Of a stretch of 64,000 nt of DNA, positions 1-64,000 are shown in pieces. Under the pieces are notes generated by a model, which saw nothing but the letters and a program-made list of their open reading frames with translations, did not search any database and was not told the origin of the DNA. The DNA is taken from positions 5,182 to 69,181 of IMG/VR virus record IMGVR_UViG_3300008448_000063, one strand, 5' to 3'. A program made the position numbers and the translations under genes. Positions within the stretch are counted from its first letter, which is position 1, and the number at the start of each line of letters is the position of its first letter. Source of the stretch: a virus.

Positions 1-2460
1 AATGCCCCATCCAATACATTGAAGAATAGTTTTCAATGGGTCAATAAAACTCTTTTCAAACTGAAGTTCATAGTCAACATATTTCACAAGATTTAATTCT
101 TTTGGAAACTGTTGAATAAAGGATAGTACATTTTCCCTAATTGGATTAGCCTTTTTCAAATAACAAAATTTAATCTTTTCGCCATTATTAATAAAAGGAT
201 ATTTATTATCCAAGTTGTGTTGCTTGATATAGTGATTATACAGCAAGCATCCTCTGATGTGAATGGGACATCCTTTCTCATAGATTGAACTATAAGACCT
301 ATACTTGTTAATGTTATTTGCTGTTCTGGGGAAGGAAATTTCCTCAGGAGGCAATGCATAGAAAGTCTTCCTAGACTTATCAATGTAATTGATCAAGTCA
401 TCCTCAGTTTTAGTCATGATAAGTTTAAGAGCATCCTTAATCATTTGCCTACAAGGTGCAGGTGTAGATGACTTAACTGCCTCAATACCCATGATCTTTA
501 GTTTAGGTTCAGAATACCTAACTCCTTCAGAATCCCATACATTCAAAATGTATCTCTTCTTAGCAGTCCAGATTCCACGATCAGCAATGTTTTCTCGCTT
601 CATCTGCATCTTCTGAGCATAAGCATTTACATAGTCAGCCAGTTCTTGGTAAGAACTTTCAATATAAGGCTCAAGTTCCATTTTACAGATCTTATCAAGG
701 AACCCAACAACTTTCTCATTAACCTTCTCTCTGCCTTTGTATACACTGTTGACCAAAGGACCCATATTAAGGTAAATAGAATCAGTATCCGAAGCAATAA
801 CATAATCAACATCATTGGTCTTAAGAATTTTGTTTAAGTAAGTGTTCATTTTATTTTCAATCCATCTGATAGATACCTGACCAGATAGAGTGACTGCTTC
901 TGCATTTTCAATCCTAAAATACCTAAAGTATTCATTACCTACAGCACCATAGGCAGAATTAAGTTGAATCTTTCTTGCTAATTGAATGTTGTTGCAACGA
1001 GCAATTTCCTTCTCCAATTCTTTGGTTGGTGTTTTCTCATACTCCTGCTTAGCAGCAAGCATCTTCTTTTTGTAGATTGTTCTTTCACTATAAATTTTAT
1101 CCATTAGTTCAGGAAGAAATCCTCTAACATCTTTCCTAAACATTGCACCATTGGCACAAACAGCATACTGTTTATAATTGTCAAAATCTACAGACTTATT
1201 AAGAATTTTGTCTACTGATATATTTGGATGCCTTTCTTCCAAAAGAGTTTCTGGAGAAATATTGTACATCATGATTAGGTGAGGATATAGAGAGTTCAAG
1301 TCAAAACTCACAACCCAATCATACTTACCAGGAATTGGTTCCTTTACATATGCACCTGCATACTTAGAATCCTTTTTAGTATCTTTCTTAAAGGGAATAA
1401 CAATGTCCTTAGACCTTAAGTAATTGTAGATGATGGAATCCCACATCCTTACCTGATAAAACACATCATTGAAATTGCACTTAGCATCATATGCCATAGT
1501 AATTGCAAGTTCAATAAGACGCATTTTATCTTCAAGTCTATCTACAAGTTCTACGTCTTTGATGTTGTATTCTACAAACTTTTGCCAGTCCTTTGTATAA
1601 AACTCTTTAAAAGTATCATACTCAGAGTGATCCAACTTATTCTGCCCAAGTTCAACAAAGGCAATGTGATCAAGACGATAAGACTCCTGATTTGTATAAG
1701 TAAACTTCTTATACAATTCAAGATAGTCTAGAACTGTAGTACCTGCAATATCATACCTAGTATGAGGTCTACCATTTACAATGACTTGATTTTCAGTAAC
1801 AATTCCCCAAGTAGAAAGTTGTTTAGCAACCTTCTCTCCAAGAACTTTAGATATTCTCCTATAAAGATAGGGAATATCATAATACTCACAATTCCATCCA
1901 GTGACTACTTCCGGACAATTCTGTTCCCAATAAAACATGAATCTATCCAAAAGATCATACTCACTATTACAATGAATATAATTTACATTTGGATTAGTGT
2001 TAAGGAAAGGTTTAATTCCCCAGGTAATAATCTTTTTAGTAGAGTAATCCTGAATGGAAATTGTTAGCACTTCTTCTTGAACTGATTCAACATCTGGGAA
2101 TCCCTTCTCAGATGCAACCTCAATGTCAATTGTAATTAATTTGATTTTAGAAATATCAAACTTAATTGATTCTTCTTTATAGTTTTCTGAAATATATTGA
2201 TTGATATACCTAGTGTTTCCATAGAGTTGAAAGTTATCAATCTTTTGATACTTATCAATGAACTCTCTGGTTTCCCTAATAGTTCCTGGTTTAACTTCTT
2301 CTACGTATTTCCCTTCAAGAGTCTTAAATTTAGTTTTCTTATTGCTAGTTACATACAAAGTTGGGTAGAACATTTGTCTGTTTTTGAAATGTTCTCCATT
2401 ATCAAACCCTCTAGAAAGTATTTCATTTCCAACAAGAACTACATTGGTATAAAAATTCAT
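1..2460 (-). CDS. gp43: Family B DNA polymerase (3' end runs off the left edge of the window)
   Basis: Hand translation from ATG at 2460 gives MNFYTNVVLVGNEILSRGFD. Exo I (TIDIEVASE), motif A (WVVSFDLNSLYPHLI), motif B (KIQLNSAYGAVGN) and motif C (IASDTDS) are present. Absent from the ORF track because the stop lies outside the window. Confidence 0.97.
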   Translation of the reverse strand, partial: MNFYTNVVLVGNEILSRGFDNGEHFKNRQMFYPTLYVTSNKKTKFKTLEGKYVEEVKPGTIRETREFIDKYQKIDNFQLYGNTRYINQYISENYKEESIKFDISKIKLITIDIEVASEKGFPDVESVQEEVLTISIQDYSTKKIITWGIKPFLNTNPNVNYIHCNSEYDLLDRFMFYWEQNCPEVVTGWNCEYYDIPYLYRRISKVLGEKVAKQLSTWGIVTENQVIVNGRPHTRYDIAGTTVLDYLELYKKFTYTNQESYRLDHIAFVELGQNKLDHSEYDTFKEFYTKDWQKFVEYNIKDVELVDRLEDKMRLIELAITMAYDAKCNFNDVFYQVRMWDSIIYNYLRSKDIVIPFKKDTKKDSKYAGAYVKEPIPGKYDWVVSFDLNSLYPHLIMMYNISPETLLEERHPNISVDKILNKSVDFDNYKQYAVCANGAMFRKDVRGFLPELMDKIYSERTIYKKKMLAAKQEYEKTPTKELEKEIARCNNIQLARKIQLNSAYGAVGNEYFRYFRIENAEAVTLSGQVSIRWIENKMNTYLNKILKTNDVDYVIASDTDSIYLNMGPLVNSVYKGREKVNEKVVGFLDKICKMELEPYIESSYQELADYVNAYAQKMQMKRENIADRGIWTAKKRYILNVWDSEGVRYSEPKLKIMGIEAVKSSTPAPCRQMIKDALKLIMTKTEDDLINYIDKSRKTFYALPPEEISFPRTANNINKYRSYSSIYEKGCPIHIRGCLLYNHYIKQHNLDNKYPFINNGEKIKFCYLKKANPIRENVLSFIQQFPKELNLVKYVDYELQFEKSFIDPLKTILQCIGWGI

Positions 2461-2723
2461 TTAATAGTTTTCAAATAAAGTTCAATTTGATCTGGTTTTG
2501 GATCTACAATAGTAAAGATTGAATCTGAGTGAATCTTAAGTTCTCTCTGATCAGTAAATACTGGCCACTTTCTCATCTCATATGAAGTTGAGTTTGAAAT
2601 AAGCATTTGAACTGGATTAACCAATTTACAATCAGGTTCTCCCAAATCTGCTCCAGCAACTTCATGTACCTCAGTCATCAGAATGGAATCATTCTTCAGA
2701 ATCAGAATTTTCAGGTTTTGCAT
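2457..2723 (-). CDS. Conserved T4-like cyanophage hypothetical protein (possible Sm-like fold)
   Basis: ORF abuts gp43; N-terminal KILILK and LxNP pattern shared with the neighbouring ORF. Confidence 0.75.
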   Translation of the reverse strand: MQNLKILILKNDSILMTEVHEVAGADLGEPDCKLVNPVQMLISNSTSYEMRKWPVFTDQRELKIHSDSIFTIVDPKPDQIELYLKTIK

Positions 2724-2970
2724 TTACACTCTCCAAATAAGATTTAGCAACTTCATCAATAGGATCAACCATAGTTACCACCCAATCAGAAGGAATTTTA
2801 ATTGTTGTTTCTTTAGACAGGGGGATGTATGGATAAAATCCAATCTTGTCTCCATCAAGTCTAGTTACATATGGATTACTCAACTCATACCATTTTCCAA
2901 GAATATCTTCAGAAGTAACATCAGCAATGACATCTTCTAAAGATTTCAGGATTAAAAGTTTAACAGACAT
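2689..2970 (-). CDS. Conserved T4-like cyanophage hypothetical protein (possible Sm-like fold)
   Basis: MSVKLLILKSLEDVIADV...LSNPY...VVTMVDP; typical position between hsp20 and gp43. Confidence 0.75.
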   Translation of the reverse strand: MSVKLLILKSLEDVIADVTSEDILGKWYELSNPYVTRLDGDKIGFYPYIPLSKETTIKIPSDWVVTMVDPIDEVAKSYLESVNAKPENSDSEE

Positions 2971-3688
2971 AATTTTCCAAAGTAAGTGTTTTATCTTGAA
3001 GTTTTAAGATGTGATCAGCAAGTTTATCTATGTAACCTTTGTTTCTAAGTTCTTTAAAAACAAGATTCTCAAAGGAGAATTCTCCCCCCTTGTCTAAACC
3101 TGCATTTCTCATATCTCTGAGTTTAGATAGAAGATTTTTTAAAACATCTTCATCAGTTGCAGTGGCAACTGTTCTATCTATTTTCCTCATCATATCATGA
3201 ACCTTGCTATTAAGCAAGTCAGTATCCAGTTCTCCAGTGAATTTGCCAGGAAGCATCACCCACTTTTTATATTTTATTGAGTAGACTCCTTGATTCTTTC
3301 TTCTCTTTTTACCAATGTCCTCTACATATGGTTCAATGTCATGTCCATAAATCTTAGCATTGTGTGTTAACTTCCAAAGTTGTTTCTTATCCTCATACAT
3401 ATCAGATGCCAAATCTGGACACTCTGTTGCTTGCTTGAGGTCTACAACTATATGAAGATCTAAATCTGAGTACCTTGTGTAATTATATCCTGCATTCCCT
3501 CCCAGCAATAAAATATCTTGAACTGATGACTTTTTCAGTCCTACAAATTCAGTCCAGGCATCTGCTACTTTTTTTAAATGCTTTGATACTTCAGGTTTTA
3601 ATTTATCATTGACCCAAAATTTAGGATTAAGTTGTGTATTAACCTTAAAAGATATTGATTCCTCAAGGAATTGATTATATGTTTTCAT
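2960..3688 (-). CDS. Pol-beta superfamily nucleotidyltransferase with N-terminal capsid-targeting-like sequence
   Basis: LLGGNAGYNYTRYSDLDLHI matches hG[GS]x9-13DhDh; candidate third acidic residue in HDIEPYV; N-terminus MKTYNQFLEE. Confidence 0.75.
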   Translation of the reverse strand: MKTYNQFLEESISFKVNTQLNPKFWVNDKLKPEVSKHLKKVADAWTEFVGLKKSSVQDILLLGGNAGYNYTRYSDLDLHIVVDLKQATECPDLASDMYEDKKQLWKLTHNAKIYGHDIEPYVEDIGKKRRKNQGVYSIKYKKWVMLPGKFTGELDTDLLNSKVHDMMRKIDRTVATATDEDVLKNLLSKLRDMRNAGLDKGGEFSFENLVFKELRNKGYIDKLADHILKLQDKTLTLENYVC

Positions 3689-3702
3689 TAACCCTTTTTA
3701 GA

Positions 3703-3710
3703 TATTTATA
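3703..3710 (-). promoter_or_regulatory. T4-type late promoter (TATAAATA) upstream of the nucleotidyltransferase gene
   Basis: Exact TATAAATA on the minus strand, 14 nt before the ATG. Confidence 0.8.
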
Positions 3711-3750
3711 AAAAAGGGGGGGATGGATGGTCTTAGTCATCCTCCCCCTT
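3710..3750 (-). terminator. Rho-independent terminator after hsp20
   Basis: GGGGGAGGATG...CATCC-A-TCCCCC stem followed by a T-tract. Confidence 0.75.
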
Positions 3751-3773
3751 GCGCCGACGATATTCTTAATTAT

Positions 3774-4208
3774 TTAGAACCAAACTCTTTTCTTCTGATG
3801 TTCAGGTACAATCTTAGAAAGTTTAATTGAAAGAAGACCATCCTCAAATGCAACTTCTCTTACTTCAACATCATCTGAAATTGTCCATACTCTAGTGAAT
3901 GCTCTATTGGCAAGTCCATGGTGCACATATTCTTTGTCATTATTAACTTCTCTTTCCCCCTCAATGAAGAGTTTATTGTTTTCTGTATAGACAGTAATCT
4001 GATCTTTCTTAAATCCTGCAAGAGCAACTTCCACTCTAAACTCAGTATTACTCTCTTTAATTACATTATATGGAGGATAGTTTGTATCTGTTTGATGCAG
4101 TGCTCCCATTCTATGGAACCATTCATCCATTCCAATAGAATACTTATCAATATCATTTAAGAATTTTTCAATGTTTGAGGCGTTATATTTCGCTAATGTG
4201 TTGTACAT
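3774..4208 (-). CDS. hsp20: Small heat-shock protein Hsp20 (IbpA family)
   Basis: NYPPYNVIK, VEVALAGF, HHGLANRAFTR and FEDGLLSIKL alpha-crystallin motifs; AGGAG RBS. Confidence 0.95.
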   Translation of the reverse strand: MYNTLAKYNASNIEKFLNDIDKYSIGMDEWFHRMGALHQTDTNYPPYNVIKESNTEFRVEVALAGFKKDQITVYTENNKLFIEGEREVNNDKEYVHHGLANRAFTRVWTISDDVEVREVAFEDGLLSIKLSKIVPEHQKKRVWF

Positions 4209-4281
4209 GGTAGATCTCCTAAAGCATCTGTGTGTTTGTGAACCCAGTTGGCATTCACATTATTAATTATACTACAAGCAT

Positions 4282-4306
4282 AAAAAAAGGGGATAGTAAT
4301 ATCCCC
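4282..4306 (-). terminator. Rho-independent terminator after regA
   Basis: GGGGATA-TTAC-TATCCCC followed by T7. Confidence 0.85.
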
Positions 4307-4312
4307 ACAAAA

Positions 4313-4753
4313 TTATTCAGTTTCCTCTACTCTTTTTTTCTTAGAACCAATATTGTACTTGGTTTCTAGAACCCAATCATTCTTATCCTTATAAGAAAGA
4401 ACTTTAATTTGATTGAGAGGAGCAATATCTTGGATTTTACTCACATCTACAATAGTGATAAGACCCCAATCTGCAAGCAGTTGTGCAATTCTATTTCTCC
4501 TTTGAACATCATTCAAAGTAAGATTTGCGTGCTTGCCATCAAGAGCAAACAACTCTTTAAAATGGACAAGATAATATCTACCTTGCTTATGAAGAATGTG
4601 GCAAGATTGATAGATCTTCTTTTCCTTTCTAGATGCAACACCAATCCTAGTGAGTGTCTCACGAACCTTCAAAAAATCATCAGGTTCATTAAGAATAACC
4701 TCTACCATTTGGTTAGGAGTCCACTTCACTTCAGGTTCATTAACTACACTCAT
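4313..4753 (-). CDS. regA: Translational repressor RegA
   Basis: DDFLKVRETLTRIGVAS, QSCHILHKQGRYYLVHFKELFALDG. Confidence 0.97.
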   Translation of the reverse strand: MSVVNEPEVKWTPNQMVEVILNEPDDFLKVRETLTRIGVASRKEKKIYQSCHILHKQGRYYLVHFKELFALDGKHANLTLNDVQRRNRIAQLLADWGLITIVDVSKIQDIAPLNQIKVLSYKDKNDWVLETKYNIGSKKKRVEETE

Positions 4754-5136
4754 TTTCTTCCTCCAGTTTCAAGTTTAGATTTAATAAAGTTAATTTGGTC
4801 TTCTGAGAGAATTCTCAAAGCTTGTTTTGCCTTTTCATTACTATAACCATAGTAAGATTTAACTACTTCAAGATCTTTGATTTTTTCTTGTTTAATCCAA
4901 GGAGAGTATCTTTTCCTTGTTCTGACACTATTTATAAAAAAGTCATATTGCATTTTCTTAGGCAATGAATGATTCTTATTCATTTCATTTGCATACATCA
5001 AAGTATCAATAGTCCCAGACAAACATCTGTTGATAATATATGGTGGATAATCTTTCTCTGAAGATGGATCTTCATCCAGAATATTAATTTTGGATTGATT
5101 AATTGACCCCAACCAATCTTTTAGTTCATGCTTCAT
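4750..5136 (-). CDS. gp62: Clamp loader small subunit
   Basis: YPPYIINRCLS, MQYDFFINSVR, VKSYYGYSNEKAKQAL; synteny upstream of regA. Confidence 0.93.
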   Translation of the reverse strand: MKHELKDWLGSINQSKINILDEDPSSEKDYPPYIINRCLSGTIDTLMYANEMNKNHSLPKKMQYDFFINSVRTRKRYSPWIKQEKIKDLEVVKSYYGYSNEKAKQALRILSEDQINFIKSKLETGGRK

Positions 5137-5956
5137 AATTAATAAGAACCAATTCCTTCCTCTGGTGTTGTTCCATCATATATTCTCCCACTGACCTCAT
5201 AGTGTATGTGTGGGCAAACTCAAATGCTTTCCAATCTTTAAATCTATTTCTAACCAACTGAGTAGAATTATAACTTACCATCATATCCATGTTAGGCACA
5301 GAATCACAATCAGCAGCAAACTTATCGTGATCAAATCCTTTGTGCATTGATCCTTTGTTCCCATAGAGATTATCCTTAATATCATAAGGAGGATCAAGAT
5401 AGAGAAAAACAGTACCATCTCCATCCAACATCTGATTGTAGGAATAATTAGTTATATTCCACTTCTCAATCAATTTAGAATACTCTGGAAGTTTCTCAAT
5501 TCCTCTAACTGAAAAATTGTTTTCTGATGCTTGTGCAGAGAAAGAAGAACTTTCAGTCAATCCACTAAAAGAACACTTATTCAAAACATAAAAAGATACT
5601 GCTCTATCAAATGGTTTTGATTTAGGATGAGCAAGACATTCTTTAGACTCTGCAAATAAAAGTCTTGCTCTGTCTGGTGTTGAATAAGTTTGTTTTAAGT
5701 TTAAGATCTGCTCTGTAAATTTTTCTCCTTCGGACTGAAGAACTTTCCAAAAATTTACCAGTGGTTCATATAAGTCATTTACCCAAATAGAAATATCTGG
5801 GTACTGTTTTGTGACTGCAATTGCCATAGAACCACCACCAACAAATGGTTCTCTAAATTCTCTATAATTGTAGAGGTCTGGAAGATGCTGAAACAGTTTA
5901 GGAACTGCTCTAGACTTTCCTCCAGGGTAACGAAGACAAGTTTTAAGGGATTTCAT
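5126..5956 (-). CDS. dam: DNA adenine methyltransferase (Dam/D12 class)
   Basis: LRYPGGKS, EPFVGGGS (motif I), YLDPPY (motif IV). Confidence 0.93.
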   Translation of the reverse strand: MKSLKTCLRYPGGKSRAVPKLFQHLPDLYNYREFREPFVGGGSMAIAVTKQYPDISIWVNDLYEPLVNFWKVLQSEGEKFTEQILNLKQTYSTPDRARLLFAESKECLAHPKSKPFDRAVSFYVLNKCSFSGLTESSSFSAQASENNFSVRGIEKLPEYSKLIEKWNITNYSYNQMLDGDGTVFLYLDPPYDIKDNLYGNKGSMHKGFDHDKFAADCDSVPNMDMMVSYNSTQLVRNRFKDWKAFEFAHTYTMRSVGEYMMEQHQRKELVLINYEA

Positions 5957-6137
5957 AATCAGGTTTGTTGTACTTCAAATATTCCCAAAAGGTTAATTTC
6001 ATTTCCTTTTGTGTCATTCCACAATGTTTTGCTGCAGCAGGTAGAGTCATCTTTGCCCTAAACAATGCTTCATTTGCTTCTCTTACATTTTCTGGAGTTG
6101 TCTTAACTGGTTCTTCTTTTAAGTTCTGGTATTTCAT
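5943..6137 (-). CDS. Small hypothetical protein, possible helix-turn-helix
   Basis: MTLPAAAKHCGMTQKEMK has an HTH-like pattern; 4-nt overlap with the gp44 stop. Confidence 0.65.
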   Translation of the reverse strand: MKYQNLKEEPVKTTPENVREANEALFRAKMTLPAAAKHCGMTQKEMKLTFWEYLKYNKPDYEIP

Positions 6138-7078
6138 TTAAAATTACACTCCACCATAATTTCAGTTAGTGCTGCCAGAAGATTAATTTCCTGATCAGCA
6201 ACAAAAGCAGATTGATACTGGTACTTAGCAACAATCAAAACTGTAGCAGCAATACTAGGACCATCTAACTTCTCATAAAGAGAATCATAAACTTTTCTAA
6301 GGATTGTAGAAGAATCATTATCTAAGTTCAAAGAAACCCATTTCCTAACCTCAGGAAAGTTCTTTTCCTTTAGATGTTTAATTAAATCAGTTACTGTTAC
6401 ATCACTGAAGGATGTAAGAATTCCAGAATCAATTTCTCCACCAACAGAATACCTTTGGCATTCATTTAGAACTCTCCTCCAGTCAGGGAAATGAGTATTG
6501 ATTATTTGTGCAATAACCTTTTGATCATACTTAATACTCTCTTCCTCAAGAATAAACCCGAGACGCTTGAAGAATTCTCCTGCAAGTTTTGCTTTTTCTT
6601 TTCCTTTGATTGAGAATTCAACAACTGCACATCGAGAGTGAAGAGGTTCAATAATTTTGTTTTTGTAGTTGCAAGTAAAGATGAATCTACAGTTTTTATA
6701 GAACGTCTCAATATTTGCCCTAAGTAGGAGTTGTACATCTGTGGTGGTATTGTCTGCTTCGTCAATAATGATGACTTTATGTTTTCCAGTTGCTTGAAGT
6801 GATACGGTCGAAGCAAAGTTCTTTGCTTGATTCCTGACAGTATCGAGAAATCTCCCTTCATCTGATCCATTGATGACATAATAATCTACTCCTAGTTCTT
6901 CACATAATGCTTTTGCTACTGTGGTTTTACCACATCCTGCAGGACCTGCAAGAAGTAGATTTGGGATTTCTCCACCATCTACAAATTCTTGAAATGTCTT
7001 TTTAATGCCTGCAGGCAAAATGCAATCTTCAATTTTCTTTGGGCGATATTTTTCTACCCACAAAAAGTCTTTACTCAT
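6134..7078 (-). CDS. gp44: Clamp loader AAA+ ATPase subunit
   Basis: LWVEKYRP, Walker A GPAGCGKT, Walker B IIIDEAD, SRC motif. Confidence 0.97.
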   Translation of the reverse strand: MSKDFLWVEKYRPKKIEDCILPAGIKKTFQEFVDGGEIPNLLLAGPAGCGKTTVAKALCEELGVDYYVINGSDEGRFLDTVRNQAKNFASTVSLQATGKHKVIIIDEADNTTTDVQLLLRANIETFYKNCRFIFTCNYKNKIIEPLHSRCAVVEFSIKGKEKAKLAGEFFKRLGFILEEESIKYDQKVIAQIINTHFPDWRRVLNECQRYSVGGEIDSGILTSFSDVTVTDLIKHLKEKNFPEVRKWVSLNLDNDSSTILRKVYDSLYEKLDGPSIAATVLIVAKYQYQSAFVADQEINLLAALTEIMVECNFK

Positions 7079-7080
7079 AA

Positions 7081-7227
7081 TCAAATAGGTTGAGGTCCTC
7101 CAACAATTATAGCAGATGGAATCTGTGCCTGAGCAATCTTCTTTGCTTGGGACTGACTATCTGCATCAACAACAACTTCCAGATAACGATTATCACCTGG
7201 AAGTTTATATCTTACTTTATACCTCAT
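7081..7227 (-). CDS. 48-aa hypothetical protein (MRYKVRYKLPGDNRYLEVVVDADSQSQAKKIAQAQ...)
   Basis: Hand-translated; exactly fills the gp45-gp44 gap and overlaps the gp45 stop (ATGA). Confidence 0.7.
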   Translation of the reverse strand: MRYKVRYKLPGDNRYLEVVVDADSQSQAKKIAQAQIPSAIIVGGPQPI

Positions 7228-7889
7228 TCAAAGGTTGAATCTGGTTCAAGTGCAATAAAGTACTTCAGATTATACTTCTCATTCACAAATTTAGCAGAGA
7301 GTTTCTTAGAAATAACCACATCATAAGAACCTGGAATAATCTTAATATTCTCCACTTTAAAGTTAAAAACAAACTCATCATCAGTTTCTCCAACAATGAT
7401 TGAGTACTCATTAGATGTATCATTGTTCTTGTCTCTAACTACCAGACTGATAACACCATTTGCTCCAATAGCAGAAAGGTCTGGAAGTTTATACACTGCA
7501 GAAGCTTTGATAAGTTTATCCAACTGAGAATGCTCCAATTGGAAACAAACATCTTGAGTTGGAAGATCAATATCTTTGTCTGGAGGAGACACAATCACTT
7601 CAGGATCTGCATAGAAATACTTAACTCTACGCTTACCCTCTTTAATTGTCAGATATGATTCATTAGTAAAATCCAAATCTGGGTCTTGATGCAAACTCAA
7701 ACCATTAAGGAATTCATTTAGATCATAAATTGCAAAGTCCTTCCCAAACTCTTCCTCAACATCAGCAACAGCATAGATGTTCCTGAGAATGGAAATAGTT
7801 TTGATCTGAGATCCTTGTTTGACCAGGATTGATTGATTAATATTAGAAAAGTTTTTAAGGATAGTAATAGTGTTGTCGGAAAGTTTCAT
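7224..7889 (-). CDS. gp45: Sliding clamp
   Basis: MKLSDNTITILKNFSNINQSI, FAIYDLNEFL, YFIALEPDS. Confidence 0.96.
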   Translation of the reverse strand: MKLSDNTITILKNFSNINQSILVKQGSQIKTISILRNIYAVADVEEEFGKDFAIYDLNEFLNGLSLHQDPDLDFTNESYLTIKEGKRRVKYFYADPEVIVSPPDKDIDLPTQDVCFQLEHSQLDKLIKASAVYKLPDLSAIGANGVISLVVRDKNNDTSNEYSIIVGETDDEFVFNFKVENIKIIPGSYDVVISKKLSAKFVNEKYNLKYFIALEPDSTFE

Positions 7890-8323
7890 CACTTGTTTTC
7901 AACTAGGTTAAGGTGGTTAATGAGAAGGATAGTATAGTGCAGGACTTTGAACAAGTCTGCACGAGGAGTCCCTTTAGTATCATACCTATCAATGTACTTA
8001 GTTACATTGCCAGCACAAAAACCTTCTCTACGATTGTGTTTGATCTTGTCTAGGGTCTGCTCTGTTCCTTCCCCAGTTCTATCAACATAATGCTGACTAT
8101 ATGTTGACTTAATATATTCTTCTAGTTGCTTGAGAATTTTATCCTCATTGTATTTCCAAAATCCATTATCTTTAGTCATAGTTTCCTCAAAAGTAATATA
8201 ATCAGGGGATTGTGGAGGAATCCAAAATCCCTCCCCACTCATAGACCATCCACCTTCTGCTGCTTGTGTCCAAGTCATACTATCAGCAGGAAGTTTCACA
8301 ATGTCCTCATCAGGTCCAAACAT
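7889..8323 (-). CDS. Conserved cyanophage hypothetical protein (DUF3310-like C-terminus)
   Basis: YIKSTYSQHY, GFCAGNVTKYIDRY, DLFKVLHY. Confidence 0.7.
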   Translation of the reverse strand: MFGPDEDIVKLPADSMTWTQAAEGGWSMSGEGFWIPPQSPDYITFEETMTKDNGFWKYNEDKILKQLEEYIKSTYSQHYVDRTGEGTEQTLDKIKHNRREGFCAGNVTKYIDRYDTKGTPRADLFKVLHYTILLINHLNLVENK

Positions 8324-8349
8324 AAAATAAAATAGACTGAACTACAGGT

Positions 8350-8378
8350 AGTTTAGCAAAAAAACTCTCTTCAGTCAA
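8350..8378 (-). promoter_or_regulatory. Sigma70-type promoter feeding the clamp/clamp-loader operon
   Basis: TTGACT-17 nt-TAAACT with TG extended -10. Confidence 0.65.
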
Positions 8379-10086
8379 TCATCATGCTGAATCCTTTTTG
8401 CTTCTCAAATTTGATAACTGAGTCAAATTTGTCCAGTAATTCATCAGTCTTATGTGATATTACAAATACATTAGATTTACTAATCACATACTTAATGATT
8501 TTGCTGAAGTTATCAGTTCCAAAATCATCCAAAGAACTATCAAATACTTCATCAAGTATTAGAAGATTTGTATTGATTGAGTTTTTAATTTTAGCAATCT
8601 CCCTCCAAGTGAACAAAATAGACAAGTCTATTCTCATCTTTTCCCCTTCACTGAAGGATGAGTAAGAAAAGTCTTCATAGATTGGATTAAGAGCCTTCTC
8701 ATTGAACTCTTCATCCAAAGTAAAGTTTACAGGGAACTCCATTAGTTCCAAATACTTATTTAAATTTTGGTTTATTAGGGGCAAATATTTTTTAATAATT
8801 TTAGTTTTTGCCCCATCATCTTTAAGTAAAAGATGTATAAATTCGTAGTTTAAAAGTTCTTCTTTTTTTGTAGAAATGCTTGTTAAGATTTCATCTAAAC
8901 TCTTTTTTAAATTTGCTAACTTTTCATATTCAGTATTAGTGTCTTTACTTCTGGAGACAAGTTTTTGAATTTCTTGTTGTAAATCTCTGTACTGGTTTTG
9001 AAGTTCAGTGACTTTAACATTGTTAGAATTGATTTCATTATTGAGTTTAGTAATCTCCTTACTAATTGCTAAAAATTTATTCTCATTTTGTTGTTCATCT
9101 TTAATTGCATTTTCAAGTTCTTCACAAGCAGAATTAAGTTCAGTTTTTTTATTCTGAATATCTGCTATCTTATTTAACCTAAACTCTTCCTCAATAGATT
9201 GAGTACAGGTTGGGCAAACCCTATTGTCCTGGAAAAAATCATACTCATCTGTAATTGTAGATACTTTTTGTATGAGTTTTATTTTAATAGAATCCAGTTT
9301 CTTTAGTTTGGATGTTGAGGTAGATACCTTTGACAGTTCATCTTGAAGTTTCTCACACTCTGATAGGATTTTATCATTAGTATCTAAGAATTCTTTCTTT
9401 GCCTTTTCTAATCCAATGAGTTTACTTTCTTTAGATTTGATGTCTTCGTTATTTCTTTTTTCAATTTCAGAAATAAACTTTTCTTGATTGTCTATCTTGT
9501 CCTTGCAGTTCTCCTTCTTATACTGAAGTTCTTTAACATCATCTCTTAAGGTCTTGATATTAACTTTAGCAATATCATTCATAGAAGAGAAAACCTTAAT
9601 ATCTAAAAGGTCTTCAACTACTTCCCTTCTATTTTGAGATGATAGTTGCATAAATGGAACAAAGTTAGAAGATCCAAGAACAACTATCTGAGTAAAAGAC
9701 TTATAGTTTAATTTTAAAATATTTTGCTCTAACCATTTTTGCTGGTCATTAGAGGCAGATGATTGATCAAGTATGGAGTCATTTTTATAGATTTCAAAGA
9801 TGGTAGGTTTAATACCTCTAATAATTTTCCAAGAATCTTTTCCAATTTCAAAATCAATCTCAACAACACAAGACTTTTCGTTCATTGTGTTGACAAGTTG
9901 CCCTTTATTAATTTTTCTAAATGGTTTATTAAACAGCACAAAGGTAAGAGCATCCAAAAAGGTACTCTTACCTGCCCCATTCTTTCCAATTATTAGTGTG
10001 GAACTATTTTTAGTGAAATTAATTTCTGTCCAATAATTACCAGAAGATAAGAAATTTTTATATTTTATTTTTAGAAACTTTAACAT
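8371..10086 (-). CDS. gp46: Recombination endonuclease ATPase subunit (Rad50/SbcC-like)
   Basis: GKNGAGKS Walker A, CPTC zinc hook, FSEGEK signature, LILDEVFD Walker B. Confidence 0.96.
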   Translation of the reverse strand: MLKFLKIKYKNFLSSGNYWTEINFTKNSSTLIIGKNGAGKSTFLDALTFVLFNKPFRKINKGQLVNTMNEKSCVVEIDFEIGKDSWKIIRGIKPTIFEIYKNDSILDQSSASNDQQKWLEQNILKLNYKSFTQIVVLGSSNFVPFMQLSSQNRREVVEDLLDIKVFSSMNDIAKVNIKTLRDDVKELQYKKENCKDKIDNQEKFISEIEKRNNEDIKSKESKLIGLEKAKKEFLDTNDKILSECEKLQDELSKVSTSTSKLKKLDSIKIKLIQKVSTITDEYDFFQDNRVCPTCTQSIEEEFRLNKIADIQNKKTELNSACEELENAIKDEQQNENKFLAISKEITKLNNEINSNNVKVTELQNQYRDLQQEIQKLVSRSKDTNTEYEKLANLKKSLDEILTSISTKKEELLNYEFIHLLLKDDGAKTKIIKKYLPLINQNLNKYLELMEFPVNFTLDEEFNEKALNPIYEDFSYSSFSEGEKMRIDLSILFTWREIAKIKNSINTNLLILDEVFDSSLDDFGTDNFSKIIKYVISKSNVFVISHKTDELLDKFDSVIKFEKQKGFSMMID

Positions 10087-10336
10087 AATCAGGAGGAACA
10101 ACTATATCATTTGAGGTAATTATTACATACTGATAATTCATGTGATCACAAGCCATTATAGCAACTTCTGGATGAACTTCAGTAACTTCCATTTCAGGAT
10201 AATCCAATTCTTCTAGCATGGTTAAATATCTCTCTGCATCATCTTCTTCTTCAAAAAGAAACAATACATTAGATCCATTTTTTGCAGAAAGTGCATATGC
10301 TCCCTCCTGCCCCTGTGCTGCTGTAAGAATATACAT
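10058..10336 (-). CDS. Hypothetical protein (DUF3110-like)
   Basis: EGAYAL...VLFLFEEEDDAERYLTMLE; conserved position between gp47 and gp46. Confidence 0.75.
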   Translation of the reverse strand: MYILTAAQGQEGAYALSAKNGSNVLFLFEEEDDAERYLTMLEELDYPEMEVTEVHPEVAIMACDHMNYQYVIITSNDIVVPPDYVKVSKNKI

Positions 10337-11367
10337 TATCCTAATTGAAATGCTTCTTGATAAATTGAATTAACGAGTTCCTTAATTCTATTTTTATTTA
10401 ACTCAATTTCAGATTCATCAATATACTTTTTAAGCAGAGATAATGTATCTTCATTTTCAACTATCTTATCTACATCAATATCTTGATTGATGACTACTTC
10501 TTCTATGATTTTAAGATCTTGTAGTCCAGATTCCAATAGAAAGTCAAGAAACTTTTCATACTTAACCTTATCTTTCTTCTCCTTAATAATCATTTTTACC
10601 ATACAACCTTCATAATCTTGAAGATCATACATTGCATCATCCCTATAATAAATGATTTTAAACATTTCATAAGGATTTTCAATTGTAGTTATCTCATAAG
10701 TCTCTGTATCAAATATAACAAATCCTCTTTTATCATTATAGTCTGACCAGTACAATTGATAAGGATTTCCTATGTAATAAATTTTGCCATCATCACTTCT
10801 AGTATGATAATGTCCAGAAAATACCCTATCAAACTTTTTAAATATATCTGCATCTCTTCCATTGACCTGAGAATGCCCTCTCTGAGGATAGAAACCATTT
10901 AGTTCTAAATGACCCATAGCAATCTTTGCAGGGGTCTCCTTGATGGCATTCAGGGCATTCTGCTCACCTTCTGGAGTAATCCATGGAATAAAAAGAATAT
11001 CAGTACCTCCAACATTAACTGTTTCTGGAGATGTCATGATTTTTATATTTTTATAATCTCCCATCAACAAGATTGGACTATTTAATTCTGTAGTGTTCTT
11101 GTAGAAGATATCATGATTACCTACAGTTAAGTATACTTTATATTTTTTTAAAGGTTCTAAGATAACTCTTTTAGTCCAATCAATGCTCCAGTAGTCTGTT
11201 GCTTTTCTGTTATCAAAAATATCCCCCATGTGGATAACAGTATCTACATTATATTTTTTTAATGTAGGGAAGAAGACATTTTTGTAAAACTTTTCAAAAT
11301 ACTCATGGAAAACTTTATTTCCTTTCTTGAAGTTGAAATGAGTATCAGTAATTATAGCTACTTTCAT
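10336..11367 (-). CDS. gp47: Recombination endonuclease nuclease subunit (Mre11/SbcD-like)
   Basis: Metallophosphoesterase motifs DTH, GDIFD, GNHD, GH, SGHYH. Confidence 0.96.
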   Translation of the reverse strand: MKVAIITDTHFNFKKGNKVFHEYFEKFYKNVFFPTLKKYNVDTVIHMGDIFDNRKATDYWSIDWTKRVILEPLKKYKVYLTVGNHDIFYKNTTELNSPILLMGDYKNIKIMTSPETVNVGGTDILFIPWITPEGEQNALNAIKETPAKIAMGHLELNGFYPQRGHSQVNGRDADIFKKFDRVFSGHYHTRSDDGKIYYIGNPYQLYWSDYNDKRGFVIFDTETYEITTIENPYEMFKIIYYRDDAMYDLQDYEGCMVKMIIKEKKDKVKYEKFLDFLLESGLQDLKIIEEVVINQDIDVDKIVENEDTLSLLKKYIDESEIELNKNRIKELVNSIYQEAFQLG

Positions 11368-11855
11368 TGGGAGAATCTATAATTAATTCCATCTTTGATA
11401 CCATTGAAGTCTGAATAATCTCCACCAAGATCAGAGGTATCTGCAGTAAATACTTGATCAAATCCAGATCTTTCAATAATTTTAGTCTTAATTTCTAATT
11501 GTTTCTTCTCCTTTGCAATTCTTCTCAAGAATGCATAGTAGACAATTTGAGTAAAGTAAGCAAATGGATTAGTTCTCTTAATATCAAAATTATCGATGTA
11601 TTGGATACAGTTTTCTATTCCATCACAAATCATCTCATCCTTAAACATATAATTTACAAAGTTTGGTTTATATGCTAGATGATTTGCAATTCTTAGGAAA
11701 CAATCACCAATATAATTACTGACCTTAGGTTTGGGTAGTCCTTGCTCCTTTGCACTATCTACCTTCTTCCTATACTCAACAAGAGCAGTATAGAAATCTT
11801 TATTGTTTACATAATGTTCTGATTTCTTTTTTGTTCTGGACATTACCAATGACAT
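11364..11855 (-). CDS. gp55: Late-transcription sigma factor
   Basis: HYVNNKDF, PNFVNY, DGIENC, NPFAYFTQIVYYAFLRRI. Confidence 0.96.
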   Translation of the reverse strand: MSLVMSRTKKKSEHYVNNKDFYTALVEYRKKVDSAKEQGLPKPKVSNYIGDCFLRIANHLAYKPNFVNYMFKDEMICDGIENCIQYIDNFDIKRTNPFAYFTQIVYYAFLRRIAKEKKQLEIKTKIIERSGFDQVFTADTSDLGGDYSDFNGIKDGINYRFSQ

Positions 11856-11891
11856 GTTAGTTTACTCAATTACGAAACTCAATATGTTCCC

Positions 11892-11943
11892 ATTATAACC
11901 TCAAAGACAGATAGTTGACAAGTTATTGATTTGTAGTTAGAAT
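11892..11943. promoter_or_regulatory. Overlapping divergent sigma70-type promoters upstream of gp55
   Basis: Minus strand: TTGTCA (11921-11916)-18 nt-TATAAT (11897-11892). Plus strand: TTGACA (11915-11920)-17 nt-TAGAAT (11938-11943). Confidence 0.65.
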
Positions 11944-11982
11944 CACTCTGTTAGGGTTGAAGATGAGGTGTAGCTTTTAATA

Positions 11983-12360
11983 CTACTTAGTTTTATAGAT
12001 ATTCTCTAGGAAGACTCTTGCTTCATCTACTTTAGATATAAGACCCAAAGTTTTATCTATTGATACTTGTGACCCACTACCTGTGTATTTTTTATATATT
12101 TGAATAATGTTTTCATCTTTAATTTCAGTTAAAGTAATAACCTTATCTAACTGAATTATGTACATTTCATCATCAGGGATACTCATCCAAGGTTTTACCT
12201 TGTATCCTACTATATTACCTTTTTTAGATTCTATACATTCAATTAGTACAGGATTATCTAAGATTAAAAAGGAATCATGTTCTTCTTCAGTGTAAGATAC
12301 TAAGGCAAATACCTCTTCACCTGATACTAACTTAATTGAAGCATAAAATTCTTCTTCCAT
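11983..12360 (-). CDS. Conserved cyanophage hypothetical protein downstream of uvsW (possible Sm-like fold)
   Basis: YASIKLVSGEEVFA...LDNP...PWM; synteny. Confidence 0.8.
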   Translation of the reverse strand: MEEEFYASIKLVSGEEVFALVSYTEEEHDSFLILDNPVLIECIESKKGNIVGYKVKPWMSIPDDEMYIIQLDKVITLTEIKDENIIQIYKKYTGSGSQVSIDKTLGLISKVDEARVFLENIYKTK

Positions 12361-13823
12361 TATTTTTTAAAGTTAACTGTAATAATTTCATAGTCAAAAT
12401 TCTCTTCATTATAAATCTTAATTCTTTCTATTAGATGATTTAGAGTATAGTTCTTTTTTGATTTATATTTGATTTCGTCAGCAATATCATAAAGAGTTGC
12501 TGATACTTTTTCTTTTCCTTTCCTAAGGACTCTTCCTATTGATTGTAGATTTCTTATTCTTGATTTGCTTGGGGAAGCGAAGACAACATTATGCAAGTTT
12601 CTAATATTGATACCTGTACTAAAAGTGCCATAAGAAGCAACAATAATCGCATTGGATTCTTCCTCGGTAATTTTTCTCACCAATTCTCTTTCTTCAGTGT
12701 CCACCCCACCATGAATAAAAAATATTTTTCTATTTTCACTAGCACTCTTATTTATAAGTTGGTATAAAGGTTCCCCATGAGTTGCAACACGATTAAACAA
12801 TACAAGAGTATTTCCTTTTAAATCTAAAACAAGATTCTTGATGAACTTATTTCGTCTTTCATTAGAAATTAAATATTGAACTTCTTCTTCATAGTCATTG
12901 AACTCCTTTTCTGGATGAGAAAGAAGAAGAACTTTAATTTGTAATTTAGATAGATATCCTTCTTTAATTAATTGATCTGTCTTAATAAGTTTATAGGTAG
13001 GACCAAATAATCCTTCCAGTACTAACTTATGTGTCTGTGATCCATCTAAAGTACCAGTAAATCCAAACCTATACTTAGCATCAAATAGTTTGGACATAAT
13101 GGATACTAATGATTTAGATTTGAATTGATGTGCCTCATCGCCAATGACTACATCATATCCTTCAAAGTAAGATTTATCTAACTTATAAATGGATTGCCAT
13201 GTGGATATGGTGACAGGTTTTACAACCTCTCTAGACATCCCTCCATAGATCTTGTGACAATATTCCTCGGAGTTCCATCCATAGTCCTCAAAGTCCTTGT
13301 ACATCTGCTCTACAAGTGATGTGGTAGGGACTATGAGGAGTATATTCATTCCTTTCTCCACAAAGTATCTAACAACTGAATAAATCATCAGTGATTTACC
13401 AGATGCAGTTGGAGATAGAATTAATTTCCTTTGATACTTTAATGCATCATGAACACCTTGGATTTGGTAATCTCTAGGCTCATGAGAGCATATGCTTTTC
13501 ATATAATCCTTCACGCCTTCCATGGAGATTGACTCATCAATTTCTCCAGGAAGACCATAGTATTTGTTTTTAGTTAGTTCAAACTTGTAATTATGATTAT
13601 CACAGAATGAAATTAGTTTATCTAATAGACCAGCATAGATTTCTCCAGTCTGAACATTAAACAATCTTATTTTTCCATCCCAGTGCTTACTTCTGAACTG
13701 AGGCATGAACTTTGCCCCAGGGACATCAAAAGTAAATTGATCGCTCAATTCATATTTGATATGAGGTTCACACTCCACTTTCAGAAATATTTCATTCTTT
13801 TTGCTAATAGTTAAATCTGTCAT
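12360..13823 (-). CDS. uvsW: SF2 DNA/RNA-DNA helicase UvsW
   Basis: PTASGKS, DEAH, TGT, QSIGRVLR. Confidence 0.96.
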   Translation of the reverse strand: MTDLTISKKNEIFLKVECEPHIKYELSDQFTFDVPGAKFMPQFRSKHWDGKIRLFNVQTGEIYAGLLDKLISFCDNHNYKFELTKNKYYGLPGEIDESISMEGVKDYMKSICSHEPRDYQIQGVHDALKYQRKLILSPTASGKSLMIYSVVRYFVEKGMNILLIVPTTSLVEQMYKDFEDYGWNSEEYCHKIYGGMSREVVKPVTISTWQSIYKLDKSYFEGYDVVIGDEAHQFKSKSLVSIMSKLFDAKYRFGFTGTLDGSQTHKLVLEGLFGPTYKLIKTDQLIKEGYLSKLQIKVLLLSHPEKEFNDYEEEVQYLISNERRNKFIKNLVLDLKGNTLVLFNRVATHGEPLYQLINKSASENRKIFFIHGGVDTEERELVRKITEEESNAIIVASYGTFSTGINIRNLHNVVFASPSKSRIRNLQSIGRVLRKGKEKVSATLYDIADEIKYKSKKNYTLNHLIERIKIYNEENFDYEIITVNFKK

Positions 13824-13824
13824 A

Positions 13825-14256
13825 TTACATTCCTGATTGGAATCTCAAAAAATCAATTGAGTTTTTAATTTGATATGTTCTATTGGAAATCATCTTTAAG
13901 ATTTCTTCAATGTATTTCAACATTGTATCATAATATTCAATTTTCATAAAGATATCTGATATAACTTTATCTGCTTCAAGATGATTTTGCATACTTTCCT
14001 TATCTCTTACCTTGTAAGGAAATGGTTCATCTTTATAGATATCAGGATCTGCTTTGCCTGAATAATAATTATATCTTTCTAATTTCTTTTGTTTATATTG
14101 AAATTCCGTTCTTTTCCTTAGTAGGGAAAGGTTATTGTATATTTCATAATATTTTGCATGAAGTGCTGGAACTTTTAAAGATTCATTGTGTAGATTGTCT
14201 ATATCAATATTAGAATCTTCTTTCCACATAATCTGAATTTCATCAAGTGATATCAT
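13825..14256 (-). CDS. uvsY: Recombination mediator UvsY
   Basis: LHNESLKVPALHAKY, YYSGKA, RTYQIKNSIDF; synteny. Confidence 0.9.
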   Translation of the reverse strand: MISLDEIQIMWKEDSNIDIDNLHNESLKVPALHAKYYEIYNNLSLLRKRTEFQYKQKKLERYNYYSGKADPDIYKDEPFPYKVRDKESMQNHLEADKVISDIFMKIEYYDTMLKYIEEILKMISNRTYQIKNSIDFLRFQSGM

Positions 14257-14259
14257 AAA

Positions 14260-14817
14260 TTAATTTCCCATAAGTGTTTCTATTCTATAATAAGTATACT
14301 TAAAGTTTACTTCTGCTGTAAAGTATCTAATGTCTTCCTGTGTTGCATCAAAATCAAGTGCAGACAAATAAGTTGGAAACAAATCTGTAAAAATTACATT
14401 AGCAGTTGGTGTAAAATTACTTCCTAAAATTTGAAGAGTTCCATCAGAAACTTCAAAGTTTAATGACTTGGGATTTTTTCTATATTCATCTGGATTTTCT
14501 TTTTGGAGATCTGAATATTGCTCTAAACTGTAGGGGAAACCTAATCCAGTCATCCAGTCATGGATTTGCATATAGTTTTCCATATATTCATCCACCAAAA
14601 ATCTAAGTCTCAAATCTTCAAAATTCATTTTATCCCCAGGGATATCAATGTTTTTTCCATAACGAGTTTGAACTGCAGAACCTAAGGTAATTGCAGGAAT
14701 GCCTGCAAAGTTCGAATAAAAGTCTACCTTTGGTGTTTTTGCTAAAGTAAATTTAAACCCTACTGGAGATAAGTAATTCCTATTTCCTGGTTGGGAATTT
14801 AATGCACTGTTGGACAT
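14260..14817 (-). CDS. gp3: Tail tube terminator / tail completion protein
   Basis: NYLSPVGFKF, PGDKMNFEDL, FLVDEYMENY, FPTYLSALDF; downstream of gp23. Confidence 0.85.
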   Translation of the reverse strand: MSNSALNSQPGNRNYLSPVGFKFTLAKTPKVDFYSNFAGIPAITLGSAVQTRYGKNIDIPGDKMNFEDLRLRFLVDEYMENYMQIHDWMTGLGFPYSLEQYSDLQKENPDEYRKNPKSLNFEVSDGTLQILGSNFTPTANVIFTDLFPTYLSALDFDATQEDIRYFTAEVNFKYTYYRIETLMGN

Positions 14818-14844
14818 ATATCTTTTTTAACTATTTATTTGCAT

Positions 14845-14870
14845 AAAAAAAGACCCCTCTGGGAGGGGTC
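14845..14870 (-). terminator. Rho-independent terminator after gp23
   Basis: GACCCCTC-CCA-GAGGGGTC followed by T7. Confidence 0.88.
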
Positions 14871-14889
14871 CTGCAACCTTGTGATTAAC

Positions 14890-16347
14890 TCACATGAGGT
14901 TCTTGATTTGTACTCTTCTGTAGTATCTGTTCTTACCAGCAACAATAGCACCCAGACCTTGATCTGATACATTGCCATGTGCAAATGGGTTGGCAACCAT
15001 ACCATATCTGGTCTTGAATCCAATCTTAGGCTGGAAGGTGTCCTGACCTACAGCACGTACCATCTGGAGAGGTACATATGGGCAATAGAACAGACCAGCA
15101 TCATAAGGATTGGTTCCCTTATAACCTACAACATAGTACTGGTTAGCAGCCAGGTTTGCAGCATATGGGTCAATGTAAACTCTGAACTTACCATTGAGAA
15201 CACCAGCAAAAGTATTGCCAGTATCATCAACATTCAGGTTAGCATTGAGAGCAGGGGTGTAATCCAGAAGACCTGCCATGGTGAGTGCAGAAGCAACATC
15301 AGCAGAGCAGAGGATTGTATTACCCTTTCCTCTTCTTGTTCTTTGAGCGATTGCATTAGCATCTCTCTCAAGTTGGAACAGAAGACCCTTGAACTTCTCA
15401 ACAGACCATCTACCATTGGAGTCTACATCCAGGTCAAAGAAACCTGCATTAGCTACATTGGTTTGTGCACCAGGCTCAGCAATCTTGTAGATTGTTCTGA
15501 TGACTTCTCTGTTGATCTCAGCAAGGATTTCGGTGGAGAGGATGTTAGCAAGCTCAGCTTCTGCATCCAGACCATGAATTGCCTTGAGGTCTTGTGCCAG
15601 TTCCAGGGTGTACTCAGCCTTGAGTGCTCTGCTCTTTGCAGTAACAGAAACTTTCTCAATGCTGAATGCCATCTGGTTGAACTGATCACCATCACCAGCA
15701 CCCAGGTTCTCAGCATCATAGGTGGACATACCTTGTCCAACTCTATACTCTCTGCCAGTGTTACCTGCATTGTTCAGATCACCAGGATTGAATCCATAAG
15801 CAGTTCTTTGTGCATCAACTGCACCAACACCAGCAAAACCAGTTGTACCAAAACCAACTGAAGCACCATCATCTGAACCACCAGTGTAGTTACCAGTTGT
15901 GGTGTTGTATCCACTATCCTGACCAGAGTATGCAGTGTCAGCCTCATCAAAGAGTGCTTCCTGACCACTCTGATTTACATATCTGGATCTCATTGCAAAG
16001 ATCAGTCCTGTAGGACCATTCATTGGCTGAACTCCAGCCAGATCATATGCAACAAGGTTAGGCATTGATCTTCTGATCAGTGAGATCAGAACAGGATCAA
16101 AACCTGCTACTGGACCACCAGGGGTAGCATCAGCTGAGAAACCAGCAGCACCAGCAGCACCAGCTACGCTAGCATAAGAACCTGCTGGGGTCTCTGAGAG
16201 GAATCCTCTCTCTTCTTTTAAAAATCTCTCTTGGTTTTCGAGCAGAACAGCAGTAACAGCTCTTCTATGAGGATCCTTGATAGGATCAATACCCTCAGCT
16301 TGAAGAAGTGGTTCCCACTTTTTCTGCAATTGTTCTGAAAGGAACAT
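14890..16347 (-). CDS. gp23: Major capsid protein
   Basis: LISLIRRSMPNL, GVQPMNGPTGLIFAMR, KSRALKAEYTLELAQDLKAIHGLDAE, YCPYVPL. Confidence 0.99.
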   Translation of the reverse strand: MFLSEQLQKKWEPLLQAEGIDPIKDPHRRAVTAVLLENQERFLKEERGFLSETPAGSYASVAGAAGAAGFSADATPGGPVAGFDPVLISLIRRSMPNLVAYDLAGVQPMNGPTGLIFAMRSRYVNQSGQEALFDEADTAYSGQDSGYNTTTGNYTGGSDDGASVGFGTTGFAGVGAVDAQRTAYGFNPGDLNNAGNTGREYRVGQGMSTYDAENLGAGDGDQFNQMAFSIEKVSVTAKSRALKAEYTLELAQDLKAIHGLDAEAELANILSTEILAEINREVIRTIYKIAEPGAQTNVANAGFFDLDVDSNGRWSVEKFKGLLFQLERDANAIAQRTRRGKGNTILCSADVASALTMAGLLDYTPALNANLNVDDTGNTFAGVLNGKFRVYIDPYAANLAANQYYVVGYKGTNPYDAGLFYCPYVPLQMVRAVGQDTFQPKIGFKTRYGMVANPFAHGNVSDQGLGAIVAGKNRYYRRVQIKNLM

Positions 16348-16395
16348 TTGCTTTTCTCCTTGTTTTAGTCTTGTTAAAGTGTTTTTAACTACAAA

Positions 16396-16403
16396 TATTT
16401 ATA
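16396..16403 (-). promoter_or_regulatory. Late promoter for gp23
   Basis: Exact TATAAATA. Confidence 0.8.
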
Positions 16404-16416
16404 ATTAAGTTTAATT

Positions 16417-17553
16417 TCACTTAGAGTATTTTCCTAATGCTCTGAGGTAAGCATTCATCTGAGGACCGTAATCCGCATTTGCTTCCTCTGTAAGCATTTC
16501 CTCTCTTGTTGAAGAAACTGGTGTTTTTGTAAAATATGACTCTTTAAGAGTCTCCAGCTTCTCACGATAGTCTACTTCACCTTCAAACTCAACACTTTCA
16601 GCAAGACTTGCAAGCTTTTCCTTCTGAGTTAAAGCTAACCCTTCAGAAACATCATTTAAGATTGTATCACTTACAGCTTCACTAAGTCTCTTGTTTAACT
16701 GAACATTTCTTTCGATTTGTTCGTTGAGTTTTTCCTCCATTTCATCTAGTCTTTCGACCATTCCTTCTAGGACATCATATTTCTCTTCAGGGATGTTTAC
16801 ATAATGTTCTTCAAAAAGTCCCATCAGGTTTGTCATAAATGACTCTGACAGTTGTGACTTGATTCCTGTTTCTACTTGAAGAGCATTCTCATTGAGCCAC
16901 TCTTCAGAAACATACTCAAGATAAGAATCAACTCTTTCGGTTAATTCTTCTCTGATTTCGGTAACTTCATCTACAAGCTTCTGTTGATAATCTTCTTCCA
17001 GAGCCTCCATTACAGCAACGAGTTTTGACTTAACAGCAGCTTCAAAAATTGTTGCTGCCTTCTTCATAAACTCTTCACTCAGATCCTCACCCTCCATAAG
17101 GGCATTGATATCTTCTGAGTAATCTACTCTTTCATTAGCAATTTGATCTAATCTCTCTTCTAATGAAATTGTTTCTTCCTCTTCAATTTGATCTACAGTA
17201 TCTTCGGAAAATTCTTCTTCAGAAATTACTTCCTCATCCTCAGACTCAACTTCCTCATAGCTAACTTTTGCTTTGTTAAGATGTTGCATTGCATCAGGTG
17301 CTTTTGCACCCTTGTTTACAACATTGCTTACCTTAGCAAGAGTTTTGCCAGGAGTCTTCAGTTTATTTGACTCATCATCTGGCTTTGAGTTCTGGGGAGT
17401 AGGTCCTCCCAGATCTTCTACTGAAGATGACAGACCTTCACCAGGAATGTCTGCCTTGTGCATCGCCTCTGCAGGCTTTGCACTTTTGTTTACTGCAGTA
17501 GTAGATTTTTTAGTAGATACTTCCATTTCTTGTAAATCGTTACCGACACTCAT
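16417..17553 (-). CDS. gp22: Prohead core scaffold protein
   Basis: Acidic coiled-coil protein, LSEEFMKKAATIFEAAV, VDSYLEYVSEEW; between gp21 and gp23. Confidence 0.93.
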   Translation of the reverse strand: MSVGNDLQEMEVSTKKSTTAVNKSAKPAEAMHKADIPGEGLSSSVEDLGGPTPQNSKPDDESNKLKTPGKTLAKVSNVVNKGAKAPDAMQHLNKAKVSYEEVESEDEEVISEEEFSEDTVDQIEEEETISLEERLDQIANERVDYSEDINALMEGEDLSEEFMKKAATIFEAAVKSKLVAVMEALEEDYQQKLVDEVTEIREELTERVDSYLEYVSEEWLNENALQVETGIKSQLSESFMTNLMGLFEEHYVNIPEEKYDVLEGMVERLDEMEEKLNEQIERNVQLNKRLSEAVSDTILNDVSEGLALTQKEKLASLAESVEFEGEVDYREKLETLKESYFTKTPVSSTREEMLTEEANADYGPQMNAYLRALGKYSK

Positions 17554-17597
17554 TTGTATACTCCGAATAAAATCTTTTTTTTAATTTATTCTATATT

Positions 17598-17605
17598 TAT
17601 TTATA
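17598..17605 (-). promoter_or_regulatory. Late promoter for gp22
   Basis: Exact TATAAATA. Confidence 0.75.
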
Positions 17606-17608
17606 GAA

Positions 17609-18259
17609 TTATAGATTTAAAAGGTACTCTCCAAAGAGAGCTAATTTATTTTGTTCTGTTAGTTTTCTTTGTTTTGAAAGATGTTCAATCTTCTTTCTAG
17701 TTTCTTCTGCATTCATTTCTTTAAGAATGCCACCATCCCATACCCATTCTTTACCTTCCATAATGCCTTGAACAAAAGCATCAGGTGCAGATGGATCTGC
17801 TACAATATCAGCAGCAGTTGCAAGCATAAAGTCTTCGCCTACATACTTGATTCCATTTTTTTCTACCAGTGAACCAATACCTCTAGATGATACACCAAGA
17901 GTTACACCTTCTCCCAAAAGGGATTTAGCAATATTGCCCATTGGAGTGTCAAGAATTTTTGCCCTTCCAATGAAATTGGTGCCTTCTTTTCTGAGGTTTG
18001 TGATCATGTGAGAAACTCTATCCAGATTTACTGTTGGACCATCTGGATGACCAAGCTCACCTAATGCTCTGCCTTTAGAAATAAAACTTTGAGTATATCT
18101 GTTAACTTCTCTTTCCATAATAGAAAGAGGATAGTTTCTACCATTTCTATTGGTAACTTCTGCTTGAAGGAAAGGTCCCTGAATATACAGAGTCTTTACT
18201 CCATTTTTTTCTTCAGTAATAATTTCTACTGATTCTATTTCTTCTGTGATAAGTTTCAT
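17609..18259 (-). CDS. gp21: Prohead protease
   Basis: MKLITE, NRNGRNY, GELGHP, GVSSRGIGS, DIVADPSAPDAFV. Confidence 0.97.
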   Translation of the reverse strand: MKLITEEIESVEIITEEKNGVKTLYIQGPFLQAEVTNRNGRNYPLSIMEREVNRYTQSFISKGRALGELGHPDGPTVNLDRVSHMITNLRKEGTNFIGRAKILDTPMGNIAKSLLGEGVTLGVSSRGIGSLVEKNGIKYVGEDFMLATAADIVADPSAPDAFVQGIMEGKEWVWDGGILKEMNAEETRKKIEHLSKQRKLTEQNKLALFGEYLLNL

Positions 18260-18261
18260 GG

Positions 18262-18792
18262 TTATGCCTGTGATGAGATTTGTACTTCTGAAATAAAGAC
18301 ATTTGCTGTTCCACCTTCACCTAAGGCAGAAACTTTTACACTTCTAGCAACCACTGCATTTGTTACTGTGATAATGCCAGTAACTGATGTTGTATTATGA
18401 TTAATTGTAATTGATTCTGGAGAAACTGCAGTAACTGCTACATGGGAAGTGTTAACTCCTGATGTAGTAGCACCCTCAACTGATACATAATCTCCAACCA
18501 AAAATGGGTTGCCATAATTTTGCCCAAAAGTTACAACTGTTGTTGCACCAGTGGTAATACCTGAAATCTGTTGTCTTGCAACTCTTTCCTTCAGGACTTC
18601 AGGTTGTGAAGTTGCAATATGAAAATCAGATGCTGTTGCCACTGGGGCAGTTCCAATAGCAACATTTGCATTTGCACTTGAAACAGAAATTCTCAGCACT
18701 CCACTTTTCAATGAAATTGCTGTACTGGTAGATGCTGTACCAGTTGTAACACCAGTTAATGGTGCAATTGTTTGCACTACTTTGTATGACAT
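18262..18792 (-). CDS. Putative virion structural protein
   Basis: T/S/V/G-rich beta-type sequence within the head gene cluster; CTAAATA late-promoter variant upstream. Confidence 0.7.
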   Translation of the reverse strand: MSYKVVQTIAPLTGVTTGTASTSTAISLKSGVLRISVSSANANVAIGTAPVATASDFHIATSQPEVLKERVARQQISGITTGATTVVTFGQNYGNPFLVGDYVSVEGATTSGVNTSHVAVTAVSPESITINHNTTSVTGIITVTNAVVARSVKVSALGEGGTANVFISEVQISSQA

Positions 18793-18826
18793 TCTTATAA
18801 ATTGGACAATATTAAGTATTTAGTTT

Positions 18827-20083
18827 TTAATAAATCTCTCTCCACCTTATAGATACTCCAACATTAGATGGGTCAGTACCTAAATTAGTAACTCTTACTG
18901 AAAAAATTTCAGAATCTGTAGAGTAAAAATTTTGAGATAAAAAGTTTTTCTTTGATGATGGTCCACTTTGAACTTGTGCTGTTGTTGCTGATGGTTTGGT
19001 TACATTCTGACTATCTCCAGCAGCATAACCTCCCATAAAATCTTCAAAGTATACTGTACTAATTCCAGTCATAGTTTGGTTATATTCCACCACAGATTCA
19101 TCATTCTCAGAAACCCAAGTTCCAGTAGTATTAATTCCTACTGAACTTCTAAGTTTTACAACTTCATACTTAACATTTGCACCACTACTGAAAACAGTAA
19201 TGTCTTCTAATTTTACAGTTGCTCTATTTGAATATCCTTTAAAACTATTTTTCAATCTAATAGCAATCACTGGTATAGTGGTCCCAACACCAACTGTTCT
19301 TAAATTAGTTGTATGTGAAAATTCTCTACCTGCTTCAGTATATCCACCCTCACTCATAACAGTGGAACAAATCTGAATAAATGAACCTCCAGCACCAACT
19401 TGAGTTCCACTATTTCTAATCTCACATCTTACTGGAAGATTTGGATTAGACATATAGACTGTAGAAAGGTTATTTGAATTGTAAAACTCATGAGCTACAA
19501 TATTGAGACCATCTAAACTAAATCCACATCTAACTCTACCAACTCCTAACCATTCAAAATCAGTGAAAAATAGTTGAGTTTTTGTAATATCTAAATTAAA
19601 TCCAGAGACTCCAGTTCCATCAAGTTTATCTTTATTCCATTGAGTCTGCGGAATTCTTCTTTCTGTTGTTCCAATTCCTGATGATGTATAAGATCTAATA
19701 ACAAAACTTAAAGTTCCATCAGGTGCCTGTTCAAAATAAATTCCATCATTGTCGTCAAAATATCCAGTTCTTTTGGTGACATTTTGTTGTGCAGCACCAT
19801 AATTAAATGTTGAATATATTAATTGAGATTTACCTGGCATATAATGATGGTATCTCTTTGTCTGATGAATGCAATAACCTGTAGAACTTGTCCCAGAACT
19901 AAGAACTGCTGCTGCTTGATTTCTTTCAAATGTAATAGTTGCTCCTACTCCAGATGCAACATCTACAAAATCTGGATCAATAGCATATAAGTGTTTATAA
20001 TCTCCAAGAGTAAATGGATCTGATGTTCTTAATCTTCCAAATGCATCAATTTCAGGTTTAAATGGATCATACAAAAACGACAT
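18827..20083 (-). CDS. Putative virion structural protein
   Basis: DAFGRLR, YMPGKSQ, EWLGVGRVRCGF, PNLPVRCEI, terminal WRE; family commonly seen in phage structural clusters. Confidence 0.7.
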   Translation of the reverse strand: MSFLYDPFKPEIDAFGRLRTSDPFTLGDYKHLYAIDPDFVDVASGVGATITFERNQAAAVLSSGTSSTGYCIHQTKRYHHYMPGKSQLIYSTFNYGAAQQNVTKRTGYFDDNDGIYFEQAPDGTLSFVIRSYTSSGIGTTERRIPQTQWNKDKLDGTGVSGFNLDITKTQLFFTDFEWLGVGRVRCGFSLDGLNIVAHEFYNSNNLSTVYMSNPNLPVRCEIRNSGTQVGAGGSFIQICSTVMSEGGYTEAGREFSHTTNLRTVGVGTTIPVIAIRLKNSFKGYSNRATVKLEDITVFSSGANVKYEVVKLRSSVGINTTGTWVSENDESVVEYNQTMTGISTVYFEDFMGGYAAGDSQNVTKPSATTAQVQSGPSSKKNFLSQNFYSTDSEIFSVRVTNLGTDPSNVGVSIRWREIY

Positions 20084-20772
20084 TAGACTACCCTCCAGGA
20101 ATTACCTTTCCATATAAATGTTAAACTGCCATAATCAAAAGCAAGAATTGCTCTAGTTCTACCATCAATCAGGTCTGCTCCTGTTGGTAAGATTGTAATA
20201 TATCTATTAGTTCCTTTGGATGCCTCTCCTAATTCGTCCTTAACAACAAATATTTTTCCTTGTCTATCTGCTTTTGGTAATGTAATAGTAACTGCACCTG
20301 CATAATACACACCAATATAATAATCTTGTGGTTTTATTGTATAAGATGAAGTAGTTACTGATGTTACTGGAACATCCATATAAGTGAGATTGGTCTCACC
20401 ACCTCCACCTAAAGTAGAAAGTTGCTGCTGAATTCTTTCTACAAAGGTTTTATAGTGTTTTTGTAACTGGTCAAAGGTGACAAAATTTTGATCCAATGGA
20501 GTCAATGGATCATTTTGTTGTTTAGTATTTGAAGGTTCTGATAAAAGACCTAAAGACTTTTCTATAAGTGTTTTTTCTTTAGGAGGTTCTTCTTCTGCCT
20601 TTTCTTCAAATACTATTTCTTCAATAACTTCTTTTGGTTTTTTATAATCTTCTGCTAAAGGCTTGATAAAATCTTCAAAAAAAGAATTTCCAAGAATCTC
20701 CTGCATGGAGTCTTTTTGTTCTTTTTTTGCAGATTTTATAGTTTTAAAGAAGTCCTTTAACTCCTTATCCAC
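20083..20772 (-). CDS. Hypothetical virion-associated protein
   Basis: IQQQLSTLGGGGE followed by a fibre-like DYYIGV...TITLP...VKDE domain. Confidence 0.65.
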   Translation of the reverse strand: MDKELKDFFKTIKSAKKEQKDSMQEILGNSFFEDFIKPLAEDYKKPKEVIEEIVFEEKAEEEPPKEKTLIEKSLGLLSEPSNTKQQNDPLTPLDQNFVTFDQLQKHYKTFVERIQQQLSTLGGGGETNLTYMDVPVTSVTTSSYTIKPQDYYIGVYYAGAVTITLPKADRQGKIFVVKDELGEASKGTNRYITILPTGADLIDGRTRAILAFDYGSLTFIWKGNSWRVV

Positions 20773-20775
20773 TTA

Positions 20776-20943
20776 TCACTCCTCTTCTGTTTGAACGCTA
20801 AACATACTTTGAGCAACATGAGGAGTAATTGCCTCTATATTCTCTGCAGATTTTGCAAAAAGAATTTCTTTGATCTTATCTGATACTTCCTCTGGAGAAC
20901 CACCACTAAAAATAGTATCCATTAATTCAACTGTAGATTCCAT
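20776..20943 (-). CDS. 55-aa acidic protein, likely prohead core (gp67-like position)
   Basis: Hand-translated MESTVELMDTIFSGGSPEEVSDKIKEILFAKSAENIE...; GAGG RBS; TATAAATA at 20966-20973; directly after gp20. Confidence 0.7.
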   Translation of the reverse strand: MESTVELMDTIFSGGSPEEVSDKIKEILFAKSAENIEAITPHVAQSMFSVQTEEE

Positions 20944-20968
20944 TTATAACCTCAAAATTATGTACTAT

Positions 20969-22633
20969 TTATATCTCTGCTGCCTTGGCATTGATAGAAA
21001 CATCTTTATTATTATCAATATTTGGTTCTTTGGGAACATTGCCCATTGGTTGATTGCCTGGCATTGGTTCTAAAGGCATACCATCAGGACCAATTGCTGG
21101 CATCAGTGTTGGATCAGGATACAGACCATCCTTGATTTCCTTCTTCATCAATTTGTTTTCATCAACAATTTCCTGATCTGTTTGTCTCAGGATCTTGCGT
21201 CTTACATAATCTTGTGAATAATATCTACCAATGTAAGGTTCAATAGCAACCATTAGATTCAATCTTTCATTCATTAACTCAGTATCTTTGAGTTCAGAAA
21301 AGTGTCCATCATACAGATAATCATATTGAATATGATCGCTCATCTTCTCCCAATCTTCAGGAGTAACAATATTCTTAAGAATTAATTGTGTCTTAAGAAG
21401 ATCGTGAAATACATTACTAAATCTCTTTCTCAGTCTTCCTACAAACTTACCAAACATCAATTCATCTCTAAGAATTTCAGAAGATCTTCCTAAATTAAAA
21501 CCAGTGTCTGAAGCAGTTCTTGATTCTGGAACATTCAAAGATCTAAAGAGTTTCTTCTGGAAATACTGAACATCAGTCAGTTCTCCAAGATTCTGACCAC
21601 CAGGAAGAGTGGTAATTTCAGTGCCTCTACCACCCTCTCTACGAGGCAACCAGAAGTCTTCCATCATAGACATAAACTTCTTGTCATCACGCATTTCACC
21701 AGTGTTTGCATCATAAACAAGTTTATTCCTATACCTGTTCATAACATCACGCAGATATTGTTCTGCCTTCACTTTAGGAAGATTACCTACATCAATGTAG
21801 AAGATTCTTCTTTCTGGTGCTCTAGAAAGTCTATAAATCACCAGAGCATCCTCAATCATTCTTAGTTGATTGAGTGCCTTAATTGCTTTATGGAGATATG
21901 ACAAAGTAAGTTGTCTGTTTCTATCTACCAATCCAGATGTGACATAGGTAATAGCATCCTTGGCAATTCTAATGCCCTTATTTGTAGATGCTACTCTTTG
22001 TACATGACCCATTGGGTAATAGACAAAGTATTCATCTATTTCAGGATCTTTAAATGTCTGAGGTTTTTCTGGATCAATATTGTTAATGTAATTACCGCCA
22101 AGGTTAATTTGCTTATCACTTTTCCTTTGCTGCCTCATATATCTAACTTTCAAAGCATCCATGTATCTCAGATCTTGGATACCCTCTTCTGGATGCTTCA
22201 AATCAATTACTTTATGGTATAAGATTCTTCCATCTACATACCAGTTTTTGAAAATTTCATGTGATTTTTTATCAAATCCCATCAGGTCTTTGATATACTT
22301 AAATTCATCTCTGATTATCTTTTTGAGACCATCACTAGCATTTAAATTGCTTAATTCAATTTCTACAGGAGAGTCATTTAAATCAGAAACAATAGCTTCA
22401 TTAACAACATTTTCAATGGCAGCATCACACTCTGGATGCAGTGCCATCTCTCTGTATCTCTTAATCAAATCATACTCATTTCTAAATACACCTTCAATAT
22501 CTACATATTGACCATAGAATCCACTGGTAAGATAATAGTCAACCCCGTCCTCATTGTTTTGAGGAACGGGGGATAATGCATCCTTTGGTAATTTATTTTC
22601 GTCTTCTATTGAAAACCCAAAAAGTCTTGCCAT
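20969..22633 (-). CDS. gp20: Portal vertex protein
   Basis: IYRLSRAPERRIFYIDVGNLP, EDFWLPRREGGRGTEITTLPGGQNLG. Confidence 0.98.
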   Translation of the reverse strand: MARLFGFSIEDENKLPKDALSPVPQNNEDGVDYYLTSGFYGQYVDIEGVFRNEYDLIKRYREMALHPECDAAIENVVNEAIVSDLNDSPVEIELSNLNASDGLKKIIRDEFKYIKDLMGFDKKSHEIFKNWYVDGRILYHKVIDLKHPEEGIQDLRYMDALKVRYMRQQRKSDKQINLGGNYINNIDPEKPQTFKDPEIDEYFVYYPMGHVQRVASTNKGIRIAKDAITYVTSGLVDRNRQLTLSYLHKAIKALNQLRMIEDALVIYRLSRAPERRIFYIDVGNLPKVKAEQYLRDVMNRYRNKLVYDANTGEMRDDKKFMSMMEDFWLPRREGGRGTEITTLPGGQNLGELTDVQYFQKKLFRSLNVPESRTASDTGFNLGRSSEILRDELMFGKFVGRLRKRFSNVFHDLLKTQLILKNIVTPEDWEKMSDHIQYDYLYDGHFSELKDTELMNERLNLMVAIEPYIGRYYSQDYVRRKILRQTDQEIVDENKLMKKEIKDGLYPDPTLMPAIGPDGMPLEPMPGNQPMGNVPKEPNIDNNKDVSINAKAAEI

Positions 22634-22659
22634 TGTATAAGTTTAAAGTATAGAATTAT

Positions 22660-23307
22660 TTAGACTACTTCTAAATTGGTTCTTCCTTGAGGATCAATAG
22701 CTTCCCACCATTGAACTTGAAGATCTACAGTGAATTCTTCAACTTCATTTTCATTATTGTATGATAAATCAATTTGAGATACATTAGTTGGGAAGACACC
22801 ATGGATTACATACTTTCTTAATTCATTGATGGAACCATCTGAATTATTTGAAAGTCCAGTGTAGTTTCCTCTAGAAAGTTGAGTAACATTCATTTCTGCC
22901 ATGTACTCTGATGGTGTGATTGTGCCACTTCCATCAGAAACTTTCACAATGTAGTTCATCCATCTTTCGAAGAAACTTCTCCATCTAAAGTCAACATCAT
23001 TAATAACTGTGATTGTCCAGATGTCAAATGTTCTGTCACCAGCAATCTTCAGAGTTCTTCCTCTAAATGGAACTGGAATTTCACTGATGGTTGATGCAGG
23101 AAGACCTGCTGATTTAATAAGCATCAGATCATCTTGATCAAATTGAATTCCCAATTTGCCAAGAACACTGATATCAGTTCCTGTAGCATCTGTGGGTGTT
23201 CCACTAATTTGTGAACCAAAACTTACTTCAAAAAGGTTGCTACGAGCACCACCACCAGATAATTTTGTTTTGAATTTATCAATAGTTCTGTCTGAAAAAT
23301 TAGGCAT
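22660..23307 (-). CDS. gp19: Tail tube protein
   Basis: GGARSNLFEV, VPFRGRTLKIAGDRTF, EEFTVDLQVQWW. Confidence 0.95.
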   Translation of the reverse strand: MPNFSDRTIDKFKTKLSGGGARSNLFEVSFGSQISGTPTDATGTDISVLGKLGIQFDQDDLMLIKSAGLPASTISEIPVPFRGRTLKIAGDRTFDIWTITVINDVDFRWRSFFERWMNYIVKVSDGSGTITPSEYMAEMNVTQLSRGNYTGLSNNSDGSINELRKYVIHGVFPTNVSQIDLSYNNENEVEEFTVDLQVQWWEAIDPQGRTNLEVV

Positions 23308-23327
23308 TTTTCTTAGTCTCCTTTAAG

Positions 23328-25970
23328 TTAAACTGTTCCTACTACTGTTTCAAAAGAAACACCAGTTCTTGTAGCAACAAATGTAAGTCCAATGAAGTTA
23401 ATGGAACGAGCAGGTTTTACATATATATCTGCAATAAATTCATTTCTATCAATTACATCTGGTGTGTTATTTGAGTCATCACAGACTAAGAGGAAGTCTT
23501 GAATACCTCTCTTTGCCTGTACATCTCTCAGATAAGGTTCAACAATGTTAATGAAGTTTGCTCTTGTTGCTGCATCATTGAACTCAAAGAGTTGAGCATC
23601 AGCAGCACTCTTGATAGCCTGCTCAATTGTGATGAACAGTCTTCTGACATTGATTCTATCAAAGGCAGAAGTATAAGAGAGAGCAGTTTTATCACCAAAG
23701 AGAATTATGCCTGATCCTGGAGAAGAAATAACTGGATTAATTCTCTGGGAATAAAGCTTATCCCTATCATCTTGATTAGGATTGTAGGAAAGTTTGATTG
23801 GATATCTCAGTGTTCCTCTAACCTTTCCTGCAGGTGAATACCATGGGAATTGGTTAATGTCTGTTCTTACACAAAGACCAGCAACATCTCCAGAGCAAGG
23901 AATGTAAACAAACTCCTTATTGTATCTGTCATAGACATACTGGTATCCACTATCAAACACAGCATATGATGAAGAGGTTAATGGACTGAAGAATGAAAGA
24001 ACATTTGCAAGTTGTGTTGATGTTTGTGCAACATTTACAACACCTTCTCTGTATGGGGAGATGAAAGCAACACAATCCTTTCTATTTTCAGCAATGCTGA
24101 TGAGTGTATTTGCTTTTGCTTGCTCAATTTCTTTTCCTAAAGAAGCACTTCCTTGGAGTAAGAAGTTTAAAGGAACTTCATCTGCATTAGAAAGTTTATC
24201 ATAAGCATCAGTAATGTCTGATAAATTAACTGCAAATCCACCAATTCCACCTTCTCCACTATAATCCTTTCCACCAGAAATAGTGAAGGATTTGTTTCCA
24301 ATGGAGTTGAATGTTACATTATCACACTCAACATCCCAGATTCCTAAACTTTCTGATTGAGGTGTATTTCCTGAGGAGAACTTAGTTGCAACAGGATCTA
24401 CATTCCAATATGAATCTGTAGTAGTTCCACCTAAAGACTTACCTGCATAGATGTATACCGAGTTCAGTGCAAGGTAATCCTTGTAGTATACACTTTGTGT
24501 TGGAGAAATTTCAGTATCAATTGCCTTAGAGAGGTTAGTAAACTTCTCTAAGATTGACTGGGAAGAACCTGAAATATTCTTTGATCTTGCACTATCAACA
24601 ACTACAACATGCAGAGCATCATTGTTTCCATTTCTGTCTCTTACATATTGATTGGTTCTTGGCTTAGGAGCAACTGTTCTCCAAGAGAGAGTTACACTAT
24701 CTCCATTAGCAGCATCTAAGATATTTTGAGTATTGTACCAGTCATTGATAGTAGCAGTGGTAACTACTGAAGATTGTGAGATTGAATTGACTAAGAAAAT
24801 CTCATTAGTAGCAACATTAATTACATAATCTCCTGCTGTAATTCCTGCAATAGAAGCAACCTCAACAGTTGTGGAGGAACTATCTACTGAGGCAGAAACA
24901 GTAGTTACATTTTGGTTATATGTTAATACCTTAACAGTTGAACCATCATTAACAGATGCTGCTGCAGTTGTTCCAAATGTTGATCTAGCAACACCAATTT
25001 GATTTCCTGAGACTGAGATAACATCAAGAATTTCATCCCCAATTAACAAATAGCTTGCTGTGCTAATACCAGATGCTGACTCAACAAACAGGGATGAAGC
25101 AGAATTCAGAAGTGGAGCACTTCCTGCATTATCAATAGTTGTTGTGGCAGCAACATCTAATACTGATAATGAAGCACCTGCACCAATTGAGTTGGCACCA
25201 AATGATGTTGAAGGACTGTTTCTTGTTATTGAAAGAACAGGATTTCCTGCATTAGAAAGAGCACCATCTACATACAGGGAGGAATTTGTATTAAATGCAT
25301 AAATTCCATTTTCAGTGTACTCTTGTGCAGTAGTTGTTCCAGCACTTACTTTGGAAACAATCTTGACATAGAATTCTGAAGAACCTACTCCAGTAACAAT
25401 TCCCTTAATAAAACCGGATGCTGCTGTTGTAGTTCCTACTCCTGCAACTGTTCCTGAAAGTGCTTGAGTAACTGCATATCCAACTTGGATTGATGCTGTG
25501 TTTACACCAGCAATTGTTTGGTCTGCAAAGTTATCAATTACACAAACTTTGATTCCATCTGCCCAATGTCCTGGGTTCTTTGCTGCCCAGTAGAAATTGG
25601 TTGCAGTTGAATGACTTTGTTGATAATCATCATAGTTTTCAATTAATAATGATGTTGTTGATGCTATAGAAACTCCAGCATTAGAATTATTTAATGCAGA
25701 ACCTGAACATCTTACTACCTTTAAACTTCCGCCGTATGAAAGGAAGTTTGATGCTGAGTACCAGTATTCATAATGGTAATCATTCTTTGATGGTCTTCCA
25801 AAGGTATCTACTAATTCCTTTTCATTAAGAATAGTGATAGCTTCATTTACTGGACCTTTCTCAAAAGGTGCAGCAATTCCAGCAGATAAAGATGTGGTAT
25901 TGTTGATACCACCTCTAGTTAAATCTACCTCTCTTACTTTAATCCCTGGAGATGCTAAGCTTAACGCCAT
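23328..25970 (-). CDS. gp18: Tail sheath protein (enlarged, 880 aa)
   Basis: SPGIKVREVDLT, PWYSPAG, SAFDRINVRRLF, YVKPARSINFI. Confidence 0.97.
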   Translation of the reverse strand: MALSLASPGIKVREVDLTRGGINNTTSLSAGIAAPFEKGPVNEAITILNEKELVDTFGRPSKNDYHYEYWYSASNFLSYGGSLKVVRCSGSALNNSNAGVSIASTTSLLIENYDDYQQSHSTATNFYWAAKNPGHWADGIKVCVIDNFADQTIAGVNTASIQVGYAVTQALSGTVAGVGTTTAASGFIKGIVTGVGSSEFYVKIVSKVSAGTTTAQEYTENGIYAFNTNSSLYVDGALSNAGNPVLSITRNSPSTSFGANSIGAGASLSVLDVAATTTIDNAGSAPLLNSASSLFVESASGISTASYLLIGDEILDVISVSGNQIGVARSTFGTTAAASVNDGSTVKVLTYNQNVTTVSASVDSSSTTVEVASIAGITAGDYVINVATNEIFLVNSISQSSVVTTATINDWYNTQNILDAANGDSVTLSWRTVAPKPRTNQYVRDRNGNNDALHVVVVDSARSKNISGSSQSILEKFTNLSKAIDTEISPTQSVYYKDYLALNSVYIYAGKSLGGTTTDSYWNVDPVATKFSSGNTPQSESLGIWDVECDNVTFNSIGNKSFTISGGKDYSGEGGIGGFAVNLSDITDAYDKLSNADEVPLNFLLQGSASLGKEIEQAKANTLISIAENRKDCVAFISPYREGVVNVAQTSTQLANVLSFFSPLTSSSYAVFDSGYQYVYDRYNKEFVYIPCSGDVAGLCVRTDINQFPWYSPAGKVRGTLRYPIKLSYNPNQDDRDKLYSQRINPVISSPGSGIILFGDKTALSYTSAFDRINVRRLFITIEQAIKSAADAQLFEFNDAATRANFINIVEPYLRDVQAKRGIQDFLLVCDDSNNTPDVIDRNEFIADIYVKPARSINFIGLTFVATRTGVSFETVVGTV

Positions 25971-26005
25971 TTTAACTCCTCTAGTGCTTCATTTTGCTCT
26001 AAAAG

Positions 26006-26013
26006 TATTTATA
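26006..26013 (-). promoter_or_regulatory. Late promoter for gp18
   Basis: Exact TATAAATA. Confidence 0.78.
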
Positions 26014-26024
26014 AATTTCTCCTT

Positions 26025-27674
26025 TTACCTGTATTCCCACATAAATGATCTATCACCATACTCATCAACCTTCCACAAATCACCATCAGAGTCTGTAAAT
26101 TCTGTTTCATCATCAATTCCAGTCAATATAAACCCAAATGGTGCCATATCTTGATCTATCTGATTCTTCTGTTCTTCATATAATCTTTTCCTAACATCTT
26201 GATCAGTAAGTTCTTTGAAGTAGTCCTGTGCAACCAACCAAGCATAAATTACAAGGCACATTGCCAAATCATCATTACATCCCTCTTCTGCCTCAAATGA
26301 GTTATGTTTCTGAATGAATGTAGTAAGTTCACTAATAATTTCATAATCATTAAAGATAAGTTTATCCTCTTCTATCATTGTCTTTAAATTGAGACACCCA
26401 ACCTTTTTAACTGTCTTAGACATTTTAAGACCTAGTTGAGTTTTCTTTCCAGAAAATCCTTGTCCAACAATTTGCCCTGCCCTACCTCTCATAGAACACA
26501 TCAATAGATTTTGATACTCTAAATCATACTGAATGATGGAAGCAACTTGATCTCCTACATCATTGACTTCACATAAGATAAATGCATTATTGTACGCTTT
26601 AGCAACCTCATGAATGATGCTTGGGAATAGCATTGGTTTGATTTCATTGTTCCTATACTTTGCTACTATTTTATGTGGGAAAGTAGTTATATCAAATACT
26701 ACAAATGCAGAATAATCATTTCCAACACCCCTAGCAACATCAACAGTTATTACATAATCACTATCTTCTTTAGATTCTTCATATACATCTAATCCTTTAC
26801 TCTGTTTTATTGGTTTATCATAGACAAGACTCTTTAGTTTACTTGGTGCAATTAGGGTATCTACTGATCCTAAGAATTCGCACTCAAATTCAACTTTGAA
26901 CTGTTGTTCTGATGTGTTGGATATAGTTTGTGCTTTCCACTTATCATCCCTTCCAGGAACTTCTGACCAATGAACATCTGTAGGGACATATTCATTCATT
27001 CCCCTCTCAGCATCATGCCACATCCTATAGAAGTGGTTCATACCATGAGGAGTGGATACTATGATAACCTTTGTGCTTTGACCAGAAGAAATAGTAGGAT
27101 AAACAGATGCAAAGAATTGGTCTGCAATATGGTTTGGAATAAACGCGAATTCATCAAGGAATATGATATTATAGGATCCACCTCTGACAGCAGATGCAGA
27201 TGTAGAAGCAGCCAAAATCTTTGATCCATTCTCTAGCTCCATAGAACCTTTATTCCAAGCAAGTATACCTTGCTGCAACCATTTTGGTAGGTTTTCATAT
27301 GCAGTTTGTAATCTTGATAACAAATCTCTAGCAGTAGATGCTTTGTTAGCAAGAATTGCAATATTTACATTATCATTAAAAATTGCATAATGGAGCAAAT
27401 AAGATACAACAGTTGTAGATTTGCCTGTCTGTCTAGGCATCTTACAAATGTTGAATCTATGATTATGGAAATTGCTAATTAGTTTTTCTTGGAAATGATA
27501 TGGTTTAAACAGTTGAAGTCCATGGTCCAAGGTAACAATTTGCACATAATTCTTGGCAAAATATACAGGATCATTTTTACACTTAACAAATTCTAAAATT
27601 TGATCTTGTGTAAACTCAATAGGTGTATTGGCTTTTTTTAGTAGAGGATTGCCAAGGTAAACATTATCACTCAT
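26025..27674 (-). CDS. gp17: Terminase large subunit
   Basis: YLGNPLLKK, PRQTGKST Walker A, IFLDEFAF Walker B, nuclease DVARG...DYS and DDLAM. Confidence 0.98.
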   Translation of the reverse strand: MSDNVYLGNPLLKKANTPIEFTQDQILEFVKCKNDPVYFAKNYVQIVTLDHGLQLFKPYHFQEKLISNFHNHRFNICKMPRQTGKSTTVVSYLLHYAIFNDNVNIAILANKASTARDLLSRLQTAYENLPKWLQQGILAWNKGSMELENGSKILAASTSASAVRGGSYNIIFLDEFAFIPNHIADQFFASVYPTISSGQSTKVIIVSTPHGMNHFYRMWHDAERGMNEYVPTDVHWSEVPGRDDKWKAQTISNTSEQQFKVEFECEFLGSVDTLIAPSKLKSLVYDKPIKQSKGLDVYEESKEDSDYVITVDVARGVGNDYSAFVVFDITTFPHKIVAKYRNNEIKPMLFPSIIHEVAKAYNNAFILCEVNDVGDQVASIIQYDLEYQNLLMCSMRGRAGQIVGQGFSGKKTQLGLKMSKTVKKVGCLNLKTMIEEDKLIFNDYEIISELTTFIQKHNSFEAEEGCNDDLAMCLVIYAWLVAQDYFKELTDQDVRKRLYEEQKNQIDQDMAPFGFILTGIDDETEFTDSDGDLWKVDEYGDRSFMWEYR

Positions 27675-27680
27675 AAGTTA

Positions 27681-28565
27681 TCAACAGTTCCAGGCTCTTA
27701 ATGATTTATTAATTCTTGAATCAGGATCTCTAGCAGTTTTGGCACTAGTTAATTTTGCTTTCATTCCCTTCATACGAGCACAAAATGATGCTCTACGAGG
27801 ATTGCCTACTTTTTTTGAAGGTGCTTTAAGGTCTGAACCAGGATTCTCCCTTTCATAGGATTTTCTTCCCTTTTCATTTAATCCACCTTCTTTATTTTTA
27901 CCTTCCTTTCTTTGCCATGCTGCAACTTCAGTCATAAACTGACTGAAAGTTATGCCTTCACTCACCTCCTCATCACTAGACATATACTCTGCTGCAGTAT
28001 CAATAAAGTCTGCTGCTCTAGTGATTTTTGATTGAACCCAAGCAGGAAGTTGTTGATCTGGTTTTTTAATAAGTCTTCTTAAGATACTAACAGATCTCTC
28101 AATTTGATCAAACTCAATTTTTGCCATATATCCTTCATCATCTTTCTTCTTACCACTAGCAATTTCTTTGTGGTCTTCATGAATTTTAGATTCATTTGTA
28201 GGATGAATCTTTGCTATACTATACTTATCCCACATTGATGGACCCCAAGAACATTCTTCTCTCTTCTCGTTCTTTCTGCAAAGTAAGCAATACTTAGTAT
28301 CTTCTTTATATTGTTTTTCTGCAGTAATTTCTTCTTTCATTGGTCCTTTCTTTTCTACTTTTTTAAGTCTTGTATAATAATCTGGAAGTTCATCTACATG
28401 CTGCAAAGCAGTAATTTTAGCACCACTCTTACTTGTAGTGTGCTCTCCTTCTACTTTAGTGCCAATCTTTACCTGCTTCATGATTTGACTCAGAGGAACC
28501 TTGTGCTTCTTTGCAAGTTCCTCTGGGGACTTATATGCTTTAACAGGACCTTTTGGATCTTTCAT
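27681..28565 (-). CDS. Modular hypothetical protein, probable internal head protein (DUF5661-like and DUF6321-like segments)
   Basis: GTKVEGEHT...LPDYYTRL module, CxxC module, LPAWVQSKIT module and AAWQRKEGKN...RRASFCARM module, separated by E-containing linkers. Confidence 0.65.
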   Translation of the reverse strand: MKDPKGPVKAYKSPEELAKKHKVPLSQIMKQVKIGTKVEGEHTTSKSGAKITALQHVDELPDYYTRLKKVEKKGPMKEEITAEKQYKEDTKYCLLCRKNEKREECSWGPSMWDKYSIAKIHPTNESKIHEDHKEIASGKKKDDEGYMAKIEFDQIERSVSILRRLIKKPDQQLPAWVQSKITRAADFIDTAAEYMSSDEEVSEGITFSQFMTEVAAWQRKEGKNKEGGLNEKGRKSYERENPGSDLKAPSKKVGNPRRASFCARMKGMKAKLTSAKTARDPDSRINKSLRAWNC

Positions 28566-28578
28566 CCCACAGATTATA

Positions 28579-28995
28579 TTATTCTTCGTTATTATTTAGT
28601 AAACCTTGTTTCAACAACTTAGATAATTCTGCAGTAGAACCTACAAACAGTGCATTATTAACAGTTGTAGGACCATTTTTCTGAGGAGCATCTAGATCTT
28701 TCATTTTCTTCTGAAGATCTAATAGTTTATCAGTCACATCACCTACAGACTTAATTAATTGACCTGCAACTTCATATGCCCTTGGATGATTTGAACTGTC
28801 TGCTACTTCTAGAATCCCATCAATAGCTTGCTGTCCTTTCTCAATTAAATTGTAAAGTTGACCTCTACTATATTCATAATCTTTTTGAGGATCATTTGGA
28901 ACTGGTTTAGATTCAATTTCTACTGGCTCAGCAGGAACTAACTTGGTTTCTATGTCCAATGCCTGTTCAATTTCTTTAAAATTTTTATCATTCAT
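28579..28995 (-). CDS. gp16: Terminase small subunit
   Basis: DYEYSRGQLY, HPRAYEVAGQLIK, NNALFVGSTAEL. Confidence 0.93.
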   Translation of the reverse strand: MNDKNFKEIEQALDIETKLVPAEPVEIESKPVPNDPQKDYEYSRGQLYNLIEKGQQAIDGILEVADSSNHPRAYEVAGQLIKSVGDVTDKLLDLQKKMKDLDAPQKNGPTTVNNALFVGSTAELSKLLKQGLLNNNEE

Positions 28996-28997
28996 AA

Positions 28998-29852
28998 TCA
29001 AATATCTACATCAGTTCCTTGTGAATTGCTATATGTCTTAAAGTCTTGGAAATCTACTATTTGATCATTGAATCCAAAGTCATCTCCAAATGGTATCAGT
29101 TCATCATCAGTAGAATCTATTACACCATCACCATTATAATCTTCAAGTGCTTTAGGAGTAACAGTATATCTAACTTCTCTCTTAGCATTGATGATTGCAT
29201 TTGTTGCATAATCAACTTGTACCTTCTTAATGAGTCCTTGACTATCCTCAGGAACTTCATTGAAGAGGTATGTTTTTGCTGTGAAATTTAAAGTATAATA
29301 CAACAATCTTCTGGTATTGAAGTTATCTTCATAATCATCTCTAAATCCAACTCTGTTTAAAACTATAGGAATATCCCTCTTTTCTCCAATTTCTGGAATA
29401 AGATTCACGGTAACATTAAATGATGGTTGGAAGTATGGAAGGATTTGTTCTATAATTTGAAGAACATCATCTTGCAGTTTTCCTAAGATATTAAGTTCAA
29501 ACCCAATATTATATGGAACTGGCATAAAAACTTTATTTACTGCCTTTCCATCTTCAACTTTAGATGCCTTAAATGTTTGTATGACTGATCCTTTTCTTGT
29601 TGGATCATAATCAATAGATGTCATTTCAAATGACATTCTTGGAAGTGTCAAAGCAATTTTTCTATCACCACTTGCATTTTGCTCTATTCTTGCCAAGAAC
29701 TTTTGGATTGGTCCATAGGCAAGAGGAACCTTTAACACTGATACTGGATTATCATTGTCGTCATTATGTCTTATTTGAATATTATTGAAAAGGGTTCCAA
29801 AAGCAATCACAGTTTTGCTTATAGTTTTATGATAGAAATAATTTCCAAGCAT
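28998..29852 (-). CDS. gp15: Tail sheath stabiliser / terminator
   Basis: FGTLFNNI, VPLAYGP, LPRMSFE, QIIEQILPYFQP. Confidence 0.94.
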   Translation of the reverse strand: MLGNYFYHKTISKTVIAFGTLFNNIQIRHNDDNDNPVSVLKVPLAYGPIQKFLARIEQNASGDRKIALTLPRMSFEMTSIDYDPTRKGSVIQTFKASKVEDGKAVNKVFMPVPYNIGFELNILGKLQDDVLQIIEQILPYFQPSFNVTVNLIPEIGEKRDIPIVLNRVGFRDDYEDNFNTRRLLYYTLNFTAKTYLFNEVPEDSQGLIKKVQVDYATNAIINAKREVRYTVTPKALEDYNGDGVIDSTDDELIPFGDDFGFNDQIVDFQDFKTYSNSQGTDVDI

Positions 29853-29879
29853 AGTAAAGACTTAATTGTACTATTTAGT

Positions 29880-31253
29880 TTAAACTTCCCCAAATGGGTT
29901 GATTTCTGTGAAATCTATAATACCATCTGCTTCTTTTTCAATATCTTCACTCTCATCATAAGCACTATCTAATTTATAGGTATCATATGAAAGTATTTTA
30001 TAAGTTGCATTAGAATCCTCACCAACTATTAGGTCGCCAACTACAAAATCAGTTCCCATTCCAGAAACTTTAAGTGTGCTAGTAGCAGCATCCCAATACT
30101 TAACTATTCCAACTGCATTGGACATGGAACCACTTACTTCTTCGCCAAAAATGAAGTTTCCTTGTGATATTGAAGATCCTGCAGAAATTGTAATTGTGGG
30201 AGCAACTGTATATCCATAACCAGCATTAGTAATCCTAATTGTAGAGATAGTTCCAGTTGTGCTTATAAATGCCTGTCCAGTTGCAGTAACACCACCAGCA
30301 ATTGGAGATGAGAATGTAACTGTAGGAACAGTAGTGTATCCCTGACCAGCATAGGTTAATGTCACTATACCAATGCTACCAGATGTTGCAATTCCAACTA
30401 TTGCATTAGCACCATAACCCCCTCCACCAGTAAATGTTACTTTTGGAGGATTAGATGGATTATATCCACTTCCAGCATTCTCTATTAAAATTTTATCAAT
30501 ACTGTATCCAGTGGTTAATCTTCTAGAACTGGTTAATACTCCAACAAAGACGGGTTTAGTGGAAGAAATCCCAGAAACACTTATTGTGGGAGCAGTTGTA
30601 TACTTATATCCATTGTTTATCATCTGGACATACTGAACACCTCCAGTAACAATTCCAGTATATGCTGTTGCTGTTGCTCCCAAACCAGCAACTTTGATTA
30701 GTGCACCATATCCAAGATCCTTAAAGTTATCATCAAGATCCAGAATTCCAGTAGAGATATCTTCATCCTCATATTCAAAGAGTTCGCACTTCAGTTCATA
30801 AACATAATTCTTCTGAAGTTGGAAAAATGGTTTTCTATTCTCAACATATTTTATCTCCATTACGCTGTCTGATAATGGAATATACAACAGATCTCCCTCA
30901 TTAGGTCTCTTTGTTTGAGGGACATCTGGTATTGCCTTTACCAGCTCTGCTATGTAGAGTTCAAATCTTTCTTTAGAAATGACCAAAGACATTTCATCAG
31001 AAATTCTAATTCCAAACTTAGATAATGCTATGCTATTATTATCAAATCCTTCATAATTTACTAAGTATGCTTCTATTGGAAAGGCGTGATTAAACTTGGA
31101 GAATAAAACCTCCTTTATTACCTTTCCTTTAGATACATACTGCCTTGGCATATAGTAAACTTCTATGCCATACATTCTTAACTGTTCATTGATCAGATCT
31201 TGAATAAGACCTTGTTCTGAACTAGTTCCTTGTATGAAAAATGGATTTAACAT
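29880..31253 (-). CDS. gp14: Neck protein (with inserted GxGY repeat modules)
   Basis: EQGLIQDLINEQLRMYG, SKFG, RPNEGDLLY, terminal NPFG. Confidence 0.92.
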   Translation of the reverse strand: MLNPFFIQGTSSEQGLIQDLINEQLRMYGIEVYYMPRQYVSKGKVIKEVLFSKFNHAFPIEAYLVNYEGFDNNSIALSKFGIRISDEMSLVISKERFELYIAELVKAIPDVPQTKRPNEGDLLYIPLSDSVMEIKYVENRKPFFQLQKNYVYELKCELFEYEDEDISTGILDLDDNFKDLGYGALIKVAGLGATATAYTGIVTGGVQYVQMINNGYKYTTAPTISVSGISSTKPVFVGVLTSSRRLTTGYSIDKILIENAGSGYNPSNPPKVTFTGGGGYGANAIVGIATSGSIGIVTLTYAGQGYTTVPTVTFSSPIAGGVTATGQAFISTTGTISTIRITNAGYGYTVAPTITISAGSSISQGNFIFGEEVSGSMSNAVGIVKYWDAATSTLKVSGMGTDFVVGDLIVGEDSNATYKILSYDTYKLDSAYDESEDIEKEADGIIDFTEINPFGEV

Positions 31254-31254
31254 A

Positions 31255-32085
31255 TTAACCTATCATATCAAATGGAGCAGTTTCATATTCTGACATCATT
31301 CTCTGTCTTATTTCCTCTAACTCCTTAACTGCATCATCATAAATTTGTCTACCATTTAATTCTACCCCACCAGGAAGCTTTACTCCATTAAATTTAATTA
31401 AGTTCTGTCCCCACTGCTTCTTAATCAATGAGGTTAAGTACATCTTCAGGAATGAATCATTATAAACTTTGGTATAATCTGTTGGATCTAATATTCTATA
31501 GCACTCCATAATTAAATATTGGTCTTCTTTCAAGGAATCCCAACTCATATCCAAATATAATCTGTTCTGTCTTTTATTAAATCTAATCTGCCTTTGGGGA
31601 TTGACTATCCAATCAATATCCTCCAAGTACCTTTTTGTCACAAAGTAATTTAAAAGTTCAGTGGAACTAAACCAGTAAATATCATTTAAAAACAACTGAT
31701 AGTTAACATTAAACAAGTTAGATGTGATAGTTCTGTTATCTAACTTGAATACTCTTTCTATACCAATTACAGAATCTGGAACAGGAATATAGTTAGAGTT
31801 TTCTTCCCAACCAAAAGTCCCAATTCCAGATGTTGCATAGGTAGTTACTATTCCTACTGATTTATCTCCACCTCTTGCTCTACCCCTATCAATATCTTCC
31901 TGGGTAATTTTGTACTTCAAGAACATTTTCTCTACGCCATCAAAATGCCTTTCATTGAAGTACTGAAGGGCATCATCTAATCTATCATCTAGCTGTTCTT
32001 GAGCAACATTAATTTCCAATACAGGAGCACCAAGTTGCCTTAAGCAATAATCAATTAATTCTTGTCTTGATGCTGGTTTTGCCAT
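31255..32085 (-). CDS. gp13: Neck protein
   Basis: YCLRQLGAPVLEINV, KKQWGQNLIKFNGVKLPGGVELNG. Confidence 0.95.
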   Translation of the reverse strand: MAKPASRQELIDYCLRQLGAPVLEINVAQEQLDDRLDDALQYFNERHFDGVEKMFLKYKITQEDIDRGRARGGDKSVGIVTTYATSGIGTFGWEENSNYIPVPDSVIGIERVFKLDNRTITSNLFNVNYQLFLNDIYWFSSTELLNYFVTKRYLEDIDWIVNPQRQIRFNKRQNRLYLDMSWDSLKEDQYLIMECYRILDPTDYTKVYNDSFLKMYLTSLIKKQWGQNLIKFNGVKLPGGVELNGRQIYDDAVKELEEIRQRMMSEYETAPFDMIG

Positions 32086-32107
32086 TATTCTAATATTTTT
32101 TAATTAT

Positions 32108-32290
32108 TTATTCTGGTGATAAAAGATCTAACCTCTGCATAGTCTCTTCAAGACCTAAGTATAATTTTACATAACATTTGCAAAGATTTCTCATCAAATC
32201 TATGTTAGTGCAAGTATCAAGTTCTCTTGAAATCTTTTCAAATTCAAATAGTTTAGAAACAGATTCAAGTTTAAAGTCATTATGATCCAT
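32108..32290 (-). CDS. Hypothetical protein
   Basis: ORF overlapping its neighbour in the late operon. Confidence 0.6.
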   Translation of the reverse strand: MDHNDFKLESVSKLFEFEKISRELDTCTNIDLMRNLCKCYVKLYLGLEETMQRLDLLSPE

Positions 32291-32513
32291 TTTTTAAATC
32301 TCCTAATAATTGTTTGATCTCATCAATTGAATTTTTCAATTCACATATTTCACTCTCCAAATTTTTAATGTGTTGTTTTTGGGAATTAATTTTGGTTTTG
32401 TTTCTAATATAATTCTCATATTCACGAGAATCTGTATTCAATATAGCATTTGTTTTGTTATCTCTGATTAAATTGGGAAAGTTTTCAACTTTAGAAAAAG
32501 ATTCTAAATTCAT
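32280..32513 (-). CDS. Hypothetical coiled-coil protein
   Basis: LIRDNKTNAILNTD followed by a C-terminal coiled coil; typical after the large baseplate protein. Confidence 0.7.
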   Translation of the reverse strand: MNLESFSKVENFPNLIRDNKTNAILNTDSREYENYIRNKTKINSQKQHIKNLESEICELKNSIDEIKQLLGDLKNGS

Positions 32514-35500
32514 ACTAAAGCAATTCCTCTAAGATTCTTAATTATTGGAGATTCTGTTTGATTTGTACTGGAGGCAACTATTTTAATTGCAAATCCTGTA
32601 AAGTCTGGAAGATTGTCAATTGTAAACTGATGCTCAATAAATTCATTCTTATTGCTAAATCTTACATTTTGATCTGGTCTTCCATCATTGTCATCAGAGT
32701 CTATGATGTTTCCATTTATATCTAAGTTTTTGTAACCTGGGAACAGTTGCCAAACTTGATCTCTACTTGGAACATCATTTCTATAAATCTTGTAAAGAAC
32801 TCTGATATCAGTATCTTTTGGCCTGTAGGCATCAAAGATAACCTTCAGTGAGTTTGCAGATTGTACAAGATCAACTCTTTCTGTTAAATGAATGAAAGTA
32901 TGAGGATCATCTGTATTAGAACTTACTGTAGCACTGTCTGCATAACTATTAAGACTTATTGGTTGATCAATTCTAAAAGCAGATGCTTTAAATGCCACAT
33001 CATCTAAAATAAGAACAGGAGATACATTTGAATTTTCTGTAGAGAATACTATGTCTGCTGTTAAAGATTTCTTGCCCTTAAATTGAGTTGAATTTAAGAA
33101 ATCAGTTTCATTTCTATTTGATGGAATCATTCTGAGATTATCAAATTTTCTTCCATTCCTAATATCTAAAGTAGTATATCCAGTATCTTCAAATGCAGTT
33201 TCAGTTCCAGAAGCACTAGTTCCAGTTACTGTTCTAACAGAAACATCTAAATCAGTTCCATCAGGAATATCAATGCTATCACCTACCAACTCTAAAGTAT
33301 CAAACACTCTATTTCTAGGTGCATGAACATTTGTACCTCCACCAGCCTCAACAGTTGAACTAAAAGTGGTAGATAATCCAATATAGTAAGAATCAATTGT
33401 TATTGGATAACTTGATGAAATGATATGGTTAATGTTAATCTTTCTAAGAGAAACTCCATTGTACTCATACTTGTATACCAAAGCATTCTCTAAATGATCT
33501 ACTGCAGAAGTTCCATCAATTTCTCTAGTAATTCCTGTTAATTGATTTCCAGAAACACCTGTATATTCAACAATCTCATTATCAATGAGAGCATATCCTG
33601 GATCAGAAGGTGAAACAGTAATTCCCTCAAAGGTAACAAAACTTGTAGTATCATCTAAAGAAATTGAATCTGTAGAATCTACATTATAACTAACTCCCAG
33701 TTTTGCAGGAAGAACATCAGATTCTACATTATTAAGTTTTACTCTGCAGTTTGGAGAATAGAATCCATGATTTGGGTGGAAGATCTTCATGTAAGTTCCA
33801 TCATTAGGAGCAGATCCCCCAGTGGTTATCCCAATTGGATTTTCTGGAAGTAAATTGTCATCAGATAAAGCATAATCTCTTGAGTTATAAAGTTTAATTG
33901 AGCCACCATCTAAACTAAATTCGCAGCAATTAATATCAAACTTTAAGTCATCACTTTGTGCTGCAGTCCATGTGGTATTATTTTGAGATCTAAACATGGA
34001 CCCCAAAGATGGCTGCTTGCTTATAACTATTTGAGATACATCAGGATTATTTGCTGTAGAAATATCTACTTCTCCAGTTCTAGAAATCCAAACATTATAT
34101 TCTGAAGAATCTGATAAAAGAACCATTGCATATTCTTTGTTTCCATCTAATTTTCTTAGATTTTCAAACTCAAATTTAGTTGGAACAGAGGCATCTTCGC
34201 TAATGTTAATATCATCTAATTTTTTAACTACTTCCATTCCATTAACAATTTTATCAGGACCTCCAGGATATCCATTTACAACTTCTCTAATTTGAAGAGT
34301 AACTGGAATCTTTTTACCAGATCCAGGTTTTGATGAGAAGTAAACATCAATTGAACTTAAAAATACACCAGATTCTTCTTTTACAAAGAATGTTTGTGCA
34401 ATAGGATCATAATAATTATTTGGAATTTTTCCAAAAATAGTTCCAGTTGATGTATAGTTTGCAAATGCTTTACTTACTGCGTCAATATCTTCTGTAAATT
34501 CAGTTACTTCTACTTCTACAGTGCCTGAGTTAATTTTAAAGGTAGATATTCTAGGATCTGGGATAAAGATACTACCAAGTAAAGTACCATTAGAATCACT
34601 AATTAATTTCAGACTATTAACTCTTGTAGTTGCTTTACTATTCTTACCAACTAACTTAGATCCTCTCTTAATATTTCCATAGAAATCACTCAGTCCAGGA
34701 ATCTTAAGAGAATCAATGTCTACATTTAAAACTGTAGATTCTTTATTGTAAGTTTCTGGAAGGGAAACTGAAGTATCATATGGATTTTCATCATAAACTT
34801 CAGTAGGATCATCATGCTTTCCACTCTTATGATTTGGGGCACACAGTCTGAAACTTGCAATTTCTTGTGAATTGTTATCTGGATCAAATACTAAAACTGT
34901 TTCTCCAATCTCAAACTTCTTGGTTGGAGGATCAATTTCCAGAAGTTTGGGGAAGCAATAACTAGAAGATTCATCATTAGATGAAATTTCATTACCATCA
35001 ATAAGAACTTTAAATCTTGTGTTTGGTTTTAATCTGAATGCCTTGAACTCAATATTTCTAGATCTCATGTATGTGGCATCTTTTCCATCACTATCTTGTC
35101 CCTCAAGATTTATGGGAACTGTAATGGATCCTTTCTTTATTTTAACTGCCCAAGTATCCTTTTCTGGATTAAGTTTTAATAATCCAGACCAAGTTACAGT
35201 GTTAAATGGGTTAACATTGATAGTTCTGCTAGCAAAAGGTTGCTGGATATAAGATTTTGGTGAATAATCAAGAGTTAAAGTTTTTCCAGTTAACTTCAAA
35301 TTAGTAGAGTCTAAGTCACTCAACTCAATTTCATCCATAGATAAAACTGCATTAGAACTAGAGAAAGTCATAGGAACTCTATCACTAACTCTTTCTGCAG
35401 TTAAAGTATTGTTCTTTCTTCTTGCTCTATAACTTGATGATCTAACATTACTTAAAATGTCTGTACTAAAATTATCTGCAAAAAATCCAGACTTAAATCT

Positions 35501-38500
35501 GTTAAGCCCATCTGCATCTTCAATAGTTAAATTCTTAGTTTCTAATTCTAGTAAATTCAGTGAAGTAAGATATTCAATGTTGTCAATTCTAGATTCAAGA
35601 TCTCTCAAATCTTTCATTGTATATCTCTTTCCATCAGTCAGCACAATTTCAATATCTTGATCTATATCATAAACATATGGTTTTGCATAAATGGTAGCAA
35701 TATCAAGAACCTCTGGGGATAGTGAGGGGGCAGCAGGATTAACTGCTGGTGTGCCCTTCTTTATTGACATCCTGCCAGATTTTCTCAATCTTAACTTATC
35801 TACTCTTCCCAGATAAAAATCATACTTCAGTAAAGTATTTTTGTATGGTGCCATAATTTGTGCTGCATTAGCACCAGAAGTGCTAAAGTTTCTAGAATCA
35901 AACTCAAAGGGACTTAGTGAAGATGCAGTGTAGTTAGATACTCTTGGTCTTACATCTACAATATCAGTATTTCTAATTCCATTAAATACTGGAACTAATT
36001 TTCTATCAATTGCACCATTGTAACTGGTTGCTGTAATTACATCTCCTCCATCAGTTGGTTCAAATGAGAAGTAATCAAATACAAATTTTAATCTTCTAGA
36101 TGGTTCTCTAGTATCTGTTCTGACAATTCTAGAAATGTCATAATATCCTCTCTTTTGACCATTATCTAATCTAAATGAATTGACAATATTCTTATCACCT
36201 GATTTAGAAAGAGTAACTTCTGCTCTGTAACCAGTTTCTTGGAATTTTACAACTTCACCTTCAATAAAAGTTTCCTTAGATTTGTATATGATATAAATTT
36301 GAGAGGATGTTTTTTCCTCCGTAACCATAGCAACTGCTTTAGAATCTCTTCCTACAACAAGTTCACCAATAATCAAATCCGAAGTATTAGAATTTGTACT
36401 GTTCAGTCCAGTTATTTCTAAATATGGAAGCTCTGGATTAGAATTTGTTGAAGACTCAAATACACCATGCAACTGAACTGCATCTGAAACATTTAAACTA
36501 ATTTCAGGGTCTTCAATTCTTGTTCCATAAGTTTTTTGGTATGAAACACTAGCATTTTTTGGAGTAGAATACTTAGTAAATGAAACTATTCCAGAAGAAC
36601 ATCTATTTAATTTCTTACTCTTAGATGTAATATTTCCTTTAATCTGAGTAGTAAATATTGTGGTTGCAGTAGCTTGATTACTTAATCCAGTAATTGTTAA
36701 ACTCTTGAATCCAGTAGAAAAATTAAATTGAGATGCTGATAAACTTTCATAAGTTCCATCTGCATTAGATACCAAATAGTCTTCTTCATCAAATGGTACA
36801 TATGCATAATCAGCAGAAAGATTTGGAAGAACTACTGATGTTCCACTTCTGTTTACAGTATATTGTCTTTTCACATATAAGTTAGAATTTACAGTATCAA
36901 CATCAGCAATATCTCTATCTTTTAATTCTGAGTAGAGAGAGGAAGATTTGTCTGGATTTGTTAAAACATTAGGTCTATTAAGTTTAAGATTCTGTGCAGA
37001 GTACTGAACACTGGTTCCAATATCTCCCTGACATACATTAGTAACAGTTTGAACTCCTACTACCGTGATGCTATTTTTTAAGTTGTTTATAGCAGTAACT
37101 CTACTATAAACTGGAGTTCCTACACCAGATCTTGATAATTGAACAATATCATTGATTACCATACCTTCAGCAAAGGCACTTCCATCATCACTAGTGATTG
37201 TTCCTATACTAGATCCATCTACATCAACTGTAAATGGTCCTGAAAGACTTTTTACTCTATTTAAAGCAGTATCACATCCAAACCCAACAGATGAAGAATA
37301 AATTGATTTAATGTCATTGACTGAATAATCACTTACTGTCAGTGTTAATGGGTTTGCCTGGATACCATCTACGAGTAATCTTTCACCAACTTTAAACTGT
37401 CCTGCAACTTGATATAATGTTACATTAGCACCATTCTTAACTCTTACAAATCCTGTTGCACCACTATTGACTCCCCTTACATGGGAACCAACACTCATAG
37501 TTCCAATTCCACTTTGGAGAGTTAATTTAGTATAAGTCTGAATGTCAAACAAGTATGCATTAAACTCACTGCTTGCATCTTCATAAGAATTATTGTGTGC
37601 CTCAAAATCATAAATTCTAGCTACACCTATAGTATCACCTGCTCCAACTCCAGTTTCCAATCTCTGATCAAAAAGACTAACAGTATATGTTGTAGTTAAA
37701 CCTAACTTAGGTGCTCCTACTACATTATTAACTCTGATGGCAGTTCCACCATAAAATGCACTAGAAGAAAAAGATGTAGTTCTAGTAGTTCTTGGTTTTT
37801 CGTATTCTAATAGATTTGTTCCAGTTGAGATTTCATATCCTTTTACATATGCTTTTCCTGGATTTACTTTAATAATAGCTAAGTCATCAGAAGGTGTTTC
37901 TCCCTCAACAGTTTTTTGTCCTGGGTAATATACCCCACCATTTCCTAAGTAATCATTTAAAGATTCTTTTGCAGTAACTTTAAATTCATCAACATAATAA
38001 TTTCCAGATTCATCAAAAGTTCTTCTTGCTAAGATATCTGATAAAGAACTGAAAGGATCAGTTTTTAATATTTCTGTTACTACACCATCCTGAACTCTAA
38101 AAATTTCTATAAAGTTATCATCATTTAGATCTGATAAAGACTTTTTGATTAAATTTATTGTTATTTTTAATCTATCTGCTCCAGGAGCAGCAAAGTTTGA
38201 AAAACCTTGAGCATTATCATTTAAAGAATTATCTTCATTAGAATCTACAAGACTCTCTGTAACTTGTAATCCAACTCTATATGAAGGAGAATTGCTATAT
38301 TGATCTAAGATTATTAACTCAGATTCATACTCTATAAAAAATCCTCTTATGAAGAAAATTCCATCAAGAAGTTTTGCTGAAGATGCTGTGTAAGTAGCAT
38401 TTCCAGAAACTGGAGTATAAACTTTTGCTACTGGAGTATCTGCAGGTAAAACAGTTTCTCCAATGGTAAGTTTTTTTGTTATTAGAAGATCTTCAGAATT

Positions 38501-38956
38501 TCTAAATCTAGAACTTACATTTTTCTCTCCTTCGGGCAAATCTCCATTGTCCGAAGAAGATTTATAATTAATGTATAAAGTAGTTGTATTTTTAGTTGAA
38601 TCGTTTCTAGATAAAACCTTTACAACTTCTGCTGTGACACCAGATGTTTTGCCTTTTAGTTCTACGCCTATTAAATTAGTATAATAATCTTCTACATCTA
38701 CACCATTATAAGTGCTTTCTAACTGTACACACTCAAAATTAGAGTTATACTTATATCCTCCCCCATTAACCGCAATGGTATTTGAATAGACAGTCTTTCC
38801 AAACTGTTCTACTTGGTTCTGTAGAGTTGACTGTAAATTAGTTAGTTCTCTAGTTTGTACTGTAACCCCAGGTTTAAATAAAACCCTATAATAATTATCT
38901 TGAGGATCAAAATCTGCAAAATATGGACTTCTGTTAAGATTAGTATTCTGAGGCAT
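32510..38956 (-). CDS. Large virion structural protein (VrlC/DUF4815-like baseplate-tail protein)
   Basis: MPQNTNLNRSPYFADF...YYRVLFKPG..VQTRELT, APGADRLKI, LARRTFDESGNY, NRFKSGF, DPIAQTF. Confidence 0.85.
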   Translation of the reverse strand: MPQNTNLNRSPYFADFDPQDNYYRVLFKPGVTVQTRELTNLQSTLQNQVEQFGKTVYSNTIAVNGGGYKYNSNFECVQLESTYNGVDVEDYYTNLIGVELKGKTSGVTAEVVKVLSRNDSTKNTTTLYINYKSSSDNGDLPEGEKNVSSRFRNSEDLLITKKLTIGETVLPADTPVAKVYTPVSGNATYTASSAKLLDGIFFIRGFFIEYESELIILDQYSNSPSYRVGLQVTESLVDSNEDNSLNDNAQGFSNFAAPGADRLKITINLIKKSLSDLNDDNFIEIFRVQDGVVTEILKTDPFSSLSDILARRTFDESGNYYVDEFKVTAKESLNDYLGNGGVYYPGQKTVEGETPSDDLAIIKVNPGKAYVKGYEISTGTNLLEYEKPRTTRTTSFSSSAFYGGTAIRVNNVVGAPKLGLTTTYTVSLFDQRLETGVGAGDTIGVARIYDFEAHNNSYEDASSEFNAYLFDIQTYTKLTLQSGIGTMSVGSHVRGVNSGATGFVRVKNGANVTLYQVAGQFKVGERLLVDGIQANPLTLTVSDYSVNDIKSIYSSSVGFGCDTALNRVKSLSGPFTVDVDGSSIGTITSDDGSAFAEGMVINDIVQLSRSGVGTPVYSRVTAINNLKNSITVVGVQTVTNVCQGDIGTSVQYSAQNLKLNRPNVLTNPDKSSSLYSELKDRDIADVDTVNSNLYVKRQYTVNRSGTSVVLPNLSADYAYVPFDEEDYLVSNADGTYESLSASQFNFSTGFKSLTITGLSNQATATTIFTTQIKGNITSKSKKLNRCSSGIVSFTKYSTPKNASVSYQKTYGTRIEDPEISLNVSDAVQLHGVFESSTNSNPELPYLEITGLNSTNSNTSDLIIGELVVGRDSKAVAMVTEEKTSSQIYIIYKSKETFIEGEVVKFQETGYRAEVTLSKSGDKNIVNSFRLDNGQKRGYYDISRIVRTDTREPSRRLKFVFDYFSFEPTDGGDVITATSYNGAIDRKLVPVFNGIRNTDIVDVRPRVSNYTASSLSPFEFDSRNFSTSGANAAQIMAPYKNTLLKYDFYLGRVDKLRLRKSGRMSIKKGTPAVNPAAPSLSPEVLDIATIYAKPYVYDIDQDIEIVLTDGKRYTMKDLRDLESRIDNIEYLTSLNLLELETKNLTIEDADGLNRFKSGFFADNFSTDILSNVRSSSYRARRKNNTLTAERVSDRVPMTFSSSNAVLSMDEIELSDLDSTNLKLTGKTLTLDYSPKSYIQQPFASRTINVNPFNTVTWSGLLKLNPEKDTWAVKIKKGSITVPINLEGQDSDGKDATYMRSRNIEFKAFRLKPNTRFKVLIDGNEISSNDESSSYCFPKLLEIDPPTKKFEIGETVLVFDPDNNSQEIASFRLCAPNHKSGKHDDPTEVYDENPYDTSVSLPETYNKESTVLNVDIDSLKIPGLSDFYGNIKRGSKLVGKNSKATTRVNSLKLISDSNGTLLGSIFIPDPRISTFKINSGTVEVEVTEFTEDIDAVSKAFANYTSTGTIFGKIPNNYYDPIAQTFFVKEESGVFLSSIDVYFSSKPGSGKKIPVTLQIREVVNGYPGGPDKIVNGMEVVKKLDDINISEDASVPTKFEFENLRKLDGNKEYAMVLLSDSSEYNVWISRTGEVDISTANNPDVSQIVISKQPSLGSMFRSQNNTTWTAAQSDDLKFDINCCEFSLDGGSIKLYNSRDYALSDDNLLPENPIGITTGGSAPNDGTYMKIFHPNHGFYSPNCRVKLNNVESDVLPAKLGVSYNVDSTDSISLDDTTSFVTFEGITVSPSDPGYALIDNEIVEYTGVSGNQLTGITREIDGTSAVDHLENALVYKYEYNGVSLRKININHIISSSYPITIDSYYIGLSTTFSSTVEAGGGTNVHAPRNRVFDTLELVGDSIDIPDGTDLDVSVRTVTGTSASGTETAFEDTGYTTLDIRNGRKFDNLRMIPSNRNETDFLNSTQFKGKKSLTADIVFSTENSNVSPVLILDDVAFKASAFRIDQPISLNSYADSATVSSNTDDPHTFIHLTERVDLVQSANSLKVIFDAYRPKDTDIRVLYKIYRNDVPSRDQVWQLFPGYKNLDINGNIIDSDDNDGRPDQNVRFSNKNEFIEHQFTIDNLPDFTGFAIKIVASSTNQTESPIIKNLRGIALV

Positions 38957-38957
38957 T

Positions 38958-40499
38958 TTAGAACTCTATGATAATTTTGATGTCTTCCCTTTGTTGTGAT
39001 TGTCTAGTAACAGAAACTCTGTTATCTATGTAAACAATCTCACCACTCTTTATATTTATGTCTGGAGTAGAAATACCATCAGTAAATAATTGTCCCAAGA
39101 AAGTTTCACCTACCTGACTGCCATTAAAATCAGTGTCAATAAAATAGGTATTAGATCCAATTACTATTTCTGATGTATTAAAATCTGTATATTCATAGGT
39201 TTGGGCAGTGGTTAATCCAGATCTGTTGACATAATATGGATCAAATGTCTTAGTAATTGTTCCAGATGAGTAAGTATCTACATACCACTCTCTAGGTTTA
39301 GTGTACTTAACTACTGATGATGATCCCAGGGAAACCACACTGACCAAACTACCAATTGCCCCTGTTGCAGATTGTTCTATTTTAGAATCTTCAACCTCTG
39401 AACTTGCATCAGTTGTTAATTTAATAGCAAATACTCCAGATCCTGTGCTGTTTGTAAAATCACTTGTTCCTGCATAATCTTTTAAATCTCTTATAATTCC
39501 AACCCTAGCAAATTGATTTCCTTCTATAAAATCTGGATCAGAAATGGTATTTTCAATTCTAGAATAAACTAATGCCTTATTACAGTTTAATTCTTTATAA
39601 ATGTTACTTCCATGACCACCAGGAGGTGGAATAATTACATTAAAAACTGATTTTTCTGAGATTGGGGAAACTACAGAATCTAAATCTAAGGTTCCAAAAG
39701 TATATCCAAAACCACCAGAAGTCACAGTAACTTTTATTGGTTTTAATTCATCATCAAATTCTACTGATGCTTCTCCACCAACTCCATCCCCAATAATTGG
39801 GACATTGGTTAAAATATTAGTGTTTACTGCATATGATGTTGAAGTTTCTACTAATACTGTTTCAATTTTACCATCTACTGAAGCATTTTTAATTCTTCTA
39901 ATTTCTTCAGTATTAAGAGCATCATTATCCCAATAATTTGGAACTGAAATATAATCAGTAGAATCAAATTTTACAAAGTCTGCAGGTGTTATAGTGTAAA
40001 GGTACTTCCAAATATATCCATCATCCTCTACTTCTGGAGTCTCTGATGTGTGTACTGGTTCATTTACAGATGCTACTCCCAAATTATTATTTGATGGGGC
40101 AGCACCATTATTAATGCAAATATAAACCCTATACTCACTATTCATTACATAATATCTACTATCAGATAGAGAAGTATAATTTGTAACAGGTGTCAGATTA
40201 TATCTACTATAATCATGCCTGTACATATCATACTTTGTTCCAGTCTTCCAAACAATTTTAGGAATAACCCTAATAATATCTGTGGAAGAAATTTTCTTAA
40301 CACCAAGAATTGTATTTTTATATGAATCCAGATAATTTAAACTATCTACTGGATCTGGAGTATTAGTATTCCAGTCAGACTGATACTCATTATAATTAGA
40401 CAATCCAATAAATGTGTAATAATTTCCATTATCTACAACATCACTAATAAAATTAGTACAATTTCTTATCTTTAAATTTTCAGTTATAATTGCTGACAT
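38958..40499 (-). CDS. gp8: Baseplate wedge subunit
   Basis: MSAIIT, YDMYRHDY, YRVYICINN, DGYIWKYLYTI, QREDIKIIIEF. Confidence 0.9.
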   Translation of the reverse strand: MSAIITENLKIRNCTNFISDVVDNGNYYTFIGLSNYNEYQSDWNTNTPDPVDSLNYLDSYKNTILGVKKISSTDIIRVIPKIVWKTGTKYDMYRHDYSRYNLTPVTNYTSLSDSRYYVMNSEYRVYICINNGAAPSNNNLGVASVNEPVHTSETPEVEDDGYIWKYLYTITPADFVKFDSTDYISVPNYWDNDALNTEEIRRIKNASVDGKIETVLVETSTSYAVNTNILTNVPIIGDGVGGEASVEFDDELKPIKVTVTSGGFGYTFGTLDLDSVVSPISEKSVFNVIIPPPGGHGSNIYKELNCNKALVYSRIENTISDPDFIEGNQFARVGIIRDLKDYAGTSDFTNSTGSGVFAIKLTTDASSEVEDSKIEQSATGAIGSLVSVVSLGSSSVVKYTKPREWYVDTYSSGTITKTFDPYYVNRSGLTTAQTYEYTDFNTSEIVIGSNTYFIDTDFNGSQVGETFLGQLFTDGISTPDINIKSGEIVYIDNRVSVTRQSQQREDIKIIIEF

Positions 40500-40535
40500 T
40501 TTCTATGGACATTTTTAAGTTATTTATGATAGCAA

Positions 40536-43301
40536 TCATGCCCAATAATTATTAGTGGCATCAAAGACATATCTCCAAATCTTAACTGTCTCGACCCCAA
40601 CTAAAGATGGGTCATATGTAGAAAGACCAACATAAGATGATCCAATAGAAACAACAGTTATTCCAGCACCTATGGTGGTTGATTCAACATAATCTCCAAT
40701 AGAAATTCCTATTCCTATAGATGTGTTTATTCCTATAGTACTTAACCCAGTGAAGGTTGCTACTGTTTGACCAATTCCAGTGTAAATTCCAGTTGTAGCT
40801 CTGTACAAGTTTCTTGATTTTGGTACATAATTTCCAGAAATAATAAGATCATTTTTCTGAGGAGTCCAATTTATAGATCTAAGTTGCCCAGAATCATCTG
40901 ACAATCCTTTATTTTTATAAAGTTCTGTTTCAAATGAATCTGAAGTTAAAATTTCTTTCACAGTTCTGGATAATTGTCTGAGTGGAGATGTCTCATAGAG
41001 ATCTTTATTAATTAATACTGTGTCTCCAACTTTGAAATTTGTATCAGAAGAAACTTCCTCAGTGTCTGGAGCATATCCAGCATAGAAATAGACCTTTACT
41101 GTACTTTTTTCTAAAACACCTTCTGAAGTTAATTTTGCAGGAGGTGCCTCAGTAAATATAATTTTAGATCCTCCATTAAATCTGTAAGACTTTCCTGGTA
41201 TTTGCAATACATCATTTACAAATACCAATAGCACATAACTTAAATCTATTTCAGAGTCATCTGCTGCTTGAATGCTAATGGTTTGGGAAACAGAATCTAT
41301 AGTTTCCTTTAGAGTAAATGTTTTTCTTGTGCCATTGACAAATGGAGTTAAATCATCTAATTTCCTAAGAATACCTATGTTCCAAGCAGAAAAACTATCT
41401 TTGGTAACTTCTGTAATCAGTATTTTCACTCTATCATCAGAAGTTTGAGTTGAAATGCCTAAAGTATTTGGTATAGTTAAAGTTTCTCCAGATGTATATC
41501 CATATCCAGGATTGGTAAATTTAAAATTCTTAATATTTCCATCATCACTTATATTAAATGAAACTGATGCCCCTATTCCTAATGCAGACCCTGAAACAGG
41601 AACATTTTCATATGGAAATGGGGGATCAATTAAGACAGAAATATTTTGAGAAGGAGAATATGTGCCCTCTGGAACATTTGTGGTTATTGTCACTGAGGTG
41701 ACTGTACCTGAAGAAACATTTGCAATTCCTAATGCAGATGATCTTTCTCCATCTTCATCTTCAAAATAAACATAGTAAGTAGAAATCCCACTTCTATATC
41801 CAGATCCTCCAGTAACAATTCCTACTGTATTAATTGTTCCTTCAGGGGTTATTCCACAATTAGCTACTGCAGTTCTTAATGGTTGGTAGTTTATTCCTGA
41901 GGATAATGCATATCCTACTATTATTCCACCTCTTGGATATCCTCCTACATTTACATCATATGATTTTGTTGTGAGTATACCAGTTCTATTATTTCCAATA
42001 AATGAAATAGTAGTAATTCCACTAACAGTATCTTCTGTAAAAATAAAAGATTCATCAAATTCTGGATATTGAAAAATATTATTAATTAATACTATTCCAT
42101 TATCAGATTTAATTCCTACTGTATTAATCCCTGATGACTTTAAAGTAAATGAACTGTTTATGCCATTAAATTGTTGTGATACATCATCAAATACTAAATT
42201 GCCATCATAATTTGATTTTAAGAAAACTCTACCATGGAAAGAACTATTATCAATAGGAAGGACTTGTACTAAATCAATTGGTGACACTGCACTACCATCA
42301 GAAGCAGGAGTTGAGAATGATAATGTTATTCCATTAATTGCATTAGAATATGAAGATGCAAAACTATAGTTGTTAGTATAATTCTTTACAAGAAAATAGG
42401 ATTTTCCATTTTGGAGACCATTAGGGGGATTGATAGAATATAGTAAAACTTGAGATCCAGTATCCAACTTTGTAGTAAATAAATCAAATGAATCTGAATC
42501 ATAATTTAAACTATCATTATCCAATCTTGCAGAGTATTCTACTCCTTCTAATGGAGCACTAGTAAAATAGATTTTGTCTTTTTCTATATTATAATTTCCT
42601 TCCATCACATAGGCAGTTTGTATTCCTACAATATCTGATGATGGAGTTCCTAAAAAATCTTGGTTTCTATAGAGATTAATGTCATACCCATTTGGAGAAG
42701 TATTATAGGTATAATCTATAGACATCACCCTAGAAAGTTCGTTATTTATTTTTAAAACAGATCCTAATTTAACATTGTCTATAGAATCTATCCTAATTTT
42801 TGTACTATTGTTGGAAAATACTGAGGTTATTCCTACAGTAGATCCAACAGAAACTGGAGATTGAATAACATTGTCTATAGAAATCAAACATTTTGAATTT
42901 TGCTTTTCGCAAGTAAAAGTATGAGGTGTATCTACTCCCAAGGAGGTTATATTCACATAGGAATTGCTCAAAGCTAATGATGATGCCAATGATACTCTAA
43001 TTCTATCTTTATCAACAACTATTGGGTATATTGTAGAAGGCAATTGTGATATAGTTCCACCAGCACCTGGACTAAGAGTACTAATTCCTATTCTAGTTCC
43101 TAAATCTGGAATTGAGTATGTTAATTTTTCTCCAGTTTTGAAAAAATGATTTGGTATTTTAATAGTATCATTATCAACATCAACTATGATAGGATTTGTA
43201 GCATCAAATTCCTTATGGAAAATTGGTGCATTTTGATGTTTTAATGGAAAACTAGTTCTACCAAAAACATTTGGTATATAAACTACATCTATTGTTGCCA
43301 T
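40536..43301 (-). CDS. Baseplate wedge initiator gp7-like, C-terminal part
   Basis: IPNHFFKTGEKLTY, LISIDNVIQSP, VFVNDVLQIPG repeats typical of cyanophage gp7; in frame with the upstream ORF. Confidence 0.7.
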   Translation of the reverse strand: MATIDVVYIPNVFGRTSFPLKHQNAPIFHKEFDATNPIIVDVDNDTIKIPNHFFKTGEKLTYSIPDLGTRIGISTLSPGAGGTISQLPSTIYPIVVDKDRIRVSLASSLALSNSYVNITSLGVDTPHTFTCEKQNSKCLISIDNVIQSPVSVGSTVGITSVFSNNSTKIRIDSIDNVKLGSVLKINNELSRVMSIDYTYNTSPNGYDINLYRNQDFLGTPSSDIVGIQTAYVMEGNYNIEKDKIYFTSAPLEGVEYSARLDNDSLNYDSDSFDLFTTKLDTGSQVLLYSINPPNGLQNGKSYFLVKNYTNNYSFASSYSNAINGITLSFSTPASDGSAVSPIDLVQVLPIDNSSFHGRVFLKSNYDGNLVFDDVSQQFNGINSSFTLKSSGINTVGIKSDNGIVLINNIFQYPEFDESFIFTEDTVSGITTISFIGNNRTGILTTKSYDVNVGGYPRGGIIVGYALSSGINYQPLRTAVANCGITPEGTINTVGIVTGGSGYRSGISTYYVYFEDEDGERSSALGIANVSSGTVTSVTITTNVPEGTYSPSQNISVLIDPPFPYENVPVSGSALGIGASVSFNISDDGNIKNFKFTNPGYGYTSGETLTIPNTLGISTQTSDDRVKILITEVTKDSFSAWNIGILRKLDDLTPFVNGTRKTFTLKETIDSVSQTISIQAADDSEIDLSYVLLVFVNDVLQIPGKSYRFNGGSKIIFTEAPPAKLTSEGVLEKSTVKVYFYAGYAPDTEEVSSDTNFKVGDTVLINKDLYETSPLRQLSRTVKEILTSDSFETELYKNKGLSDDSGQLRSINWTPQKNDLIISGNYVPKSRNLYRATTGIYTGIGQTVATFTGLSTIGINTSIGIGISIGDYVESTTIGAGITVVSIGSSYVGLSTYDPSLVGVETVKIWRYVFDATNNYWA

Positions 43302-43304
43302 TTT

Positions 43305-46300
43305 TTAAATTTCTATTGATGAAATGTTTTTCTCGAAGAATTTGATGACATAATCTGCATTTTCGCTTGGTGTAAATGAAACTACATACTCATCATTTAT
43401 AGAATCATATGAGGTTACAAAATTAATATCATCTACATCCCCAAGTTGACCATAGGTAATATCCTTCATGTAGGAATCTGCATAATAATGCACCATATCA
43501 ACAGAAACTATTGATTTAGTGGTTGTTACTCCAACAGTCTTTTCAATTAATGCAACATATTTGGATGCTGCATAGTCCGAAGAGAATCTTGAAATTTCTT
43601 GATCAGTTAATGCAGTTCCTGTAAAAGTTACTATACCACTATTTAATCTAGTAAATTCTGATTCTTGTTCTTGTGGATTAACAGTTGTATTATGAATGAA
43701 ATTCATATTAGTGTAAACTGTTACTGCAGTATTTGGGACACCATCATAAGTTATCAATAAATTGGATCCAGAAGTGCTAATTCCAATAGTTCCCAATCCA
43801 ACAATAATATTTTCAGTATAATTGTTGTTTGAAACAACACCATTATCATATAAGAAAGTAAATTCACGATAATCTTGTATTGAACTTGTAGTTGTAGCAA
43901 TTCCTACAAATAAAGTTCCTCCAGAAACATCTGCAGTTGGCACACTATAAATTGTTTTTTGTGTAGGAGTAACCTCAGCAGCATATGATGTGGTAAGTCC
44001 AACATTTCTATTATTTCCATAATAATTGGTAGTTATTCCACTCAAATTAAAGTCCTCTCTAATTGCTCTGACTAAGTAACTTACAGAACCTATTTTTGGA
44101 GAGAAGGACACTACAATGGAATCATTTGAATCAACTTCCCCAATCAAAGTTCCCATATTGCTATCATCATCTACTGCATAAGTTGTTATACTTACATTGT
44201 CACCATCTTTGGTAACAAATGCCTCAAAGAACATTGGGAATACATAGTTTCCTAAGAATGAAGAAGATGCCTGAATAAAGAAGATATACTTTGAACCATA
44301 AACAGGAACAGTATCAATTGGGAATGGAACTACTGGATTATCAGTGTCAAATAGGTTTGAAATGTCATCTATTGAAAGAACTCTATTATCTTTTGAAACT
44401 ATGTAATCTGAGATGATTTTAGAGTTCAAGTTGATAATATCAGAGGCAGAACCATTGTAATCATCTACATTTTCTGTACACAAATCAAAATCATATTTTG
44501 TATTAATATCTGCATAAGATGAAAGTGATACATTAACAATGGCACTATCTATTGCTTCATTTTGAATTGTTGGACTTTGTTCAGACTCTATCACCATGTT
44601 TCCAAAGAGTTTGAATCCTGCAATATGAGCTACCTCATATGCAATAGATTCCCAATCACTCATCTGCACCTTGCTCTTAAGTGCATATGAGAAGAGTTGA
44701 TAATAATCATTATCTTGAAGTTTTTGTAAAATTTCAGATGTGTTTCCTCTATTAGATTTCCATCCTATTTCAGTAGTAACACTAGTTTTGGCATTAAATG
44801 TAGATGAATAGGTTTCTATTCTTTCTACAGTTGCTTTTGACTTACTAATTTTTCCAGTAATCACATCTCCAACTTTAATTTTATCTAAAGGTGTCAGTTT
44901 TACATTAGTTTGTATAGGAGCATTTTTAGGATTTTCTAATATTTTTGAAGATTTATTTCTAATTCCTTCATTTGGTAAGAATGAATTTCTATCTAATGTC
45001 ACCTCAACTACTGGTATATCTTTAGATCTGACTAAAGTTCCTGAGGAACTATAAACACCTGGATCATAGTCTATAGAATAAGTCACTGTTGCTGCATCCT
45101 TGGACCCATAAGCAGTGTTAACACCAGTTACAGTGAAATACTCATAATTGTTTGCAAAGCAGTTATAACCATCATAAAGTGATGTTGTAGCACCTACAGT
45201 TTTTATAGAAACCACATTTTCTACAAATATTTTATCTCCAATTTTGATCTTTAATGGATTTGATGTGGTAAATCCTGTAGATGGAGTCTTTAATGTTAAA
45301 GTTGCAGTATCTGATCCAGAACTGTAAGAAGCATTAAGAATGTTAATTCCATTGGAATTGTCTAAAAATACTAGTTTATCATCTGTAGACTCTAAACCAT
45401 ATCCAGGACTAGTAACAACTATATTTTCAACAACTCCATTTTTAATTTGTGATATTGCACTAAAATTGTTTACTAGTTTGTTTTTATTTTTACTATAAAG
45501 AGCAATAGTTGGAGATTGTAAATAACCTGCTCCACCAGAAGAAATAGATATTCCACTAACAGTGTAATTGTCATATACAAACAAATTACTGTATAATGAT
45601 GAATATGGTTTTAAGGTTTTATCTGAAGGGAGAATAAACTGGTTATTAACAATTTTGGATTTTTGAATTTTTCCAATATTATTACCCAAAGGAATAATAT
45701 CTGCATTTTTTCCAGAAGCAGTTACTATTTCTACTTTTGGAAGTTTTTCATAATTTTTTCCTTTTGACAATAGAGACACAGAATTTATTGGTCCAAAGTA
45801 TGAATTAGAAGAAGTTATAAAGTAATCTAATTCTGATGTAGAAGATCCATATGAGGTTCTTTCTGGTGTTCCTGGATAATTAACTACAAAGCTAGTTCCA
45901 CTATAAGTAGTGATTCCTAAGACTTTATTGGAATAGAAACTCTCATCTATTACTATAGTATTATTTCTTGCTACTGTAGTATCTGAATAGATATCTTCAA
46001 TATCAGAAGTTAAATTGTAATATAATACACGTGGAGTATTATCTGATATAGTTAATGTGAGTGAAGTAGAATTTTTTACTACTTCTAATCCATTTTCCTG
46101 ATTACCTTCATACTCATTATTAAATTCTGGGTCAGAATATAATTTAAATTTACATTCACTTAATGTAGCAGAAGATAAATCAAATACTACAACATCATTT
46201 TCATAGATATTAATTTTTGGATTTACTTCAGAATTTATCAATACTTTTGCATTAGCACTAGAATAAGTAACATTAAATGTAGTTGTAATACCAGACTTTA

Positions 46301-49300
46301 CTTTTAAGTAAACTTGGTCATTTAATGACAAATTATGTTGCTTTTCTGTGTATACAGTGGTTTCATTTAATGAAATACTAGCAGTTACAGGATTTCTATC
46401 AGTAGTAAATTTATGAAGAGCACTATCCTCTAAGGAAGATGGATCATATAACAAGATCTGTTCTAATGATTTAATTTTTTTCTTCTCATTAACTAATGCT
46501 ATTAAATCATTACTTACTCTAATTGCAAATAGTTCTGGATAATTTGAAGTATCATCAAGAGCATAAGAATCTTGAGTGACTAAAGGAACAACACTTGATG
46601 TATAAACAATCTTATCTCCAGTTACAAATTTATGATTTGGGAGATATATTAATCCAGATTTAACATCTTTAGTCTTTTCAATTCCAGGTCCCAATGGATA
46701 CAATGTAAGAGTATTTCTTACTGTTGGATCAAATCCAGATGAAACTGATTGAGATGGATTGAAATAATATGAAGAATCTCTTTTTGGTAAGTCTAATTTT
46801 GCTTTATTTTCAAAATAAAACTTATTGGAAATAGGAACTAATGGTTCTCCTATGGAATAACTTGGAGATCCAGACTCTCTACTTACATTAATTAAATTAT
46901 TATCATAATCCAATCCTATAATTGTCAAAGTTTCACTTTCTAACATAAAGGTATCATCTATTTCAAAGTTTCCAAGAGCACCATCAATTTGAATAGAAGT
47001 TGTTGGTCCTGTAGTAGAATAATTGGGAAGAGTTGCAATCAGAGATGCATTTTTGTCAGATACTTTGATTTTATGGTATCCTTCAATGGATGAATAGGTT
47101 GAAGTTGATATAGAACTAATATTTACAAAACTATCTGATATTAATGAAGTAGCATCTGTAGCATATCCATAAATTCTTCCTAAAGAATAAGTAAGTGGAA
47201 TATTTGCTAATGTGGTAGTTGATGAAGTAATGCTGCTGATTCCTACACCTTTCAGTTCAGATACTTCTCCCAAAGCACCAAACCCATTTGTTCCATCATT
47301 ATTGAATGTAACAGTATTTCCAATTCCATATGAAGAACCACCATTTGCTACTAATATATTATCAATGCTTCCTGAAGAGGCATCAACAACAATTCCATCT
47401 TTTTCATAGAATTTGCTATTAAAATCTATGAACTCATAATAGTTTTCTTTATTTTCTAAGTTATAGTATGCTGTATGCTTAACTAATCCCAAAGAATTAA
47501 AATCTAAATCTTGATTGATCCTTAAATTGAAGTTATTGTCATTTGGAGTATATTTAAAGGAATTTCCAATAGTGTATGGGAATACTGGAACCCTAGATCT
47601 ATCCATGGTGCAGAAGTATGCATAAACTCCATTAGGAAACTCTGGAGTGATGCAGAATCTGCCATTGTGCTCATCTAAATCACCTAATCCTTCTACAAAC
47701 TCATAATCTTCTACAAATAAGAATGTAGTTGGACTAACTCGATTAATTTTTTCTCTATAACTGGATTTTAATCTTCTATATCCTCCAGTTCCATCGGTGT
47801 TTGCATATGCATCTGGACCATAAATTGGACAACCATCATATGCCCATCCAATAATTGGAGAGTGTCTTGATGGATTTACATTTAATCTTAATTTTGGTAT
47901 GTTATAATAATCACACAATTCTTTGTTTAAGAAAAATAGACCATAGATATTTCCAAATAAAGAATACTTCTTACCTAATAAACTTCCATTAGATGAGTTT
48001 TCTAGACCCAATTTATCAATCTCATTTAAAGTCCAAGATTGAATGGTTGCAGAAACTTTTAATCCTGTTGCTAAAGCAACAACTTTTACTGCTGTATTAT
48101 TAGAATATCCCAAACCACCATTTAATACTTTAACTTCAGTTATTTCTCCATTTGAAATAACTGGTTCTAGAACAGCACCATAACCTGTTCCAATAACTTG
48201 TAAGGAGATTCTATTATAATAATTTTGTCCTTTGTTCTTAACTATAGCTCTTTGAATGATTCCATTATTGACTATAAGTTGAATACTTGCCTGAGATCCA
48301 ACTAATTCCCTTACTTGTGGAGCATCATTTAAGTTTAGGATGTTGTTATATCCATACTCATCTTTTGACCTTGCAACCAAAACATCAGTTACAGTGCCTA
48401 ATCCAACTGGTATTAATGTTGCATCATTACCAACTGCACCCTTTTTAAATCTTCTAGATGCAATTTCTACTCTAATTGGAGAATATTCAAAATAATGAAT
48501 GGAACTAGAATTGGAGGATCCAAAATTAATTACATTAGAAGAAGTTTTAGATGACTTTAATTGGAATTCATTTTCATCCAAAACCTTGACATAATAATAT
48601 GATGTAGTGCTAATTCCTGATACTGGAGATTCAGTATAAGAATACATTACTTCATCATTCTTTTTGAATCCATGATTATTAATTATGAAAATATTATCAT
48701 AATGGTTTACCCCTGTATAATCACAAAAAACTTTTTTATATTTAAAAGTATTGTTTTCATCAGATACTTTAATTGATTCAATTGAATTTTTCTTCTCTAC
48801 TGTAACAAATTGATGTATGCCTACTCCAAAGGTTCTTAAATTTATAGTATTAATTCCTTGTCTAGCATCATTTCTAGTAAATGTTAAACCAAAAGAAGTT
48901 CCTGCTCCTACATTAGAAATGTAATATGCACCACCATCAGTTAACCCACCATCTCCACTGGTAGATCCTATACCAACAGCAGTGTAATTAAAACTATTGT
49001 AAATTACTTTTTCTCCATTAACTAGTCCATGAGGAGTGGTAAAAATAAACTTATTGTTTGTAGTATCTACTACCCCACCAACAGAGGAAGAATTAAAGTC
49101 AATTTCTCTAGGAAGAGCCCTCATCTTTACATCAAGATTTAACTTTCCATTGGATCCTCCACCTAAAACTTTGAATGAAGGAATTACATTATCAGCATAA
49201 TCATATCCACCATCTTTTACAATGATTTCTTCAATTTTACCTGTTAACTGTGGAAGTAAGATTGTCTCAGTGTCATTGGATATTGTAAATCTTGGGGGAT

Positions 49301-51545
49301 TGTTTAAATCATAATTTTGACCTGAGTTTAAGACATTTATTTTTTCTATCTTTCCATAATAAATTTTGTCATAAGACTTATAGTTTTGCAGCTCTATACC
49401 ATTTGCAAATATTCCTATTGGACCTGGAGCAGTTTCAATGGGTACAGTAGTAGAAACTAATGCTTTTGGAATTGCTTTTAAAGACTTGCTTGATGTCAGA
49501 TCATTGTCATACAAATCATTGTCTATTAACTTAAATGTACTAACATATCCAGAAACAGTATTATCTACTGGAGGATTAACTAATTCTACAAAACTTAAGT
49601 AAGAAGAAAGACCTACATTTTCTGGAGAATATGCTAATTTTATAGCAGAATCATTTACTTTTTTGACAAAGTAAGATATCCCAGTATTAACACCAACTAT
49701 ATTCTCATAAGTCCCTGATGTAGTAAATCCTACTACAGTAATTTCCTCTCCATCATAAAAATTATGATCACCTATTAATGTTTGATAGTCAGAATCTGTA
49801 GTGAAGTCAAATTCTCTTTTATATGGTGATATTGCAAATCTTGGGAATCCATTTGAAGTTACATAATTATACTTTGAATCTGTATATGAATCTTGTACAT
49901 CTGCAACAAATTTATTTTGAATTTCTGGATAATCCAGAGAGTTTGATTTAAATAACTTTCTTCTTGCTACTAAATTTTTTCCAACATAATCTGATAAAGT
50001 TGATGTGTCAAAGGAGAATTGATACTTTTGATTAGATGATACTGAAACTAAAACATCTGCAGCAACTACTTCTTTAGTGTTTAAGATATAAAGATCTACA
50101 CGATCTTTATCCTTTAAGTGATGTTTATACTTTGACTTGCATACTCCATCAAGTATTCCCACTCCATTGCGATTATTTAATCTTCTGAAAATTTTTCCAC
50201 AATAAACTGTTGAGGGTAAATTATACAGTAAAGAACCAGTGAAATCATTTTCTTCTAGATTTCCGAGATTTTCTATTTCAAAAGAATCACCATTATATGC
50301 ATATCTTGCATTAGTATCATCTAAATCAGACAATACATTTAAAACTCTTAGTTTAACTGGGAAATTCTGATCTCCATTTTCATAGGAGTAAACATAATTT
50401 TCGCCATATACCTCAGTGTTTGCTGAAATATCTACAGTTACTCCTGTACAGTTTAAAAACTGATTGTTGGTCTTATCTGTATAAGATACCTCCAGACCAT
50501 TGATAATGACCTTTCCTGAGGGTTCAAACCCTATTGTAGAACTAACAAATATAGTTGTTGCCCCTGTAGCAACAGGTTCTACTACATATGTTTTTGGAGT
50601 GGAAACAAACTCTCCACTGATAGCACCTTTTGGATTTAGATTATTTGAGTATCCAGAGAAGATATTGATTTTATAAAACTTCTTGTCTTTATAATAAAAT
50701 CTACTTATATTGTAAATAGAACCATTTGCTGCTAAAATCTTACCATTAAAACTTGCATCTTGATATAAAGATTGACCTGTTATTTTTGTAGGATCTCCAC
50801 TTACTGGTTCGCATACAAATGTCTCACAAACTACCCATTTGTCATCTGAAGGTTTGAATGTATAATCAAATGGATTTATTACATCTACTTTTTCGTTAAA
50901 AAGAATTTTGAATAAGATTTTGTATGCACTATCAGTTCCTTTTGATTCATAGAATGATCTTAAATTTGAAATAAAGTTAGGAACATTAATTTCTGGAGCA
51001 AACTCTACTTCTTCAAATCCTGGGGCAAACTGATATTTTATCTTATGGAAGAACTCAAGTAAGAATAAGATGCTGAGGTTATTAACCACATCTTCTTCAA
51101 GATGTTCTGCTACTTCTGTTTGAGTAAACTTTAAAAATTCTTTATTAGAATCTTGATGCAAAGAATCTATTCCACTAAATCCTCTAATGCATCCAATAAA
51201 AGAAGTATTAGTTTTTTGTGTGTAAGTAATTATCTCATTATTAATCTTTAAAAGTCCATATGAGTCTGGCCATCCATCTGTGGAGTCAACATAGATCACA
51301 TCATCAAAATAACCTACATCCTGAGTTAAGTTAGTTTGAGATTGTAAATTGGCATTATCAAAACTTTCAATATTTTTATAATCCAGAAGATTTTCTACTA
51401 GATCAATAGGACCAGATTGAAATTCCTGAGAAATATAAAATTGTTTTAAAAACTCTACTAAGTTTGGATTTTCTGATACTAAAAATTCAGGTATGTGATT
51501 CTCAATGACATCACTAATTTTTACTACTTTATTTTCTTTATTCAT
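43305..51545 (-). CDS. gp7: Baseplate wedge initiator gp7-like, N-terminal part
   Basis: IPEFL...EFLKQFY, FYESKGT, HSPIIGWAYDGCPIYGP (YHYH-type), LQDNDYYQLFSY; lies between gp6 and gp8. Confidence 0.82.
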   Translation of the reverse strand: MNKENKVVKISDVIENHIPEFLVSENPNLVEFLKQFYISQEFQSGPIDLVENLLDYKNIESFDNANLQSQTNLTQDVGYFDDVIYVDSTDGWPDSYGLLKINNEIITYTQKTNTSFIGCIRGFSGIDSLHQDSNKEFLKFTQTEVAEHLEEDVVNNLSILFLLEFFHKIKYQFAPGFEEVEFAPEINVPNFISNLRSFYESKGTDSAYKILFKILFNEKVDVINPFDYTFKPSDDKWVVCETFVCEPVSGDPTKITGQSLYQDASFNGKILAANGSIYNISRFYYKDKKFYKINIFSGYSNNLNPKGAISGEFVSTPKTYVVEPVATGATTIFVSSTIGFEPSGKVIINGLEVSYTDKTNNQFLNCTGVTVDISANTEVYGENYVYSYENGDQNFPVKLRVLNVLSDLDDTNARYAYNGDSFEIENLGNLEENDFTGSLLYNLPSTVYCGKIFRRLNNRNGVGILDGVCKSKYKHHLKDKDRVDLYILNTKEVVAADVLVSVSSNQKYQFSFDTSTLSDYVGKNLVARRKLFKSNSLDYPEIQNKFVADVQDSYTDSKYNYVTSNGFPRFAISPYKREFDFTTDSDYQTLIGDHNFYDGEEITVVGFTTSGTYENIVGVNTGISYFVKKVNDSAIKLAYSPENVGLSSYLSFVELVNPPVDNTVSGYVSTFKLIDNDLYDNDLTSSKSLKAIPKALVSTTVPIETAPGPIGIFANGIELQNYKSYDKIYYGKIEKINVLNSGQNYDLNNPPRFTISNDTETILLPQLTGKIEEIIVKDGGYDYADNVIPSFKVLGGGSNGKLNLDVKMRALPREIDFNSSSVGGVVDTTNNKFIFTTPHGLVNGEKVIYNSFNYTAVGIGSTSGDGGLTDGGAYYISNVGAGTSFGLTFTRNDARQGINTINLRTFGVGIHQFVTVEKKNSIESIKVSDENNTFKYKKVFCDYTGVNHYDNIFIINNHGFKKNDEVMYSYTESPVSGISTTSYYYVKVLDENEFQLKSSKTSSNVINFGSSNSSSIHYFEYSPIRVEIASRRFKKGAVGNDATLIPVGLGTVTDVLVARSKDEYGYNNILNLNDAPQVRELVGSQASIQLIVNNGIIQRAIVKNKGQNYYNRISLQVIGTGYGAVLEPVISNGEITEVKVLNGGLGYSNNTAVKVVALATGLKVSATIQSWTLNEIDKLGLENSSNGSLLGKKYSLFGNIYGLFFLNKELCDYYNIPKLRLNVNPSRHSPIIGWAYDGCPIYGPDAYANTDGTGGYRRLKSSYREKINRVSPTTFLFVEDYEFVEGLGDLDEHNGRFCITPEFPNGVYAYFCTMDRSRVPVFPYTIGNSFKYTPNDNNFNLRINQDLDFNSLGLVKHTAYYNLENKENYYEFIDFNSKFYEKDGIVVDASSGSIDNILVANGGSSYGIGNTVTFNNDGTNGFGALGEVSELKGVGISSITSSTTTLANIPLTYSLGRIYGYATDATSLISDSFVNISSISTSTYSSIEGYHKIKVSDKNASLIATLPNYSTTGPTTSIQIDGALGNFEIDDTFMLESETLTIIGLDYDNNLINVSRESGSPSYSIGEPLVPISNKFYFENKAKLDLPKRDSSYYFNPSQSVSSGFDPTVRNTLTLYPLGPGIEKTKDVKSGLIYLPNHKFVTGDKIVYTSSVVPLVTQDSYALDDTSNYPELFAIRVSNDLIALVNEKKKIKSLEQILLYDPSSLEDSALHKFTTDRNPVTASISLNETTVYTEKQHNLSLNDQVYLKVKSGITTTFNVTYSSANAKVLINSEVNPKINIYENDVVVFDLSSATLSECKFKLYSDPEFNNEYEGNQENGLEVVKNSTSLTLTISDNTPRVLYYNLTSDIEDIYSDTTVARNNTIVIDESFYSNKVLGITTYSGTSFVVNYPGTPERTSYGSSTSELDYFITSSNSYFGPINSVSLLSKGKNYEKLPKVEIVTASGKNADIIPLGNNIGKIQKSKIVNNQFILPSDKTLKPYSSLYSNLFVYDNYTVSGISISSGGAGYLQSPTIALYSKNKNKLVNNFSAISQIKNGVVENIVVTSPGYGLESTDDKLVFLDNSNGINILNASYSSGSDTATLTLKTPSTGFTTSNPLKIKIGDKIFVENVVSIKTVGATTSLYDGYNCFANNYEYFTVTGVNTAYGSKDAATVTYSIDYDPGVYSSSGTLVRSKDIPVVEVTLDRNSFLPNEGIRNKSSKILENPKNAPIQTNVKLTPLDKIKVGDVITGKISKSKATVERIETYSSTFNAKTSVTTEIGWKSNRGNTSEILQKLQDNDYYQLFSYALKSKVQMSDWESIAYEVAHIAGFKLFGNMVIESEQSPTIQNEAIDSAIVNVSLSSYADINTKYDFDLCTENVDDYNGSASDIINLNSKIISDYIVSKDNRVLSIDDISNLFDTDNPVVPFPIDTVPVYGSKYIFFIQASSSFLGNYVFPMFFEAFVTKDGDNVSITTYAVDDDSNMGTLIGEVDSNDSIVVSFSPKIGSVSYLVRAIREDFNLSGITTNYYGNNRNVGLTTSYAAEVTPTQKTIYSVPTADVSGGTLFVGIATTTSSIQDYREFTFLYDNGVVSNNNYTENIIVGLGTIGISTSGSNLLITYDGVPNTAVTVYTNMNFIHNTTVNPQEQESEFTRLNSGIVTFTGTALTDQEISRFSSDYAASKYVALIEKTVGVTTTKSIVSVDMVHYYADSYMKDITYGQLGDVDDINFVTSYDSINDEYVVSFTPSENADYVIKFFEKNISSIEI

Positions 51546-51546
51546 T

Positions 51547-53430
51547 TTAGACTCTTATCTTTGTATCAGAAAAATAACTTGATTCTACAATAAATCTACT
51601 GCCTGAGGAATTTTCACCAGATGAGATTAAATCTTTTACCATTGATATATTACTTGATCCAACATCCAGTTTAAGATAAACTGATTTTTTAGCAATTACA
51701 TCATTTGATGATGGGATTGCATCAATCTGTATAATATTGTTTGGTACTACAGTAGAAGAAACATTTATATTATCTATATTAATTTTACCAGACTCATAAT
51801 CAATTCTGCCTATATTATTAGAAACAATTTGTATTTGGTTATTTCTATATCTGAATAAGAATAATCTTCCAGTTTTTAAATCTGAATTTGGGGTATCACC
51901 AATATAAAGAGTTCTATTGGAATTATTAATAGTAAATCCACTAGATCTTATGTTGTGTGACTTATTAACCACATTGAATGCATTTTCAAAACAAACTTCA
52001 TAGTTTGTAGGTTCATTCAACAGAACACCAACATTTCTTCTAATTCTTACTTTAGTGATGTTTGATGTAATAGCAGAACTTGTGTTGTCTATTGTGCTAG
52101 AACATTTGCTATACTTAAATCTTCCACCAAACTTATTGAGGTCAGTGGAGGTAGAAAACTTATCTAATGAAGATAATACTAAACTTCTTAGGTCACTTGG
52201 AGAATTAATCAGGTTATTATTATAATAAACAGAAGATTCTAGTTCAATATAAACTACATTAACATCTACAAATTCTACTTGAATACCAGAAACTGAATAC
52301 TTCTTGAGGGATTCTACTAAAGTTTCTTTTGTATACTCAGAAAGGAACTCAGCATTCTTTGGTTTTGCTGCAAGAAATACCTTTCCATATTGTGGGGGTG
52401 ACAACTCTTCGCCACCATATGCAGTGACTGACTCAATATTGGGATAAATTGAAGCTAAGATTGCTTCATAATCATTTGCTGTTACTGCTCTATATTGAGA
52501 AGCATACAGTCTAGGGGCATAATATCTTACTGATTCAATGGATTGGATGTTATCGCCATTAGATGCTGCTTGCTCTGTAATTACATTGGAAACATACTGT
52601 GATAAGTTATCGTCATTTGAACTTAAAATAGTTCCAGAGAATGTAAATGAAGATGCTCCATTACCTTCTTTACCATTAGTGGTAATATAGGTTGCTGTAA
52701 TCTCATTGTTATTTTCTAATTTTTTGCCAAAAATGCCATCACCAAAGAATATTTCATACTTCTCATCAGCAATTTCCTGAATTAAGAAGATTTGAGACTC
52801 TCCATCAATGTCAATAATGTTATCTACAAGAGTATATTCTTCTGTTGTAGTGTCTGCTGGTGTATTTTTAACCTTAACTCTGATGGTTGAGGTGTCAATA
52901 TATGGGTTTGGTAAGATATATTTTTGATTTGGTTGTGATGTATTAATAGTAAACTTCTTAGTTAATAAAGTTCCCTCATAAACATCAATGTTGGAGAAGG
53001 TTGCTGTGCCATTAACCACTCCAACAGTGATATCTTCGGGAACAGAGAAGATATAATTGGTATTATTAAGATTACCTGTGCATACAATTCCTGCCTTCAG
53101 AATAGCATCCTGAACAGTATCAGGTATACCTGAAAGTGTGAATGATATTGATGCCCTTGCTGCCCTTCTTGAGAGGGGTACATAACCAATGTTTCTTGCT
53201 AATGATACAACATTTTCCCTTAAGGTTGCCCCATCCAGGAATGCCTCATTGGCAACCATATTGGTATTATAAGAAACCAAATAGGCATTATAAGCTAAGA
53301 TATCAATTAAGATAGAAAGGTTTGAACCTTCAAAGTCAAAATCAGTAAAAGTTGAATTTGCTCTCAGGTAATCTTTAATAGATGTCTTAATCTGGTCAAA
53401 ATCCAGATTTGTAAACTGTGTAAATGCCAT
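51547..53430 (-). CDS. gp6: Baseplate wedge subunit
   Basis: NLDFDQIK, DFDFEGSNLS, RENVVSLARNIGY, QYRAVTANDY. Confidence 0.95.
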   Translation of the reverse strand: MAFTQFTNLDFDQIKTSIKDYLRANSTFTDFDFEGSNLSILIDILAYNAYLVSYNTNMVANEAFLDGATLRENVVSLARNIGYVPLSRRAARASISFTLSGIPDTVQDAILKAGIVCTGNLNNTNYIFSVPEDITVGVVNGTATFSNIDVYEGTLLTKKFTINTSQPNQKYILPNPYIDTSTIRVKVKNTPADTTTEEYTLVDNIIDIDGESQIFLIQEIADEKYEIFFGDGIFGKKLENNNEITATYITTNGKEGNGASSFTFSGTILSSNDDNLSQYVSNVITEQAASNGDNIQSIESVRYYAPRLYASQYRAVTANDYEAILASIYPNIESVTAYGGEELSPPQYGKVFLAAKPKNAEFLSEYTKETLVESLKKYSVSGIQVEFVDVNVVYIELESSVYYNNNLINSPSDLRSLVLSSLDKFSTSTDLNKFGGRFKYSKCSSTIDNTSSAITSNITKVRIRRNVGVLLNEPTNYEVCFENAFNVVNKSHNIRSSGFTINNSNRTLYIGDTPNSDLKTGRLFLFRYRNNQIQIVSNNIGRIDYESGKINIDNINVSSTVVPNNIIQIDAIPSSNDVIAKKSVYLKLDVGSSNISMVKDLISSGENSSGSRFIVESSYFSDTKIRV

Positions 53431-53834
53431 TAGTACCTTGTTGGTTGTAATATAAAGGAAATTGCTTGTGTTGGAACTGGCAGACCTACTATGTCATAGA
53501 CTATGCTGATATTCAATTCATTATCATCTAACAATAATTCCACATTAACTGACCTGAGATTCACTCTAGGCTCAAAGTTATTGATTAATATTGTGATTTC
53601 TTCTTGAATTGGGTCAACTAAATCAGAATTTGCTAATTCAAACAGATATCCTTCAACATTAGACCCTAATAAAGAGTTAAAAAACCTTTCGCCAATCTTA
53701 GTTCTGACTAAATTGACTACTGATCTTTTAATAGCATCTTCATTTTTAAGCACAGCAATGTCATTTGTCACAGGATGTCTTAAAAATGACAAACTGACAT
53801 CTTTAAATGACTTTGATACATTCTGTACGGGCAC
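53430..53834 (-). CDS. gp25: Baseplate wedge protein
   Basis: AIKRSVVNLV, GERFFN, NFEPRV; GTG start. Confidence 0.92.
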   Translation of the reverse strand: MPVQNVSKSFKDVSLSFLRHPVTNDIAVLKNEDAIKRSVVNLVRTKIGERFFNSLLGSNVEGYLFELANSDLVDPIQEEITILINNFEPRVNLRSVNVELLLDDNELNISIVYDIVGLPVPTQAISFILQPTRY

Positions 53835-53862
53835 TTTACACCAGTAAATAGGTTACTTTTAT

Positions 53863-54105
53863 TTATTGTGGTTTACCATATGTTGGTTCTGTTCCATATT
53901 CCCAATCATCATAGTCTTCGTCGTTACGAATTCTCTGATGAAGTTCTGTTTGTTCCTTCAAATAATGCTTTTTACCAATATCATCATGCATAATTTCTTG
54001 AATTGTTCTCTTTTCGAGTTTTGCATTGTAATCAGTAATTAAATTTGTGGTGCCCCACATCTGATACATGTAATTTTGGTCTCTATCTACAGGTAAATTT
54101 GACAT
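53863..54105 (-). CDS. Hypothetical protein
   Basis: ORF with AGGAG RBS; MWGT and DEDYDDWEYG motifs. Confidence 0.7.
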   Translation of the reverse strand: MSNLPVDRDQNYMYQMWGTTNLITDYNAKLEKRTIQEIMHDDIGKKHYLKEQTELHQRIRNDEDYDDWEYGTEPTYGKPQ

Positions 54106-54147
54106 TTTGCTCCTAATTCATGTGAATTAGAACTTTTTAAGGGGTTG

Positions 54148-54606
54148 CTATCCCTTGTTTCTAATTATATCATAGTCATCTTCAAGAATTTCCTTGAGAT
54201 ACTCATCATCCCAAAGGTCGTAGTATGAAGTTTTTGCTAAATGTTCTCTAAATTTGCTTAGTTTTTCTGTTGGTTGAGATAAAATCAGGTTATATTTGCC
54301 ATTATTGGTCTGAATTCCATTGATGAATGTATCATATGTACCACAATCTTCAAAAAATTTCCATCCTTTGTGTTTAGAATTGTAATAATTGACCCAAGAT
54401 TGAACTGCATCTAGGTCAAAGTGGTCTTCTATGATATAAATTAACACATCATACCCATCTATTAAGGTAATATCTTCTGCATTGCACTCTATGACCTTAT
54501 ATTTTGATTGTGATGCAAATGGACAAACTGCAAATCCATTCAATTCTGGATGTACTTTAGATACATCCTTAATCCAATTAAAAATATGTGATTCTTTTTC
54601 TGTCAT
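54148..54606 (-). CDS. Hypothetical protein (CPFA motif)
   Basis: LNGFAVCPFA, YYDLW; clean ORF. Confidence 0.7.
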   Translation of the reverse strand: MTEKESHIFNWIKDVSKVHPELNGFAVCPFASQSKYKVIECNAEDITLIDGYDVLIYIIEDHFDLDAVQSWVNYYNSKHKGWKFFEDCGTYDTFINGIQTNNGKYNLILSQPTEKLSKFREHLAKTSYYDLWDDEYLKEILEDDYDIIRNKG

Positions 54607-54639
54607 AAAAAAAGAGTGCTTAACTTATTTAAGCACTCT
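54607..54639 (-). terminator. Rho-independent terminator
   Basis: AGAGTGCTTAA-ATAAG-TTAAGCACTCT followed by a T-tract. Confidence 0.78.
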
Positions 54640-54644
54640 ATGAA

Positions 54645-54788
54645 TTATCTTCCTTGACCTCTGTATCTTTTAGTCTTTCCATTTCTGGAACTGGCACTCA
54701 GTTTAGTAAATTGAGAGCGACCCTGACGAGTTTTCTTTGGTTTACCCTCAATTTTCTGACCACCAGTAAGAGAAGGACGCTTTGCCAT
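54645..54788 (-). CDS. 47-aa highly basic protein (MAKRPSLTGGQKIEGKPKKTRQGRSQFTKLSASSRNGKTKRYRGQGR)
   Basis: Hand-translated; GAGGA RBS; followed by a terminator. Confidence 0.75.
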   Translation of the reverse strand: MAKRPSLTGGQKIEGKPKKTRQGRSQFTKLSASSRNGKTKRYRGQGR

Positions 54789-54793
54789 AATTT

Positions 54794-54964
54794 TTAATCC
54801 TCAATACTTATCGATTCTACCATAATGTCCTCTGGTTTGGGAACCCCTGTCTCATAATATTGTTGAGACAGGTCATCCATTGTATCCATTAGATCTTCTT
54901 CGGAAAGATCTTTATAAATCACTCTACCATTACAGAGAATATTATATAACTCTTGTTTTTTCAT
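54794..54964 (-). CDS. 56-aa acidic hypothetical protein (MKKQELYNILCNGRVIYKDLSEEDLMD...)
   Basis: Hand-translated; fills the gap between the glycosyltransferase and the basic peptide. Confidence 0.65.
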   Translation of the reverse strand: MKKQELYNILCNGRVIYKDLSEEDLMDTMDDLSQQYYETGVPKPEDIMVESISIED

Positions 54965-55703
54965 GTCCTACTCTGATCTTTGGATGACACCAAATTTCAA
55001 AATCACATTTACGAGTTGCATCAAGACAGAATGATACATCCTCACCACACATATCCTGAACTTCACCAGAATCAAACACCTGCATCTGAGGTGCAAACCA
55101 TGGATACTTCATTTCTGGATGTTCAAACACACCCTTCTTGATCAGTACCCAACCAAAACCAGTATAATCAACAGTGAATGGTTTCTTTCTATTAGAGATA
55201 GTATCTACCATCTCATGATTCATAACCCCACCATTGTTTTTAAAGTCTGCTTCATCTAACCAATGAGCAACTGATGTAGTTCTTCCATCCTCTGTAGCAT
55301 ACCATCCACAAGCAATGTCCTTATCCATCTGTACAAGACCCCAGAAGGCATCGCCACTGAACACAATGTCGCTATCAATCCAGAGTTGATAATCATACTC
55401 TAAACGACCTTGCCAAGGCAGTTGATCTGGTCCTGCCAATACATTTGCCCCAAGAACTTTACATCTTGCAAAGTTCACCATGGAAGAATAATCTTGAGAA
55501 ATCTGAATCTTTGCGCCTGCCTGAACTAAATCAAAACACAACTGAACAAAGTTCTTCAGGAAAATATATGATACACCTCTTCCTGGAAGACAGAAAACTA
55601 TACTCTTACCCCTAATTCGTTCCTTACACTCCTCAAGATTATAAAGTGGTTCTTCTTCGTCCTGAGAAGGATTTTTTGCTTTTACAGTAAATCCTTTTGC
55701 CAT
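54942..55703 (-). CDS. Glycosyltransferase family 2-like protein
   Basis: DxD motif in LWIDSDIVF, TGFGWVLIKKGVFE, GEDVSFC, VGHEK. Confidence 0.75.
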   Translation of the reverse strand: MAKGFTVKAKNPSQDEEEPLYNLEECKERIRGKSIVFCLPGRGVSYIFLKNFVQLCFDLVQAGAKIQISQDYSSMVNFARCKVLGANVLAGPDQLPWQGRLEYDYQLWIDSDIVFSGDAFWGLVQMDKDIACGWYATEDGRTTSVAHWLDEADFKNNGGVMNHEMVDTISNRKKPFTVDYTGFGWVLIKKGVFEHPEMKYPWFAPQMQVFDSGEVQDMCGEDVSFCLDATRKCDFEIWCHPKIRVGHEKTRVI

Positions 55704-55766
55704 AAAATTTTCAAAGATTGATGTACGTAGGTATCACACCAATGATACTACCTTATTTATCTGCTG

Positions 55767-56009
55767 TCAACTGGTCTTCTTATCTTTATGCTTTAAATAT
55801 TTTTCTACTGCTTTAGCTCCACTACGACTGACAACTAGTTTATTAATTTCTTTCTTCTTTGGTTTCCCTGCTGGTCCCTCATACTTCTGTAAGGTATAAG
55901 ATGAACCACCCTCACTATCCCTCACAAAAGATCCAGGAACAGCATGTGGAGGTTCATAAGACTTCTTACCTTCGCAAATGTCGTAAAATTCCCTGAATGT
56001 AATCATCAT
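55767..56009 (-). CDS. Small basic protein, probable internal head protein
   Basis: MITFREFYDICE capsid-targeting-like N-terminus; AGGAG RBS; GATAAATA late-promoter variant upstream. Confidence 0.6.
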   Translation of the reverse strand: MMITFREFYDICEGKKSYEPPHAVPGSFVRDSEGGSSYTLQKYEGPAGKPKKKEINKLVVSRSGAKAVEKYLKHKDKKTS

Positions 56010-56076
56010 TAACTCCTTTAAAAAATATTTATCAAATGCAAGAGATAACCCCCATAATGTAAGAGACTTACCGCCA

Positions 56077-56382
56077 CTATTCTAAAAGGTCACTAATCTC
56101 TTCAAGTTCCTCTAAAGTCATTGGATAAGTCTTCACCTTACCAGTCTCAATATCATCTGCCAGTTGTATCAGATATTCCAGAAACTCCTTGGGAAGTGTT
56201 TCATCTTCATTGAGTGTTGCCCAGAACCATTCATAACACTCTGTGTAAGGGTCATCCTCCTTCAATAGGGCATATCCCTCATAATTGCCTGTAAGAAGGT
56301 CTCCCCAGATCTTATAGGCACCTCTGATAGATTGCCACCCAGTCATCCAACAATGCCCTATCCAATACTCAAACCAATTCAT
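56077..56382 (-). CDS. Hypothetical protein
   Basis: W-rich, acidic ORF; ATGA overlap with the upstream gene. Confidence 0.7.
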   Translation of the reverse strand: MNWFEYWIGHCWMTGWQSIRGAYKIWGDLLTGNYEGYALLKEDDPYTECYEWFWATLNEDETLPKEFLEYLIQLADDIETGKVKTYPMTLEELEEISDLLE

Positions 56383-56579
56383 CCTTTTTCTACCTCACAA
56401 ACAATCACAAATTCTTCTACCTGAAAATTAGTTGATAATCCTGCACTAATCATCTGGGAGATACCCGTGAGACATTTTCTACACTCAGACATAGTACCCT
56501 CACAAAATACCCTGTCCCTTGCAATCAACTTATAGACCATTTTTTTCTGGGAAAATTTTTTTCCTATAATAGGATCCAA
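56379..56579 (-). CDS. Hypothetical protein (start may be 56540)
   Basis: ORF track; operon position. Confidence 0.5.
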   Translation of the reverse strand: MDPIIGKKFSQKKMVYKLIARDRVFCEGTMSECRKCLTGISQMISAGLSTNFQVEEFVIVCEVEKG

Positions 56580-56778
56580 TTATATTTAAGGTCTCCCACA
56601 GGCAAACTCTAATATACTCAAATTCCTCAAAAAGGTCCAGGGCATTTTTTACCAGGGAAAAATTTTTTTTATAAACTTGATATCGTTCATGCATTTTGTC
56701 ACCTCTGTAGGTTAGGGATGTTTGTGATTTTCGCATTACCCAACCCAACAACACAATAACCCCCACAATACCTGCCAA
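56530..56778 (-). CDS. Hypothetical protein (start may be 56693)
   Basis: ORF track; downstream of a strong promoter. Confidence 0.45.
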   Translation of the reverse strand: MAGIVGVIVLLGWVMRKSQTSLTYRGDKMHERYQVYKKNFSLVKNALDLFEEFEYIRVCLWETLNIIGSYYRKKIFPEKNGL

Positions 56779-56782
56779 TTCA

Positions 56783-56811
56783 CTATATCACAGGACTGCA
56801 CATCTGTCAAG
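56783..56811 (-). promoter_or_regulatory. Sigma70-type promoter
   Basis: TTGACA-17 nt-TATAGT with TG extended -10. Confidence 0.75.
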
Positions 56812-56848
56812 TGTCATATACACTGATTCTCACACATATCACACTGTC

Positions 56849-57197
56849 TTATACACAGTTTTCCACAGGTTTCTTATACTTTTTCCACAAGTTTTCCACA
56901 GTTTTCTTATAGTTTTCCACAGGCAAATTCACTGGGTTTTGGTATAAACATAGATGGGCACTGTGTTTTCACTGTTTTATACTTAAGACCTGTGGAAAAC
57001 TATTCACTGTGCCACTAATTGTACTGGGAGGGGGTGCTTGACAGGGGGGAGAGTTTGTGATACAATGGGGGCCAAGATCACAACAAGATGCACCATTTAT
57101 TCACACATTCTCTAGACTGATTATACACAGTGATTAATAGGTAGATTACACAGTTGATTCACACTTTTTCCACAGAATTAACACAACCTGTGGAAAA
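56849..57197. repeat. Cluster of ten DnaA-box-like 9-mers in a non-coding region (putative origin or DnaA-binding array)
   Basis: TTTTCCACA at 56859, 56881, 56892, 56913 and 57166, reversed (TGTGGAAAA) at 56991 and 57189; TTATNCACA at 56849, 57097 and 57121. Confidence 0.8.
57008..57066 (+). promoter_or_regulatory. Plus-strand early-type promoter, antisense to the early genes
   Basis: TGTGCCACT half-site, then TTGACA (57038-43)-17 nt-TACAAT (57061-66) with TG extension. Confidence 0.7.
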
Positions 57198-57212
57198 CTC
57201 AACTACATTTAT

Positions 57213-57473
57213 TTACACATTTATTTGATTTTCAACATATTCCACGGAATACCCATTTGACCACTGATTGACATCAAACTTATCTTCTACCATGTATAGC
57301 AACTCACTCACATAAGACCATTCTAACCATGCTGTACTTTTCTGTTCTTCAGTTACACATTGATCAATCAGTTGTTTACAATGATCTTTATAAAGTTCAA
57401 TGGAATTGATGATCCTTTGTGCATCCTCTTGACATAACTCAATCTGGAAAACTTTGTTAGTCTTGATTATCAT
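57213..57473 (-). CDS. Hypothetical early protein
   Basis: ORF track; ATGA overlap with the upstream small ORF. Confidence 0.6.
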   Translation of the reverse strand: MIIKTNKVFQIELCQEDAQRIINSIELYKDHCKQLIDQCVTEEQKSTAWLEWSYVSELLYMVEDKFDVNQWSNGYSVEYVENQINV

Positions 57474-57595
57474 TTGTTTTTGATCTTGTTAATAGCAGTG
57501 GTGATAGATGTAGTCAGGAGAATACAAACATCATTCTGGAAGATAGCATACACAGGTTGTTTGGATTGAATGTCGAAAGTGTACTTAATGGTCAT
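57470..57595 (-). CDS. 41-aa hypothetical protein (MTIKYTFDIQSKQPVYAIFQNDVCILL...)
   Basis: Hand-translated; A/C-rich leader. Confidence 0.55.
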   Translation of the reverse strand: MTIKYTFDIQSKQPVYAIFQNDVCILLTTSITTAINKIKNK

Positions 57596-57613
57596 TTTGT
57601 TTGTTGTTAGTTG

Positions 57614-57740
57614 TTGATGGATTAAGTGTGATTATGCCTCATCAGGACATAGCAGGGACTTAACCTCTATCTTATTGATGGATTAAGTGTGATTATGCCT
57701 CATCAGGACATAGCAGGGACTTAACCTCTATCTTATTGAT
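57614..57740. repeat. Perfect 61-bp direct tandem repeat (2 copies + 5 bp); each unit is a predicted long hairpin (candidate ncRNA)
   Basis: Unit TTGATGGATTAAGTGTGATTATGCCTCATCAGGACATAGCAGGGACTTAACCTCTATCTTA at 57614 and 57675. Confidence 0.9.
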
Positions 57741-57749
57741 AAATGGGAA

Positions 57750-58043
57750 TCAGTTTTCTTCTTTGTGCATATCAATCATCATTTCATTGATCTCATCATG
57801 ATTGATCAATTTGCTGTCCCAGGAAACATCATCAGCAGTGGTGAGTTTATCAATGTTTACCATGTTCCTGATGAACTTTTGGTAAGGAGTTTCATTGTCA
57901 GAAACATACTCTACACATGCAACAGCAGTGTTATACAGAAAAGGTTGATTCTGGATCCACAGGGATACATTCCAGGTTTCATAATTTGCCCAACCATTAT
58001 AGGTTTGATTGATGGTTTGTGTGGTTTGATTGATGGTTTGCAT
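57750..58043 (-). CDS. Conserved phage early hypothetical protein (YNGWANYETWNVSLW family)
   Basis: Characteristic motif; start moved to MQTINQ, downstream of the promoter; short internal QTINQT duplication. Confidence 0.75.
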   Translation of the reverse strand: MQTINQTTQTINQTYNGWANYETWNVSLWIQNQPFLYNTAVACVEYVSDNETPYQKFIRNMVNIDKLTTADDVSWDSKLINHDEINEMMIDMHKEEN

Positions 58044-58068
58044 GGTTTGAAGTTGTTTCTCAACCTTT

Positions 58069-58136
58069 GATACATGTATCATACCACAGATTGAGGGGTT
58101 TCGGTAAATGTTAGTGCCACTTTGATTAGTGGCACA
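58069..58136 (-). promoter_or_regulatory. Early composite promoter, copy 1
   Basis: TGTGCCACT-N6-AGTGGCACT dyad, then TGTGG-TATGAT-ACATGT; -35 is weak. Confidence 0.75.
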
Positions 58137-58152
58137 TGATGTCATTTAGTGA

Positions 58153-58365
58153 TCAGAAATCAAAATCATCAGCATAATCATTGTCCATGATGTAGGCATC
58201 AGTAGGATACTCTGCGGAAACTTCATCTTCTACATCAACCACAGGAACTTGATCCTCTTGAGTGTCAATAACTGCATCAAGAATTTCAAGAAGTTGATTG
58301 CCATCTTGTGCTTTGGCGAGCATAGACAGAGCAACAACTTTAGGCATCGAAAGAGTAGCAGTCAT
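58153..58365 (-). CDS. 70-aa acidic protein (GNQLLEILDA family, C-terminus ADDFDF)
   Basis: Start reassigned to MTATLS; paralog at 63478-63630. Confidence 0.7.
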   Translation of the reverse strand: MTATLSMPKVVALSMLAKAQDGNQLLEILDAVIDTQEDQVPVVDVEDEVSAEYPTDAYIMDNDYADDFDF

Positions 58366-58444
58366 TTGTTTTGAAAGAGTGAAACAGTGGTGCAACTTGA
58401 GGGTTGCAGAGAATCCACCAAGGTGGAAGGATTCAGTGCAACTA

Positions 58445-58873
58445 TCAGAAGTTTTTGTGGAAGATGTATCCATCAACAAAGGAGAAATCATACCTCAGAT
58501 TTACATTCCAGGTAGCACTCCAATCAATCACAACTGGCATATCTTGCAGACTGTTAGGATAGCAGTCATTTACAAATTGCTCTGCAAATTGTTCCTCACT
58601 GTCATACTGTCCATAATAGGCATCAGTGAAATGTGCAATGCACTCAATACCAAACTCATCTACAAATGCATCAACTACCTCATAAGAATAGTCCTCACCA
58701 TTCTCTACATATTCCTCATAATAAGCAAGGAAGTTTTCTTCCCCATGCTCACTGATGAAGACCAACATATCCTCATCATAATAGTTTTGCTCTTTCAGTT
58801 CATCAATTTTTGCCTGAACTTCAGAGGAGAAAGTAACAACAGCAGTCATTTGATTAGTGGTTTGATTTTCCAT
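58445..58873 (-). CDS. ArdA-like antirestriction (DNA mimic) protein
   Basis: Very acidic; DAYYGQYDSEEQFAEQFV...IDWSATW...GYIF resembles the ArdA C-terminal domain; leaderless start. Confidence 0.65.
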   Translation of the reverse strand: MENQTTNQMTAVVTFSSEVQAKIDELKEQNYYDEDMLVFISEHGEENFLAYYEEYVENGEDYSYEVVDAFVDEFGIECIAHFTDAYYGQYDSEEQFAEQFVNDCYPNSLQDMPVVIDWSATWNVNLRYDFSFVDGYIFHKNF

Positions 58874-58939
58874 ACATGTATGGTAGCACAGGATCAGGGG
58901 TTTTGCAAGGGGTCTTGTGACACTTCCTTGACTGGCACA
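58871..58939 (-). promoter_or_regulatory. Early composite promoter, copy 2 (leaderless)
   Basis: TGTGCCAGT-N6-AGTGTCACA, TTGCAA-17-TACCAT-ACATGT-ATG. Confidence 0.85.
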
Positions 58940-59133
58940 AGGCACTTCAGGTGGTTAACGCTTTCTAGCACTTCTTTCAGGGCAGAGCGTGCATAACCTG
59001 CAGCATAGGGATAACCTTTCTCAGGATCATCTACTGCACTCTCAGACACATAAATTGCTGTATTTGTGGTCTTGATAATCCTATCAAGAATCTCATCAAT
59101 CGTCATTTGGTTTACTGTATCAATCATCAACAT
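58894..59133 (-). CDS. Hypothetical protein (GYPYAAGYARSAL)
   Basis: ORF track; C-terminus reads through the promoter dyad. Confidence 0.65.
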   Translation of the reverse strand: MLMIDTVNQMTIDEILDRIIKTTNTAIYVSESAVDDPEKGYPYAAGYARSALKEVLESVNHLKCLVPVKEVSQDPLQNP

Positions 59134-59405
59134 GCACCTGCCATAGGATTACCAAGTTGTGGAAGGTTAGTGTTATCTTTCAGGAACACATAACCATAAC
59201 CAGCATACTCACGCAGTTGAACTTTCTTCTCAACTTTGTTGATGAACTTCTTAGAAATTGTCTCAATTCCTTTCCACTCAAGCACCTTAAGTGTCCAGGT
59301 CTCAGATATATCTCCAAAGGGTGTTTTGACAGGATAGAACGACACTTTCATAGTGCCATCTTTGGATTGAATTGTGGGGAAGTCAGTTGTCATTTGTTTT
59401 TCCAT
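59127..59405 (-). CDS. Hypothetical early protein
   Basis: Leaderless start MEKQMTTDF, 7 nt after the -10. Confidence 0.7.
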   Translation of the reverse strand: MEKQMTTDFPTIQSKDGTMKVSFYPVKTPFGDISETWTLKVLEWKGIETISKKFINKVEKKVQLREYAGYGYVFLKDNTNLPQLGNPMAGAC

Positions 59406-59471
59406 ACATGTATGGTAGCACAGATTTCGTGATTTTGCAAGCACTATTGTGCCACTTCTACATCTGGCACA
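59403..59471 (-). promoter_or_regulatory. Early composite promoter, copy 3 (leaderless)
   Basis: TGTGCCAGA-N6-AGTGGCACA, TTGCAA-17-TACCAT-ACATGT-ATG. Confidence 0.85.
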
Positions 59472-59674
59472 TCAGTATCAACCACATCCATAGTTTTGAG
59501 GATAATGGTATCAAGTTTGTCTAGAACAGTTAGGATAACTTGCCTGACCTTATCTGTTCCATTGTTCTCATTGAAACTCCGCACTGCAAATGTAACAACT
59601 CCCACAATGATTGCGGAAATAGTTGCAACATTCAGAACCAGAGTTTTGTAGAAGTTTTGGTAGTATTCTTGCAT
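59444..59674 (-). CDS. Small membrane protein
   Basis: One hydrophobic helix, LVLNVATISAIIVGVVTFAV. Confidence 0.65.
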   Translation of the reverse strand: MQEYYQNFYKTLVLNVATISAIIVGVVTFAVRSFNENNGTDKVRQVILTVLDKLDTIILKTMDVVDTDVPDVEVAQ

Positions 59675-59758
59675 GAGTTTATGTCAATTAGTGTGTTGTT
59701 CATTGTTATCAACATCATCATGATGGTTCTTGATAACATGAAGTGATGAATAATGGGA

Positions 59759-60229
59759 TCATTTATCACCATAACTTGCCCAGAAATCATCATTATGGGA
59801 TGGACGAATGCAGTCTACACCATGATCACGAATAACTGCAGCATTGTATGGAGAATCATCAACCCAGAATTGAATATCCCAGAACCTACAAATGTCCATC
59901 AGTTGTTGACCCTTACACTGTGAACCAGTTGCATCATCATCTGCATTTTTCATGTAGAGAGCATCAAACTCTGGCAAATGTTGCTGCAACCAGTATGCTG
60001 TGCCCTCTGCATAAGTATCAGGACGTGCAGTTGCAATGACTAGATCAAATCCCTGAGATTTGCAATACTTGGCAACATCAACAACAGCATCAATAGCAGG
60101 GAATTGATCACACTCATCAAACCCAGACTGTGAACCATGATGACACAGAGTTGCATCTAGATCGAATACAACGCACTTAGGGTTGGAAACGTTGTAGATG
60201 ACTTTAGAAAAGGATTTTGTTTTTTGCAT
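59759..60229 (-). CDS. HAD-family phosphatase, like the T4 PNK (PseT) 3'-phosphatase domain
   Basis: Motif I VFDLDATL, motif II ATARPD, motif III K, motif IV VDDS; leaderless start MQKTK. Confidence 0.8.
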   Translation of the reverse strand: MQKTKSFSKVIYNVSNPKCVVFDLDATLCHHGSQSGFDECDQFPAIDAVVDVAKYCKSQGFDLVIATARPDTYAEGTAYWLQQHLPEFDALYMKNADDDATGSQCKGQQLMDICRFWDIQFWVDDSPYNAAVIRDHGVDCIRPSHNDDFWASYGDK

Positions 60230-60294
60230 GAGTGTATTATAGGGCATTTTCAAGGATTTGTCAAGTGATTTGTGCCACTAGTACATGTGGCACA
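60227..60294 (-). promoter_or_regulatory. Early composite promoter, copy 4 (leaderless, consensus sigma70)
   Basis: TGTGCCACA-N6-AGTGGCACA, TTGACA-17-TATAAT-ACACTC-ATG. Confidence 0.88.
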
Positions 60295-60302
60295 TGCTAT
60301 CA

Positions 60303-60443
60303 CTAATTGGACTCAATTTGTGATAGTTGTGTGTTGAGTTGCTGTGCATGAGTTTGTACAATGTTAAGACCAACATTTAGAATGTTAGCAATACCATTGA
60401 ACCCAACAGTTGCAACAATCAAACCAGCAAAAAAGAGTTTCAT
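60303..60443 (-). CDS. 46-aa putative membrane protein (MKLFFAGLIVATVGFNGIANIL...)
   Basis: Hand-translated; hydrophobic N-terminus. Confidence 0.55.
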   Translation of the reverse strand: MKLFFAGLIVATVGFNGIANILNVGLNIVQTHAQQLNTQLSQIESN

Positions 60444-60449
60444 ACTCAA

Positions 60450-60689
60450 TCAATACAGAACAGAGAAAGAACCACAGAACTTACGAACCCACATTAGGGT
60501 ATCATAATGACTGCGAGGTTTAGACATTACCATGCTCTTGTTAGTAACAGGATTGAGAGCAATGGCAACATATTTGTGGTCACATTCTTGCCATTCAGGT
60601 GTAACTTGCTGAATGAACATTTGATTTACTTTGCCTTCCTTCCAGTTGTTGACATAGTGGAAGACTTCAGAGGTGTTTTGATTTTTCAT
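60450..60689 (-). CDS. Hypothetical early protein
   Basis: Leaderless start MKNQNTSEV. Confidence 0.7.
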   Translation of the reverse strand: MKNQNTSEVFHYVNNWKEGKVNQMFIQQVTPEWQECDHKYVAIALNPVTNKSMVMSKPRSHYDTLMWVRKFCGSFSVLY

Positions 60690-60754
60690 ACATGTATGAT
60701 ACCACGGATTTGGGCATTTGCGAAAATATACCGACCACTTCTACAACTGGCACA
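60687..60754 (-). promoter_or_regulatory. Early composite promoter, copy 5 (leaderless)
   Basis: TGTGCCAGT-N6-AGTGGTCGG, TTCGCA-17-TATCAT-ACATGT-ATG. Confidence 0.8.
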
Positions 60755-60788
60755 TGGTATCATTGAAATGCCACATATTTGTGTTAAA

Positions 60789-60862
60789 AGCTAGTGACAA
60801 GACTTGAACTTGCGACCTGAGCTTTACAAAAGCCCTGCTCTATCCAACTGAGCTACACTAGC
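60789..60862 (-). tRNA. trnT: tRNA-Thr(UGU), CCA not encoded
   Basis: GCTAGTG/CACTAGC acceptor stem, AGCTCAGTTGGATAGAGC D-arm, GGGCT-TT-TGT-AA-AGCTC anticodon arm, GTTCAAG T-loop. Confidence 0.93.
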
Positions 60863-60873
60863 AAAAAATCTAT

Positions 60874-61179
60874 TTAGTTATCATTTGCAAACCTAATGAG
60901 CAACCAAATAACTAATGCAATACCACCAAAGATAAGAATATATTTCCAGGCAGCAATAGCAAATACAATGACTGCAAGCACAAGCATACCTGCACCATCA
61001 AATCCTCCACCTGAGGAATAATCATCGTCATCACTTACTTCATGCAAATTGATGATTTGTTCTGCACCATAAACTCTCTCTAGTTGTGATTTTGCACCAT
61101 TCCAAGTGTTTGCTTGGACTTCTAGATCTTGATAACCAACCTCAGAACCTAACCAGCATTGTGCACGCCAAGTTGCCAT
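60874..61179 (-). CDS. Membrane protein with two C-terminal TM helices
   Basis: Soluble N-terminal domain followed by GMLVLAVIVFAIAAW and ILIFGGIALVIWLLI. Confidence 0.7.
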   Translation of the reverse strand: MATWRAQCWLGSEVGYQDLEVQANTWNGAKSQLERVYGAEQIINLHEVSDDDDYSSGGGFDGAGMLVLAVIVFAIAAWKYILIFGGIALVIWLLIRFANDN

Positions 61180-61181
61180 GA

Positions 61182-61895
61182 TCAGTTACCTTTGTTGTTA
61201 TAGTCTACAATATATTGCTTGAGAGTGTCAACATAATCATCAGGATTCTTGATAAACACTTGAGTTTCACCAGAGTGACAAGAAACAAGAGTTACAATTT
61301 GAGTAACTTTCTTACCAGTCATTTCTTCATACATTTTAGCATAACCTGTCTCCTGTACAAAATACCCAAGGATTTGAGATTCATACTTTGGTTTAGAAGA
61401 ACTCTTGAAGTCAATAATAGACAACTGACCATCAAACTCAGCAATACAGTCTACACGACCTGCAATGCCAAGTTGTTCAGAATACAGTGCACATTCTTGA
61501 TAGTGAACATTGTTAATCCTATCAAGAAGATGTTGAAATTGATTGAACAATTTCAGAGCAACTTCATAATTCTCATTGCCTTCATATTCTGAAAAGTCAA
61601 TAGAATTATCCACATATTGCTCAACAATACTGTGGAACTTAGTGCCATTAGTTGATGCAAACTGACTGATCTTGTTTGCTACATCAGCACCAACACGTTC
61701 CCTCCATTCAGCAATAGATTTGCGATTCTGATAGGAAGTAACACTAGTGATAGAAGGCAACAGTTTACCATTCACCACATACTTACGAGAACCATCTACA
61801 GTTTGAGTAGGAATGTCTGCAAGTTTAGGCAGATTGAGGTGATGAAAGGGTTGAGAAATGGTAAGCATGTTGTTGTTAATGTTGTTAATGATCAA
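61182..61895 (-). CDS. PD-(D/E)XK exonuclease (cyanophage exonuclease A / Cas4-like; start may be 61868)
   Basis: LPSITSV, GTKFH, E..LYS, AGRVDCIAEFDG, IIDFKSS, Q...YAKMYEE. Confidence 0.85.
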   Translation of the reverse strand: MIINNINNNMLTISQPFHHLNLPKLADIPTQTVDGSRKYVVNGKLLPSITSVTSYQNRKSIAEWRERVGADVANKISQFASTNGTKFHSIVEQYVDNSIDFSEYEGNENYEVALKLFNQFQHLLDRINNVHYQECALYSEQLGIAGRVDCIAEFDGQLSIIDFKSSSKPKYESQILGYFVQETGYAKMYEEMTGKKVTQIVTLVSCHSGETQVFIKNPDDYVDTLKQYIVDYNNKGN

Positions 61896-62041
61896 AGGAA
61901 CTCAGCAATATAATAGTCAACAGTAATTTCTAATTCTGCTGCTTTAGATTCAAGTTCCATGGCATATTCATCTGCCATTTGTGCATCTGCATGATCACAA
62001 AAGAGATCAAGAGTGGAGTCAGTCATAAATTTATCTTTCAT
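61892..62041 (-). CDS. 49-aa acidic early protein (ELESKAAELEITVDYYIAEFL)
   Basis: Leaderless start MKDKFM. Confidence 0.7.
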   Translation of the reverse strand: MKDKFMTDSTLDLFCDHADAQMADEYAMELESKAAELEITVDYYIAEFL

Positions 62042-62106
62042 ACATGTATGATACCATAGATTCACAAGAAAGTCAAGCATAAGTGGTCAGTTCTACAAGT
62101 GTCACA
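62039..62106 (-). promoter_or_regulatory. Early composite promoter, copy 6 (leaderless)
   Basis: TGTGACACT-N6-ACTGACCAC, TTGACT-17-TATCAT-ACATGT-ATG. Confidence 0.83.
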
Positions 62107-62221
62107 TGGTATAGGTGTGGGGATCAATTCTCTGCAAATCTTGTTTCATTTGGTGGTCAGCATTTAGACTCACAAGAGCACCAATAGCAAGGCACAGAAT
62201 ACAAAAAACTGATGCTTTCAT
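62102..62221 (-). CDS. 39-aa putative membrane/secreted peptide (MKASVFCILCLAIGALVSLNA...)
   Basis: Hand-translated; ATGA overlap with the upstream stop. Confidence 0.55.
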   Translation of the reverse strand: MKASVFCILCLAIGALVSLNADHQMKQDLQRIDPHTYTM

Positions 62222-62388
62222 TCTTCTTCATAAGGGAACATTTCATCATACTCTTCATCAGTCAAAGTAAGATACTGAACATTAGCATTTTTATGCTCTT
62301 CAGCATACATTAACTGATAATGTGCGAAGTTTGAGGAACTGGTGCTAGCATATTCTAGCAGACCATCAACAAAACAAAGGTAGTTCAT
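62218..62388 (-). CDS. 56-aa acidic hypothetical protein (MNYLCFVDGLLEYA...)
   Basis: Start reassigned to overlap the upstream stop (ATGA). Confidence 0.6.
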   Translation of the reverse strand: MNYLCFVDGLLEYASTSSSNFAHYQLMYAEEHKNANVQYLTLTDEEYDEMFPYEEE

Positions 62389-62801
62389 TTGTAAAGATAT
62401 CCACCTGCCCAATCTGCACGTTTGTACATTTGAACACAAGATTGTTCATCAAGAAGATTATACCTTATGCCCTTTGCAGGTGATTGCCAAGATGCAGATT
62501 TGTACACATCACCAGTATTCAAATCAACAAAGGCATGTGCACTGCGTTGCTTACTAGGACCAGCAAGATGAACAATCTTAGCATACTTTTTGCCTTTGAT
62601 GTAAGTATATTCATCCACACCTTCACCCTCACAGAGTTTATCAATCTGTTGCTGGTGATAGTCTACATTCTCACCTTTATCAATATATTCTCTGTGGCGA
62701 GCAATAGCAGTAGATTGAAAGTTAGTGCGAAGAACATCACAGAACTGCTCAATCTTGTCAATAATGTTTTCGGTTGTCAAATTTGTGTTTTGATTTTTCA
62801 T
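62385..62801 (-). CDS. Conserved phage early hypothetical protein (AFVDxxTGDVYKxASW family)
   Basis: GKKYAKIV, SAHAFVDLNTGDVYKSASWQSPAKGIRYNL; leaderless start MKNQNTNL. Confidence 0.8.
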   Translation of the reverse strand: MKNQNTNLTTENIIDKIEQFCDVLRTNFQSTAIARHREYIDKGENVDYHQQQIDKLCEGEGVDEYTYIKGKKYAKIVHLAGPSKQRSAHAFVDLNTGDVYKSASWQSPAKGIRYNLLDEQSCVQMYKRADWAGGYLYK

Positions 62802-62866
62802 ACATGTATGATAGCACAAGAATCAGCAAAAGTCAAGGGGTTGTGGACACTTGCTCAACTGTCACA
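62799..62866 (-). promoter_or_regulatory. Early composite promoter, copy 7 (leaderless)
   Basis: TGTGACAGT-N6-AGTGTCCAC, TTGACT-17-TATCAT-ACATGT-ATG. Confidence 0.85.
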
Positions 62867-63023
62867 TTCTCAGGTGCTCTCTACAATATACAAATCTATT
62901 CCATTCTTCATCTGTAAAATTATCACTTGCATAAGGTATGCCTACAACATAAGCACAAAACTTATTGATCTCTTCTGATTGTTGAGAGGAAGAAATCATA
63001 ACAGATGCAAGAAGTTCAAGCAT
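62862..63023 (-). CDS. 53-aa hypothetical protein (MLELLASVMISSSQQSEEINKFCAYVVGIPYASDNF...)
   Basis: Hand-translated; TAATG coupling to the upstream stop. Confidence 0.6.
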   Translation of the reverse strand: MLELLASVMISSSQQSEEINKFCAYVVGIPYASDNFTDEEWNRFVYCREHLRM

Positions 63024-63235
63024 TAGTATCTTTGAGGAATGTTACAGTGTGATGGTGGGTCATAATCAGACCCATCATCAAAGGATGATTTAGTGTCTGA
63101 TATTTCAATTGCTTTCCATAACATATAATTCAAATCTCTAATGATTTGAGATAAATTATCATCTGTTTTTCCAAGTAAAGCATCATCAATTCTTTCAAAT
63201 GCTGCTTGTGTTTGTATTGTGTGATTATACGTCAT
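63023..63235 (-). CDS. Hypothetical protein
   Basis: ORF track; coupled to neighbours. Confidence 0.6.
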   Translation of the reverse strand: MTYNHTIQTQAAFERIDDALLGKTDDNLSQIIRDLNYMLWKAIEISDTKSSFDDGSDYDPPSHCNIPQRY

Positions 63236-63357
63236 TTGATATTATATTTTTCTTTTAGTGCTTGTAATACTTGTTTGCGTGCTTTTAGTTTTCCTTTGCA
63301 AGTTCCTTTTGTATTCTTTTGTTTTCCTGAGTTGTGTATCCAATTTGGAGTAGTCAT
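63232..63357 (-). CDS. 41-aa basic hypothetical protein (MTTPNWIHNSGKQKNTKGTCKGKLKARKQ...)
   Basis: Hand-translated; directly downstream of tRNA-Arg. Confidence 0.6.
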   Translation of the reverse strand: MTTPNWIHNSGKQKNTKGTCKGKLKARKQVLQALKEKYNIK

Positions 63358-63373
63358 TGTTTTACAGTTAGAA

Positions 63374-63446
63374 CAGGCACAGAGGGACTCGAACCCCCAA
63401 TCAACTGCTTAGAAGGCAGTGGCATTATCCATTATGCTATGTGCCC
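63374..63446 (-). tRNA. trnR: tRNA-Arg(UCU), CCA not encoded
   Basis: GGGCACA/TGTGCCT acceptor stem, ACTGC-CT-TCT-AA-GCAGT anticodon arm, GGTTCGAGTCC T-arm. Confidence 0.93.
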
Positions 63447-63477
63447 AAGAAGGGGGCAACAATGCCCCTATTTATGA

Positions 63478-63630
63478 TCAGAACTCAATAAACTCTGAAG
63501 TAGGTTGAGCACCTACATTTTCAGTGTCAGTATTATCACTATCAGCACCAGTGATAGCATCAAGAATCTGAAGAATCTCATTGCCAGTTTGACCACGACG
63601 CAGAGCAGAAACCATCAGATCAGCAGACAT
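63478..63630 (-). CDS. 50-aa acidic protein (GNEILQILDA family, C-terminus SEFIEF)
   Basis: Hand-translated MSADLMVSALRRGQTGNEILQILDAITGADSD...; paralog of 58153-58365; followed by a GGGGCA/TGCCCC hairpin. Confidence 0.7.
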   Translation of the reverse strand: MSADLMVSALRRGQTGNEILQILDAITGADSDNTDTENVGAQPTSEFIEF

Positions 63631-63692
63631 AATAAAGAAAGTGGTAAGTTAACAAAGTTGTGTAACTTTTAGGGCAAACACATTCCCATCAA

Positions 63693-63830
63693 TCAATCAG
63701 TGAGACCTATTTGTACATCTTCATCTTCATCAGGGAGATTATAGATGAGTTGATAATAGTCATCATAATCAACACCAAGATAGGTTGCAAAATATTCTAA
63801 ATCATCATGCAATTTACAAGTGTCAATCAT
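63693..63830 (-). CDS. 45-aa acidic hypothetical protein (MIDTCKLHDDLEYFATYLGVDYDDYY...)
   Basis: Hand-translated; AAGGA RBS; downstream of promoter copy 8. Confidence 0.6.
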   Translation of the reverse strand: MIDTCKLHDDLEYFATYLGVDYDDYYQLIYNLPDEDEDVQIGLTD

Positions 63831-63854
63831 TGTTCCTTAACTGTTGATGAATAC

Positions 63855-63913
63855 ATCATAGCACATAAACTCAGATTTGGGGAGTGTTATGTGCCACTTG
63901 TACAGGTGTCACT
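63855..63913 (-). promoter_or_regulatory. Early composite promoter, copy 8
   Basis: AGTGACACC-N6-AGTGGCACA, then TGTGC-TATGAT; no clear -35. Confidence 0.7.
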
Positions 63914-63999
63914 TGCTGTGCTTTAAGAACCACAAATGGGTCTCCAATGAGTAGGATTGCACAGAGAAAGATGCCTTTCCAAACTTTATCAGACATCAT
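63871..63999 (-). CDS. Small membrane peptide (MMSDKVWKGIFLCAILLIG...); may start beyond the window
   Basis: Hand-translated; C-terminus VTPVQVAH is encoded by the promoter dyad. Confidence 0.45.
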   Translation of the reverse strand: MMSDKVWKGIFLCAILLIGDPFVVLKAQQVTPVQVAHNTPQI

Positions 64000-64000
64000 A

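Follow-up and report, generated by a model that had tools for sequence, protein, structure and literature searches.

A 64,000-nt window of the genome of a T4-like ocean cyanophage (positions 5,182 to 69,181 of IMG/VR record IMGVR_UViG_3300008448_000063) encodes a nucleotidyltransferase (NTase) that, judged from its sequence and that of its relatives, is probably a capsid-packaged, injected enzyme: the cargo would be new and the delivery system known. What is known of the T4 capsid targeting sequence (CTS), a classic of phage biology, comes mainly from the internal proteins of coliphages. Ocean cyanophages rank with the most abundant viruses on Earth, and should their heads be loaded with enzymes by the same tag, the make-up of the injected protein dose would become readable from genome sequence alone. 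The tag would also assign the NTase family a time and place of action, namely the new host before phage transcription, and would explain, if true, the odd metabolic enzymes that recur in cyanophage virion proteomes. The three features on which a sequence-only reading of this DNA had been built (an NTase motif, an exact late promoter behind the hsp20 terminator and a start with MKTYNQFLEE) are all present, on the minus strand.

A candidate capsid-targeting sequence at the start of the NTase

The features that bear on packaging are as follows.

2960..3688, minus strand: NTase gene, 242 aa, PHROG 36119 (from the ORF list and a PHROG match)
3659..3688, minus strand: codons 1-10 of the NTase, MKTYNQFLEE, candidate CTS with predicted cleavage after E10 (by likeness to the T4 CTS)
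17609..18259, minus strand: gp21-type prohead protease, the expected tag remover (PHROG head maturation protease, E 2e-82)
16417..17553, minus strand: gp22-type scaffolding core protein (PHROG head scaffolding protein, E 1.6e-106)

The NTase has a mass of ~27 kDa and a pI of 8.9, and it matches PHROG 36119 with an E value of 1.5e-57, a family annotated there as function unknown. Its first ten residues resemble the CTS of T4 IPIII, MKTYQEFIAE; this tag and the rest of the T4 background invoked in the sequence-only reading agree with published accounts. In T4, amber-suppressor genetics (reviewed in PMC9026906) assigns targeting to residues 4 and 7 and processing to residues 8 and 10, and the window tag carries Y4, F7, L8 and E10 at these four functional positions. 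Nine close relatives (64-100% identity) all have F at position 7 and E at position 10, with Y or F at position 4 and L, V or F at position 8; their positions 3, 5, 6 and 9 vary. Tags of this kind in T4 route cargo into the assembly core, of which gp22 is part. Both a gp22-type core protein and a gp21-type protease, the latter 41% identical to T4 gp21 (E 2.7e-26), are encoded in the same genome as the tagged NTase, as would be expected for T4-type cargo.

When the whole 69-kb contig was searched in six frames with the tag pattern M[KR].[FYL]..[FYLV][LIVFY].[ED] and the requirement that 40 aa or more of open frame follow it, the only match was the NTase gene. The same search of the cyanophage S-CREM2 (all 174,876 bp, six frames) gave three matches, each coinciding with an annotated start; the genes are ORF6 (SAM hydrolase), ORF13 and ORF154 (cytidylyltransferase). 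All three are among the 52 published virion proteins of this phage (PMC10665884, Table 3), and shuffle controls of the scan gave no match in 19 of 20 cases and a single match in the remaining one. S-CREM2 ORF14 (a kinase with a GTG start, KRFDAFLTEE) and ORF136 (MQTFSMFFSE) are likewise members of the virion proteome. A back-translated DNA version of the pattern had three matches in T4 (ipII, ipIII and gp61.1), two in S-CRM01, four each in DSL-LC02 and DSL-LC03 and two in S-CREM2, and the reversed pattern matched in none of these five genomes. One T4 match, gp61.1, does not carry an internal-protein annotation, and the pattern may therefore not be fully specific. A printed description of a T4-type tag in cyanophages was not found in the literature searched.

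Within the NTase family, the tag stands at the start of 8 among the best 150 representatives, and a strict form of it was found in 17 of 80 viral loci. Other groups of the family begin MNLEEFVDKK, [ML]YSRVLRHIKPKDLRE or MKTYRDLKLTL; the homologs of Lak and Molly have no tag, and that of the T4-like phage Cr30 has MRKFSQLLED. These low counts would also suit a late NTase that remains unpackaged in the cytoplasm of the producing cell and acts there, for example, on the ends of RNAs, on progeny DNA or on proteins of the host, its likeness to the tag being convergent or functionless. We consider such an enzyme unlikely, since the close relatives keep the four functional tag positions while the other positions drift, and since each of the three S-CREM2 genes retrieved by the pattern encodes a virion protein. 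The idea that the tag is instead part of the NTase fold was rejected because it is missing in most family members and is found on unrelated enzymes. By sequence comparison, the tag is a portable element that unrelated proteins share. In the window protein it adjoins the first conserved strand (ISF...), which makes protease access uncertain.

Active-site motif and proposed superfamily assignment

Two elements of the putative active site were placed on the gene.

3452..3502, minus strand: GGNAGYNYTRYSDLDLH, residues 63-79, G[GS]-x10-D-x-D active-site motif (alignment of 46 diverse members)
3332..3334, minus strand: E119, candidate third catalytic carboxylate (by conservation)

The Pol-beta superfamily motif consists of hG[GS], 9-13 residues, then [DE]h[DE]h, and the NTase agrees with this definition, having L-G-G63/64, ten residues and D75-L-D77-L. 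G63, S74, D75, D77 and H79 are invariant in the 46 diverse family members, and the GGNAGYNYTRYSDLDLH stretch aligns with the same motif of minimal NTases in the PDB. E119, which we take from the pattern of Pol-beta NTases to be the third carboxylate, does not vary in alignments A1 and A2 and is kept in at least 90% of A3. The C-terminal half of the protein is helical and conserved as well (R194, G202, K212 and R215 invariant, K162 in at least 90%).

The catalytic motif is intact and strongly conserved and the C-terminal domain is conserved too, which argues for an enzymatic role, and thereby against a protein that serves in head assembly only, entering the prohead core by its tag and being degraded or expelled like scaffold, with no part to play after injection. 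T4 core proteins are indeed mostly degraded after assembly, and few peptides of the protease and scaffold were counted in S-CREM2 virions (PMC10665884), as such a fate would predict; T4 proteins with the tag, however, are cut once and retained. On balance we regard a purely structural role as highly improbable.

Searched alone, the NTase protein had no Pfam match at E <= 0.1 and no significant NCBIfam or PDB sequence match, and its proposed membership of the Pol-beta NTases rests on transitive homology. PF01909 NTP_transf_2 is matched by 29 of the 46 aligned family members at E <= 0.05 (best 2e-06) and PF18765 by 7, and a tandem-domain relative, P0129, matches a curated NTase model at 1.1e-09. 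PDB searches with profiles A1 and A3 returned sub-threshold matches only, with 2rff_A at E 0.026 and the MNT structure 8xeh_E at E 0.19. NCBIfam MntA_antitoxin was matched by 4 of the 46 members and PADLOC PDC-S09 by 27, in both cases below the curated threshold. The MntA-type minimal adenylyltransferases are thus the nearest families by sequence, at a level below threshold. The Pfam matches of the 46 members at E <= 0.05 included neither the CCA-adding family (PolyA_pol head domain) nor any CD-NTase family, and the sole cyclase-type match was to PADLOC Cyclase, in one member (E 0.0014). None of these matches singles out one of the activities that the sequence-only reading had suggested, namely tRNA end repair, signalling nucleotides or protein nucleotidylation. 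RlaP, an RNA-ligase-associated NTase mentioned for jumbo phages, was considered and set aside, no such Pfam family being among the matches of the 46 members. Feature matches in the ESM Atlas were the NTase family's own clusters, almost entirely viral.

A late promoter at the head of a conserved gene chain

The NTase lies between the hsp20 gene and a chain of genes that ends with the DNA polymerase.

3774..4208, minus strand: hsp20, upstream neighbour (Pfam HSP20, E 5.8e-17)
3710..3748, minus strand: hsp20 intrinsic terminator, 11-bp G+C-rich stem with one bulge, and U-run (from the fold)
3703..3710, minus strand: T4-type late promoter TATAAATA, 14 nt before the NTase ATG (exact motif)
3692..3696, minus strand: Shine-Dalgarno-like AAGGG (read from the sequence)
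2457..2970, minus strand: two DUF6561 (Sm-like) genes (ORF list and Pfam)
1..2460, minus strand: DNA polymerase gp43, which runs off the window, last of the overlapping chain
11364-11855: gp55

The late promoter of cyanomyoviruses has been described as NATAAATA (review PMC2984593). In the window, the terminator stem-loop (3718-3748) and its U-run (3710-3715) lie 3' of the hsp20 stop, and the last U of the run is the first T of TATAAATA. The terminator fold has a predicted energy of -26.5 kcal/mol (z = -3.05), none of 200 shuffles being as stable, and a homologous hairpin is present in DSL-LC03. The 7 copies of TATAAATA in the window are no excess over the number expected on both strands (8.3 +/- 2.8); all seven are on the coding strand, and five are in or border the intergenic 7% of the window, directly upstream of starts. 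The genes headed in this way are the NTase, the major capsid protein, the scaffold, the tail sheath and the ORF that follows the portal gene.

Across the family, 48 of the 80 viral loci, and 39 when only the 69 distinct sequences are counted, have TATAAATA or CTAAATA no more than 60 nt upstream of the NTase, compared with 25 of 502 other same-strand ORFs in the same loci; exact TATAAATA no more than 30 nt upstream was found in 22 of the 80 family loci versus 4 of 507 neighbouring ORFs. The arrangement of terminator plus promoter recurs in DSL-LC02, in DSL-LC03 and, at another locus, in S-CREM2. A scan of the minus strand from 2426 to 4135 found no sigma-70-type promoter above threshold before the NTase or DUF6561 genes, and inspection of the 3' end of the NTase gene by eye revealed no convincing promoter. 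The gp55-type promoter motif supports the assignment of the NTase as a late gene, although by itself a late promoter would also fit an unpackaged enzyme in the producing cell.

The sequence-only reading had given the NTase a late promoter of its own. An exact TATAAATA does stand at the gene; it is not private to it, as it also heads the overlapping DUF6561-DUF6561-gp43 genes. The two DUF6561 genes overlap one another as well as the stop of the NTase gene and the start of gp43, and because of these overlaps we expect the NTase, both DUF6561 genes and gp43 to be co-transcribed. Neighbours are shared across the family, with HSP20 upstream in 45 of 68 distinct cases and DUF6561 downstream in 55 of 69. 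The NTase had been described as a late gene inserted into a replication block; such an insertion is not recent, the order hsp20 - NTase - DUF6561 - (gp43) being conserved across the family.

The four overlapping genes with no terminator between them, together with the conserved hsp20-NTase-DUF6561 order, would also be compatible with an accessory of the replication block. TATAAATA would then be the middle/late promoter of an NTase-DUF6561-DUF6561-gp43 operon, and the NTase would work with the Sm-like DUF6561 proteins or with the replisome, for example in RNA tailing or primer/end processing. Weak matches to a poly(A)-polymerase palm model in 12 of the 46 aligned members fit this role, as does the proposal that late-type promoters of cyanomyoviruses aid middle expression of replication genes (PMC2984593). 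DUF6561-gp43, however, keeps its place in phages without an NTase there, and the promoter is then different: in S-CREM2 the pair is preceded by a terminator and has no TATAAATA, and in ACG-2014f it is preceded by a terminator with a -10-like TGTTATAAT. Because DUF6561-gp43 without the NTase has no TATAAATA, the late promoter appears to travel with the NTase. Furthermore, the NTase of S-CREM2 and of S-CRM01 (g125 in the latter) is located elsewhere, adjoining a tagged cytidylyltransferase, and a function in replication leaves the tag unexplained. Taking both sides into account, we give a replication accessory little chance of being the right explanation.

A homolog in virions and the wider family

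S-CREM2 ORF156 is a homolog of the NTase (40% identical, E 9e-63) and was detected in the virion proteome with 6 unique peptides and 15.2% coverage (PMC10665884, Table 3). It starts MKKLISELKL, a sequence that does not fit the tag pattern and so does not account for its packaging. The missing canonical tag would be in keeping with an unpackaged cytoplasmic NTase, and so would carry-over into the preparation, the authors of the proteome having cautioned that CsCl preparations may retain abundant late proteins by co-purification (PMC10665884).

By sequence comparison the family is large, mainly phage-borne and uncharacterised (PHROG 36119), with 3772 cluster representatives at E <= 0.001. Relatives are often fused into giant multidomain proteins of 1000-1791 aa. 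Amidoligase_2 is present in 11 of 30 scanned giant relatives, and others have lysozyme or GH19, ParB-like nuclease, deaminase, metallopeptidase or cytidylyltransferase domains. Fusion into lysozyme-bearing giant proteins points to delivery, and argues against an NTase that stays in the cytoplasm where it was made. Multi-enzyme, polyvalent architecture has been proposed for proteins injected with phage DNA (Iyer et al. 2017, PMC5512222). The window NTase itself is a single-domain protein and falls outside the polyvalent class, for which at least two disparate effector domains in one polypeptide are required.

The tag, the virion homolog and the late promoters constitute three independent lines of support for packaging. 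The proposal of the sequence-only reading that a late gene with a T4-type CTS encodes a packaged, injected enzyme has gained comparative support, from the S-CREM2 tag genes in virions, the homolog in virions and the late promoters of the family; this support is indirect for the source phage.

A model for packaging and delivery

We think it likely that the gene encodes an active Pol-beta NTase that is expressed late, packaged as phage head cargo via a T4-type tag and injected. Packaging in the source phage, cleavage, injection and catalytic activity are each what we infer from comparison. In this model, late transcription would start from the gp55-type TATAAATA promoter right after the hsp20 terminator, and MKTYNQFLEE would act as a T4-like CTS that takes the protein into the prohead scaffolding core. 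There the gp21-type prohead protease would cut after E10 (L-E-E|S), and the mature enzyme of ~27 kDa would stay in the filled head and enter the next host with the DNA, where it could act before any phage gene expression.

As a first guess, the NTase may modify a host protein or an RNA end with a nucleotide, probably AMP, in counter-defence or take-over. A bolder version, which we think unlikely to be correct, would make it a head-packaged adenylyltransferase that is injected with the DNA, works like MntA in trans and, within seconds of entry, nucleotidylates and thereby disarms an abortive-infection effector of the host (e.g. a HEPN RNase) or some different protein or RNA of the host. It would then be a first-strike enzyme widespread among T4-like marine phages, and one of a kit of cargo comprising a kinase, a SAM-hydrolase-like protein, an NMNAT-like cytidylyltransferase and the NTase, all directed to the cyanophage capsid by the ten-residue tag known from T4.

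Comparison with known systems

The candidate cargo resembles T4 IPII and IPIII (and IPI), from which gp21 cleaves the CTS, in its ten-residue N-terminal tag with Y4/F7, I/L8 and E10, in the portability of that tag, in having a late promoter and in being encoded alongside homologs of gp21 and gp22. Whereas the T4 internal proteins are small, highly basic and non-enzymatic or anti-restriction, the cargo proposed here is a 27-kDa enzyme. The proposed cargo would also resemble T4 Alt, a head-packaged enzyme delivered with the genome that acts on host macromolecules before phage transcription (PMC5512222). Alt differs in catalysing ADP-ribosyl transfer rather than nucleotidyl transfer, in its fold and in having known targets. 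The multi-enzyme fusions of the relatives recall the polyvalent proteins of Iyer et al. 2017 (PMC5512222). The NTase family treated in that paper is not the same one, being a minimal domain of firmicute conjugative elements that is said there to be absent from phage-type polyvalent proteins.

For the catalytic core, the nearest sequence neighbours are MntA/MNT, the antitoxins of type VII toxin-antitoxin systems, which adenylylate HepT. These are minimal NTases of ~100-140 aa, paired with a HEPN (HepT) toxin gene. The matches to them, below curated thresholds, cover the G[GS]..D.D stretch only. Unlike MntA/MNT, the window NTase is about twice as long, has an extra conserved C-terminal domain and is flanked by hsp20 and DUF6561, with no HEPN partner.

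A further parallel is provided by the NMNAT-like cytidylyltransferase of cyanomyoviruses, which is present in virions of S-SM1 (PMC3037559) and S-CREM2 (PMC10665884). It belongs to a different superfamily, the HIGH-motif Rossmann NTases, and is not a homolog of the NTase. In S-CREM2 and S-CRM01 the cytidylyltransferase has the tag too, and it is linked to the NTase in an operon in these two phages, by proximity in Cr30 and at a jumbo-phage locus, and by fusion in P0179 and P0262.

The nucleotidyltransferase gene and its surroundings

The contig containing the window is viral (69,181 bp, 34% G+C), its major capsid protein shares 72-74% identity with the counterparts in Synechococcus and Prochlorococcus myoviruses, and the gene order is typical of T4-like cyanomyoviruses, with every recognisable gene on the minus strand.

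Gene blocks and features of the NTase region
Block 1, minus: baseplate and tail genes, terminase, sheath, tube, portal
Block 2, minus: prohead protease gp21, scaffold gp22, major capsid gp23
Block 3, minus: UvsY, UvsW, gp55
Block 4, minus: gp47/46, gp45, gp44, Dam methylase, gp62, RegA
Block 5, minus: hsp20, nucleotidyltransferase (NTase), two DUF6561 genes, DNA polymerase gp43
3' of the hsp20 stop codon, minus: hsp20 terminator, a bulged 11-bp G+C-rich hairpin, then a U-run
3703-3710, minus: late promoter TATAAATA, its first base being the last U of the hsp20 terminator U-run
2960..3688, minus: NTase ORF, 242 aa, N-terminus MKTYNQFLEE, active-site motif GGNAGYNYTRYSDLDLH at residues 63-79

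The sequence-only reading had described the NTase motif, the MKTYNQFLEE start and a promoter TATAAATA directly behind the hsp20 terminator; these observations were correct in every detail. It had also regarded the NTase as a late gene inserted into a replication-type block; a recent insertion is contradicted by the viral family loci, where hsp20 lies upstream in 45 of 68 distinct cases and DUF6561 downstream in 55 of 69. Because these neighbours are conserved, the gene is an old resident of the hsp20-DUF6561 position.

Several other features of the window were recorded. The two DUF6561 genes (2457-2970, minus) overlap, and their relatives show weak Sm-like matches; in phage ACG-2014f, which lacks the NTase, two hypothetical genes likewise precede gp43 at this position. 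Since intrinsic terminators flank it on both sides (4289-4306 after regA and 3710-3748 after hsp20, minus), hsp20 is a separate transcription unit within the replication block. The Dam-type DNA adenine methyltransferase gene (5126-5956, minus) is flanked by gp44 and gp62 within the clamp-loader block. Two genes of an early-type region (58445-58873 and 59759-60247, minus) were matched to a PHROG 'anti-restriction protein' family (E 2.3e-31) and described as polynucleotide-kinase-like, respectively.

Assignment to the Pol-beta superfamily

By sequence, the window protein matched no Pfam, NCBIfam or PDB entry; its only strong match was PHROG 36119 (function unknown). At E <= 0.001, one search returned 700 proteins of similar length and an exhaustive search 3772 cluster representatives (916 at E <= 1e-30), and the Atlas clusters of the family are 99-100% viral. 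Among 46 diverse members, G63, S74, D75, D77, H79, W143, P147, R194, G202, K212 and R215 are invariant and E119 nearly so, a pattern that corresponds to the G[GS]-x10-D-x-D of Pol-beta NTases with E119 as candidate third carboxylate; the C-terminal half that follows is conserved and K/R-rich. PF01909 (NTP_transf_2) was matched by 29 of the 46 at E <= 0.05 (best 2e-06), the poly(A)-polymerase palm by 12, PF18765 by 7, the SidM/DrrA N-domain by 3, the NCBIfam MntA antitoxin model by 4 and the PADLOC candidate PDC-S09 by 27. When the family profile was compared with the PDB, minimal NTases came first, at sub-significant scores (2rff_A, E 0.026; MNT 8xeh_E, 0.19; DrrA, 0.67), with all three alignments on the catalytic stretch. 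From these comparisons we conclude that the protein is a predicted Pol-beta-superfamily NTase whose core is nearest the MntA-type minimal adenylyltransferases, although, unlike these, it has an extra domain of its own. Because the nearest relatives of the core adenylylate proteins, a first guess is that the substrate may be a protein or an RNA end.

A late promoter within the replication block

The hsp20 terminator folds at -26.5 kcal/mol (z = -3.05), and the NTase ATG lies 14 nt past TATAAATA, with AAGGG in between. TATAAATA occurs seven times in the window against 8.3 expected, so that by count alone it is not non-random; by position it is, because all seven copies are on the coding strand and five fall inside, or border on, the non-coding 7% of the window. 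These five directly precede the NTase, major capsid, scaffold and sheath genes and the ORF that follows the portal gene. Between gp43 and gp55, the sole intergenic copy of NATAAATA, the accepted cyanomyovirus late-promoter motif according to a review (PMC2984593), is the one before the NTase.

Of 589 stretches that a collection scan confirmed as related, the best 80 loci served to compare the NTase genes with other same-strand ORFs of at least 80 aa. TATAAATA or CTAAATA lay within 60 nt upstream of 48 of 80 NTase genes (39 of 69 distinct sequences) versus 25 of 502 other ORFs, and exact TATAAATA within 30 nt upstream of 22 of 80 versus 4 of 507. Two Synechococcus phages show the same terminator-then-promoter layout: DSL-LC03 has a homologous hairpin and then ACTAAATA, DSL-LC02 a terminator and then TATAAATA. 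It is also seen at another locus in cyanophage S-CREM2, where the gp55 terminator is followed by TATAAATA and ORF154-155-156. Where the hsp20 position lacks the NTase, in S-CREM2 and ACG-2014f, the terminator is present and TATAAATA is not, ACG-2014f having a -10-like TGTTATAAT instead; in this small sample of two genomes, the late promoter travels with the NTase. The conserved DUF6561 neighbour would suit an NTase that acts in replication or on RNA together with the co-transcribed DUF6561-gp43 genes, a reading we consider improbable beside this late promoter and the N-terminal sequence described below.

A candidate T4-type capsid targeting sequence

T4 internal proteins are cut once beside a tag of about ten residues, MKTYQEFIAE, and fusion to this tag brings foreign proteins into the capsid; the sequence-only reading had invoked the tag and its cleavage, and published work bears it out (bioRxiv 10.1101/2021.01.19.427310; review PMC3012670). 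Suppressor genetics, as summarised in a review (PMC9026906), assigned residues 4 and 7 to targeting and 8 and 10 to processing, D10 blocking cleavage while targeting is kept. The window NTase has Y4, F7, L8 and E10, and its close relatives conserve these positions (Y/F, F, L/V/F and E) while positions 3, 5, 6 and 9 vary freely. The tag is predicted to lie outside the NTase fold, because it is rare in the family (8 of the 150 best representatives), several members begin directly at the first conserved strand, and the Lak megaphage and Maribacter phage Molly homologs lack it. The homolog of T4-like Caulobacter phage Cr30 begins MRKFSQLLED, and in the closest relative both the NTase and a kinase-like gene bear the tag.

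Tagged proteins and an NTase homolog in virions

The virion proteome published for the T4-like cyanophage S-CREM2 lists 52 proteins from CsCl-purified particles (PMC10665884). We scanned the whole genome in six frames for M[KR].[FYL]..[FYLV][LIVFY].[ED] with an open frame of 40 or more codons behind it. The three matches, ORF6, ORF13 and ORF154, are all at annotated starts and all in the proteome table; twenty shuffles gave one match in total. In the same table, ORF14, a kinase with 21 peptides, has a GTG start followed by the tag, ORF136 (MQTFSMFFSE) and ORF15 (MNFSEFNESL) have looser variants, and ORF175, with one loose match, is absent. TATAAATA precedes ORF6, ORF15 and ORF154; ORF6-15 sit among DNA-metabolism genes, so that, as with the window NTase, a late promoter stands amid DNA-metabolism or replication genes. 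The minus-strand cluster of ORF6 and ORF12-15 (OR473000.1 3837-13331) encodes a SAM-hydrolase-like protein, a Cas9-like nuclease, the kinase and small proteins, all listed in virions and four with tag-like N-termini.

As a control, the back-translated DNA pattern of the tag and its reversed pattern were run on five genomes.

Matches to the tag pattern (reversed pattern: zero in all five genomes)
T4: 3 (ipII, ipIII, gp61.1)
S-CRM01: 2 (one is g127, an NMNAT-like gene two genes upstream of the NTase homolog g125)
DSL-LC02: 4 (including a 57-aa ORF that immediately precedes its NTase)
DSL-LC03: 4
S-CREM2: 2

Five IMG/VR records with family members gave 5 matches versus 1 for the control. T4 gp61.1 (NC_000866.4 18966-19130; 267-431 of the T4 locus L120), a 54-aa hypothetical protein adjoining the primase gene, begins MKTFKEFIKED, a near-copy of the IPII/IPIII tag, and is the only T4 match not annotated as an internal protein. 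The DSL-LC02 ORF (3819-3992 of its locus, L003) begins MKTFQDFLEE, has a Gly/Asp-rich tail and overlaps the NTase start by 4 nt (ATGA); that NTase begins MNLQEFVDKK, so that a tagged mini-protein directly precedes an NTase without a canonical tag.

The family itself is represented in this virion proteome. S-CREM2 ORF156 shares 40% identity with the window NTase over 232 residues (E 9e-63), and the proteome table gives it 6 unique peptides and 15.2% coverage (PMC10665884); its late-operon partners ORF154 and ORF155 are listed next to it. Its N-terminus, MKKLISELKL, is not a canonical tag, and the authors caution, in the same source, that purified virions might contain abundant late proteins as contaminants. 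Both points would accommodate an NTase that is made late and left unpackaged, which, given the tag on the window protein, we regard as unlikely.

Proposed route of the NTase into the virion and the host

The best-supported reading, which we hold to be probable, is late transcription followed by packaging and delivery. The NTase would be transcribed late, its tag would direct it into the gp22 core, the gp21 homolog (which shares 41% identity with T4 gp21) would remove the tag after L-E-E, and the enzyme would stay in the head and then be injected. The tag would also fit a core component without a role after assembly, but for an NTase with a conserved active-site motif we think this very improbable. 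A full-text literature search found no description of a capsid targeting sequence in cyanophages, nor does the proteome table or related sections of the S-CREM2 paper mention one (PMC10665884). If packaged, the NTase would be a new enzymatic cargo, and cyanophages a new host range, for the known T4 tag-and-cleave delivery system.

Domain fusions and neighbouring genes

Among the best 150 representatives, 108 are longer than 280 aa, including 15 of more than 1000 aa. Amidoligase_2 was found in 11 of 30 long members scanned; domains in others include phage lysozyme or GH19, ParB-like nuclease, cytidine deaminase, metallopeptidase and cytidylyltransferase. Proteins that enter the host with phage DNA have been proposed to have such an architecture (PMC5512222); the NTase family named there is a different one. 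One long multidomain NTase protein in jumbo-phage contigs adjoins a cytidyltransferase and a metallophosphoesterase, and the NTase is repeatedly linked, as operon partner, neighbour or fusion, to an NMNAT-like cytidylyltransferase, reported as a cyanomyovirus virion protein (PMC3037559; S-CREM2 proteome, PMC10665884).

A PHROG 1574 protein (function unknown; window 54942-55703, minus) has GATAAATA 50 nt upstream, and its homolog (7043-7933 of the jumbo-phage contig L091) directly precedes that contig's giant NTase-amidoligase protein; though without a tag, it may be a further member of the cargo set.
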